Position numbers and translations under genes: made by a program
Origin: an uncultured Clostridium sp.
Lineage (GTDB): Bacteria > Bacillota > Clostridia > TANB77 > CAG-508
Reading direction: 5' to 3'
Length of the DNA stretch: 64,000 nucleotides
Assembly: GCA_948436975.1 (NCBI GenBank)
Contig: CAOJJB010000001.1
Location: 14,005 to 78,004 of the forward strand
Shown: positions 1 through 64,000 of the stretch, piece by piece
How positions within the stretch are numbered: the first letter of the stretch is position 1
Layout: the number at the start of each line of letters is the position of its first letter
The notes under the pieces: model-generated
Databases searched by the model: none
Told to the model about the DNA's origin: nothing
What the model saw: the letters and a program-made list of their open reading frames with translations, nothing else

Positions 1-860
1 CTAATAGCATCTATAAATTGATTTAATAAATTTTCATTATATGTATATGAAAGAGAAATCTTCTTTCCAAATAAATTTGTAAATATTAAAGTATAATTAT
101 TCTCTAATAAATTTCCACTCCTACCCTCTAAATATGCATTTTCAACTGCATTTTGTAATTCATATTTAAATTCAATATCTTCTGGATTTAATGAAACTTG
201 ATAATTTTCTCCATATCTTATATTTACTTCATTTAAAAGTTCCATTTTAATTATTTCGTCTAGTTTTTTTATTGCATCTTCACTATTCAAATTAGAAATA
301 TCTATATCTTTTATTGATATACCTTTTATAATGTTAGTATTATTTAAGTTAAATATTGCAAAAAGTGTTGAAAATGCAATTACTAAAACAAATAGTATTA
401 CAATACACACAAATATGTATAATTTCACCTTTCTATTTTTTAACATCTTTTGTACATATTCTGGTTTATCATCTATTTTTTTTATTGATTTTTCTTTATT
501 ATAGTCATTATTTTTTACATTTAAATTCTCTTTATTTTCATTATTTTTATTTTCTTTAATAACATTATTAATTTTTTTTTCATTTATTGTTTTTTTATTT
601 TTTTCAAGATTTGTATGTAATTTTTTATCTATTTTTTTATTTTCTTTATTATTTATTGATTCTTTACTAATTTTTTTATCTTCATTTTTATTTTTAATCT
701 CATTTTTATCTATTTTCTCATAATTTTTATTATTATCATTACTTTGTATTTCTTTTTGATTTTTTATTTTTTCTTTAGTTTTATTTTGTTTCTCTATATT
801 TGGCTTTTGATTAGAAACTTTTTTATTTTTCTTCCCCTTTTTCTTTTTAGAAGTAGACAT
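1..860 (-). CDS. Partial CDS (C-terminus beyond left edge): membrane-anchored VanW/YoaR-like protein with Lys/Asn-rich N-terminal tail
   Basis: Absent from the ORF track because it runs off the window. Hand translation of the minus strand from ATG 860-858 stays open to base 1: MSTSKKKKGKKNKKVSNQKPNIEK...(about 150 aa K/N/E low complexity)...KVKLYIFVCIVILFVLVIAFSTLFAIF (one TM)...IKGISIKDIDISNLNSEDAIKKLDEII...AVENAYLEGRSGNLLENNY, the pattern found N-terminal to VanW domains. Purine-rich SD (AGGAAAGGA) about 10 nt upstream. Confidence 0.6.
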   Translation of the reverse strand, partial: MSTSKKKKGKKNKKVSNQKPNIEKQNKTKEKIKNQKEIQSNDNNKNYEKIDKNEIKNKNEDKKISKESINNKENKKIDKKLHTNLEKNKKTINEKKINNVIKENKNNENKENLNVKNNDYNKEKSIKKIDDKPEYVQKMLKNRKVKLYIFVCIVILFVLVIAFSTLFAIFNLNNTNIIKGISIKDIDISNLNSEDAIKKLDEIIKMELLNEVNIRYGENYQVSLNPEDIEFKYELQNAVENAYLEGRSGNLLENNYTLIFTNLFGKKISLSYTYNENLLNQFIDAI

Positions 861-1042
861 CTTAAGTCATTCCTTTCCTCTTATATTCATTTTATTATAT
901 TATCATATGTTCTTTTTCTTCGCAATATTTTTTCTACTAGACAATAAAAAAAATTATATATATAATAACAATAAAATAACATTTATTATATTTTATTCAC
1001 TATATTTTTAATTTATTATAAAAAATAAGAGGGGTACAAAAA

Positions 1043-1609
1043 ATGATAGGAAATATGATTTCTAAAATAAGAAAGGAAAGAGGTATTACAAAAACTGAAT
1101 TAGCAAATCAAACTAATATTAATATTGGTCATTTAACACATATTGAAAAAGGCGAACGAAATCCTAGTCATAAAACATTGAAATCTATTTGTTCTGCATT
1201 AAATATTCCATATCAACAATTGTTATATACATATGATAAGACTCTTTCAGAAGAACAAATAGATTATGGGTATATAGATCATATTTCATATAACAAAATA
1301 CCAGCAATTTCAAAAGTAGATGATTATATAAGTTGTCCTTCTGATTTCTCTAATGCTTCTTTTGCATATAAAGTACCAGATTCTGCAATGGCACCTATTA
1401 TAAAAGAAGGTTCATATGCATTTGTAGAAATTAATGGACTTATAGAAAATAGAGCCATAGGGCTATTTAAATTGAATGATAAATACCTTATTCGTAGACT
1501 TCTATATAAAAAAGATAAATTTATTTTAAGAGCTGATAATAAAGAAGTGAAAGATATTACTATAAATTCACGTGATATATTTCAAATCATAGGTCGTGTA
1601 TATATATAA
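1043..1609 (+). CDS. XRE-family HTH repressor fused to S24 (LexA/CI-like) peptidase domain
   Basis: N-terminal HTH_XRE signature (RKERGITKTELANQTNINIGHLTHIEKGERNPS); C-terminal S24-like Ser motif (VPDSAMAPIIKEGSYAFVE) with downstream Lys (YLIRRLLYKKDKFILRADNK); SD GAGGGG 8 nt before ATG. Confidence 0.8.
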   Translation: MIGNMISKIRKERGITKTELANQTNINIGHLTHIEKGERNPSHKTLKSICSALNIPYQQLLYTYDKTLSEEQIDYGYIDHISYNKIPAISKVDDYISCPSDFSNASFAYKVPDSAMAPIIKEGSYAFVEINGLIENRAIGLFKLNDKYLIRRLLYKKDKFILRADNKEVKDITINSRDIFQIIGRVYI

Positions 1610-1714
1610 TTTATTACATTTTAATTACATTTTTATAAAATGTAAAAACTTACTTGAAGAAAAATATTATTAATACTATAATATGTTTATTCATTTACTT
1701 AAGAGGAGAAATTT

Positions 1715-2173
1715 ATGGAATTAATTAAAAATATATTTTTTAATACAGATAGATTAGTAGCAAATAATACAATAAAAATTTCATATACTGGATTATTTTT
1801 TCAATCACAATCTACCAATGTTTATATAAAATATTGTTTTGGTAATGATTGGGAGAATTATACTGAAAGCGAAATGACAAAAACCGAATTAGGATTTCAA
1901 ATAGAAATCGAATTACAAGATAAAGGTTCGTTTAGTTTCTGCTTAAAAAATGAAAATAATGAATGGGACAATAATAATGGAACAAATTATACCTTTAAAA
2001 TTGAACCTCCTGAAACTTCTTTAACCGTTATAGATAATAGTGAAAAATCTATTAGAAGAGTTCGTAAAACTTATATGTGGTCTAAAAAAGTAAAACTTGC
2101 AATATATAAAATGTTAATTTACATACCTAAATTAATTACAGGAAATTATAAAAGAAAGTCAGAAGAACTTTAA
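1715..2173 (+). CDS. Small protein with starch/glycogen-binding CBM-like module (CBM25/26/53-type motif)
   Basis: ENNEWDNNNGTNYTF motif at the end of a ~100-aa beta-type region, as in WDNNxGxNY carbohydrate-binding modules; basic C-terminal tail; SD GAGGAG 6 nt upstream. Confidence 0.5.
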   Translation: MELIKNIFFNTDRLVANNTIKISYTGLFFQSQSTNVYIKYCFGNDWENYTESEMTKTELGFQIEIELQDKGSFSFCLKNENNEWDNNNGTNYTFKIEPPETSLTVIDNSEKSIRRVRKTYMWSKKVKLAIYKMLIYIPKLITGNYKRKSEEL

Positions 2174-2262
2174 TATATAAAAAATGAAAGAAATGTAAGC
2201 ACTTTTTTGTGTATACATTTCTTTTATCATTTTACTATAACAATCTTCTTTTTATATAAAAT

Positions 2263-3339
2263 TTATACTCTTTCTGCTCTTTTTGATTGTGCACCTAATA
2301 TTTTTTCTACTTCTTTATCTACTACAATATTATAATCTTCATTTTCAACATTATATAAAACTTGTCCTAAATAGCCACCATCTTTAATTTTTTGTCTTAA
2401 TCTATCTTCTTCCAGTAGTTTCCTAATTTCTTTACCATAAATACAATTATTTTTTATTTTTTTAAAATCTATATTTTCACTATATACTATATCAATAATA
2501 TTTAAATCATCTGAGAAAATTAAATATTGACTTAATGGTTTATTATTAATTATAATCTTACCTATTTCCTTAATTATAATATCATAATCCATTATCTCAA
2601 TAATATTATCTGTTTCATTTTCAGCTCTTATATCCCCTATATCACCTGATATATCAAGACTTTTAAAACTTTCTTTATCTACTATTCGATAATACCTTAT
2701 TCCATTCCTATTTGCAACTTCTATGTGTCCTATATAACCATTATAGTATATTTGAGATTTATATATATTATCTCTACTTAATAAATTATTTACACAAAAA
2801 TCACAATATCCTTGACTTCTAAATAACTCTTCTAAATTTATTCTTCCATATACACAATCTACAATATTCATATTATTATAATATTGATTTACTTTATATT
2901 TATATATTGTTTCATTATCAATTAAATATTTATCATCAGGTTGAATTTCTATCTTACTTCCATCTCGTCGTTGAAAAATATATTTATTTGTATGTTCTTT
3001 TATTTCGTTTCTTCTTGTCTGAAAAGTTGAATTTTCTTTTCTATTTTCAGTATTATTAATTTCTTTATCATATTTATTTTTTAATTCTTTATAATAACTT
3101 CTATTATTTTCATCTTTTAAAAAATTATAAGCTTCTTGTAATTTTTGAAAATTTGAATTTGCCCCATAACTATTTAAATTTGAATCTGGGTGAATTTTCT
3201 TTGCAGCACACCAATATGATCTTTTCAAAGTCATTTCATCTACATTTTCATCTACATTTAAAATTTCACAATACTCTTTTATCTTCTGATATAATGATTT
3301 TTCATAATCATATTTCATAATTATCAAATATCCTTTCAT
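2263..3339 (-). CDS. J-domain (DnaJ-like) protein with unrecognised internally repeated C-terminal region
   Basis: J-domain signature with HPD (LKRSYWCAAKKIHPDSN...FQKLQEAYNFL). C-terminal part has a repeated GY(I/L)G...Y.IV(V)DKE motif (GYIGHIEVANRNGIRYYRIVDKE / GGYLGQVLYNVENEDYNIVVDKE). Last gene of a 3-gene minus-strand operon (14-nt gap to the SDR gene). Confidence 0.7.
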   Translation of the reverse strand: MKGYLIIMKYDYEKSLYQKIKEYCEILNVDENVDEMTLKRSYWCAAKKIHPDSNLNSYGANSNFQKLQEAYNFLKDENNRSYYKELKNKYDKEINNTENRKENSTFQTRRNEIKEHTNKYIFQRRDGSKIEIQPDDKYLIDNETIYKYKVNQYYNNMNIVDCVYGRINLEELFRSQGYCDFCVNNLLSRDNIYKSQIYYNGYIGHIEVANRNGIRYYRIVDKESFKSLDISGDIGDIRAENETDNIIEIMDYDIIIKEIGKIIINNKPLSQYLIFSDDLNIIDIVYSENIDFKKIKNNCIYGKEIRKLLEEDRLRQKIKDGGYLGQVLYNVENEDYNIVVDKEVEKILGAQSKRAERV

Positions 3340-3353
3340 AATATAAAATATTT

Positions 3354-4085
3354 CTATGTAATAACTAAACCACCATTGGGAGAAATTATTTGTCCAGTTG
3401 TAAACTGGTCTTCAATAAGCCAATTAACACATCTTGTTATATCTATTGGTTGCCCTTTTTTCATTAGAGGAGTTTCTTCCAATATTTGTTTCCATTCATC
3501 TTCTCCTAAATCATTATTCATTTCTGTATCAATTGCACCAGGTGCTATAGAATTTACTCTTATATTAGATGGTCCTAATTCTTTAGCTAGAGCTTTTGTC
3601 ATTCCATCAATACCAGCTTTAGACATAGAATAATGAACTTCACAAGAACCTCCAGTCATTCCATATATAGAAGATAAATTTATAATACAACCACTGTGTT
3701 CTTTTATCATATATTTTACAGTTTCTTGTGTCATAAAAAAAGCTGAATATAAGTTGTTTTTTAACATACTTTCAAAATCTTCATCTGTTATATCTGTAAA
3801 TAGCTTCGCTTGTGCTATACCTGCATTATTTATTAAAATATCAATCTTATTATATTTTTGTATTACAAAATTTACTAATTCAATAACTTTATTTCTTTTA
3901 GATACATCAGCCTTAATTATATCTATTTCTACTCCTTGTCTTTTTAACTCCTCCTGTAATTTAATCGCTTCTAATTCAGATTTATTGTAATTTGCTATTA
4001 TTTTATATCCACTTAAAGCTAAATTATATGCTATATTTCTTCCTATTCCTCTACTTGCACCTGTTACTATAACAACTTTACTCAT
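3354..4085 (-). CDS. Short-chain dehydrogenase/reductase (FabG-like 3-oxoacyl reductase family)
   Basis: TGASRGIG Rossmann motif, NNAG, catalytic S...YSMSK; 243 aa, typical SDR length. Confidence 0.85.
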   Translation of the reverse strand: MSKVVIVTGASRGIGRNIAYNLALSGYKIIANYNKSELEAIKLQEELKRQGVEIDIIKADVSKRNKVIELVNFVIQKYNKIDILINNAGIAQAKLFTDITDEDFESMLKNNLYSAFFMTQETVKYMIKEHSGCIINLSSIYGMTGGSCEVHYSMSKAGIDGMTKALAKELGPSNIRVNSIAPGAIDTEMNNDLGEDEWKQILEETPLMKKGQPIDITRCVNWLIEDQFTTGQIISPNGGLVIT

Positions 4086-4103
4086 AAAAAATCCTTTCTA
4101 CAG

Positions 4104-5741
4104 TTAAAATGGTAGCTTTGGACTATCTGTTAGTTTTACTACTATTATTCCATTAATAATTTTTACTGATGTTTTATCTGGAAAACGTTTCATTTGTTTA
4201 TATTCTTCTCCTGTAACAATTTTATAATAAATATCATTTGGACATGGTACTACATCAATACCATAGAATATTTTTATAAATTTAACCCATGTTCCAATAC
4301 ATCCATTATATGAATCATGAAAGGTTGGATTTGTAACAATAGACCCTACTGTATATGTATATAATGATGAAGTTCTAGGATAGTTATAATTACCTATAAT
4401 TCCACCAAACAATATCGGATATTCCTCATGATAACCATCTGTATTTTCTATTCTATCCATTATTCTCATTGTTGTTGAATACGCTTGATTATAAGTTAAC
4501 TTTAATGCTGCATAAGAAGTATTATCTGCAATATAATAAGTTCCTATTATTCCTATACATGATACTATTGCTAACCATTTAACAATTGGCATCTTATTTT
4601 TCAGATTTTCAAATATAGCCAAAGAAAATGGTATTATTAAAACCATCTGAACTGTAGTAAGTGCATACATACTGTTTTCCACCACTAAAATATCAATTAT
4701 ATTTAAACATATTGGTAAAGCTAGTATAAATATAATAGCAAGAATAATTTTTGTTATTCTTATTTTAAAATTTTTATCTTTTATAGCCATAATAGAAACA
4801 ATTGAAGACAAAGTAAACATTATAAAAAAAATACTATACATTATTTCTCTTCTAAAATTCGTATTATGTACAATTGAATCTCCTAAAAAGAATATTATAA
4901 AATCTTTATATGTTTGCATTAATGTAGTTTTTAAACCTACTAATATTCCAAATATAGAAATATTTTCTGCCCCTTTATAATTAGCAAATTCTAAATTTAA
5001 TACGTTTAATACCACTTTAGTAGTAATATAATATAAAATTCCTCCACAAATTATAACTATAATTGTTTTTAAAATGTCTATAACAATTTCTTTAATTGTT
5101 TTTTGGTTTCTTATCAAATCTAATACACTTATCATAGCACATAATCCAATACTTACACCTATATAGCTTTGATAAATACTTAATGAAAACATAAAGCATA
5201 TAATAGAAAATATAAAACCTAATTTTTTATAATTAAATTTATATAATAACCAAATAACCAATATTGAAATTAGAAAGTTAAAACAATATGCAAAAGATGT
5301 ATATATATATAACAAAGTTACAGTAAGTGTTGGAGTTACTACCAATATTAAAGAAGTTAAAACAATAGAAATTTTACTTTTAATATTAAATAAATCTATT
5401 ATAAAAACAGCTGCTATTGACATTACTAAAATACATGATATCGTTGAAACTGTTGGTATTGCTATAAAATGATTTAATCTTTCTATTAAAGCAATTCCCC
5501 ATCTTCCAAGTGTACTTTCCCATGCACCTGGTCTGAAATATTCCATAGAATTCCATAATCCATCTTGACTCATTATTGTTTCTGTTATCATTGTTATATG
5601 TGTTATTATGCCTGCTATAAGAGCCACTAAAAAGGCTAATTGTTTTCTACTGTCAAACCATTTCATAAATTTGTTCAACGCTTCTTCTGGTGTAAAAATT
5701 ATTACTTTTTTATTTTCTTCTTCCATTAGTTTATTCCCCAA
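4104..5741 (-). CDS. Polytopic membrane protein, possibly GtrII/glycosyltransferase-C-like
   Basis: 545 aa with at least 10 hydrophobic segments followed by a soluble C-terminal ~130 aa; overall architecture resembles membrane glycosyl (GtrII-type) transferases. The functional call is weak. Confidence 0.4.
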   Translation of the reverse strand: MGNKLMEEENKKVIIFTPEEALNKFMKWFDSRKQLAFLVALIAGIITHITMITETIMSQDGLWNSMEYFRPGAWESTLGRWGIALIERLNHFIAIPTVSTISCILVMSIAAVFIIDLFNIKSKISIVLTSLILVVTPTLTVTLLYIYTSFAYCFNFLISILVIWLLYKFNYKKLGFIFSIICFMFSLSIYQSYIGVSIGLCAMISVLDLIRNQKTIKEIVIDILKTIIVIICGGILYYITTKVVLNVLNLEFANYKGAENISIFGILVGLKTTLMQTYKDFIIFFLGDSIVHNTNFRREIMYSIFFIMFTLSSIVSIMAIKDKNFKIRITKIILAIIFILALPICLNIIDILVVENSMYALTTVQMVLIIPFSLAIFENLKNKMPIVKWLAIVSCIGIIGTYYIADNTSYAALKLTYNQAYSTTMRIMDRIENTDGYHEEYPILFGGIIGNYNYPRTSSLYTYTVGSIVTNPTFHDSYNGCIGTWVKFIKIFYGIDVVPCPNDIYYKIVTGEEYKQMKRFPDKTSVKIINGIIVVKLTDSPKLPF

Positions 5742-5838
5742 TATTTATTTAATTAATATTATAAAACCAAGAAAGCTTAATGTCAATGACAGTTCATTAA
5801 TAACATAAAAAATAAGGTAATGTAAATTACCTTATTTT

Positions 5839-5914
<76 letters not shown>

Positions 5915-5948
5915 ATATATATAATTAACCATTCTTATTAAATAAAAG

Positions 5949-6023
5949 TGGTGACCCCTACGGGAATCGAACCCATGTCTCCGCCGTGAAAGGGCGATGT
6001 CTTAACCGCTTGACCAAGGGGCC
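5949..6023 (-). tRNA. tRNA-Glu (anticodon TTC), CCA encoded
   Basis: Reverse complement GGCCCCTTGGTCAAGCGGTTAAGACATCGCCCTTTCACGGCGGAGACATGGGTTCGATTCCCGTAGGGGTCACCA; anticodon loop CTTTCAC. Confidence 0.92.
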
Positions 6024-6055
6024 ATACATTAAAGAATATCTAAAAAGATATTCTT

Positions 6056-6131
6056 TGGTGAGCTATCCGCGACTCGAACGCGGGACAACTTGATTAAAAG
6101 TCAAGTGCTCTACCACCTGAGCTAATAGCCC
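6056..6131 (-). tRNA. tRNA-Lys (anticodon TTT), CCA encoded
   Basis: Reverse complement GGGCTATTAGCTCAGGTGGTAGAGCACTTGACTTTTAATCAAGTTGTCCCGCGTTCGAGTCGCGGATAGCTCACCA; anticodon loop CTTTTAA. Confidence 0.93.
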
Positions 6132-6319
6132 ATAAGTTGTATGGCAATTGCTTAAAAGCAACTGCTTTTATATGATACACTATTTTTTTATACTTGTCAA
6201 CATTTTTTTTATATTTTTTATAAATTTTTGTATAATTATTAATTTAAAAGATTATATTTACTCAAAATCAATATATAATTATTATTTCCAATAACACTAA
6301 TATTATAACTTCAATTATA

Positions 6320-7220
6320 TTATTCAATATACTCAAGAAGTTTACTTGCTGCTATTGAAAGATATTTAGGATTATAAATAATTCCCAAATTATGCATAGA
6401 AGAAATTTCACTAACAGGAAGTTGAAAAAGTTCTCCTGAATCTAATTCATTTTGTATTGATTCTTTTAAGGTATATCCTATTCCATATCCTGCTTTTACT
6501 AAGAAAACAATAGGAGCATGATATGTAAAATCCATAATAGGCTCTAATTTTATATTTCTTTTTTTAAAATCGTTATCTAAAGCAATTCTTTCATAACTAT
6601 TTTGATTTAATAATAATAATGGATAATTAGCTAATTCTTCTAAAGAAACTTTATCTTTTTTAATCAAGTCTTTAAATTTTTTATTACAAAAAAAGCAATG
6701 TGTGATTTCTGAAAAAACTTTAACTGAAAATTTTTGAAATGAAGTATTTTCATCAAATTTACGAATAACCATATCTAATTCATGATTTTCTAACATTTTT
6801 ATCATATCTGTTGCAGGTTTACTAATAATATGAATTTTAATATTAGGATACTTTTTATGATAATTAGAAACATATGGAAATAATCCTACTTGAAATAAAC
6901 TAGGATTGCATCCGAATATTTAGAACTCCATTTATTAATTTTTTATCTTCAATAAAATTCTTTTCGCCTATTAACAATGTTTTATAGCATTCTCTTACAG
7001 AATTATATAATTTTTCTGCTTCTGGTGTAAGAGTAACTCCTTTAGAATTACGATTAAATAATTTTCCACCTAAACCTTCTTCTAAAACTTTTATATTATA
7101 ACTAATAGCAGGCTGTGATACATATAGAAGTTCTGCTGCTTTTGATATACTTTTTGTTTGTGCAACTGTATAAAAAATTTTATAAAGATTTAAATCAAAA
7201 TTGTGATTAATAATATCCAT
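6320..7220 (-). pseudogene. LysR-family transcriptional regulator, frameshifted into HTH (6900-7220) and effector-domain (6320-6805) ORFs
   Basis: N-terminal ORF has the LysR HTH (FYTVAQTKSISKAAELLYVSQPAISYNIKVLEE). The C-terminal frame is open upstream to give ...GCNPSLFQVGLFPYVSNYHKKYPNIKIHIISKPATDMIKML. Removing one base in AATATT-C-GGATGC (about 6913) restores the expected G.L.IG junction (NGVLNIGCNPS). Confidence 0.8.
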
Positions 7221-7368
7221 ATATAAATCTCCTTTATATCAAACATAAATATTATATATTTTACTTATACCTATAAATGTATTATAATATAGTTATATTT
7301 AAAAAACAATATATACAATAAATTTTACTTATAGTAAATAAGGATGTAAAAGTAAGGAAGGTGAAAAT

Positions 7369-7758
7369 ATGGTCAATTCATTAGTAACAAATATAGAAAA
7401 TGAATTAGAAAATAATGTAGTCTTTAAGAAAGTTTTTAAGAACTTTAAAATACCTAAATTAGATATGTTAGAAAAAAATACAGATTTAGTTTACAAATCA
7501 AATGAGTATATGGGATATTATAAAAAAGAAGTATACTTTGATTTAATACCACAAGAAAAAATTTCATCAGTTAGGGGTACATTAAAACTAACTCTTACAT
7601 CTAGTGTAAAAGAATTTGATATTCAAAAAGCAATGCATCTAGTTCCTACAAATGAAATTCACAATGTAAGTGTAACTTTTATGTTATATAATGAAGATAA
7701 TACATGGGATACAGAAAGATACAATTATACATTGTGGAAAAATTTAAAATGTAAATAA
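7369..7758 (+). CDS. Hypothetical small protein (weak C-terminal similarity to the CBM-like motif of 1715-2173)
   Basis: 129-aa ORF with SD (AAGGAAGGTG) upstream; NEDNTWDTERYNYTL loosely echoes ENNEWDNNNGTNYTF. Confidence 0.45.
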   Translation: MVNSLVTNIENELENNVVFKKVFKNFKIPKLDMLEKNTDLVYKSNEYMGYYKKEVYFDLIPQEKISSVRGTLKLTLTSSVKEFDIQKAMHLVPTNEIHNVSVTFMLYNEDNTWDTERYNYTLWKNLKCK

Positions 7759-7786
7759 CTTTATAAACTATTATATATAAAAATAA

Positions 7787-7815
7787 AAACCTCTATACAC
7801 TAGAGGTTTTATTTT
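7787..7815. terminator. Bidirectional intrinsic terminator between convergent genes
   Basis: 9-bp stem AAACCTCTA/TAGAGGTTT (7787-7795 / 7801-7809), 5-nt loop, T-run after it and A-run before it. Confidence 0.75.
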
Positions 7816-7817
7816 GT

Positions 7818-10805
7818 CTATTTTTCTGCTAAATCCATAACAGATTTTTTTACTTTTTTCAATTTCTTTTCTGCATCTTCTAATGAACTACCTTTAACTC
7901 CCATATAGAATTTTACTTTAGGTTCTGTACCTGAAGGTCTTATACAACACCAAGCAGCATCCTCTAAATCATAATACAAAACATTTGAAATTGGTAAATT
8001 AGTTTCTTTTTCTTTACCTGTTTTTATATCTAAAATAGTGCCTTTTTGATAATCTCTAACTCTAGTTACTTTATATCCGCCAATAATTTTAGGTGGATTT
8101 TTTCTAATATTATCTAGAAGTTCTTTCATTTTTATTGCACCATCTGCTCCTTTTAATGTTATTGTTGAAATACCTTCCTTGTAGAAACCATATTTTTCAT
8201 AAATTTTAAGCATTTGATCCCATAATGTTAGACCTTGTTTTTTATAATAAGCTGCTGCTTCACAAAGAATCATTACTGCTGTTATTGCATCTTTATCTCT
8301 ACTATGTGTTCCTACTAAACAACCATAACTTTCTTCATATCCAAATAAGTATTCATGACTTCTTGTTTTTTCAAAATTTCTAATTTGTTCACCTATGTAT
8401 TTAAAACCTGTTAGAACTTCTATAAAGTCAATTTTATATTCTTCAGCAATTGCAATTGCCAAATTTGAAGAAACTATTGTAGAAACTAATGCTCCATTTT
8501 TAGGAAGTATTTTTTTGTCTTTCTTTTGAGATAGTATATATTCTGCAATTAATAATCCAGACATATTTCCTGTAAAAGACATATATTTGCCTGTTTTACT
8601 ATCTTTAGCTAAAACACCTAACCTATCTGCATCTGGATCTGTTGCCAATATAATATCTGCTTCTTCTTTTTTAGCAAGCTTTAGAGCTAAATCAAAAGCT
8701 CTAATATCTTCTGGATTTGGATAATCTACTGTTGGAAAATTTCCATTTGGCAATTCTTGTTCTGGAACTACATAGACATTTGAAAAACCTAACTGCTCTA
8801 GAACTGTTTGCACTAGCATATTACCTGTTCCATGTAATGGTGTATATACAATACTTAAATCTTTTTCTACTTCTTTAATAACTTCTGGATTTAATACTTG
8901 ACGTTTTATAGCTTTTAAATATAATTTATCCATTGCTTTACCGATTATATTATATAATCTCATTTTCTTAGCTTCATCTATTGAAATAGATCTTATTAAA
9001 GAATAATCTTTAACTTTATTTACTTCTGCAATAATCTCTTTATCATTTGGTGAACTAATTTGAGCTCCATCTTCCCAGTATACTTTATACCCATTATATT
9101 CTGGTGGATTATGACTTGCTGTAATCATAATTCCTGCTGTACATCCTAACTCTCTGACTGCAAAAGATAACTCTGGAACTGGTCTTAAATCATCAAATAT
9201 ATACGTCTTTATTCCATTTGCATTTAAACATAGTGCTGCTTCTTTACTAAATTCAGAAGACATATTTCTTGAATCATAAGCAATAACGACTCCTTTAGCT
9301 TCTGTTCCTTGTTTCAAAATATAATTTGCTAAACCTTGGGTTGCTTTTGTAACAGTATAAATATTCATTCTATTTGTACCATTACCAATAACGCCTCTCA
9401 TACCAGCTGTTCCAAATTCTAAATCTTTGTAGAATCTATCTTTTATCTCTTCTTCGTTTCCAGCTATTGTTAGTAACTCTGTTCTTGTTTCTTCATCAAA
9501 TAATGTACTTGTTGACCATTCTTTATATTTTTTTGTATATTCTACTTTATTCATATAATCTTTATATAATTTTCTAGCTGTTTCTGGACTATCTTGACCT
9601 TGAGCATTTTTAATAGGGGCAAATTCCTCTTCTCTTTTAACTCTTAAAACAACTACATCATCAAACATTTCATATGAATCAAATATAAACATTTCAAATT
9701 TATATGCATTAGGTTTATCACCTTCAATAAGTTCTCCATCTTCATTTATATATTTTGCTTTTTTTACAGCTGTATGATATGGAAGACTTAATTCACTAAC
9801 CTTTTCTAATCCTTTTATATTATATAAGTGAAATATAGCATTAGCATCTCCATAAACTAATGATCTATCATCATCTCTTAAATTTGCCATTTCTTCTGAT
9901 ATTTCTGTATATTCTATAACACCTACTTTTTTATTTTTCCTACAAAAAACACCTACTTTTTCTTTAGGATCTGTTTTTTCAATTGATTTAACTGAACCTA
10001 ATACTTTATTATGTATAGACATACCTATTAATAGTGGATCAACTGGTTTAACTAAAACATTATCAACACCATTTATAAATACCCATTCAATTCCATTATC
10101 TTTCATTTCAGTAATTATTCCACTTTTTTCCATAGACTGTAATGTCCCACCATGACCATTTGCTGCTTTCTTTACCATTCCATCTGTATCTAATAAAATT
10201 TTTCCATTTAGCCCAATCATTGGTAATTCACCTTGTTTAAAAAATTTTATAGCTTCTTTTGGATATCCAAAATAATTGTTAGTTTGAAAAAATTCTACTG
10301 TTGCATCATTATTTTCTCTACTTGTCATCAAATACCATGGTATAACTGTATCATATTCTTTCCATGCATTTTTTAATGTATCACATAAAGCTTCAAAAAT
10401 AGATTTATTTTTTTCTATATCAAAAATAAATGTTCCTTTTGGTCCACTATGTCCTAATCTTGTTCCTTGACCACCTGCCATTGTAACAACAGCAAACTTA
10501 TTATATTTTATTGCTTCAATTCCCTTTTTCTCATACATTTCACGCTCTGATACTGTTAATTTAGATTTATCAACATGTTCAATTGGTTCAACTGTAACAG
10601 TTTCAAGCTTTGCTGGTTTTGTTGCATTTTCATATAATTCTTTCATTAACTCAAAATCTATACTTTGGATTTGTTCTAATAATTCTTTTTTTTGTTCTTT
10701 ATCCATTTTGTCATATTTTAAAAGTAAATGTTCTTGATTATATTTTTTTAAAATTTCTTTTACATTTTTTACTTCTTCTTTCATTATGTTCAATGCTCCT
10801 TTCAA
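7818..10805 (-). CDS. Fusion protein: N-terminal UDP-sugar (UAP/UDPGP-type) pyrophosphorylase + C-terminal PgcA-like phosphogluco/phosphomannomutase
   Basis: N-terminal ~425 aa: MAGGQGTRLGHSGPKGTF, NGHGG (UDPGP family). From about aa 425 (nt ~9530): YKEWSTS...FYKDLEFGTAGMRG and phosphoserine loop TASHNPPEYNGYK, collinear with full-length alpha-phosphohexomutases. Single uninterrupted 995-aa ORF. Confidence 0.8.
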   Translation of the reverse strand: MKGALNIMKEEVKNVKEILKKYNQEHLLLKYDKMDKEQKKELLEQIQSIDFELMKELYENATKPAKLETVTVEPIEHVDKSKLTVSEREMYEKKGIEAIKYNKFAVVTMAGGQGTRLGHSGPKGTFIFDIEKNKSIFEALCDTLKNAWKEYDTVIPWYLMTSRENNDATVEFFQTNNYFGYPKEAIKFFKQGELPMIGLNGKILLDTDGMVKKAANGHGGTLQSMEKSGIITEMKDNGIEWVFINGVDNVLVKPVDPLLIGMSIHNKVLGSVKSIEKTDPKEKVGVFCRKNKKVGVIEYTEISEEMANLRDDDRSLVYGDANAIFHLYNIKGLEKVSELSLPYHTAVKKAKYINEDGELIEGDKPNAYKFEMFIFDSYEMFDDVVVLRVKREEEFAPIKNAQGQDSPETARKLYKDYMNKVEYTKKYKEWSTSTLFDEETRTELLTIAGNEEEIKDRFYKDLEFGTAGMRGVIGNGTNRMNIYTVTKATQGLANYILKQGTEAKGVVIAYDSRNMSSEFSKEAALCLNANGIKTYIFDDLRPVPELSFAVRELGCTAGIMITASHNPPEYNGYKVYWEDGAQISSPNDKEIIAEVNKVKDYSLIRSISIDEAKKMRLYNIIGKAMDKLYLKAIKRQVLNPEVIKEVEKDLSIVYTPLHGTGNMLVQTVLEQLGFSNVYVVPEQELPNGNFPTVDYPNPEDIRAFDLALKLAKKEEADIILATDPDADRLGVLAKDSKTGKYMSFTGNMSGLLIAEYILSQKKDKKILPKNGALVSTIVSSNLAIAIAEEYKIDFIEVLTGFKYIGEQIRNFEKTRSHEYLFGYEESYGCLVGTHSRDKDAITAVMILCEAAAYYKKQGLTLWDQMLKIYEKYGFYKEGISTITLKGADGAIKMKELLDNIRKNPPKIIGGYKVTRVRDYQKGTILDIKTGKEKETNLPISNVLYYDLEDAAWCCIRPSGTEPKVKFYMGVKGSSLEDAEKKLKKVKKSVMDLAEK

Positions 10806-10982
10806 TCTCAGAAATTATATTCGAGCCTATTTATTTTGTATATATTATATCATTTTCTTACTTTAGTCAACCTAATATGTATCAAACACAACATTTTGCC
10901 AAACTCCTATGTATCTAAGAATATATGTTTTAAAATCGAATATTCATCTCTTGACAATAAAAATTTATATTGTCATGCTATT

Positions 10983-11465
10983 CTAAATTTGTGTTTTTAT
11001 TGTTTCTCTTTTTTGTGTATTTTGTGAAAAATTTTTTACATCACTTTTACCTTCTGTTTTCAATACTTTATTATGTTTAGATAATACTTTATCAATTCTT
11101 TCAATATCATTAATTCTATAACAATTTAATACTTCTTCTACATTAATACTTAATTCAATTTTTTTATTTATTTCTTCAATATAATCTTTTTCTCCTATTA
11201 CAATAACTACTTTTCCTTCTAAATTATTAGTTACATTCTCTTTTTCAGATTTATTCCAACCTATTTCTACTATTTTTTGTGCATTTAAATTTAGATTTCT
11301 TACATTATTTAAATAATCTGTAACATTTCCACTAATATCATTTTGTAAAATAACTGCAACTTCTTTTTGTTCTTCTATTTTTTCATTTATATATGGTAAT
11401 AATATTGTTAATAAGTGAAACTCACTTATATAAAAACTACAAATTTTTTGATTATTCATAATCAT
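10983..11465 (-). CDS. Hypothetical protein
   Basis: 160-aa ORF upstream of and co-directional with the fusion enzyme; no motif recognised. Confidence 0.5.
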   Translation of the reverse strand: MIMNNQKICSFYISEFHLLTILLPYINEKIEEQKEVAVILQNDISGNVTDYLNNVRNLNLNAQKIVEIGWNKSEKENVTNNLEGKVVIVIGEKDYIEEINKKIELSINVEEVLNCYRINDIERIDKVLSKHNKVLKTEGKSDVKNFSQNTQKRETIKTQI

Positions 11466-11696
11466 ACCTCCATATATTCAAATCTTTGTTATTTTATCAT
11501 TACAAAATTTGATGGTCAATTTAAATCGTATTCTCTTTTTCGACAACAATATTTATAAATAATTAATTAATAATTTTTTGAATATTTTTTTATTTTTTGC
11601 AAATACTTACAAATATATAATAAAAGTGGAATTATTTTTAATTTTTTCTATTACATACTTTTAATGTAATATGATATTTTTAAAGGAGGATTTTTA

Positions 11697-12311
11697 ATGA
11701 TTAAAAAAATAAAATACTTTATTATCTTACTTATATTATTATCTGCTTTTCTTTTTCTTACAATATCATCTTATGCAAATACTATTTCAAAAGACCTATC
11801 AAATAATTTTTTTAGACTTCATATACTAGCTAATAGTGATAGCAATGAAGATCAAAATTTAAAATTGAAAGTTAGAGATAATATAATAGAATATATGAAT
11901 ACTATTTCTTATGAAGGACTATCAAAAGAAGAAGCAATACATTTAACTTATCAGCATCTTAATGAATTTCAAAAAATAGCCGAAGAAACTATATATAATG
12001 AAGGTTACAATTACCCTGTAACTTTAGAAGTTGGAAACTTTTATTTTCCAACTAAAATATATGGAAATATCTCACTTCCTGCTGGATATTATGATGCTTT
12101 AAAAATACAAATTGGTGAAGCACAAGGCCAAAATTGGTGGTGTTCTCTTTTTCCACCATTATGTTTTGTTGACATATCTTCTGGAGTAATTGATGAAGAA
12201 ACAGAACAAGAATTAAAAGATAATCTAACTGAAGAAGAATTTTCAATAATTACAAATAATACTGATACAGTAAAATTTAAATTCAAACTTATTGAAGTAT
12301 TTTCTGAATAA
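11697..12311 (+). CDS. spoIIR: Stage II sporulation protein R
   Basis: Signal/TM N-terminus, FFRLHILANSDSNEDQNLKLKVRD and QNWWCSLFPPLCF motifs typical of SpoIIR; SD AAAGGAGG upstream. Confidence 0.88.
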   Translation: MIKKIKYFIILLILLSAFLFLTISSYANTISKDLSNNFFRLHILANSDSNEDQNLKLKVRDNIIEYMNTISYEGLSKEEAIHLTYQHLNEFQKIAEETIYNEGYNYPVTLEVGNFYFPTKIYGNISLPAGYYDALKIQIGEAQGQNWWCSLFPPLCFVDISSGVIDEETEQELKDNLTEEEFSIITNNTDTVKFKFKLIEVFSE

Positions 12312-12410
12312 AATCTTTAAAAAGTGTTGTAAATCTTCTATTTTTATGATATATTTCCAAATGAGTATTTTGTGCTCATTAATATAAACAAAATATTGGG
12401 GGTATATATT

Positions 12411-13676
12411 TTGGAAAAATTAGTTATCACTGGAAAAACTCCTCTAAAAGGTGAAGTAGTAATAAGTGGTGCAAAAAATGCAGCTGTTGCAATTATACCA
12501 GCTACTTTACTAATAAATGGAACTTGTACAATAGAAAATTTGCCAAATATAAGTGATGTAAGATTATATTGTGATATATTAAAAGAAATTGGTGCCAAAA
12601 TAACTTGGAATTCTGAACATGAAATAACTATTGACACACAAAACATAGATGCAAAAAAAATACCTGTAGAAATAACTAGAAAATTTAGAGCATCTTATTA
12701 TTTATTAGGAGCATTACTTGGAAGATCAAAATATGCACAAGTTGGTATTCCTGGTGGATGTAATTTAGGTGCTAGACCAATAGATCAACATATAAAAAGT
12801 TTCGAAGCTTTAGGAGCTACAGTTGATGTTTCAAATGGAAATATAACAGCAAAAGCTAAAAAATTAAAAGGAACATCTGTATACATGGATGTAGTTTCAG
12901 TAGGAGCCACAATTAATGCTATGTTGGCTGCTGTTTTAGCAGAAGGTACCACTGTTATAGATAATGCTGCAAAAGAACCTCATATAGTTGATGTTGCCAA
13001 CTTCTTAAATACAATGGGAGCAGATATTAGAGGTGCTGGAACTGATATAATAAAAGTAAATGGTGTAAAAGAATTAAAAGGAAATGCTACATATTTAGTA
13101 GTCCCTGATCAAATAGAAGCTGGTACTTTTATGCTTGCTGCAATTGCTTCTAAAGGAGATATAATTATAAAAAATTGTATTACAAAACATTTAGAATCAA
13201 TAATAGCAAAAGTAGTAGAAATTGGTGGAAATGTAGATGCTAATGGAGATCATTTAAGAGTTTGGTATTCAAAAAGAACTCACAAAGCAACTATAAAAAC
13301 CTTACCATATCCTGGTTTTCCAACCGATTTGCAGCCTCAAATTGGCGTTGTTCTTGCTGTTTCAGAAGGAACAAGTATAATAAACGAAAGTATTTGGGAA
13401 TCTAGATTTCAATATACAGCTGAACTAAATAAAATGGGTGCTAAAATTACAGCACAAGGAAAAAGTGCTGTTTTTGAAGGTGTAAACGAATTAGTAGCAG
13501 CACCAGTATATGCAACAGATTTAAGAGCTGGTGCAGCACTTATAATAGCTGGAATAATGGCAAAAGGAAAAACAGAAATATATAATTTAAATTATATAGA
13601 TAGAGGTTATGAAAACATTGAAGACAAGTTTAGACAATTAGGAGCTAAAATCGAAAGAGTAGTAGAAGAAGAATAA
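12411..13676 (+). CDS. murA: UDP-N-acetylglucosamine 1-carboxyvinyltransferase
   Basis: EKLVITGKTPLKGEVVISGAKNAA..., RPIDQHI and catalytic-loop region typical of MurA. Start moved to in-frame TTG 12411, which is preceded by GGGGGT SD and matches family N-termini; the track ATG 12372 adds 13 non-conserved residues. Confidence 0.9.
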   Translation: MEKLVITGKTPLKGEVVISGAKNAAVAIIPATLLINGTCTIENLPNISDVRLYCDILKEIGAKITWNSEHEITIDTQNIDAKKIPVEITRKFRASYYLLGALLGRSKYAQVGIPGGCNLGARPIDQHIKSFEALGATVDVSNGNITAKAKKLKGTSVYMDVVSVGATINAMLAAVLAEGTTVIDNAAKEPHIVDVANFLNTMGADIRGAGTDIIKVNGVKELKGNATYLVVPDQIEAGTFMLAAIASKGDIIIKNCITKHLESIIAKVVEIGGNVDANGDHLRVWYSKRTHKATIKTLPYPGFPTDLQPQIGVVLAVSEGTSIINESIWESRFQYTAELNKMGAKITAQGKSAVFEGVNELVAAPVYATDLRAGAALIIAGIMAKGKTEIYNLNYIDRGYENIEDKFRQLGAKIERVVEEE

Positions 13677-13693
13677 GGGGCTAAGAATAAAAT

Positions 13694-14482
13694 ATGTTAA
13701 AATTTTGTAGCTTATATAGTGGAAGTTCTGGTAATTGTTTATTTGTAAGCTCAAATAATACAAAAGTTTTAATTGACTGTGGAACCAGTTGTAAAAAAAT
13801 TTGTGAAGGATTAGCATCAATCGATTCATCAATCGAAGACATTGATGCTATTTTAGTTACACACGAACATATAGATCATATACAAAGTATTGGAACAGTA
13901 TCAAAAAAATTTAATATACCAGTTTATGCAAACTCAGAAACATGGAATGCAATGAAAAAACAAAAAGAAAAAATATCAACAAATAATATAAAATATTTTA
14001 ATAATGATGAAGATTTTTTATTAAATGATTTAACTATACATCCTTTTAGTATACCACATGATGCTATTAATCCTTGTGGTTTTAATATACATAATGGAAA
14101 AAGAAAATTAAGTATTGCAACTGACATAGGTCATATGGATAATAAAATATTTAATAAACTAGAAAATAGTTCTTTCATATTATTAGAAGCTAATTATGAT
14201 TTAGAAATATTAAAAGTGTCAAAATATCCATTTCATTTAAAACAAAGAATTGCTGGACCAAATGGACATTTATCTAATGAAACAGCTGGAAAAACAATTT
14301 CTGCTTTAATGAAAAAAGATTTGAAACAAGTTGTTTTAGGACATCTTAGTAAAGAAAATAATTTTCCTGAGCTTGCATATCAAACAGTTGCTGAACAACT
14401 TATTGAAAATAATGCTGATATAAATACTATTAGTTTAAGTGTTGCTTCTAGATATGAACCTGGAAAAATTATAAATATATAA
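13694..14482 (+). CDS. MBL-fold metallo-hydrolase (YycJ/WalJ-like)
   Basis: SGSSGN...VTHEHIDHI (HxHxDH) motif; 262 aa. Confidence 0.8.
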   Translation: MLKFCSLYSGSSGNCLFVSSNNTKVLIDCGTSCKKICEGLASIDSSIEDIDAILVTHEHIDHIQSIGTVSKKFNIPVYANSETWNAMKKQKEKISTNNIKYFNNDEDFLLNDLTIHPFSIPHDAINPCGFNIHNGKRKLSIATDIGHMDNKIFNKLENSSFILLEANYDLEILKVSKYPFHLKQRIAGPNGHLSNETAGKTISALMKKDLKQVVLGHLSKENNFPELAYQTVAEQLIENNADINTISLSVASRYEPGKIINI

Positions 14483-14486
14483 ATAC

Positions 14487-14512
14487 CGGAAGACGCCTGT
14501 TGGCGTCTTCCG
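14487..14512. terminator. GC-clamp hairpin, terminator of the foreign minus-strand ORF (and probably of the MBL gene)
   Basis: Perfect 11-bp stem CGGAAGACGCC / GGCGTCTTCCG with TGTT loop, 4 nt after the MBL stop. On the minus strand it is followed by TATTTATATATTT. Its composition is very unlike every other hairpin in the window. Confidence 0.75.
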
Positions 14513-14578
14513 TATTAGGTGAACTTTATTGATTTCTCGTGGTTATCTCCTAACTCTTAGACTCTGTCATTGGATCGG

Positions 14579-15247
14579 CTATACTGCTTCTTCCACTGGT
14601 TTGTTATATTTTCTCTTATATTTATCAACATCCATCCCCAGTCTTTCCGCTTTCTTTCGTAAAGCTTCTGCTTTGCCTACCTGCGAACCATATGTTCCCT
14701 TAGTTACGAAAGTACCATCTGGCTTCGCATGCACTAACTTTTTCATATGATTCTGACGATCTTTCTTAGATCTACTTGCCAGTGATTTATCGGCTTCAAT
14801 AGCCTTTTCCAGCAATCTCTTACTTACTCTCTGAGTCTGCTTCATTCTGACTTTTCTTTTTGCTTTTCGTGTTACCTGTCTTTCCCATTCGCGGTTAATT
14901 AAATCACACACTTCTTTAGTTGGTTCAAATTCCCCGATTTTGATATCCATTTGACACATAAATTCTTCGTAAGCATCATTTAATTTATCCTGCTTCTCAT
15001 CTTCCTCAGCCAGTTCCTTATTGAATTCATTTTGTAATTCCTCCATATGAATTCTTTCAGCCACTTTTTCAGCTTCAGATTTTTCCCACAACATATCCAG
15101 TTCTTTATCTGCCTCTTTAGCTTTCCATTCATACCAGTTTCTTTCCTCAATAAGAATAGCAAAAAGATCTTCACTTCTAGAAACCACCGTTATTGTTTCC
15201 TGATCCTGATAATATTCCCGAATCGATTCTTCTCTTACCTGTCTCAT
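14579..15247 (-). CDS. Hypothetical charged coiled-coil-type protein encoded on a compositionally foreign island
   Basis: 222-aa ORF, acidic N-half and K/R-rich C-half (AKRKVRMKQTQRVSKR...KYKRKYNKP). SD AAAGGTGG 8 nt upstream. Hand G+C counts: 20/60 (14581-14640) and 28/60 (14641-14700), against 12/60 for the flanking line 15361-15420. Confidence 0.7.
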   Translation of the reverse strand: MRQVREESIREYYQDQETITVVSRSEDLFAILIEERNWYEWKAKEADKELDMLWEKSEAEKVAERIHMEELQNEFNKELAEEDEKQDKLNDAYEEFMCQMDIKIGEFEPTKEVCDLINREWERQVTRKAKRKVRMKQTQRVSKRLLEKAIEADKSLASRSKKDRQNHMKKLVHAKPDGTFVTKGTYGSQVGKAEALRKKAERLGMDVDKYKRKYNKPVEEAV

Positions 15248-15295
15248 AATAAGACCACCTTTCTTTTTTTATACGGCACATTCGCCATCTCTTTT

Positions 15296-15324
15296 ATTAT
15301 ACATTGATTTACATAAAATGTCAA
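15296..15324 (-). promoter_or_regulatory. Perfect sigma-A-type consensus promoter for the island ORF
   Basis: Minus strand TTGACA (15324-15319), 17-nt spacer, TATAAT (15301-15296), 48 nt upstream of the ATG. Confidence 0.7.
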
Positions 15325-15337
15325 TTATTAAACCTAT

Positions 15338-15370
15338 AAAAAAATTGATGATTTATGAAATACCATCAAT
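15338..15370 (-). terminator. tex intrinsic terminator
   Basis: Minus strand ATTGATG-GTATTTCATAAAT-CATCAAT followed by T7, 18 nt after the tex stop. Confidence 0.65.
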
Positions 15371-15387
15371 TTTCTAATTATATAAAA

Positions 15388-17541
15388 TTACACTTTCATA
15401 CTCAAACTAACTTTTTGTTTTTCTTTATCTATTCCAATAACCTTAACTTTTACTATATCACCTACTGAAACTACTTCTGAGGGATTTCTTATAAACTTAT
15501 CTGCCATTTCAGAAATATGAACTAATCCATCATGTTTAACACCTATATCCACAAATGCTCCGAAATCTATAACGTTTCTAACTGTTCCTGTAAGTTCCAT
15601 TCCCTCTTGTAAATCATCAAACTTTAAAACATCACTTCTCAAAATTGGTTTTGGTAAGTCTTCTCTAGGATCTCTACCTGGTTTTGAAAGTTCTTCTATT
15701 ATATCTTTTAAAGTAAGAGTTCCTACATTTAACTCATTTGCTAATGTATTAATATCAACTTTAGATAACTCTCTTTTTAAGTTGTCTAATTTGCTTTTTT
15801 CATTTAAGTTTTCCACACAATATCCAATCTTTGTTAATAATTTTTCTGCTACCTCATAACTTTCTGGGTGAACTGCTGTTATCTCTATTGGATTATTTCC
15901 ATTAAATATACGAATAAATCCTGCACATTGTTTAAAAGCTGCTGGACCTAATTTTGGAACTTTTAATAAGTCCTTTCTATTCTTTAATTCTCCATTTTCA
16001 TCTCTATATTTTACTATATTTTTGGCTATTGTACCATTTATTCCTGAAACATATGAAAGTAAAGAAGGAGTAGCAGTATTTACATCAACTCCAACTGAGT
16101 TAACTGCATCTTCAACAACACCTGTTAGACTTTCCGATAATCTTTTTTGATTAACATCATGTTGATATTGTCCAACTCCTATTGCTTTAGGATCAATTTT
16201 TACAAGTTCTGATAATGGATCTTGTAATCTTCTAGCTATTGATATTGCTCCTCTTAAAGAAACATTTATATCTGGATATTCCTCAGTAGCAAGTTTTGAA
16301 GCTGAATACACAGATGCACCTGCCTCACTTACAATTGCATAATAAATTTCCTTATCAATTTCTTTTATCATATTAGACACAAAACTTTCAGACTCTCTTG
16401 AAGCTGTACCATTTCCTATTGCAATCATATTTATATTATATTTTTCAATTAAATTTTTTAATATTTTTGTTGCACCAATTACATCATTCTGAGGTTCTGT
16501 TGGATAAACAGTAACTGTATCTAAAAGTTTACCTGTTTTATCTATTACAGCTATTTTACAGCCAGTTCTATAAGCTGGATCAAATCCCATAACCGTCATT
16601 TCTTTAATTGGTGGTTGTAATAATAATTGTTTTGCATTTTTCCCAAATACTTTTATAGCTTTTTCTTCTGAACGTTCTGTCAAATCACTTCTAATCTCTC
16701 TTTCAATAGAAGGTTCTATTAATCTTTTATATGAATCTTCTATAGTTGTTGAAAGTAGTTCATTAAATTGACTTTTATAATTTATTATTATTTGTTTTTT
16801 CAAATAACCTAATATTTTATCATCAGGTTTATCAATTTTTACTTTTAAAAATTCTTCTTTTTCCCCACGATTAATAGCTAGAATTCTATGACTTGGAATT
16901 TTTAGTATTCCTTCTTTAAAATCATAATACATTTCATATGGAGATTTTTCATTTTCTTTAGTAGCTTTACTTGCAATAATTGCTTCTCTAAAACAAAATG
17001 ATTTTATTTTTTTTCTATAATCAGCATTATCTGCAATATTTTCAGCTATTATATCTAAAGCACCTTGTATTGCTCCTTCTTCATCTATCACACCTTTTTC
17101 TTCATTTATATATTCTTTTGCTATTTCATACAAGTCTTTTTTTTCTGTTTGTACATAAATAATATTTGCTAAAGGTTCTAATCCTCTTTCTTTTGCTATT
17201 GTTGCTCTTGTTCTTTTTTTTGGTTTGTATGGCCTATATATATCTTCAAGTTCTGATAAAACCATTGTACTTGTAATTTTTATAGTAAGTTCATCTGTAA
17301 GTTTTCCTTGTTCTTCTATAAGTCTTATTATTTCTTGTTTTCTAGTTTCTAAGTTTCTTAAATATGTAAGTCTATCTCCTAATTCTCTTAAAATTTCATC
17401 ACTTAAATTTCCTGTTACTTCTTTTCTATAACGAGCAATAAAAGGTATTGTATTTCCTTCATCTATAAGTCTTACTGTACTTTCAACTTGTGTTTCTCTT
17501 ATTCCAAGTTCTTCTGCAATCTTTTTAAATATTTTGTCCAT
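15388..17541 (-). CDS. tex: Tex-like transcription accessory protein (S1 RNA-binding domain)
   Basis: N-terminus IAEELGIRETQVESTVRLIDEGNTIPFIARYRKEVTG, YqgF/HhH regions and C-terminal S1 domain (GTVRNVIDFGAFVDIG...GLVHISE); 717 aa. Confidence 0.92.
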   Translation of the reverse strand: MDKIFKKIAEELGIRETQVESTVRLIDEGNTIPFIARYRKEVTGNLSDEILRELGDRLTYLRNLETRKQEIIRLIEEQGKLTDELTIKITSTMVLSELEDIYRPYKPKKRTRATIAKERGLEPLANIIYVQTEKKDLYEIAKEYINEEKGVIDEEGAIQGALDIIAENIADNADYRKKIKSFCFREAIIASKATKENEKSPYEMYYDFKEGILKIPSHRILAINRGEKEEFLKVKIDKPDDKILGYLKKQIIINYKSQFNELLSTTIEDSYKRLIEPSIEREIRSDLTERSEEKAIKVFGKNAKQLLLQPPIKEMTVMGFDPAYRTGCKIAVIDKTGKLLDTVTVYPTEPQNDVIGATKILKNLIEKYNINMIAIGNGTASRESESFVSNMIKEIDKEIYYAIVSEAGASVYSASKLATEEYPDINVSLRGAISIARRLQDPLSELVKIDPKAIGVGQYQHDVNQKRLSESLTGVVEDAVNSVGVDVNTATPSLLSYVSGINGTIAKNIVKYRDENGELKNRKDLLKVPKLGPAAFKQCAGFIRIFNGNNPIEITAVHPESYEVAEKLLTKIGYCVENLNEKSKLDNLKRELSKVDINTLANELNVGTLTLKDIIEELSKPGRDPREDLPKPILRSDVLKFDDLQEGMELTGTVRNVIDFGAFVDIGVKHDGLVHISEMADKFIRNPSEVVSVGDIVKVKVIGIDKEKQKVSLSMKV

Positions 17542-17694
17542 ATGTTTAACCCCTCAAATTTATTTTATCCTTTTGATTTTATCTTTTCGTTTTTTTTTTG
17601 TCAAGAAAAATAACACTACATTATACTTTATAACTAATGTAGTGTTATTTTCTATTTACCATAAAAATTCTGTTTTTTCAATAAAATATTTGTT

Positions 17695-37973: not shown

Positions 37974-38000
37974 ATTATAATACTTTTTTTATAAAGTCAA
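37974..38000 (-). promoter_or_regulatory. Promoter-like element for the VirB4-like operon with a short spacer
   Basis: Minus strand TTGACT (38000-37995), 15-nt spacer containing an A7 tract, TATAAT (37979-37974). A 14-bp AT-rich inverted repeat (38015-38048) lies immediately upstream, after the kinase gene. Confidence 0.4.
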
Positions 38001-38087
38001 GATTTTTTTTATAAAAATAGACATATTTTGTTTCAAATATGTCTATTTCTATATTTAAAAAATATTTTTTACTCTCTTTTAATCTAA

Positions 38088-40223
38088 TTATATTGTATCA
38101 AATTCTAGTTCTACTTTGAATAAATCTCCATCTACTTTTAAATCAAATTTACCTTTTTGTAATTCTGTTAAACTTTTTGAAATAGATATTCCTAAACCAC
38201 TCCCTTCTGTTGTTCTAGATTTATCTCCTCTTACAAATCTTTGCATTAACTCATCTGGAGTAATATTTAATCTTTCTTTTGATATATTTTTTACTTCTAT
38301 TTTTACCTTTTTATTATTTTTATTTATATCAATATACACCCTTGAACTCTCTAAAGCATATTTTGATATATTGCTAAATATGTTTTCAATAATTCTATAC
38401 ATATATCTATTATCTGCATTTATAAAAATTTCTTTATCAGGAATATTAGATATTATTTCAAGTTTTTTCTCCTTAAATTTATCTTCAAATTCACCTGTTG
38501 TTTGTTTTATTAATTCACAAATATTTATTCTTTCTATATTTAATTTTACATTTCCAGAAGATGCTTTAGATGCTTCTACCAAATCCTCTGTTAATTTTTT
38601 TAATCTTTGAGATTTATTATCTAAAATTTCTATATATTCTTTTATTTTTTCATTTTCTATATTTTCTTTTTTTAATAAGTCCACATAATTAATAATTGAA
38701 GTTAAAGGAGTTTTTATATCATGAGAAACATTTGTTATTAATTCAGTTTTTAATTTTTCTGATTTAATTCCTTCTTCAATAGCGTTTTTAAATCCACTTG
38801 ATATATCATTAATATATTTTACAATCTCTTGAAATTCTGGAGTAAATTCTGATCTGTTTAATTTCGTACTATTATCTCCTTCATATATTTGTTTTAAATG
38901 TATCTCTATTTTTTTATAACAATTTATTCTTTCAACAAATTTATAAAAAATATAAGCTGATCCAATTAAAGCTATTACAAATCCAAAACCATTTAAAACT
39001 ATTATTAAAATAATTACACATATAAAATATAATATTATTCCACATATTAATTTTGAAGTTATATTCCATGAGTTTGTTGTTTCTTTAATAAATTTTCTTA
39101 ATTTATTTAAAATATTTGTTATTGTATTTAAACACCATTTATATATCTTTCCTGTTATACTTTCTTTTATTAATACTTTTGCTTTTATTCTTTTAATAGT
39201 TGTTATAGTCATTATTGCACATAATATATATGAAATGAAATATCCTGTTATAAAAAAGCTTACTAAAAAATTAAAATATTTTTCTGAAAAATAGCTCATA
39301 AATTCAAATATTACTGCTATAATTATTGATAATAGTATTATTCCTACTAAAAAGATTATTTCTATTGGTATTTTATCAAAATCATTTAAATCTATTCCTT
39401 CTTTTCCTTTTGTATGACCTATTGATATAATTAAATAAATACTAATTACTATTATTAAAATTGAACATATTGGAACAGCATATAAAAACTCATTTTCATA
39501 ATTATTCAAATTTATTATACTATTCCTTAAAAATATATCATCATTTGTTTCAACAACTTCTTCTACATAACTAGTGTATATTTGAAAATCTTCTATTTTT
39601 GTTGTATAAAATTCTTTTATATTACTATTAGAATTTATATTATTTACAATTATATCTTGCTCTATTTTTTCTGACTCATATTTTTGTATATCATTGTTTA
39701 TTGAATAGTAAGTTTCTTCAAAATCGTCATAATATTTTATTGCTTTATTTGAAATAATTTCTGATTCTGATTCTACATTACCATTTATTATATTTGTTTT
39801 TTTAGAATTTTGATTTGAAATATAATTCTTTATCTTTTCTACTGTATTTGTTTCTGCAGTCAATTCAACATTTGTTAAAGCTATATTTTTATATAAAATA
39901 ATATAATAATAATCTTTTATCTGTCTATAATATTGTTCATTTATATCGTTGTTATAACATATTTTAAAATCACCATCTTTTATGCTATTATAACTTTCAT
40001 TATTAAAAATTAAATTATAAGCTTGCCTTGATAATCTTGTCATATATTGATTTAAAAATTCTTCTGTTTGAAAAAAGGAAGAATCATATTTATTATATTC
40101 AATATATTCTTCTTTTTGTGTTAAATAAAATAAAGATATAATTAATGTTAATATTAGTATCGGTAATGTTATATAACTAATTAATCTTAAAATTCTATTT
40201 TCTCTCATATTTTTCTCCTTCAT
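38088..40223 (-). CDS. Sensor histidine kinase with large extracytoplasmic domain and multi-TM core
   Basis: N-terminal TM, ~220-aa external region, about 6 further TMs, H-box VSHDIKTPLTSI, and N/G boxes ending EGSGLGISISK. Confidence 0.87.
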   Translation of the reverse strand: MKEKNMRENRILRLISYITLPILILTLIISLFYLTQKEEYIEYNKYDSSFFQTEEFLNQYMTRLSRQAYNLIFNNESYNSIKDGDFKICYNNDINEQYYRQIKDYYYIILYKNIALTNVELTAETNTVEKIKNYISNQNSKKTNIINGNVESESEIISNKAIKYYDDFEETYYSINNDIQKYESEKIEQDIIVNNINSNSNIKEFYTTKIEDFQIYTSYVEEVVETNDDIFLRNSIINLNNYENEFLYAVPICSILIIVISIYLIISIGHTKGKEGIDLNDFDKIPIEIIFLVGIILLSIIIAVIFEFMSYFSEKYFNFLVSFFITGYFISYILCAIMTITTIKRIKAKVLIKESITGKIYKWCLNTITNILNKLRKFIKETTNSWNITSKLICGIILYFICVIILIIVLNGFGFVIALIGSAYIFYKFVERINCYKKIEIHLKQIYEGDNSTKLNRSEFTPEFQEIVKYINDISSGFKNAIEEGIKSEKLKTELITNVSHDIKTPLTSIINYVDLLKKENIENEKIKEYIEILDNKSQRLKKLTEDLVEASKASSGNVKLNIERINICELIKQTTGEFEDKFKEKKLEIISNIPDKEIFINADNRYMYRIIENIFSNISKYALESSRVYIDINKNNKKVKIEVKNISKERLNITPDELMQRFVRGDKSRTTEGSGLGISISKSLTELQKGKFDLKVDGDLFKVELEFDTI

Positions 40224-40224
40224 T

Positions 40225-40923
40225 TTAATTTATTTTTTCAATTTTATAGCCTATTCCCCATATTACTTTTAAATATTTAGGATCTTTTGGATTTATTTCA
40301 ATTTTCTCCCTTATATGTCTTATATGCACTGCAATTATATTCTCAGCAGCATAAGCTTCATCATCCCAAATATTTTGATATATTTGTTCAATTGAAAAAA
40401 CTATTCCTTTATTTTTAGTTAAAAATTTTAAAATATTATATTCTGTTGGTGTTAACTTTACTTCATTTCCTTCTACTACTACTTTTTTTAAATTATCATC
40501 TATTATAAGTTCCCCTGTTTTATATATATTCTGATTATCTTCATTTTCAAAATTTCCAAACTTTGTATATCTTCTTATTCCTGAATTTACTCTAGCTATT
40601 AATTCTAAAGGATTAAATGGTTTTGTTACATAATCATCAGCTCCAAGATTTAATCCTTTTATTTTATCTTCATCTTCTGATTTAGCTGAAAGCATTATAA
40701 CAGGAATTGATGTTTTTTTTCTAATTTCATTTAAAGTATCTATTCCATCTTTTTTGGGCATCATTATATCTAATATAACTAATTGAACTGTATTATTTTT
40801 TAAAACATCCAAAGCTTCTTCTCCATCATAAGATTTTAATACATTATATCCTTCCTTAGTTAAATAAATTTCAATTGCTTTTACTATTTCTTTGTCATCA
40901 TCACAAACTAAAATATTATACAT
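40225..40923 (-). CDS. OmpR-family response regulator
   Basis: Receiver (ILVCDDD...VILDIMMPKKDG...K) plus winged-helix output (LTPTEYNILKFL...IWGIGYKI); stop 1 nt from the kinase start. Confidence 0.9.
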   Translation of the reverse strand: MYNILVCDDDKEIVKAIEIYLTKEGYNVLKSYDGEEALDVLKNNTVQLVILDIMMPKKDGIDTLNEIRKKTSIPVIMLSAKSEDEDKIKGLNLGADDYVTKPFNPLELIARVNSGIRRYTKFGNFENEDNQNIYKTGELIIDDNLKKVVVEGNEVKLTPTEYNILKFLTKNKGIVFSIEQIYQNIWDDEAYAAENIIAVHIRHIREKIEINPKDPKYLKVIWGIGYKIEKIN

Positions 40924-41195
40924 TTTTTAACTCCTATCTTTAAAAAATAATTATTATGAAAATTATTATATCAATTTTTTTATTATTTTTAAAGTATTTA
41001 TATTATAACAAAAGATTATTAAGAAAAAATAGAGAATTTATTAAGAAATTATTAATTTAATATATTAGTTATTGTAAAACATTTTAGATATAAAATTTCC
41101 AAATTTTTCTATAAAATTTTTTGAATATTTTTTTTAAAATTAGTCATAATAATATTATAAAATTTATATTAGCCTAACTTAGATATAATTTTTAT

Positions 41196-41223
41196 TAATA
41201 AGTTATTTATAAATAACTTATTA
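41196..41223. repeat. Perfect 28-bp palindrome in the gyrB / response-regulator spacer
   Basis: TAATAAGTTATTTATAAATAACTTATTA reads identically on both strands (checked by hand). Confidence 0.8.
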
Positions 41224-41662
41224 CTGATAATTATTTCGAGTAAAGATATAATTTATTGAATGAAATCCATTTAGTAAATTATGTCGGTCACAAAGAGTAT
41301 ATTATGTGCTTGATAGTTCTTTAACTTAACAATTTTTTTCTAATATAAATAAAGGATTTGAAAAGTATGTAATATATTTGAAGTTATGATTATTCTTTTA
41401 TTCAAAAGTGGTTATTTATAATCCTTTTTAGGACGAATATAGCTATTTCGAGTGGATTTATAGTCTAGCAACTGATTAGTATATGTGGTATATGGCTTAC
41501 TTGTATAGTAATATACATTAGGTCAGACTACTATGTATATTAGTTTTAGCTGAAAGTTAATATAAGTTTTATCATGATAAATGCCATAAAGTGTATTCTT
41601 TATGGCATTATCAATTTTATTCAGTTTAATTTATATTTGTTAAATTTTATATAAAATAGTAT

Positions 41663-43591
41663 CTATATATCTAAATTTTTTACATATTTAGCGTTTTGCT
41701 CTATAAATTCTCTTCTTGGATTTACTTCATCTCCCATTAACAATGAAAATACTGAATCTGCTGATATAGCATCATCCATTGTTACTTTTACTAATGTTCT
41801 TGTTTCTGGATTCATTGTAGTTTCCCAAAGTTGTTCTGGATTCATTTCTCCTAATCCTTTATATCTTTGTATTCCTAATTGATCTCGTGATATTCCTTTT
41901 TCTTCTAATATTTTAAATTGTTTATCTAAATCTTCATCTGTATAACAATATATATCTTCCATTCCTTTTTTAGATAACTTAAATAGAGGTGGTTGTGCTA
42001 AATATACATTTCCATTTTCTATTAATGGTCTCATATATCTAAAGAAAAATGTTAATAATAATGTTCTTATATGTGCTCCATCAACATCTGCATCAGCCAT
42101 TATTATTACTTTTCCATATCTTATTTTTGTTATATCAAAATCTGGTCCTATACCTGCTCCTACTGCTAATATTACAGGATTTAATTTATCATTTCCATAT
42201 ATTTTATCAGCTCTTGCTTTTTCAACATTTAACATTTTTCCCCATAATGGAAGAATTGCTTGAAATTTTCTATCTCTTCCTTGTTTTGCACTACCTCCAG
42301 CTGAATCCCCTTCTACTATATATACTTCACATTCTTCTGCTATTTTACTACTACAATCTGCTAATTTTCCAGGAAGTGTTGATGTTTCTAATGATGTTTT
42401 TTTCCTTGCAAGTTCTCTAGCTTTTCTTGCTGCTTCTCTTGCTCTTGAAGCACTGATACATTTTTCCAATATAGATTTTGCTATATTAGGATTTTCTTCT
42501 AAAAAATTAGATAAGTGTTCATTCATCATAGATTGTACAACACCTGTAACTTCACTATTTCCTAATTTAGTTTTAGTTTGTCCTTCAAATTGAGGTTCTT
42601 TTACTTTTACTGATATAACTGCTGTTATTCCCTCTCTTATATCATCTCCTACTAAATTAGCATCTTTTTCTTTTAGTATATTTTTACTTCTAGCATAATC
42701 ATTAAATACTTTTGTTAATGATCTTTTAAAACCTTCTAAATGAGTTCCACCTTCTATTGTATTTATATTATTTACAAAAGTATAAATATTTTCTGAATAA
42801 CTTGTTGTATATTGTATAGCTATTTCTACAGGATATTCTCCATCTTTTTCTATGTATATTGGTTGAGGATGTAATTTTTCTTTATTTCTATTTAGATATT
42901 CAACAAAAGAATTTAATCCACCTTCAAAGCAAAATTGTGCTTTTCTTGGTACTTCTTCTCTTAAATCTTCTATTTCTATATTTAATCCTTTTGTTAAAAA
43001 TGCCATTTCTCTAAATCTGTTTTCTAATACTTCATATTCATAATCCAAAGTTTCAAATATTGTACTATCTGCAAAAAATCTAACTTTAGTTCCTGTTTTT
43101 TCAGAATCTCCAATTCTTTCAAGAGTTTTTACTGTTTTACCTCTTTCAAAACTCATTTGATAAATTCCACCATCTCTTTGAATTGTTACTTCTGTCCATT
43201 CTGATAAAGCATTAACTACTGATGAACCAACACCATGTAGTCCTCCTGATACTTTATAACCACTATCTCCTCCAAATTTTCCTCCAGCATGTAAAACAGT
43301 ATAAACTGTTTCTGCTGCTGATAATCCTGTTTTTGCATGTTTATCAATTGGAATACCTCTACCATCATCTTCAACACATATTATATTACCTGGTTCTATT
43401 TTTATATTTATATTTTTACAATATCCTGCTAAAGCTTCATCAACTGCATTATCTACTATTTCATAAACTAAATGATGCAATCCTCTAACAGAAACACTTC
43501 CTATATACATTCCTGGCCTTTTTCTTACAGCTTCTAATCCTTCTAATACTTGTATTTGATCTGCTTTATATTCATGTTCATACTTTTCCAT
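41663..43591 (-). CDS. gyrB: DNA gyrase subunit B
   Basis: [14 protein letters not shown], HATPase fold, [26 protein letters not shown], Toprim DADVDGAHI; 642 aa. Confidence 0.97.
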
Positions 43592-43607
43592 TTTTATCCT
43601 CCTAAAA

Positions 43608-43853
43608 TTATAACACTCTTTTTATTATTGTATTTACACTAATATTTGTTATATATGCTCTTTTTATTTTATTTTCTTCTATTAGTATAAATGACTTTTG
43701 TTTATTATCAGAAATTTTTATAATTGCTTTATTATCTTCTAACTCTTTATACAAAGATTTATACTCTTTTGTATTTTTTACATAATCTATATTAAATATT
43801 GCAATTATATATTTACTATTTATAATAAAGTCTTTTCCTATATGCAAATACAT
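43608..43853 (-). CDS. remB: DUF370/RemB-like small protein
   Basis: 81 aa, [20 protein letters not shown]... pattern; occupies the canonical recF-(remB/yaaB)-gyrB position. Confidence 0.7.
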
Positions 43854-43870
43854 TTAATCAATCCTTTCTT

Positions 43871-44941
43871 TTAGACTTCCTTACAAACTCCATTTTCTAC
43901 AAAATATATTGAACTTTTATTATTTATATTTATTTGGTCTGTACAAGTTATTATTACTTGATTTCCCTCTATATTTTCTAAAAAATTTTTTCTTCTTTTT
44001 TCATCTAATTCAGACATAAAGTCATCTAACAATAATATAGGTGAATCATTTAATTCCTCTGTTACTATTTCTAATTCACATAGCTTTAATGTTAATACTA
44101 CAGTTCTTTGTTGACCTTGTGATCCAAATATTGAAACTGGTTTATCATTTACATATATAATAAAATCATCTCTATGTATTCCAATTGAAGTAAATCCTCT
44201 TTTTATATCAAAGCTTCTAGTTTTTTTTAAATTTTCTAAAAATGAATTTTTATCTTTACTATTAGTTATATACTTTATTTTTATATATTCTTTTCCACTT
44301 TTTGTTATTAAATTGTGGATATCTTCTATTTTATTTTCAAATTTATCTATAAAATATTTTCTATATTCATATATTTTTAAAGCATATTCTGATAATTGTT
44401 CATCCCAAATTTCTAACATTGAAATATTTTTATTTTCTATCTTTATTTGTCTTAAATAATTATTTCTTTGTTCTAATATTTTATTATAATTATTTAATAA
44501 ATGTATATAATTAGGTTTCAAAGAACTAATCATCATATCTAAAAATCTTCTTCTTTTTTGTGGTCCATTTTTAATTATTTCTATATCATCGGGTGTAAAA
44601 ATTACAATATTTATTTTTCCTATTATATCACTTATTTTATTTTGTTTTATATTATTTATATAAAAAGTCTTTTTATCATTAATTTCTGCACTTATTCTCC
44701 CTTTTCTATCTACTTTTTCGTATTCAATTTCTACTTTTGAAATTTCTTTATCAAATTTTATTAACTCTTTATCTTTTTTGGTTCTAAAAGATTTTCCATA
44801 TGAACATAAATATATTGATTCAATTATATTAGTTTTTCCTTGTGCATTATTTCCATAAATTATATTTATATTTTTATTTAATTTTATTTTTTCATTATTA
44901 TAATTTCTAAAATTTTCGAGTAATATATTATTTACATACAT
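43871..44941 (-). CDS. recF: DNA replication and repair protein RecF
   Basis: Walker A GNNAQGKTNIIE, signature GSQGQQRT, Walker B LLLDDFMSELD. Confidence 0.92.
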   Translation of the reverse strand: MYVNNILLENFRNYNNEKIKLNKNINIIYGNNAQGKTNIIESIYLCSYGKSFRTKKDKELIKFDKEISKVEIEYEKVDRKGRISAEINDKKTFYINNIKQNKISDIIGKINIVIFTPDDIEIIKNGPQKRRRFLDMMISSLKPNYIHLLNNYNKILEQRNNYLRQIKIENKNISMLEIWDEQLSEYALKIYEYRKYFIDKFENKIEDIHNLITKSGKEYIKIKYITNSKDKNSFLENLKKTRSFDIKRGFTSIGIHRDDFIIYVNDKPVSIFGSQGQQRTVVLTLKLCELEIVTEELNDSPILLLDDFMSELDEKRRKNFLENIEGNQVIITCTDQININNKSSIYFVENGVCKEV

Positions 44942-45026
44942 TTTTTACCCCTATGTACTTTTAATTGTCAATTTCTATTTTATGTGCCTTTTTACTTTCC
45001 ACTTTTTGTTATCTTACTGTTTATAA

Positions 45027-46142
45027 CTATTCTTTCATTTTTATTGGCAATATCATATATATATAATCTCCTTCTCCAACAGGTCTTATTATACATGGTG
45101 ATCTATTGGTACCAAACTCTATATAAACTTCTTCATCATCTATTGCTTTTAATGCATCTAAGAAAAATCTTGGATTAAATCCTATTTCTAATTCTTTTCC
45201 TTCTGTTTCTATATTAATTTCTTCTTTTGCATCTCCTGTTTGATTAGCACAAGAAATTGTTACTTTTTCTATTTCAATTTTTATTTTTACAGGATATTTT
45301 TTTTCTTTTTCTATTGATGATGATGATATTAAAGATATTCTTTCAAAACAATTTTGTATATTATTTTTATTTACTTTTATTCTAGTTTCCCAATTTTGAG
45401 GTATTGTATTTGAATATTTTAAAAACTCACCATCTAATAATCTTGTTACTATTTTACAATTTTCCATTTCAAATAGAGCTTGGTTTCTTGATATACCTAT
45501 TTTTACAGTATCAAAAGAATCTGATATTATTTTATTTACTTCATTTAATGTTTTTCCTGGTATTACACTATTAAATGTTTTTACATCTCCATTTAATATA
45601 TGGTTTTTTATTGCTAATCTATACCCATCTACTGCTACAACATTTAATTTATTTTCATTTACTTCAAATAAACAACCAGTAAATATAGGTCTGTTTTCTT
45701 CTGTACTTACAGCAAATATTGTTTTTCTTATCATATTTTTAAGTACAGTTTGTTCAATTTCAATTGAATTATCTACATTTATTTTTGGTAACTCTGGAAA
45801 TTCATCTGGATTCATTGTTGCTAATTTATATAGTGAACCTTCACATTCAATTTCTAATAAATTATTTTCATTTATATTTAATTTAATTTCTGCTACTGGT
45901 AATCTTTTTATTATTTCACTAAACATTACAGCATTAACTACTGTTGACCCCTGTTCTTCTATTTGAGCTTCTAAAATATATTCAATTCCTATTTCTAAAT
46001 CATAAGAAGTTAATTTTAATTCATTATCATTAGTTTGTATAAGTATACCTTCTAATATAGGCATAGTTGTTTTTGAAGCAACTCCATTTATAACGGAAGT
46101 AATACCTTTTAAGATTTTTTCTTTCTCACAAATAACTTTCAT
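45027..46142 (-). CDS. dnaN: DNA polymerase III beta sliding clamp
   Basis: 371 aa, three-domain clamp pattern, immediately downstream of dnaA; C-terminal ...YIYMILPIKM. Confidence 0.93.
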   Translation of the reverse strand: MKVICEKEKILKGITSVINGVASKTTMPILEGILIQTNDNELKLTSYDLEIGIEYILEAQIEEQGSTVVNAVMFSEIIKRLPVAEIKLNINENNLLEIECEGSLYKLATMNPDEFPELPKINVDNSIEIEQTVLKNMIRKTIFAVSTEENRPIFTGCLFEVNENKLNVVAVDGYRLAIKNHILNGDVKTFNSVIPGKTLNEVNKIISDSFDTVKIGISRNQALFEMENCKIVTRLLDGEFLKYSNTIPQNWETRIKVNKNNIQNCFERISLISSSSIEKEKKYPVKIKIEIEKVTISCANQTGDAKEEINIETEGKELEIGFNPRFFLDALKAIDDEEVYIEFGTNRSPCIIRPVGEGDYIYMILPIKMKE

Positions 46143-46171
46143 TTTTTTCTCCTTTTATAAAATAATATAAA

Positions 46172-46358
46172 TAGTAGTATTAGTTATAGGTGTTGTGAAT
46201 TTGGTGGAAAAGTCTTGAATACCTTTATTTCCCTAATAAAAACTATGTGTAAAAATATGTGAATAAAATTAAAAATTATCCACTTTATTCAATATCATTT
46301 GTGAATATTGAGTTATTAACAAGATATATACATGATTTTCACAATAATATGTGGAAAT
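46172..46358. promoter_or_regulatory. oriC part 2 (dnaA-dnaN spacer): DnaA-trio-like run plus degenerate DnaA boxes
   Basis: TAG TAG TAT TAG TTA TAG at 46172-46189, 29 nt from the dnaN ATG. It is followed by GGTGT and box-like TGTGAATTT (46194) and GGTGGAAAA (46203). One-mismatch boxes: TGTGAATAA (46258-46266) and TTATCCACT (46276-46284). Weaker boxes: TGTGAATAT (46300) and TGTGGAAAT (46350). Confidence 0.55.
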
Positions 46359-46459
46359 CTTTTTAGGCTATTCCGTAAGTGTTAATAGCTCATCTTTTGT
46401 AAAAAATATGTTTGTAAAACATTTTTTTTAAAATAATTTAATATTTATTTATTTATAAA

Positions 46460-47806
46460 TTAATTAGAGTCTTGAATAATGTTTTTCACACTTTCCACAA
46501 TTAATTTTGTGTTTGTTTTTTCTTTTATTTCTTTTTCTATTTTATTTACGGCATGCATAACTGTAGTATGATCTCTATTTCCGAAATCAGCTCCAATTTT
46601 AGGAAAAGACATTTGAGTTATTGTTCTGCAAAGATACATTGCTATTTGTCTTGGATATGCAATATCATTTGATTTTTTTGAAGAAATTAAATCTTTTTTA
46701 TCAATATTAAAATATTTTGATACTACTTCTTGTATATAATCAGCAGAAATTACTTTTTCTTTTTGAAGTACAATATCATTAATAGATTTTTCAGCTATTT
46801 CTATTGTTATTTGACTATGTGTTAATGCAGCATAAGCTACTATTTTATTTAATGCACCTTCTAATTCTCTTATGTTTGAATCTACTTTTGTTGCAATAAC
46901 AGATAATATATAGTCATCTATTAATATTTTATCAGCTTGTACTTTTTTTCTGAGTATAGCTAAACGTGTTTCATAATCTGGCATAGATATATCAGCAAGT
47001 ATTCCCCATTCAAATCTAGATTTTAGACGTTCTTCTAATAAAGGAATATCTCTAGGTGGTTTATCACTAGAAATTATTATTTGTTTTCCATTTTGATGTA
47101 AACTATTAAATGTATGAAAAAATTCTTCTTGACCAGTCTTTTTTCCAGCTATAAATTGAATATCATCTATTAGTAAAACATCTATATTTCTATATTTGTT
47201 TCTAAATAATTCATTTTTATAATTAGCATCTTTTATTGAGTTTACTAATTCATTAATAAATTTTTCAGATGTTACATATAAAACTTTTGTATTAGGATTA
47301 TTTTGTATTATTTTATTTCCTATTGCATGCATTAAATGAGTTTTACCAAGTCCTACTCCACCATAAATAAATAATGGATTATAAGCTGTTGCAGGAGATT
47401 CTGAAACAGCATATGCAGCAGCTTGTGCAAATTTATTATTATTTCCTATTACAAAGTTATCAAAAGTATATTTTGGATTTAAAAAACTATTTGTGTAGTT
47501 TTCAGTTTTTACAAAATTTGTTTCTTTTTCTTCTTCAAAATTATTTTGATTTTTTTCTGTTTTTTCTATAATTTCTATTTCGCAATTTTTATTAGTTATA
47601 AAATTAAATGTGTTACAAACTAAATCAAATAATCTTGATTCTATAGCATCTTTTTGCATTTTTGAAAGTGCTACTAAAACAATTTTATTATCATTTATAT
47701 ATTGTATTTCTAAATTTTTAATCCATGTTGTATATGAAATAGTAGTCATCTCTTCTTTTAAAAGATCTTTTACTTTTGTAAGTAAGTCATTCTTATCAGA
47801 ATACAT
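46460..47806 (-). CDS. dnaA: Chromosomal replication initiator protein DnaA
   Basis: AAA+ GGVGLGKTHL, LLIDDIQF, and domain IV ...IAYPRQIAMYLCR...FGNRDHTTVMHA. Confidence 0.97.
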   Translation of the reverse strand: MYSDKNDLLTKVKDLLKEEMTTISYTTWIKNLEIQYINDNKIVLVALSKMQKDAIESRLFDLVCNTFNFITNKNCEIEIIEKTEKNQNNFEEEKETNFVKTENYTNSFLNPKYTFDNFVIGNNNKFAQAAAYAVSESPATAYNPLFIYGGVGLGKTHLMHAIGNKIIQNNPNTKVLYVTSEKFINELVNSIKDANYKNELFRNKYRNIDVLLIDDIQFIAGKKTGQEEFFHTFNSLHQNGKQIIISSDKPPRDIPLLEERLKSRFEWGILADISMPDYETRLAILRKKVQADKILIDDYILSVIATKVDSNIRELEGALNKIVAYAALTHSQITIEIAEKSINDIVLQKEKVISADYIQEVVSKYFNIDKKDLISSKKSNDIAYPRQIAMYLCRTITQMSFPKIGADFGNRDHTTVMHAVNKIEKEIKEKTNTKLIVESVKNIIQDSN

Positions 47807-47836
47807 TTTTTTAGAAACCCACCCTTTCTATAAATT

Positions 47837-48088
47837 TTATCCACAAGGTTGTCCACATAAAACTTGTAAAACTTACAAAATACAATATTACAAATATTAA
47901 CAATATGTGGAAAACCTAAAATTCCTTTTTATACATTATGATGATATAATATCAAAAAAAAAATAAAATATCAAGTTAAAATTAAAAATAAAATTTATTT
48001 TACTTTAGGGCGATAAGAGTTACAAATTTTATTAATTACTTGACTTTTTTAGAACAATTATAGTATAATCTATATTACTTGTGAATAA
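47837..48088. promoter_or_regulatory. oriC part 1 (dnaA-rpmH spacer): DnaA boxes
   Basis: Perfect TTATCCACA (47837-47845); one-mismatch TTGTCCACA (47849-47857), TGTGGAAAA (47906-47914) and TGTGAATAA (48080-48088). Confidence 0.7.
48040..48069 (+). promoter_or_regulatory. rpmH operon promoter
   Basis: TTGACT (48040-48045), 18-nt spacer, TATAAT (48064-48069). Confidence 0.6.
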
Positions 48089-48153
48089 ATATAAAATATT
48101 TAATTCAAATAATAAGTAAAAAATAAAAATATATATAAATTAGGAGGTGCAAA

Positions 48154-48288
48154 ATGAAAAGAACATACCAACCAAAAAAAAGACAAAGAAATAAAGTGCA
48201 TGGATTTAGAAAAAGAATGCAAACTAGAGCAGGAAGACAAGTTTTAAAGGCAAGAAGAAATAAAGGAAGAAAAAAAATCTCAGCTTAA
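48154..48288 (+). CDS. rpmH: 50S ribosomal protein L34
   Basis: Not in the ORF track (44 aa). Hand translation [44 protein letters not shown]; SD AGGAGG 7 nt upstream. Confidence 0.95.
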
Positions 48289-48360
48289 TAGAAAAGGGGC
48301 AATATAGCGCCCTTTTTTTTCTAACAGTTATTTTTTGTTAGAAAAAGGAGAGTATTAACA

Positions 48361-48705
48361 ATGAAAAATACTATAATGATGAAAAAAAATTATGAATTTA
48401 AAAATCTTTTTTCAAAGGGAAAATTTTATTATGGTCAATATGTTCATATGTATATAAAAAGAACAGAAAAAAATTATAATAAATTGGGAATAGCAGTATC
48501 TAAAAAACAAGGAAAAGCAGTAAAGAGAAATAAAATAAAAAGATTAATTAGAGAGAATTATAAAATCTTTGAAAATAGGATAGAGAAGGGACTAAACATT
48601 TTAATAATAATAAATAAAGAAAAAGATATTAAAGAAATAACATTTAAAAATGTTGAAGAAAATTTTTATAAAATATTAAAAAAAGCAAATGTTTTGGTAA
48701 ATTAA
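48361..48705 (+). CDS. rnpA: Ribonuclease P protein component
   Basis: Basic 114-aa protein with KAVKRNKIKRLIRE motif, directly after rpmH. Confidence 0.9.
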   Translation: MKNTIMMKKNYEFKNLFSKGKFYYGQYVHMYIKRTEKNYNKLGIAVSKKQGKAVKRNKIKRLIRENYKIFENRIEKGLNILIIINKEKDIKEITFKNVEENFYKILKKANVLVN

Positions 48706-48706
48706 T

Positions 48707-48916
48707 ATGAAGAAAATATTTATTTTAATAATTACATTTTATCAAAATAATATATCTCCATTGCTGGGAACTAATTGTAAATATCAACCAACTTGTTCTG
48801 AATATACAAAACAAGCAATAGAGAAATATGGTGTTTTAAAAGGTGTAATAAAAGGAATAAAAAGAATTTTAAAATGTAATCCATTCTCAAAAGGTGGATA
48901 TGATCCATTAAAATAG
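48707..48916 (+). CDS. yidD: Membrane protein insertion efficiency factor YidD
   Basis: ISPLLGTNCKYQPTCSEY...RILKCNPFSKGGYDP. Confidence 0.88.
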   Translation: MKKIFILIITFYQNNISPLLGTNCKYQPTCSEYTKQAIEKYGVLKGVIKGIKRILKCNPFSKGGYDPLK

Positions 48917-48927
48917 AGGAGGAAAAT

Positions 48928-49770
48928 ATGTTTAATTTTTTTGCAAATATATTTGGTTATTTATTAAATGCTATTTATGGTTTTGTAAATAATTATGGAC
49001 TAGCAATAATTATTTTTACAATTATTTTAAAATTGATAATGTTACCAATTTCTATGAAACAACAAAAAACTATGAAGAAATCAGCAAAAATTCAAAAAAA
49101 GGTAAAAGAAATTCAAAAAAAATATAGTAACGATCAAGTAAGACAAAGTCAAGAAATGATGGATTTATATAAAAAGGAAAATATGAGTCCATTTAGTGGA
49201 TGTTTAAGTTCTATTATTCAGTTTATAATAATATTATCAGTATTTTATTTAGTAAGTAAACCATTAACTTATATGAAACATGTAGATGCAAGCTTATTAG
49301 ATTCATATGCAACAGAAATTTCTCAAAATTCAGATGATGCAATGAGATATAGAGAAATAGCTATTATAAAAGCAAAAGGAAATGTAGATGAAAATGTAAA
49401 TTTAAATATGAATTTTTTAGGATTAGATTTAAGCGATGTACCTACACAAGATTTAAAAAATTGGAAAGTTTATGTAATACCAGTACTATATGTTATAACA
49501 TCTATATTCTCAATAAGTTTAACTATGAATATGAATAAAAAACCTAAAGATGAAGAAGAAAAAGAAAACGAAGAAAATAAACCAAAAGAAAAAGAACAAG
49601 ATGCAATGGAAGAAATGAATAAACAAATGAAATTTATGATGCCATTTATGACAGTAAGTATTGCACTTATTGCTCCATTGGGATTAGCCTTATATTGGTT
49701 AGTAAGTAATCTACTTATGATTTGTGAAAGATTATTTATTAATAAATTAGTTAAAGATGAGGAGGTATAA
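48928..49770 (+). CDS. yidC: YidC/SpoIIIJ/OxaA membrane insertase
   Basis: GLAIIIFTIILKLIMLPIS, ...MSPFSGCL..., five-TM 60-kDa-IMP core with an acidic insert (KPKDEEEKENEENKPKEKE). Confidence 0.9.
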   Translation: MFNFFANIFGYLLNAIYGFVNNYGLAIIIFTIILKLIMLPISMKQQKTMKKSAKIQKKVKEIQKKYSNDQVRQSQEMMDLYKKENMSPFSGCLSSIIQFIIILSVFYLVSKPLTYMKHVDASLLDSYATEISQNSDDAMRYREIAIIKAKGNVDENVNLNMNFLGLDLSDVPTQDLKNWKVYVIPVLYVITSIFSISLTMNMNKKPKDEEEKENEENKPKEKEQDAMEEMNKQMKFMMPFMTVSIALIAPLGLALYWLVSNLLMICERLFINKLVKDEEV

Positions 49771-49776
49771 TAAAAT

Positions 49777-50478
49777 ATGGATAATATATATGTTTTTGAA
49801 GGAAAAACATCAACGGAAGCAATTGAAAAAGGATTGAAAGAATTAAAAGTTTCAAAAAATAAAGTAGATATAAAAATATTAGAACAAGAAGATAAAAGAA
49901 GCTTTTTTAGTATTTTAACACCAAGAATTGTAAAAGTTGAAATGAAATTAAAAGAAAATGTAGAAATTTCAAAAAATAATAAAGTACAAGAAAATAAAAA
50001 AATAGTAACAAATGAACCAGTTGATAATACAGAAGCAATAAAAAATATAAAAGAATTTTTAAATGAATTTATACAAAAACTTTCTAATGATAATTTGGAA
50101 TATTCAATAAAAGAAGAAGAAAATATTATAAAAGTTGATATAAATGGAGGGAATACAGGGTACTTAATAGGATATAGGGGAGAAGTATTAAATAGTATAC
50201 AAACAGTAATATCTAATATAGCTTCTAAATCAAGCAAAGAAAGAATAAGAGTAATAGTAAACATTGGTGGATATAGAGAAAAAAGAGAAAAAGATTTACA
50301 AATTCTAGCATCTAAAATAGCAGCAACAGTGATTAAGACTAAAAAAGCAGTAACATTAGAACCTATGTCAGCTTACGAAAGGAAAATAATTCATACGAAA
50401 TTACAAGAAAATAATAAAGTAAAGACACATAGTGTTGGTGAGGAACCATATAGAAAAGTTGTAGTTTCATTAAAGTAG
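49777..50478 (+). CDS. jag: Jag (SpoIIIJ-associated) KH/R3H RNA-binding protein
   Basis: Jag_N, KH (IGYRGEVLNSIQ) and R3H (MSAYERKIIHTKLQ) motifs. Confidence 0.87.
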   Translation: MDNIYVFEGKTSTEAIEKGLKELKVSKNKVDIKILEQEDKRSFFSILTPRIVKVEMKLKENVEISKNNKVQENKKIVTNEPVDNTEAIKNIKEFLNEFIQKLSNDNLEYSIKEEENIIKVDINGGNTGYLIGYRGEVLNSIQTVISNIASKSSKERIRVIVNIGGYREKREKDLQILASKIAATVIKTKKAVTLEPMSAYERKIIHTKLQENNKVKTHSVGEEPYRKVVVSLK

Positions 50479-50721
50479 ATGTAATAAAAGATATATATAA
50501 TTTTAATATAGAGGAATTACTAAAATGAGTAATTTCTCTTTTTTTATGTAATAGGAAATTTGTATTAAATTATATAATATTGCATAATTATGTTGACTAT
50601 GATATAATAATAAATAGTTTTTAGAATTAAATAAAATAATAAGAAAACAAGAAGATATTTAATGAATAAAACCAATAAAAAAAAATAATTTAAAGAATGA
50701 AATCAATAAACGGAGGAGAAG

Positions 50722-52086
50722 ATGAATACTATTGCAGCAATTTCAACGGCACCTGGAATAGGTGGAATAGGAATCGTTAGAATGAGTGGTGAAAACTGTT
50801 TTAAAATATTAGAAAAAGTATTTAAGCAGAAAAAATATCAAAATATTAAAAATATAAAAGGATATTCAATTAAATATGGTAATATTGTTGATAATGGTGA
50901 AATAATAGATGAAGTATTAGTTTCTTATTTTAAATCTCCTAAAAGTTATACTTCAGAAAATATGTGTGAAATAAATTCTCATGGTGGAATAGTAATAATG
51001 AATAAGATATTAGATTTATGTATAAAGAATGGTGCAGAATTAGCTGAACCAGGAGAATTTACAAAGAGAGCTTTTTTAAATGGAAGAATGGATTTATCTC
51101 AAGCAGAGGCTGTAATAGATGTAATAAATTCTAAAACAGATAAAGAGGCTAAAGTATCAATGCAACAACTACAAGGAAATTTATCTGAAAAAATATTTGA
51201 AATTAGAAAAGAAATAATTTCAATAATGGCTGATATAGAAGCAAGTATAGATTATCCAGAATATGATTTGCAAGAAGTTACAAATGAGAATATATTAAAT
51301 ATATTGAATAAAGTAGACAAAATTCTATTATCATTAGAGAATAGTTTTTATAATGGTAAAATATTAAAAGAAGGAATAAGTACAGCTATAATAGGAAGAC
51401 CAAATGCTGGAAAATCTTCTTTATTAAATGTTATATTGAATGAAGAAAGAGCAATTGTAACAGATATAGAAGGTACTACTAGAGATATAATACAAGAATA
51501 TATTTCTGTAGAAGGAGTGCCTTTAAAAATAATTGATACTGCAGGAATTAGAAATTCAAATGACGAGGTAGAAAAAATAGGAATAAAAAAAGCGATAGAT
51601 ATAGCAAGATCAAGTGATATAGTAATAGCTATTTTTGATATAAACAGAGAATTAAATGATGAAGATAAACAGATTTTAAGCTTGTTAGAAAATAAGAATG
51701 CTATTATAATATTAAATAAAGTAGACTTAGAAAGAAAGATAGATATTAATGATATAGCTTATTTAAAAAAACCAATTGTTGAAATGTCTACTAAAAATAG
51801 GGAAGGAATAGATGAGTTATATAAAGAAATATCACAAGTATTTAAATTGAAAGAGATAGTTACTGATGGAGAAACAATTATTAGTAATGTTAGGCATAAG
51901 AATATAATAATTAATTCTAGAAAAAATTTAGATAGAGCTAGAGAAACAATTAATAATAATATGCCTATTGATATAATATCAACATATTTAAAAGAGATTT
52001 TAGAAGAATTGGGAAAAATAACAGGAGAAACTGTTACAGATGACGTAATAGCTGAAATTTTTTCAAAATTCTGTTTAGGGAAATGA
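50722..52086 (+). CDS. mnmE: tRNA modification GTPase MnmE
   Basis: IAAISTAPGIGGIGIVRMSG, G-domain GRPNAGKSSLLN / DTAG / NKVD, C-terminal FCLGK. Confidence 0.95.
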   Translation: MNTIAAISTAPGIGGIGIVRMSGENCFKILEKVFKQKKYQNIKNIKGYSIKYGNIVDNGEIIDEVLVSYFKSPKSYTSENMCEINSHGGIVIMNKILDLCIKNGAELAEPGEFTKRAFLNGRMDLSQAEAVIDVINSKTDKEAKVSMQQLQGNLSEKIFEIRKEIISIMADIEASIDYPEYDLQEVTNENILNILNKVDKILLSLENSFYNGKILKEGISTAIIGRPNAGKSSLLNVILNEERAIVTDIEGTTRDIIQEYISVEGVPLKIIDTAGIRNSNDEVEKIGIKKAIDIARSSDIVIAIFDINRELNDEDKQILSLLENKNAIIILNKVDLERKIDINDIAYLKKPIVEMSTKNREGIDELYKEISQVFKLKEIVTDGETIISNVRHKNIIINSRKNLDRARETINNNMPIDIISTYLKEILEELGKITGETVTDDVIAEIFSKFCLGK

Positions 52087-52164
52087 TTGTTCCACGAAAA
52101 ACAAATAAAAAGGTTTATAGATTAGATTCCATAAAATCTAAATTTTTTTGAGGTAAATAAAGAA

Positions 52165-54042
52165 ATGAAATATGATGCAGGAAAATATGATATAGCAGTT
52201 ATTGGAGCGGGACATGCTGGCTGTGAGGCAGCTTTGGCTTCAGCAAGATTAGGTATGAAAACATTGTTATTTTCAATTAGTTTGGAATGTATTGCTAATA
52301 TGCCATGTAATCCACACATAGGAGGAACATCAAAAGGCCATTTAGTAAGAGAAATTGATAGTCTTGGTGGAGAAATGGGAAAAAATATAGATAAAACAAT
52401 GATTCAATTAAGAATGCTAAATACATCAAAAGGACCAGCTGTTCATTCATTAAGGGCACAAGCTGATAGAAAACGTTATCAGATGGAAATGAAACATACA
52501 TTAGAAAATCAAGAAAACCTATTTGTTAAGCAGGCTGAAATTATAGATATACAAGTAGAAGATGGAAAAATAAAAGCTGTTGAAACTAATTTAGGAGCTA
52601 TATATAAGGTTGATTGTGTTATATTAGCTACAGGAACTTATTTAAAAGGAAAAATATATATAGGTGAAACTTCTTATGAAAGTGGTCCAGATGGAGTGGC
52701 AACTGCAAATGAATTATCTAATTGTTTAAAAAAATTAAATATAGAATTGCAAAGATTTAAAACGGGTACACCAGCAAGAATAAATAAAAATAGTATCGAT
52801 TTTTCTAAAATGGAAATACAAGAAGGAGATAAAGATTTAGTTCCATTTTCTTTTGAAGATAAAATGCCTGATATAGAACAATTACCTTGTTGGCTTACAT
52901 ATACAAATGAGAAAACTCATGAAATAATAAGAAAGAATTTACATAGATCTCCAATGTATTCAGGAGTTATAGAAGGAACTGGTCCGAGATATTGTCCTTC
53001 AATTGAAGATAAGGTTGTTAGATTTGCAGATAAGGAAAGGCATCAAATATTTGTAGAACCAATAGGTTTAGATACAAATGAAATGTATATACAAGGAATG
53101 AGTTCTTCTTTACCAGAAGATGTTCAAATTGAAATGTATAGAACTTTACCAGGATTAGAAAATGCTGAATTTACAAGACCAGCTTATGCAATAGAATATG
53201 ATTGTATAGAACCATCTCAATTAAAGAGTTCTTTAGAATTAAAATCAATTAGTGGGATGTTTTTTGCTGGACAAATAAATGGAACATCTGGATATGAAGA
53301 AGCTGCATGTCAAGGTCTTATAGCTGGAATAAATGCTACACAAAAGTTGAAGGGTAAAGAGCCATTAATATTAGATAGATCAGATGCATATATAGGAGTT
53401 TTAATTGATGATATAGTTACAAAAAGCACAATGGAACCATATAGAATGATGACTTCTAGAGCGGAATATAGATTATTATTAAGACAAGATAATGCAGATT
53501 TAAGACTTACAGAAATAGGATATCAGATAGGTTTGATTTCAGAAGAAAGGTATAAGAGGTTTGTTGAAAAGAAAAATTTCATTGAAAAAGAAATTCAAAG
53601 ATTAAAAACAACAAATATAAAACCAAATGAAGAAACAAATAAATTTTTAACAGAACAAGGAACTACATCAATAACAACTGGTATGAAGCTTTCGGAATTG
53701 TTAAAAAGAACGGAAATAACATATGAAGCATTAAAAATAATTGATATAGATAGGCCAAATTTAGATAGGCAAGTAATTGAAGAAGTTGAAATAATGGTAA
53801 AATATGAAGGATATATTGAAATGCAAAAAAAACAAGTTGAAGGTTTTAAAAAATTAGAAAAAAAATATTTACCAGAAGATATTGATTATAATAAAATAAA
53901 AGGAGTTAGATTAGAAGCAAGACAGAAATTAAATAAATATAAACCATATTCAATAGGACAAGCATCAAGAATTTCAGGAGTTTCTCCAGCAGATATATCT
54001 GTATTATTAATATATTTAGAACAATATAATAAAAAGAAATAA
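52165..54042 (+). CDS. mnmG: tRNA uridine 5-carboxymethylaminomethyl modification enzyme MnmG
   Basis: [19 protein letters not shown] motif, [24 protein letters not shown]. Confidence 0.95.
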
Positions 54043-54057
54043 AAAGGAGAGATAGAT

Positions 54058-54606
54058 ATGTCTGTTAAAGTAACATATTTTGTTCATAGTACTACTTTAG
54101 ATAATATTGAACATAAATCAACAGGATGGTTAGATGGTGAATTATCTGAAAAGGGAATAAATCAAAGTATTCTGTTAAGAGAGCAAATAAATATAGAAGA
54201 TTTTGATGTAGTTTTTTGTTCAGATTTAAAAAGAGCAGTAGATTCTGCAAATATAACATTTCAAAATTCAGTTAAAATTGTTTTAGATAGTAGATTAAGA
54301 GAATGTAATTATGGCGATTTAAATGGAAAAGATAGTAAATTAGTAGTATATGAGGATCATATAAAAGATAAGTTTCCAAAGGGAGAAGCTTTGATTGATG
54401 TTGAAAACAGAGTAAATGAGTTTTGTGAGTTTTTACTTCAGAATTATGATAATAAAAATGTTGCAATTGTGGCACATAAAGCAACTCAAATGGCTTTTCA
54501 GGTTATTACAGAATCTAAAACATGGGATATGGTTATATCAGAAGATTGGAGAAGAACAAAAAACTGGAAACCTGGATGGATATATTATATAAATAAGGAA
54601 GATTAA
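54058..54606 (+). CDS. Histidine-phosphatase-superfamily protein with variant catalytic motif
   Basis: Aligns to the RHGxTxxN family pattern as YFVHSTTLDN (Val for Arg, Ser for Gly); downstream SDLKRA and AIVAHKAT are retained. Confidence 0.65.
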   Translation: MSVKVTYFVHSTTLDNIEHKSTGWLDGELSEKGINQSILLREQINIEDFDVVFCSDLKRAVDSANITFQNSVKIVLDSRLRECNYGDLNGKDSKLVVYEDHIKDKFPKGEALIDVENRVNEFCEFLLQNYDNKNVAIVAHKATQMAFQVITESKTWDMVISEDWRRTKNWKPGWIYYINKED

Positions 54607-54607
54607 A

Positions 54608-55327
54608 ATGAATGTAGAAGAATTTAGAGAAATTTTTATAGAAGAAGCAGATAAAAATAATATATATATTGATAAAAAAGTAATTAGTAAATTTTATACA
54701 TATATGATAGAGATATTAGAGTGGAATAATAAGGTTAATTTAACATCAATAACAGATGAAAGAATGTTTATCGTGAAACACTTTATAGATTCGCTTACAA
54801 TAAACGGTTTTATACAAGATAAAGAAACTATAATAGACATAGGTACAGGTGCAGGATTTCCTGGTATACCTTTAAAAATTGTTAATGAAGATAAAAAGAT
54901 TACAGTAGTGGATTCAATAAATAAAAAATTAAATGTTATACGTTCAATTAATAATAAAATGAATTTAAAGAATTTAGATATAATACATTCAAGAGCAGAG
55001 GATTTAGCAAGGAGAAAAGAATTTAGAGAGAATTTTGATGTAGTAACTACAAGAGCAGTTTCTAATTTTTCAACAATTATAGAATATATGTTACCATTTT
55101 TGAAAGTGAGTGGTATAGCTATTTGTATGAAGGGACCTAATTATGAAGATGAGTTAAGAAATGGGAAAAAAGCTATTAATATATTAGGTGGAAAATTAGT
55201 CGATATAAAAAAAATAAATGTAGATAATGAATTAACAAGAAATATAATATTAATAAAAAAAATAAAGAAAACACCTGAAAAATTTCCGAGAGGACAAGGA
55301 AAAGCTTTAAAAGAGCCGATTACATAA
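54608..55327 (+). CDS. rsmG: 16S rRNA (guanine527-N7)-methyltransferase RsmG
   Basis: WN.KVNLTSI, SAM motif DIGTGAGFPGIPLKI, TRAV. Confidence 0.92.
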   Translation: MNVEEFREIFIEEADKNNIYIDKKVISKFYTYMIEILEWNNKVNLTSITDERMFIVKHFIDSLTINGFIQDKETIIDIGTGAGFPGIPLKIVNEDKKITVVDSINKKLNVIRSINNKMNLKNLDIIHSRAEDLARRKEFRENFDVVTTRAVSNFSTIIEYMLPFLKVSGIAICMKGPNYEDELRNGKKAINILGGKLVDIKKINVDNELTRNIILIKKIKKTPEKFPRGQGKALKEPIT

Positions 55328-55351
55328 GAATGTTGCTCGTGCAACATTCTT
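55326..55351 (+). terminator. rsmG intrinsic terminator
   Basis: 11-bp stem AAGAATGTTGC / GCAACATTCTT, TCGT loop, then GTTTTTTGT. Confidence 0.75.
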
Positions 55352-55438
55352 GTTTTTTGTATAAATATGTTTAAAACAGATTGACATATTATAAAAAATT
55401 TTATATTATAGTATGGTAAAAAAAAGGAGGGATTTACT

Positions 55439-56233
55439 TTGGGAAGAGTAATATCAATTGCTAATCAGAAAGGTGGGGTAGGTAAAACTACGACTGCAGT
55501 AAATTTAAGTACGATATTGGCAAAAAGAGGAAAAAAAGTAATAATAGTAGATGCTGATCCTCAAGGGAATGCATCTAGTGGATTAGGATTAGAAAGAGTA
55601 ACTGAAAATTCTTTGTATGACATTTTGATTAATGATGTAAAAATAGAAGATACTTTACAAAGTGCTTGTATTAAAAATCTGAAAGTATGTCCTTCAAATA
55701 TGGATCTTGCAGGTGCAGAAGTAGAATTAGTTTCTCAAATGTCAAGAGAACAGAGATTAAAAGAAAAAGTAGATGAGATAAAAGATAATTATGATTTTAT
55801 AATTATAGATTGTCCACCATCATTAGGATTAATTACTTTAAATGCTTTTACTGCATCAGATTCTGTTCTAATACCTGTACAGTGTGAATATTTTGCTTTA
55901 GAAGGTTTGGGGCAGTTACTAAATACAATAAATTTAGTAAAAAAACATTTAAATAAGAACTTAGAAGTTGAAGGTGCTGTACTTACTATGTATGATATTA
56001 GGACGAATCTTTCAAATCAAGTTGTTAAAGAGGTAAAAAGGTATTTTGGTGATAAAGTTTATAAAACTGTAATTCCTAGAAATATAAAGCTTAGTGAAGC
56101 GCCGAGTTATGGTCTACCAATTACTTTATATGATGCTAAATCTAAAGGTGCTAGATCTTATGAGAAACTTGCTAGAGAAGTATTAAATAATGATATAATT
56201 AGAAAAAGAGAAGTATTAAAAAAGGAGGAATAA
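55439..56233 (+). CDS. soj: ParA/Soj chromosome partitioning ATPase (TTG start)
   Basis: Deviant Walker A NQKGGVGKTT, IIDCPPSLG; SD GGAGGG 7 nt before the TTG. Confidence 0.92.
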   Translation: MGRVISIANQKGGVGKTTTAVNLSTILAKRGKKVIIVDADPQGNASSGLGLERVTENSLYDILINDVKIEDTLQSACIKNLKVCPSNMDLAGAEVELVSQMSREQRLKEKVDEIKDNYDFIIIDCPPSLGLITLNAFTASDSVLIPVQCEYFALEGLGQLLNTINLVKKHLNKNLEVEGAVLTMYDIRTNLSNQVVKEVKRYFGDKVYKTVIPRNIKLSEAPSYGLPITLYDAKSKGARSYEKLAREVLNNDIIRKREVLKKEE

Positions 56234-56235
56234 AC

Positions 56236-57081
56236 ATGACAGGCAAAAAAACAGGATTAGGAAAAGGTTTAGATGCGTTGTTTAGTACACCAATGGTTGA
56301 GGAAATTACTAGAGAAGAAGATATTGTAAAAAAATTGAAAATTAATGAAATAGAACCAAACAAAGGACAAGCAAGAAAAGTTTTTGATGATGAAGCTATT
56401 GAAGATTTATCTAATTCTATAAAAGAATATGGAGTAATACAACCTATAATAGTAAGCAAAAAAGTAGGATATTATGAAATTATAGCAGGTGAAAGAAGAT
56501 GGAGAGCATCTAAAAGAGCAGGATTAGATGAAATTCCAGCAATAGTAAGAGATGATGATGAACAAAGAAATCAAGAAATTTCTTTAATAGAAAATATACA
56601 AAGAGAAGACTTAAATCCTATAGAAAAAGCTAGAGGAATAAAAACATTAATGGATGAATATAGCTTAACTCAAGCACAAGTTGCTGAAAAATTAGGAAAA
56701 AGTAGAAGTAGTATAGCAAATACAGTAAGAATATTAAATTTAGATGAAAGAGTAATAAATTTAGCTTTAGAGGGAAAACTAACAGAAGGACATTGTAAAT
56801 CATTAATGGCTATTGATGATCATGATAAACAATATCAAATGGCTACTTATATAATTGAATCAGGGGATTCTGTTAGAGAAGCTGAAAAGAAAATGAAAGT
56901 AATTAAAAAGGTAAACAAAAAAAATGATAGATACATACCAATCTATAGGGATATAGAAAATACATTTCAAGGTTTTTTTGGTACAAAAGTAAAGCTAGAT
57001 GCTGGAGAAAGAAAAGGCAAAATAATAATACAATACAGCTCTAATGATGATTTAGAGAGAATTTTAGGTTTAATAAAATAA
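56236..57081 (+). CDS. spo0J: ParB/Spo0J chromosome partitioning protein
   Basis: ParB boxes (QPIIV...YEIIAGERRWRA), HTH (LTQAQVAEKLGKSRSSIAN). Confidence 0.92.
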   Translation: MTGKKTGLGKGLDALFSTPMVEEITREEDIVKKLKINEIEPNKGQARKVFDDEAIEDLSNSIKEYGVIQPIIVSKKVGYYEIIAGERRWRASKRAGLDEIPAIVRDDDEQRNQEISLIENIQREDLNPIEKARGIKTLMDEYSLTQAQVAEKLGKSRSSIANTVRILNLDERVINLALEGKLTEGHCKSLMAIDDHDKQYQMATYIIESGDSVREAEKKMKVIKKVNKKNDRYIPIYRDIENTFQGFFGTKVKLDAGERKGKIIIQYSSNDDLERILGLIK

Positions 57082-57096
57082 GGAGAGATTAAATAT

Positions 57097-57624
57097 ATGA
57101 GTAGTATTTTAGAACTATTAGAAAATGAAAATTATGTATTGGCTATTGTTATTGTAAATATTATATTAATAATAGTAACAATCATTAATACGATTTTAAT
57201 AATAAGAGCAAATGGAAAATATGTAAAATTTATGAAAAAATTAGGTAATGGATCTAATTTAGATGAAATGATGAAAGATTATATAAAAGATGTTAAAGAA
57301 ATAAAAAAAGATAATGCAGAAATTAAAGCATATTATACTAAATTAGATAGTGATATAGCTTCATGCATACAGAAAGTAGGGCTAGTAAGATATAACGCTT
57401 TTAAAGATGTTGGAAGTGATTTAAGTTTTGCTGTAGCATTATTAGATAGAAATGATAATGGTGTGGTTTTAAATGGATTATATGGTTCAGAGTCTTCAAA
57501 TATTTACGCTAAGCCTATAAAGAAAGGTGTATCATCATATAAATTATCAGAAGAAGAAGAATATGCTTTAGAAATAGCTGAACAGTCTAAAAACTTTATT
57601 GCTAAGAATAGAGAGAATATGTAA
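57097..57624 (+). CDS. DUF4446-family membrane-anchored protein
   Basis: N-terminal TM plus a conserved ...VGLVRYNAFKDVGSDLSFAVALLD..NGVVLNGLY.. core; the usual gene after spo0J in Clostridia-like genomes. Confidence 0.7.
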   Translation: MSSILELLENENYVLAIVIVNIILIIVTIINTILIIRANGKYVKFMKKLGNGSNLDEMMKDYIKDVKEIKKDNAEIKAYYTKLDSDIASCIQKVGLVRYNAFKDVGSDLSFAVALLDRNDNGVVLNGLYGSESSNIYAKPIKKGVSSYKLSEEEEYALEIAEQSKNFIAKNRENM

Positions 57625-57940
57625 TTAGTGAAATTTAAAAAGAGAATATAGGTGATAGATTTTTTATCTGTCATCTATTTTTTTTATAAAATGCTAGTAG
57701 AATGAAAATAATAATAGTAATAAGATATATATTTTATAATGATAAAGTAGTTTTAAAATCAAAAATAAGAGGTTTTTATAATAAAATAATAAAAGTATAG
57801 CAATTTATAAATAAAAATGATAATTAACGATTTTAATAATAATTAACATTTTTATTTATTATTAAAAAATATTTTTATAAAAGTACAATATGTAATAAAG
57901 TTGAGATAATTTTTTTTTGTAAAAAATATGTAAAAAAGCA

Positions 57941-58539
57941 TGTGGATTTAGGGAAAAAGCTGTGGATAACATTAAAAAACTATAAAAAAATAAATTTAAA
58001 AATCAAAAATTAAAGAAAATGAGAAAATAAAAACTATGTGAATAAGTCCACAAAAAGTTGATATATTAAGGGTTTTGTGGCTGTGGATAAAGTTTGAAAC
58101 ATACACATAAATAGGAAAGTGGTTAAAAGAAAAAAATATTATAATTTTTAATACTAAAGTCAATTATAAGTGAGTAATAGTTTAAAATTTTAAAATAATG
58201 TATATAGAGAAGATATAATTATGGAAAAAATTTAATAAAAGATAAGAAAAGTAATGTGGAAAAAATTATAAAAAGTTGTAAAAATGAGTAGTATATAATA
58301 TTATATGGGTTTTGGTAATTAATACTTTTTAATAAAAAAAAATATTAATAGAAAAAAATATTTTTTATTAATAAATATGTAAAATTATTTTATTTATAAC
58401 ATATAATTAATAAAAAAAATTAATAATTAAGATAAAAAGTATAATATAAATAAAAAAATTTTTAAAAAAAATTTTTTTTTGTTTAGTATAAATTTAATAA
58501 AACGTTGTAAAATAAGTAAAAAAATAAAAATGTGGATAA
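57941..58539. promoter_or_regulatory. Secondary co-oriented DnaA-box cluster
   Basis: Three perfect TGTGGATAA (57961-57969, 58082-58090, 58531-58539), one-mismatch TGTGAATAA (58037-58045) and TGTGGAAAA (58255-58263), and weaker TGTGGATTT (57941-57949). All are in the same orientation. Confidence 0.65.
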
Positions 58540-58686
58540 GTTTTTCTTAATAATTTTAAATTTGCAATTTTTTTCAAAAAAAATTGATAAAATTTCATTT
58601 TAGAAAAGGTTAAGTAATAAAAAAATAAGAAAAAGTATAGAAAAATGTATACAACAAAATTTGAATAAAAAAATATCAAAATTTTA

Positions 58687-58716
58687 TTGACAAATATGAA
58701 AGATATGTGCTAATAT
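58687..58716 (+). promoter_or_regulatory. Promoter for the tRNA-Ser pair
   Basis: TTGACA (58687-58692), 17-18-nt spacer, CTAATAT/TAATAT (58710-58716), about 28 nt before the tRNA 5' end. Confidence 0.6.
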
Positions 58717-58743
58717 ATATGTGTTGTTAATAAAACATCAAAT

Positions 58744-58835
<92 letters not shown>

Positions 58836-58908
58836 ATAGAAAATGGAAGCAGAGAAAAGGTGTTTTAAAGCTTCCTTTTTTATTATAATATCTAATATAA
58901 GAGCATTT

Positions 58909-59001
58909 GGAGATTTACCCAAGTGGTTGAAGGGGACGGTTTGCTAAACCGTTAGGGTTGCGTAAGTGGCCGCGAGGGTTCAAATCCCTCAATCTCCGCC
59001 A
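58909..59001 (+). tRNA. tRNA-Ser (anticodon GCT), long variable arm, CCA encoded
   Basis: GGAGATTTACCCAAGTGGTTGAAGGGGACGGTTTGCTAAACCGT...GGTTCAAATCCCTCAATCTCCGCCA; anticodon loop TTGCTAA. Confidence 0.92.
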
Positions 59002-59003
59002 AA

Positions 59004-64000: not shown

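Follow-up and report, generated by a model that had tools for sequence, protein, structure and literature searches.

Between the tex gene and a convergent MBL hydrolase gene of an A+T-rich gut Clostridium lies a short stretch of DNA with a base composition unlike that of its surroundings. Is it a foreign gene that was recently captured, or a resident gene that is written in unusual codons? The window analyzed here, that is the whole stretch of DNA, comprises 64,000 nucleotides. The G+C content of positions 14483-15325 is 0.372; the window mean is 0.237 (sd 0.041, 843-bp windows), which puts the island at the 99.95th percentile of 843-bp windows. The 843 bp with the highest G+C content in the 64 kb, 14451-15293, overlap this island, and the composition shifts abruptly at both island borders. 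The first-pass annotation had described the island as having roughly double the local G+C. The deviation is real, but its size was overstated: it amounts to 1.57 times the window mean and 1.3-1.5 times the neighbours (0.25-0.31). The same annotation suggested an accessory protein of a mobile element, captured from a higher-G+C Firmicute.

A self-contained gene unit

The island and its borders contain the following features.

14487..14512, strand not assigned: perfect 11-bp G+C-rich hairpin with a 4-nt loop, CGGAAGACGCC-TGTT-GGCGTCTTCCG, from the terminator scan
14513..14578, minus strand: 3' untranslated region from the stop codon to the terminator, from sequence
14579..15247, minus strand: orphan CDS of 222 aa with an acidic N-half and a basic C-half, net charge 0
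14630..14896, minus strand: part of the CDS with the conserved region, residues 118-206, from alignments A2, A3 and A7
15248..15289, minus strand: putative 5' leader of 42 nt, from sequence and a ViennaRNA fold, with an inferred transcription start
15296..15324, minus strand: sigma-70-type promoter TTGACA-17-TATAAT, -35 at 15319-15324 and -10 at 15296-15301, 12/12 match
15338..15370, minus strand: A+T-rich hairpin followed by a T-run, just 3' of the tex stop, AAAATTGATGGT…ATCATCAATTTTTTT, read from sequence

Apart from the orphan gene, the island has no ORF of 90 aa or more; the neighbours are tex, MBL hydrolase, murA and spoIIR. Its reading frame, its perfect promoter and its perfect 11-bp hairpin were all confirmed as first annotated. 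Perfect TTGACA-17-TATAAT sites occur 3 times in the 64 kb, versus 0.09 expected. The promoter spacer TTTTATGTAAAT is conserved in distant relatives and near-identical in loci L025, L027, L033 and L050, and TTGAC[AT]/TTGATT-17-TATAAT was found in 10/10 related loci examined. A 5'-proximal stem-loop is predicted by ViennaRNA in the putative leader at about 15273-15288, and about 5/10 related leaders have such a hairpin. The strong Shine-Dalgarno sequence GAAAGGTGG is located at 15255-15263, 7 nt upstream of the ATG. These consensus signals are the basis for suggesting that the protein is highly expressed.

The hairpin at 14487..14512 terminates the orphan gene. It is the sole terminator-like site found by the scan in 13600-16000 and, as stated in the first-pass annotation, resembles nothing else in the window, where no second copy was detected even at 3 mismatches. 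The hairpin begins 4 nt past the stop of the convergent MBL gene and is therefore probably a shared terminator that serves both genes. In the closest relative, L018, the loop (AACA on the coding strand) is kept while the stem has changed. On the other side, the hairpin at 15338..15370 is the terminator of tex and borders the unit upstream. It was not called by the terminator scan because its stem has fewer than three G-C pairs. The segment 14483-15325 is a real, self-contained, monocistronic gene unit with its own promoter and terminator.

A protein family at a fixed locus

Based on sequence comparison, we assign the window protein to a previously undescribed family. A protein-level search of 5.8 billion proteins and an exhaustive phmmer search of 1.84 billion representatives each returned its own cluster only. 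Profile searches, which were word-indexed and had a limited reach for very divergent homologues, yielded 12 clusters, and a core profile added 2 more. In ten GTDB species, the tex-MBL spacer contains, on the same strand, an ORF with shared motifs that is 134-248 aa long (one truncated; sizes as called from the spacers). Further members from JGI, ENA and Logan contigs have the same tex/MBL context wherever checked, with one exception. The common order is tex / X / MBL / murA / spoIIR, X being the family gene. The exception is a remote member (P0021/L117) that adjoins pgi rather than tex; its E-value was 0.085 database-wide and 1e-5 to 1e-7 in a local search. In related species whose Tex is 79-91% identical, the tex/MBL slot is occupied by a very divergent homologue with the same promoter and plan. 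The family HMM matched the window ORF with E = 6.5e-48, the window sequence being included in the alignment of the HMM itself. No other match was obtained in the window or in about 1.2 Mb of related loci, and the window contains no paralogue. The diagnostic features of the family are a location downstream of tex, convergence with MBL, a near-consensus promoter, an acidic N-half and the conserved core, and the window gene has all of them. Apart from the remote member, all members found belong to a single genus-level clade of uncultured gut Clostridia with a very high A+T content; several related MAGs bear the label Candidatus Scatovivens. The hosts of the clade are humans, mice, rabbits, ruminants and other animals.

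The first-pass annotation had proposed a comparison with the empty site in relatives. Empty tex-MBL sites of 32-432 bp are indeed present in 13 related species, but the ten species mentioned above keep a divergent gene there. The subtypes A-D of the family fit the clades of a Tex+MBL+MurA tree. At this fixed position the gene changes rapidly. Between L098 and L027, dS is 0.013 for tex and 0.020 for MBL, compared with 0.52 for the family gene, with an amino acid identity of 74%. The divergence of this pair is limited to about 520 bp, starting roughly 200 bp into the CDS and ending at the terminator. As a mosaic, L027 combines an L098-like 5' end with an L101-like 3' end, and the diverged tracts carry indels and match other alleles. 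Within the species of the window, 14 SNPs were seen over 12.4 kb, and six of them lie in the 905-bp island (P = 3e-4). Five are located in the ORF and all five change an amino acid; the other one, at 14553, lies in the 3' untranslated region. The turnover of protein sequence and alleles at the locus is tens of times that of the flanking genes. In three close allele pairs from other species of the clade, dN/dS was 0.19-0.31, and the protein is therefore under purifying selection.

Avoidance of A-ending codons and its origin

The GC3 of the window ORF is 0.314, compared with 0.07-0.11 in five neighbouring genes and a median of 0.099 over the 49 ORFs of the window. CAG is used 9 times and CAA twice, AAG reaches 37% versus 8% in neighbouring genes, and there are 5 CTG codons versus none among 195 Leu codons of the neighbouring genes. 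The window allele is the weakest in the family. GC3 ranges from 0.31 in this allele to 0.91, with flanking genes at 0.07-0.15, and the G-ending share of Lys, Glu and Gln codons is 33-100% in the family versus about 10% in host genes. The high-G+C alleles favour AAG, GAG, CAG, CTG, CGT/CGC, GGT/GGC, ACC and ATC. The alleles form a graded series, with C3+G3 decreasing from 0.91 (L050) to 0.31 (window) and C3 dropping before G3.

The anomaly is an avoidance of A-ending codons and not a simple gain of G+C. A-ending codons make up 52-55% of the genome's codons, while L050 has 0/227 and L101 has 0/222. The L101 allele is carried by the MAG GCA_949039705.1, and the L050 allele by the MGBC103331 MAG on contig CAPOZU010000004.1. 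At four-fold sites, four alleles pooled have A 7, T 98, C 138 and G 72. Despite the avoidance of A, third-position T stays at 0.23-0.31 in the family alleles. In the window allele A3 is 0.40; taken alone, this allele would be compatible with plain amelioration. The deviant composition persists across diverged alleles and is close to stationary. The gene is a recombination mosaic at a fixed position and has been lost in several lineages, its protein is under purifying selection, and its codons avoid A at the third position.

We favour, with a probability of roughly 55%, a resident, monocistronic, clade-restricted gene that evolves by allele swapping under a codon-level avoidance of A. The unit was probably present in the clade ancestor and has since been lost repeatedly. 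The copies that were kept diverge far faster than their neighbours, at least partly through homologous recombination that exchanges segments of diverged alleles and is anchored in the conserved flanks and promoter. The excess G+C is a synonymous-codon effect, in which A-ending codons are avoided and G-, C- and T-ending codons are kept. The force that maintains the bias would act on codons, most likely as translation-linked selection on an mRNA that is expressed very strongly. The window allele, as the weakest form of the signature, looks partly relaxed.

The most serious competitor, which we nevertheless regard as unlikely, is the recent capture of a cassette from a higher-G+C Firmicute or one of its mobile elements. 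Different lineages would have acquired cassettes at different times, and the older ones would have ameliorated. The codon usage of the window ORF does look foreign next to its neighbours, the graded allele series resembles stages of amelioration, and presence among species is patchy. The codon preferences of the high-G+C alleles also resemble those of mid- and high-G+C gut Clostridia. A donor or vehicle was searched for in several ways. No match to the 843 bp was found by blastn among 50,697 phage and 72,556 plasmid records, and tblastn with two family proteins gave no match in the phage and plasmid collections; the matches in ICEs, plasmids or phages that had been predicted for these searches did not appear in these collections. 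A back-translated subfamily profile had no match in IMG/VR. No family member was found in higher-G+C organisms by the word-indexed searches, whose reach is limited. In agreement with the first-pass annotation, there is no recombinase or transposase among the ORFs of at least 90 aa in or adjoining the island, and 13600-16200 contains only short, imperfect repeats at chance level, neither terminal repeats nor a target duplication. Of the marks of a mobile island, atypical composition and presence/absence polymorphism were found, but a mobility gene, repeats and mobile-element homologues were not, which speaks against the suggested mobile-element accessory protein.

The evolutionary pattern also argues against a recent import. 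Site, strand and promoter are constant across lineages, and the subtypes are congruent with the flank tree. Third-position changes are near balance (W>S 8 versus S>W 10) and not strongly S>W. Under the host bias a ratio of W>S to S>W changes of about 1:23 would be expected, from which the balance departs at P = 3e-7; the polarized counts are small and recombination between alleles can imitate point substitutions. Furthermore, all eight diverged clade-B alleles hold a GC3 of 0.56-0.91. A rough model that takes the flank dS as about 0.3 per lineage predicts that the GC3 of a neutral import would fall from 0.9 to about 0.3, in contrast to L050 and L101 with their complete lack of A-ending codons. 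The fixed slot, the fast evolution and the avoidance of A-ending codons therefore do not support a recent foreign capture, and the proposed higher-G+C source is not borne out.

Somewhat less probable still is GC-biased gene conversion at a recombination hot spot, with T3 exceeding A3 because transcription promotes C>T deamination of the non-template strand. The locus does have recombination tracts and mosaic alleles, and C>T is the commonest polarized third-position change. GC3 is raised in bacterial genes that recombine, chiefly by way of non-optimal codons (Lassalle et al. 2015, PMC4450053), and the window family is alike in being a recombining gene with a GC3 above that of non-recombining neighbours. 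However, the effect seen here depends on strand and base: A is avoided but T retained. It does not extend beyond the CDS; both the promoter and the 5' leader are A+T-rich even though they lie within the variable tract. The shift of GC3 from 0.09 to 0.9 is in our reading far above the effects published for bacteria. The murA tract recombines too, yet keeps a GC3 of about 0.09.

A more speculative idea, to which we give little credence, concerns the purpose of the bias. The gene could be free of A-ending codons so that its mRNA can be decoded without U34 tRNAs, which would insulate it from events that disable these tRNAs. Such threats could be anticodon nucleases of phage defence or of competitors, or a loss of U34 modification under stress. 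In the other genes of the cell, more than half of the codons depend on U34 tRNAs. If true, the protein would be an emergency or conflict factor and the window allele would belong to a relaxed lineage. A tRNA scan of the stretches of 34 related loci detected no C34 tRNAs there, which does not weigh for or against the idea. A literature search on the avoidance of A-ending codons and anticodon nucleases found nothing applicable.

An adenine-specific mutagenesis of the sense strand, DGR- or deaminase-like, as the driver of both A loss and divergence is very improbable. It would fit the loss of sense A at synonymous sites with retention of T, and also the very fast divergence that is concentrated in the gene and, in one pair, in its 3' two-thirds. 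However, A at codon position 1 (0.30-0.35) and position 2 (0.41-0.49) is the same in A3-free and A3-rich alleles, and the untranslated regions of the same transcripts are A-rich. No reverse transcriptase was found nearby, and no template repeat, internal or nearby. The SNPs of the window's own species, read from the amino acid changes, have no A-specific pattern, and indels and matches to other alleles in diverged tracts are what recombination predicts.

Equally improbable is a structured non-coding or dual-function RNA with an incidental ORF. A high G+C content in an A+T-rich genome is a classic sign of a structured RNA, and the mRNA folds better than its shuffled versions (z = -3.7, 20 shuffles). 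This excess of 22 kcal/mol corresponds to the terminator hairpin alone, though. In Rfam 15 nothing matched at E <= 1 across 13600-16000, and the corresponding islands of six related loci gave no match either; at the gathering score the whole window gives only 5 tRNAs, none of them in the island. The reading frame stays open in every species, with conserved amino acid motifs and a dN/dS of 0.2-0.3, the chance of 222 open codons at the local composition is about 4e-9, and the deviation in composition is periodic, at third codon positions. An assembly chimera or contaminant, suggested by the abrupt shift at both borders and flagged for exclusion in the first-pass annotation, can be dismissed, as the tex and MBL junctions are the same in more than 30 independently assembled contigs (ENA, Logan, NCBI) that are 99.4-99.98% identical over up to 12.4 kb, and the most extreme allele, that of L050, was also found unchanged in two other metagenomes. 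Among the gut samples in which the species has been assembled is ERZ14889263, with a contig coverage of about 20x.

An antisense ORF was also considered as a real gene and rejected, since long antisense ORFs are not kept in the window allele; in the A3-free alleles they are present because A3 is absent from the sense strand. An antisense ORF would require avoidance of TTA, CTA and TCA only.

The protein and its comparison with known systems

The acidic N-half and K/R-rich C-half noted in the first-pass annotation are clearly evident. Residues 1-122 have a net charge of -20 (pI 4.4) and residues 123-222 a net charge of +20 (pI 10.6). The protein has neither a signal peptide nor an enzyme domain. 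Two AF2 models consist of long helices, with low global confidence (pTM 0.27 and 0.41) and no fold match for either. In the model of the window protein, helices span residues 2-105 and 111-171 and residues 172-188 are disordered. The model of the relative P0010 has a pLDDT of 75-89 in the region equivalent to residues 118-206. The only region conserved across the family is a basic helix, RRK..A.HK.K..RNA..A..N..KR...D..N, followed by a variable loop and SQ..KA..L.K.A.K, and R159 and D163 are invariant in the alignments A2, A3 and A7. Known domains were not recognized. The best Pfam E-value was 0.11 for the window protein, and 18 members gave scattered chance matches only (E >= 0.0018). NCBIfam gave no match, the best PHROG E-value was 0.089, and PADLOC matches had E >= 0.003 in single members only. 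Against the PDB the profile reached E = 0.051, and the conserved core had no match.

The charge-bipolar protein would be mostly helical and cytoplasmic. It is plausible, judged from the sequence, that the K/R-rich half binds nucleic acid, and the conserved basic helix could bind either nucleic acid or an acidic partner. The acidic, fast-changing N-terminal helix might mask the basic surface or engage a variable partner. The hypervariability may fit a role in conflict, e.g. with a phage or another mobile element.

Among known systems, hypervariable orphan loci such as bacterial antigen, immunity and defence genes are alike in being clade-restricted, in occupying a fixed slot with mosaic alleles and repeated loss, and in diverging far above the level of their flanks. 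The window family differs in being cytoplasmic, highly charged and mostly helical, with no PADLOC match to the family as a whole and a dN/dS below 1. It adds an extreme deviation in synonymous codons, which is not usual there. A classical ameliorating genomic islet shares the atypical G+C and codons, the single-gene size, the terminator borders and the patchy presence. In contrast, the window locus has no donor, integrase, tRNA target, repeats or mobile-element homologues, the family is congruent with the host phylogeny, and the composition of clade B is not relaxing.

The favoured reading of a resident gene has consequences beyond this locus. A G+C island that looks foreign can be a long-standing resident, which composition alone would misclassify as horizontal transfer. 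The codon usage of the family is near-maximally distant from that of its own genome and is held across speciation. The locus offers a natural test case for separating synonymous-site selection, biased conversion and amelioration in bacteria. It also defines a new protein family of abundant uncultured gut Clostridia, one that is probably highly expressed.

In G+C-rich Streptomyces, the rare TTA codon and the bldA tRNA control single genes. We know of no dedicated tRNA for a gene that avoids A-ending codons, in contrast to bldA. Both cases have in common a gene that is written in codons rare for its genome. In the window family the situation is reversed: G/C-ending codons are used in an A+T-rich genome, and every codon family is affected.

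A single G+C-rich gene between tex and MBL

The G+C-rich island between tex and the gene for an MBL-fold hydrolase (MBL) carries a 222-aa minus-strand ORF, as described in the first-pass annotation. At island composition, 222 open codons are expected by chance with P ~4e-9; the ORF is not a chance product. The gene has the following parts.

15324-15296, minus strand: promoter TTGACA-17-TATAAT, 12/12 match
Downstream of the promoter: 42-nt leader with a 5' stem-loop
7 nt upstream of the ATG: Shine-Dalgarno site GAAAGGTGG
14579-15247, minus strand: 222-aa ORF
14487-14512: 11-bp terminator hairpin, the sole terminator-like site nearby

The promoter is perfect, as claimed before, and such sites occur three times in the 64 kb versus 0.09 expected. 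The other two (5758-5786 and 24182-24210, both minus strand) lie one each upstream of the ORFs 4104-5741 (545 aa) and 21831-24149 (772 aa, helicase-like). The hairpin, correctly described as unique, is located 4 nt past the stop codon of the convergent MBL gene and has no second copy in the window. A repeat search around the island revealed neither flanking repeats nor target duplications, in agreement with the first reading. The distance from dnaA to the island is ~31 kb. A replication-origin gene set occupies 31075-57081 (genes named by eye from translations), with gyrA, gyrB, recF, dnaN and dnaA on the minus strand and rnpA, yidC, mnmE, mnmG, rsmG, parA and parB on the plus strand.

The 843 bp at 14483-15325 have a G+C content of 37.2% versus 23.7% window-wide, the 99.95th percentile among all 843-bp windows, and the highest such window (14451-15293) overlaps the island. 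The deviation is real, but the ratio is only 1.57-fold and not roughly double, as had been estimated from hand counts. It is located at third codon positions. GC3 of the ORF is 0.314 versus 0.07-0.11 in tex, MBL, murA, spoIIR and an ABC-F gene; the median of 49 ORFs in the window is 0.099. The ORF uses CAG nine times and CAA twice, contains five CTG codons (0 of 195 Leu codons in neighbouring genes) and has an AAG share of 37% (8% in neighbours). The top GC3 in the window (0.42) belongs to a 123-aa ORF at 42049-42420 (plus strand), which was rejected as a second island, being a frame artefact antisense within gyrB.

Among 5.8 billion proteins the window protein matches just its own cluster of eight members, the full-length ones being 97-100% identical. 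Exhaustive searching of 1.84 billion representatives with phmmer again returned this cluster alone, and no meaningful match was found in Pfam, NCBIfam, PHROGs, PADLOC, PDB sequences or Rfam. The acidic N-half and K/R-rich C-half noted previously correspond to net charges of -20 (residues 1-122) and +20 (residues 123-222). For the window allele, AF2 (mean pLDDT 72, pTM 0.27) predicts two very long helices at 2-105 (pLDDT 80-93) and 111-171, after which come a disordered loop and short helices. In a second family protein, P0010, the conserved C-half (90-222) is predicted as helices plus a small hairpin (pLDDT 75-89, pTM 0.41). The window protein is probably a coiled-coil or helical hairpin. Signal peptide and hydrophobic segment are both absent, and a cytoplasmic location is predicted. 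Judged by composition and conservation, the conserved basic helix is a putative binder of nucleic acid or of an acidic partner, and the acidic N-helix appears to be the fast-changing part.

The tex-MBL spacer in related genomes

A Tex protein scan with one genome per GTDB species yielded 80 loci. They belong to uncultured Clostridia from the gut of humans, mice, rabbits, sheep, goats and deer; several lie in genomes labelled Candidatus Scatovivens. Spacer classes were counted only where tex and MBL are still convergent neighbours. Empty spacers, the comparison proposed in the first-pass annotation, were found in 13 species (32-432 bp, G+C 0.13-0.31), the shortest consisting of a single bidirectional terminator and nothing more. 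Filled spacers were found in 11 species (556-1178 bp, G+C 0.32-0.54). A tblastn search of the filled spacers with the window protein gave zero matches. Ten of them contain a 134-248-aa ORF, truncated in one case, that has the orientation seen in the window and follows a common plan: the acidic N-half carries a W..Y motif and is followed by the basic helix RRK..A.HK.K..RNA..A..N..KR...D..N, then by a loop of variable sequence, and finally by SQ..KA..L.K.A.K. The promoter TTGAC[AT]/TTGATT-17-TATAAT is present in 10/10 related loci with a family ORF, and the promoter spacer TTTTATGTAAAT is kept in the window, L025, L027, L033 and L050. The closest relative, L018, retains the terminator loop with an altered stem.

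A further 14 clusters and 11 metagenome loci came from profile searches. All added members with readable context lie between tex and MBL, except P0021, a remote member of 144 aa (L117 297-746, a 986-bp contig of ERZ27286937) with the core KRAERR..KARYKKR..SNA…KKRREEDKNN. Its E-value was 0.085 database-wide and 1e-5 to 9e-8 in a local HMM search. Its gene (GC3 0.26) is downstream of pgi (glucose-6-phosphate isomerase) and not of tex; therefore the family may extend beyond the tex-MBL slot. Apart from P0021, the family HMM gave no further match, either within the window or across ~1.2 Mb of related loci. Matches to ICEs, plasmids or phages had been anticipated, but neither blastn nor tblastn found any among 50,697 phage and 72,556 plasmid records, and a subfamily profile run against IMG/VR returned no member. 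With repeats also lacking, the proposed mobile-element accessory role is not supported.

The L024 spacer (556 bp, G+C 0.46), from a species sister to that of L023, has a family-type promoter and ribosome-binding site. Its sole ORF (64 aa, few A-ending codons) is unrecognised by the family HMM and may be a deleted or decayed remnant. Mid-size "empty" spacers carry a conserved gene for a 35-37-aa peptide with a hydrophobic N-half and K/R-rich tail, e.g. MIKVLFLVSIFILSFFSIRKIIIKLITRKIKKKILN, resembling small membrane or type-I-toxin-like peptides. The gene, which the window lacks, has a promoter-like site of its own as well as the ribosome-binding site GGAGG, and lies at these spacer coordinates:

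L019: 176-286
L077: 167-277
L084: 287-397
L030: 84-191
L032: 145-258
L022: 182-295, co-occurring with a family gene

Avoidance of A-ending codons

GC3 of the family spans 0.31 (window) to 0.91 (L050), versus 0.07-0.15 in flanking genes. The frequency of A at third positions was 0.00 in L050 (0/227 codons) and L101 (0/222) and 0.04-0.09 in L027, L033 and L098, versus 0.52-0.55 in host genes. Third-position T was 0.09 in L050 and 0.18-0.31 in the other alleles (host genes ~0.37). Four-fold sites of four alleles had A 7, T 98, C 138 and G 72. Of 222 codons for Lys, Glu and Gln, 215 have G as the last base. Alleles do not differ in A at codon positions 1 and 2, and both leaders and 3' UTRs are rich in A; hence the effect acts on codons and is not transcript-wide. 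The most extreme allele, L050, has identical copies in two further metagenomes. Third positions form a series that starts with L050 (C.47, G.44, T.09, A 0), continues with L101/L027/L033, then L023, then L018/L044, and ends with the window (C.05, G.26, T.28, A.40). Within the family the window copy deviates least, and the striking examples come from relatives.

The window encodes tRNA-Thr(UGU), tRNA-Glu(UUC), tRNA-Lys(UUU) and two tRNA-Ser, and a tRNA scan of 34 related loci found no tRNA at all. On the strand opposite to the family gene, the spacers of L050, L027, L033 and L023 contain ORFs of 205-259 aa, which are closed in the window allele. They are long because, with third-position A lacking on the sense strand, no antisense codon starts with T.

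Descent, recombination and alternative readings

On a neighbour-joining tree of Tex+MBL+MurA the four family subtypes form coherent clades with empty sites scattered among them, which favours a gene that was present in the ancestor and lost repeatedly over one that was captured again and again. The fixed tex-MBL site and the agreement of subtypes with this tree do not support capture from a higher-G+C Firmicute, as first suggested. The best account is a resident, clade-restricted, positionally fixed, hypervariable orphan gene, probably highly expressed as judged from its sequence, whose G+C excess is a maintained avoidance of A-ending codons.

Repeated import with amelioration is unlikely. Although the graded series from L050 to the window looks like amelioration under way, simple decay fits poorly with the flank tree, which implies the same age for all lineages, with the eight alleles of clade B (42-81% identical), which all remain at GC3 0.56-0.91, and with the polarised third-position changes between L027 and L101. 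These were 10 S>W and 8 W>S where host bias predicts ~23:1 (P = 3e-7), with small numbers and polarisation blurred by recombination. We conclude that some force upholds the bias; it is strong in certain lineages and weak in that of the window.

The family gene has diverged vastly more than its flanks: window and L018 are 91% (Tex), 90% (MBL) and 94% (MurA) identical versus 28% for the family protein. For L098 and L027, dS is 0.013 in tex and 0.020 in MBL, and the family gene is 74% identical (dN 0.16, dS 0.52). Mapped along the locus, their mismatches number 0-2 per 100 bp until ~200 bp into the CDS; divergence is then 20-36% over ~520 bp up to the terminator, and zero again in MBL. The 5' end of L027 is L098-like and its 3' end L101-like; therefore L027 is a recombinant allele. 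Close pairs of alleles have dN/dS of 0.19-0.31, thus the protein is constrained by purifying selection. GC-biased conversion at a recombination hot spot is a somewhat poorer candidate than repeated import, and A-specific mutagenesis and a structured RNA are both very improbable. A chimera is excluded, since the order tex / ORF / MBL / murA / spoIIR recurs in >30 metagenome contigs that were assembled independently and share 99.4-99.98% identity over as much as 12.4 kb.

Within the window's species, 6/14 SNPs over 12.4 kb fall in the 905-bp island (P = 3e-4), and 5/5 ORF SNPs alter an amino acid. One 1875-bp ENA contig carries a deletion-plus-frameshift allele of the gene at 14579-15247 (P0005), in which an internal segment between the near-repeats KAIEA and GKAEA is missing and the C-terminus is altered; it is either pseudogenised or an assembly error. 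In murA (~1.7-3.0 kb downstream of the tex stop) L098 and L027 are 4-6% diverged (dS 0.185), a second recombination tract in the neighbourhood, with normal low GC3. At the 5' end of spoIIR (11690-11867) the window and the L004 contig, elsewhere 99.9% identical, differ at ~40 positions within 180 bp, and the SpoIIR call of that contig is the shorter one (138 aa versus 204 aa); this patch reflects either local recombination or misassembly.

Follow-up and report, generated by a model that had tools for sequence, protein, structure and literature searches.

A putative extra-origin cluster of DnaA boxes beside soj–spo0J in an uncultured lineage of gut Clostridia

Three perfect DnaA boxes, two boxes with one mismatch and one weaker 9-mer lie within 600 bp in an intergenic, AT-rich region, to the right of oriC and 10.1 kb from the start of dnaA. 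We propose, with a probability of about 0.55, that they form an extra-origin cluster of high-affinity DnaA boxes, which is maintained in the clade and would serve to titrate DnaA or to regulate initiation; we infer the occupancy of the sites by DnaA, and any effect on initiation, from the sequence. In the 64-kb stretch of DNA that was analysed (hereafter the window), the only other copy of the perfect box is in oriC, and the three copies of the cluster are to be compared to the 0.009 copies expected by chance in the spacer that contains them.

The locus and its boxes

The host is an uncultured member of the gut Clostridia, near 'Candidatus Scatovivens', from a small-genome lineage whose GC content is about 23%. 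Between eight and ten metagenome assemblies made independently contain the sequence at 99–100% identity, which is therefore not an assembly artefact. The gene order, established from the open reading frames (ORFs) together with the Pfam hits recorded for a contig of identical sequence, is rpmH, rnpA, yidD, yidC, jag, mnmE, mnmG, a His_Phos_1 gene, rsmG, soj, spo0J and DUF4446 on the plus strand; at the far end, a large BcrAD_BadFG/DUF2229 gene on the minus strand lies beyond the AAA_14/DUF4143 gene. The features that frame the cluster are listed below.

45027–46142, minus strand: dnaN
46460–47806, minus strand: dnaA
55439–56233, plus strand: soj
56236–57081, plus strand: spo0J
57097–57624, plus strand: DUF4446 gene (175 aa)
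57625–58743, no strand: AT-rich non-coding spacer that holds the cluster, between DUF4446 and tRNA-Ser (1119 bp, GC 15%; A 50%, T 35%, G 11%, C 3.4%)
57648–57678, plus strand: terminator-like hairpin followed by a T-run, which closes the soj–spo0J–DUF4446 transcription unit; the only terminator-like site of the region (0.1 expected)
58687–58716, plus strand: sigma-70-type promoter of the tRNA-Ser pair (TTGACA, 18 nt, TG-extended TAATAT), invariant in the eight aligned species
58744–58835, plus strand: tRNA-Ser(tga), the first of the pair
58909–59001, plus strand: tRNA-Ser(gct), the second of the pair, which spans 58744–59001 as a whole
59002–60407, no strand: gene-free tract of 1.4 kb past the tRNA pair, with no DnaA box in the window and one copy of TGGGAAATAAG at 59527–59537
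60408–61808: AAA_14/DUF4143 ATPase gene, after the gene-free tract

The region 57625–60407 (2783 bp) is by far the longest gap of the window without any ORF of at least 90 aa, which agrees with the gene-free, AT-rich setting described in an earlier reading of this DNA made from the letters alone (the sequence-only reading). The same reading placed the cluster downstream of the soj–spo0J operon; the boxes do lie past that operon, except that the DUF4446 gene intervenes before the tract. The tract shows no conserved coding potential: its six-frame translations in eight species, cut into segments of 25 aa or more, were compared to one another by tblastn, and nothing was conserved outside the tRNA block. 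No Rfam family was found in the tract besides the two tRNAs, either at the gathering threshold or at E values up to 1. A promoter scan of the tract returned 42 sites, compared to 34 ± 6 in shuffled sequences, which is not above chance apart from the tRNA promoter. The window contains no canonical parS site, the closest parS-like site (54765) having two mismatches. An rRNA operon was considered as the source of the gene-free stretch and of the contig breaks in relatives, and was rejected: no rRNA was found.

The boxes, all on the minus strand, are the following.

57941–57949, minus strand: weak DnaA-box-like 9-mer, AAATCCACA (TGTGGATTT on the plus strand), two mismatches, 20 bp start to start before the first perfect box
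57961–57969, minus strand: perfect DnaA box, TTATCCACA (TGTGGATAA on the plus strand)
58037–58045, minus strand: DnaA box with one mismatch, TTATTCACA (TGTGAATAA on the plus strand), a perfect match to the relaxed consensus TTATNCACA
58082–58090, minus strand: perfect DnaA box, same 9-mer as at 57961
58255–58263, minus strand: DnaA box with one mismatch, TTTTCCACA (TGTGGAAAA on the plus strand), the commonest recurring variant in the same spacer of relatives
58531–58539, minus strand: perfect DnaA box, same 9-mer as at 57961, about 150 bp upstream of the tRNA-Ser promoter

These are the six boxes that the sequence-only reading had described, all at the positions and in the single orientation that it gave. 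Judged by the fit of the 9-mers to TTATCCACA or TTATNCACA, the cluster has three perfect boxes, one TTATTCACA and one TTTTCCACA. From the local composition, 0.009 perfect boxes would be expected on the two strands of the spacer 57625–58743, which is very close to the earlier rough estimate (about 0.01 in 1.1 kb). Perfect boxes are 150-fold above the expectation of an order-1 Markov model. In the 64 kb, there is only one further perfect box, at 47837, in the rpmH–dnaA spacer. The weak 9-mer at 57941 may be a chance occurrence, since boxes with two mismatches are not enriched in the tract across species. In contigs from the same species (L081–L090), which are 99–100% identical, about 18 positions of the spacer are variable and none of them falls within a box; with only 0.9 expected there by chance, this avoidance carries no weight.

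The DnaA protein encoded in the window is expected to have the canonical box specificity, based on its sequence: its domain IV aligns with those of E. coli (1J1V, a complex with DNA) and B. subtilis (8BTG), the segments AYPRQ, FPKIG and RDHTTVMHA are kept, and so are the base-contacting residues (R399, P423, D433, H434, T435 and H439 in E. coli).

The common orientation of the boxes, which the sequence-only reading had emphasized, is real, but it is not a separate piece of evidence. On the plus strand of the spacer, G is 3.3 times as frequent as C, and this skew favors TGTGGATAA over TTATCCACA on that strand, so that co-orientation carries no independent weight. When one-mismatch boxes are counted in eight species, those that face the same way are 7-fold enriched, and those that face the other way 14-fold. 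We therefore rejected orientation as a signal.

The boxes are rather dispersed, the successive gaps between the six being 11, 67, 36, 164 and 267 bp. The density of boxes can be described by the index A of Ishikawa, for which the affinities of four successive boxes are added up and the sum is divided by the mean distance between these boxes. The best value in 57600–59200 is A = 0.12, and that of 57961–58263 is 0.11, both below the threshold of 0.3 that sets apart the stably bound sites of B. subtilis. The threshold may not be transferable to this genome, however, since the rpmH–dnaA half of oriC has an A value of only 0.096 (the dnaA–dnaN half reaches 0.40). Boxes with two mismatches are not enriched in the tract (1.05 and 0.99 times the expectation), hence the sequence gives no sign of a cooperative DnaA filament. 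The A-tracts show a 10.5-bp phasing peak with z = 5.7 for one choice of limits and z = 1.8 with wider limits, under a null model that is weak.

Position of the origin and conservation of the boxes

The cumulative GC skew, which the sequence-only reading had proposed to compute over the whole genome, has its minimum in the window at 46–48 kb (dnaA/rpmH), not at 58 kb, and gene orientation switches at 47–48 kb too. The skew is positive throughout 48–62 kb, including the non-coding DNA that flanks the cluster (+0.37 to +0.42 across 56–60 kb), so no switch in strand composition is found at the cluster. The two halves of oriC are the spacers on either side of dnaA.

46143–46459, minus strand: dnaA–dnaN spacer, with dense one-mismatch boxes (A = 0.40), a DnaA-trio array and AT-rich DNA beside dnaN; probable unwinding half of oriC
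47807–48154, no strand: rpmH–dnaA spacer, the other half of oriC, with a perfect box at 47837 and one-mismatch boxes at 47849, 47906 and 48080

The DnaA-trio array, TAGTAGTATTAGTTATAG, is at 46172–46189. Only 3 nt separate it from box-like 9-mers, and the DNA between it and dnaN is AT-rich. It is the only 18-nt stretch of the 64 kb that contains at least four in-phase TAG triplets; there is none in 57600–60400 and none beside any box of the cluster. Its complement, CACCTATAACTAATACTACTA, is nearly identical to the trio of C. difficile oriC2, CACCTACTACTATTACTACTATGA, an origin whose DnaA-dependent unwinding has been shown experimentally (PMC7561715). The flanks of dnaA are thus the usual bipartite oriC with a single perfect box, as had been noted before, and the 58-kb cluster is not an unwinding origin. 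The idea that it could be a displaced part of the origin, which the sequence-only reading had also put forward, is not supported, since the skew minimum and the only trio array are at dnaA and neither is at the cluster.

The conservation of the boxes was examined in a ParB-anchored scan of representative genomes, which gave 80 loci with ParB identities of 63–92%; the clade of the window is defined by a ParB identity of at least 82% and consists of Candidatus Scatovivens-like metagenome-assembled genomes. The spacer between DUF4446 and tRNA-Ser(tga) is about 70–150 bp long in most relatives and 0.15–2 kb in the window's clade, where the DNA past the tRNAs is also free of genes over 3–7 kb; the spacer is thus a lineage-specific expansion. 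In the part of the tract proximal to oriC, the number of strict boxes, TGTGGA[TA]AA, is four in the window and in L003, L004 and L005, three in L015, two in L017, one in L013 and zero in L014, which has variants of the TGTGAATAA type in place of strict boxes.

The boxes were also recovered in a screen that made no assumption about the motif. Among the 623 9-mers that are present in the spacers of at least four of 14 species (the tRNAs and their promoter being masked), TGTGGATAA ranks first, with 13 occurrences in ten species for 0.10 expected, and TGTGGAAAA ranks second, with 16 occurrences in eight species for 0.33 expected; it is important to note that these species are kin, so that the Poisson P values of the enrichment tests overstate the independence of the observations. 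The enrichment is local. The density of TTWTCCACA is 1.66 per kb in the oriC-proximal part of the tract, on a par with the 1.32 per kb on the oriC side of the loci, compared to only 0.07 per kb (24-fold lower) in the 29 kb of the oriC-distal part, which has a similar composition; it is zero in the 68 kb of intervening genes and zero in the 29 kb to the right. The boxes thus recur in relatives, a check that the sequence-only reading had proposed.

L003 and L004 are the two closest species. These loci contain four identical 9-mers in the same order. For three of them every column of the alignment agrees; the aligner displaced the fourth, which could be matched through the right flank that the two copies share, TTTTCTTAA. 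The boxes are invariant, while identity in the remainder of the spacer, the tRNAs excluded, is 65%. The box at 58531 of the window, about 200 bp upstream of the tRNA, appears to be orthologous to the boxes of L003 and L004 that are proximal to the tRNA and share this right flank. In the other species, the flanks cannot be aligned and the positions of the boxes differ. The pattern seen across the clade is consistent with selection on binding sites with positional turnover.

In a sister clade (L019, L020, L023, L024, L027 and L031), strong boxes are found elsewhere in the same oriC-proximal block: the jag–mnmE spacer, which is expanded there, holds three perfect boxes that share one orientation, and others are found around and inside soj–spo0J–DUF4446. 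No compensation between the number of boxes in oriC and in the cluster is visible among eight species. In most relatives, boxes flank the tRNA-Ser pair on either side; in the window, all of them are upstream of it.

The tract past the tRNAs has a motif of its own, (C)TTGGGAAATAAG, which is over-represented and strand-specific. The word TGGGAAATA occurs 16 times in seven of eight species, compared to 0.34 expected, and within the clade the motif is confined to the post-tRNA tract. This tract is a degenerate tandem array, because the motif recurs every 350–550 bp in L003, L004 and L005; TGGGAAATAAG, which has a single copy in the window, is found in the tandem units of relatives. No conserved RNA structure was detected at the motif (RNAalifold gave 0 pairs in 20 copies). 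A common origin of the units with boxes and of the units with the motif was considered and rejected: an nhmmer profile built from 25 unit cores matches the post-tRNA units and no box unit significantly. The 8-mer GGGAAATA of the motif may equal a half-site of the Noc-binding sequence of B. subtilis. No full palindrome of this kind was found in the window within three mismatches, and there is no noc gene between rsmG and soj.

Possible functions of the cluster

The part of the sequence-only reading that stands after this analysis is that the boxes are a genuine DnaA-box cluster outside oriC; the comparison with relatives shows that it is kept by selection. A mechanism can be proposed. Each strong box would bind DnaA whatever the nucleotide that DnaA carries. 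Since the locus would be copied almost at once after initiation, its copy number would double early, and the doubled locus would withdraw, or otherwise handle, DnaA near the origin, which would damp re-initiation; similar proposals have been made for the DnaA-box clusters close to oriC in B. subtilis and for datA in E. coli. A second role, compatible with the first, may be a coupling to the transcription of the adjacent tRNA-Ser operon. The number and the strength of the boxes appear to be conserved, rather than their exact position, which is more in keeping with a role in dosage or as a sink than with a nucleoprotein complex of precise architecture. Several observations go against this proposal. 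The boxes are dispersed, with A values of 0.11–0.12 against a threshold of 0.3, and two-mismatch boxes are not enriched around them; a sink of three to five monomer sites is small; the feature is dispensable, considering the absence of strict boxes in L014 and the single one in L013; and just two of the six clusters of B. subtilis measurably affect initiation.

It may be that the boxes are mainly transcriptional, DnaA acting as a transcription factor or as a roadblock on the flanks of the tRNA-Ser pair; it would insulate the tRNAs from the read-through of soj–spo0J–DUF4446, limit the read-through of the tRNAs into the tract, or tie the output of tRNA-Ser to the status of replication. Nearly all species of the clade indeed have a box of the TGTGGA type within about 100–330 bp of the invariant tRNA promoter, on its upstream side, most relatives have a further box 37–154 bp past the second tRNA, DnaA is a known transcription factor at the clusters of B. 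subtilis, and in E. coli datA lies just downstream of the tRNA-Gly operon, whose read-through is attenuated by the binding of DnaA. However, no box overlaps the –35 or –10 element of the tRNA promoter (in the window, about 150 bp lie between this promoter and the closest box upstream), the distances from box to promoter differ among species, the species of the window has no box after the tRNAs, and the promoter-like sites of the tract are at chance level, no other transcript being known. We consider this explanation possible but rather unlikely as the main role of the boxes. It is also compatible with a sink, and most B. subtilis clusters do both. That the cluster has no function at all, being a by-product of a purine-rich, fast-evolving spacer or the relics of a local duplication, is very improbable in our view. 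It is true that the non-coding tract expands and contracts among species and adjoins tRNA genes, which are common insertion sites, that co-orientation follows the G>C skew, that two boxes of the window have in common a GC dinucleotide and a 34-nt flank of weak similarity (family D3), and that the counts in L014 and L013 are so low; but composition does not explain a 24-fold difference in box density between two parts of the same tract, nor a 150-fold excess over the Markov expectation, nor boxes that stay invariant in flanks that are 65% identical, and the same 9-mer is otherwise confined to oriC.

The other explanations concern what the boxes are part of. There is hardly any chance that the origin has a third module, displaced to the position of the cluster, which would be an unwinding site or a looping partner for initiation at dnaA. 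It has three perfect boxes, compared to one in both oriC spacers together, and the DNA between them is extremely AT-rich; bipartite origins loop, and in P. aeruginosa an oriCII is reported upstream of gidA. On the contrary, the skew minimum is at 47–48 kb, where gene orientation switches too, with G>C on both sides of the cluster, the TAG-type trio array is present solely in the dnaA–dnaN spacer and absent beside the cluster boxes, and the boxes vary in position and in number (0 to 4) among close species, with no compensation between oriC and cluster. Nor do we give much credit to the binding of these 9-mers by a protein other than DnaA, or to their being a variant of a tandem-unit motif that covers the whole tract. 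This would account for the fact that the post-tRNA tract of relatives is made of units of about 350–550 bp, each with the strand-specific motif TTGGGAAATAAG, and that the DnaA boxes of L003 and L004 continue that quasi-period, one of them (L003, gap coordinate 1530) being placed by the unit HMM at the position of the motif. However, this match is insignificant (E = 7.5) and no other box unit matches; moreover, each of the 9-mers is either identical to the DnaA consensus or the most frequent functional variant of it, oriC is populated by the same words, and TGGGAAATA deviates from the DnaA box at three positions. A more speculative combination, whose probability we also judge very low, is that the boxes are the origin-facing end of a lineage-specific, non-coding array of 3–7 kb around tRNA-Ser, with degenerate units of about 350–550 bp, the first with boxes and the later ones with TTGGGAAATAAG, which would act as an organizer of the origin domain by loading DnaA and a second DNA-binding protein beside parAB. 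We know of no described element of this kind.

The proposal that we favor, that of a cluster which titrates DnaA or regulates initiation, would extend a known principle rather than open a new question. Extra-origin DnaA-box clusters are an established buffer of the initiator, and the tests of their function are known from the model species B. subtilis and E. coli. At this locus, the same idea seems to be maintained in an uncultured, small-genome, 23%-GC lineage of gut Clostridia, in which sites have been gained, lost and moved between species and yet stay within about 10 kb of oriC; this supports the importance of origin proximity and site dosage over the identity of the neighboring genes. The locus also provides a compact 600-bp fragment for studying the binding of a Clostridia DnaA in vitro.

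Comparison with known systems

In B. subtilis, DnaA-box clusters (DBCs) are present at gcp-ydiF, yqeG-sda, ywlC-ywlB, ywcI-vpr, yydA-yycS and thdF-jag (Ishikawa 2007, PMC2533591; Okumura 2012, PMC3245932). These six clusters are mostly near oriC, and deleting all of them causes early initiation; only two of the six have a measurable effect on initiation, and the reinsertion of one DBC near oriC largely restores control, the effect depending on dosage relative to oriC (Okumura 2012, PMC3245932). The cluster described here resembles them in that consensus boxes are intergenic, outside but close to oriC, and beside a promoter, in a genome that has the same Firmicute layout (rpmH-dnaA-dnaN / jag-mnmE-mnmG-rsmG-soj-spo0J). 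As with the Bacillus DBCs, the position is specific to the species and always origin-proximal, and the jag–mnmE site of the sister clade is at the position of the thdF-jag DBC of B. subtilis. On the contrary, the sites that DnaA stably binds in B. subtilis all have A values above 0.3 and mean distances of 4–21 bp (Ishikawa 2007, PMC2533591), whereas the present cluster is sparser, with a mean gap of 57–90 bp and A values of 0.11–0.12 (at least 0.36 in the DBCs). It also has fewer boxes and no weak boxes around them, and its neighbors are tRNA rather than protein genes. It therefore has the location, the quality of boxes and the conservation in related species that characterize DBCs, and does not have their density.

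In E. coli, datA acts after initiation; a tRNA-Gly operon ends just upstream of it and regulates it through read-through transcription. The likeness is that a few non-coding DnaA boxes are spread over a few hundred bp beside a tRNA operon. For its function, datA needs an IHF site and a specific arrangement of boxes, and it catalyzes the hydrolysis of ATP on DnaA. The cluster differs in its position: datA is downstream of the tRNAs, whereas the boxes of the window are all upstream, downstream boxes being found in relatives only. E. coli belongs to a different phylum and no homology is implied.

A parallel as regards the gid–par block comes from P. aeruginosa, in which the gidAB–parAB operon begins with gidA and is reported to be preceded by oriCII, a second cluster of DnaA boxes (PMC13438810). 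There, according to that report, DnaA is a regulator and not an initiator; the boxes are upstream of gidA and control gidAB–parAB, whereas those of the window are downstream of the par operon, past a terminator. The box words and the AT-rich setting are also those of the bipartite origins of Firmicutes, such as those of B. subtilis and C. difficile (oriC1/oriC2, PMC7561715), but the cluster has neither a DnaA-trio or unwinding element nor a skew switch, both of which are at dnaA–dnaN in this genome.

In the literature that we found, no comparable cluster is described in Clostridia. Considering both function and layout, the cluster is closest to the DBCs of B. subtilis and, more loosely, to datA, and what mainly sets it apart from the known clusters is its loose array and its tRNA setting.

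The long non-coding tract of the clade

In the clade to which the window belongs (ParB at least 82% identical), the non-coding tract is purine-rich (A>T, G>C) and 3–7 kb in length, which is unusually long compared to the otherwise compact genomes, and the only genes it contains are the two tRNA-Ser genes. In most of the 80 relatives of the ParB-anchored scan, the spacer between DUF4446 and the tRNA measures about 70–150 bp. The contigs of many relatives stop inside the non-coding tract.

Beyond the tRNA-Ser pair, the gene-free tract of the relatives is a degenerate tandem array, whose units of about 350–550 bp all lie on the + strand.

Non-coding tract and tandem units (L numbers are related loci)
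Window 57625-60407: non-coding purine-rich tract
L003, L004, L005, L013, L014, L015, L017, about +540 to +4400..+7800, counted from the parB end: non-coding purine-rich tract
L003:13200-17450, + strand: tandem-unit array in the gene-free tract beyond the two tRNA-Ser genes
L004:14000-17400, + strand: tandem-unit array, same place
L005:14200-18300, + strand: tandem-unit array, same place
Window 59527-59537: array motif, single copy

Each unit carries a conserved (C)TTGGGAAATAAG motif, preceded by a TATAAAAAA-like stretch. In the tract after the tRNA-Ser pair, TGGGAAATA occurs 16 times where 0.34 occurrences are expected, and it is found in 7 of 8 species. GGGAAATA may equal a Noc-binding half-site. 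The array showed no RNA structure, coding potential or Rfam match.

On the left replichore, the 739 bp at window 40924-41662 lack any ORF of 90 aa or more; this stretch shows G>C on the + strand, contrary to its surroundings.

Variation among strains

The AAA_14/DUF4143 ATPase gene (window 60408-61808) breaks up the gene-free tract in the window species only. In strain L082 (L082:13306-14713), this gene is called as two ORFs of 259 and 220 aa, probably as the result of a frameshift. In strain L089 (L089:2589-4369) the identity to the window stops at 58836 and a different gene, of 498 aa, lies 1.5 kb after DUF4446. The tract beside the tRNAs therefore differs among strains.

Within the box cluster, a segment of about 80 bp between the boxes at 58082 and 58255 is substituted or shortened in one strain (window 58144-58223 versus L082:11047-11121). 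The alternative haplotype has about 18 variant positions, which spare all the boxes, several of them lying 1–4 nt from a box; with 0.9 box hits expected, this is not significant.

DnaA boxes in other relatives

In the sister clade (L019, L020, L023, L024, L027 and L031; ParB 76–80% identical, GC 29–35%), strong boxes occur at other oriC-proximal places, between -7100 and +560 as counted from the parB end. In L023 and L024, an expanded jag-mnmE spacer holds three perfect, co-oriented boxes, a position which matches that of the thdF-jag cluster of Bacillus subtilis; in both loci there are also boxes between parB and DUF4446, and another lies directly 3' of DUF4446. L023, L024 and L027 also have boxes within genes: two in the 3' part of rsmG, and a convergent pair in the 5' part of parB. 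Boxes inside mnmE, at the fixed positions +155, +854 and +1079, are common to most of the six loci, and the coding sequence probably constrains them; at 50886, the window carries TGTTGATAA.

Among relatives at a greater distance (ParB 64–68% identical), a single perfect box recurs in the spacer that follows three ORFs of about 120 aa, which may be rpsF-ssb-rpsR.

Recurring single box
L044, L047, L051, L060, L062, L063, L066, L069, L071, L075, +2160 to +4000, counted from the parB end, opposite orientation: TTATCCACA

Origin block and DnaA-trio array

Canonical parS (TGTTNCACGTGAAACA) is absent from the whole window, including the interior of spo0J, and the best parS-like site, TGTTTATCGTGAAACA, has 2 mismatches and lies inside rsmG. 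There is no noc gene between rsmG and soj in the window. A histidine-phosphatase gene (His_Phos_1, 182 aa, window 54058-54606) forms an insertion in the otherwise conserved origin-proximal gene block, where it separates mnmG from rsmG.

Origin-block sites
Window 52088, 54765, 55331, 62003: sites of the parS search; 54765 is the best one
Window 46172-46211: DnaA-trio array TAGTAGTATTAGTTATAG and adjoining box-like sequences, in the dnaA-dnaN spacer

Beside the trio array lie the box-like TGTGAATTT and GGTGGAAAA, as well as AT-rich DNA up to dnaN. This array marks what is likely to be the unwinding site; the complement of TAGTAGTATTAGTTATAG is nearly identical to the published trio of C. difficile oriC2.
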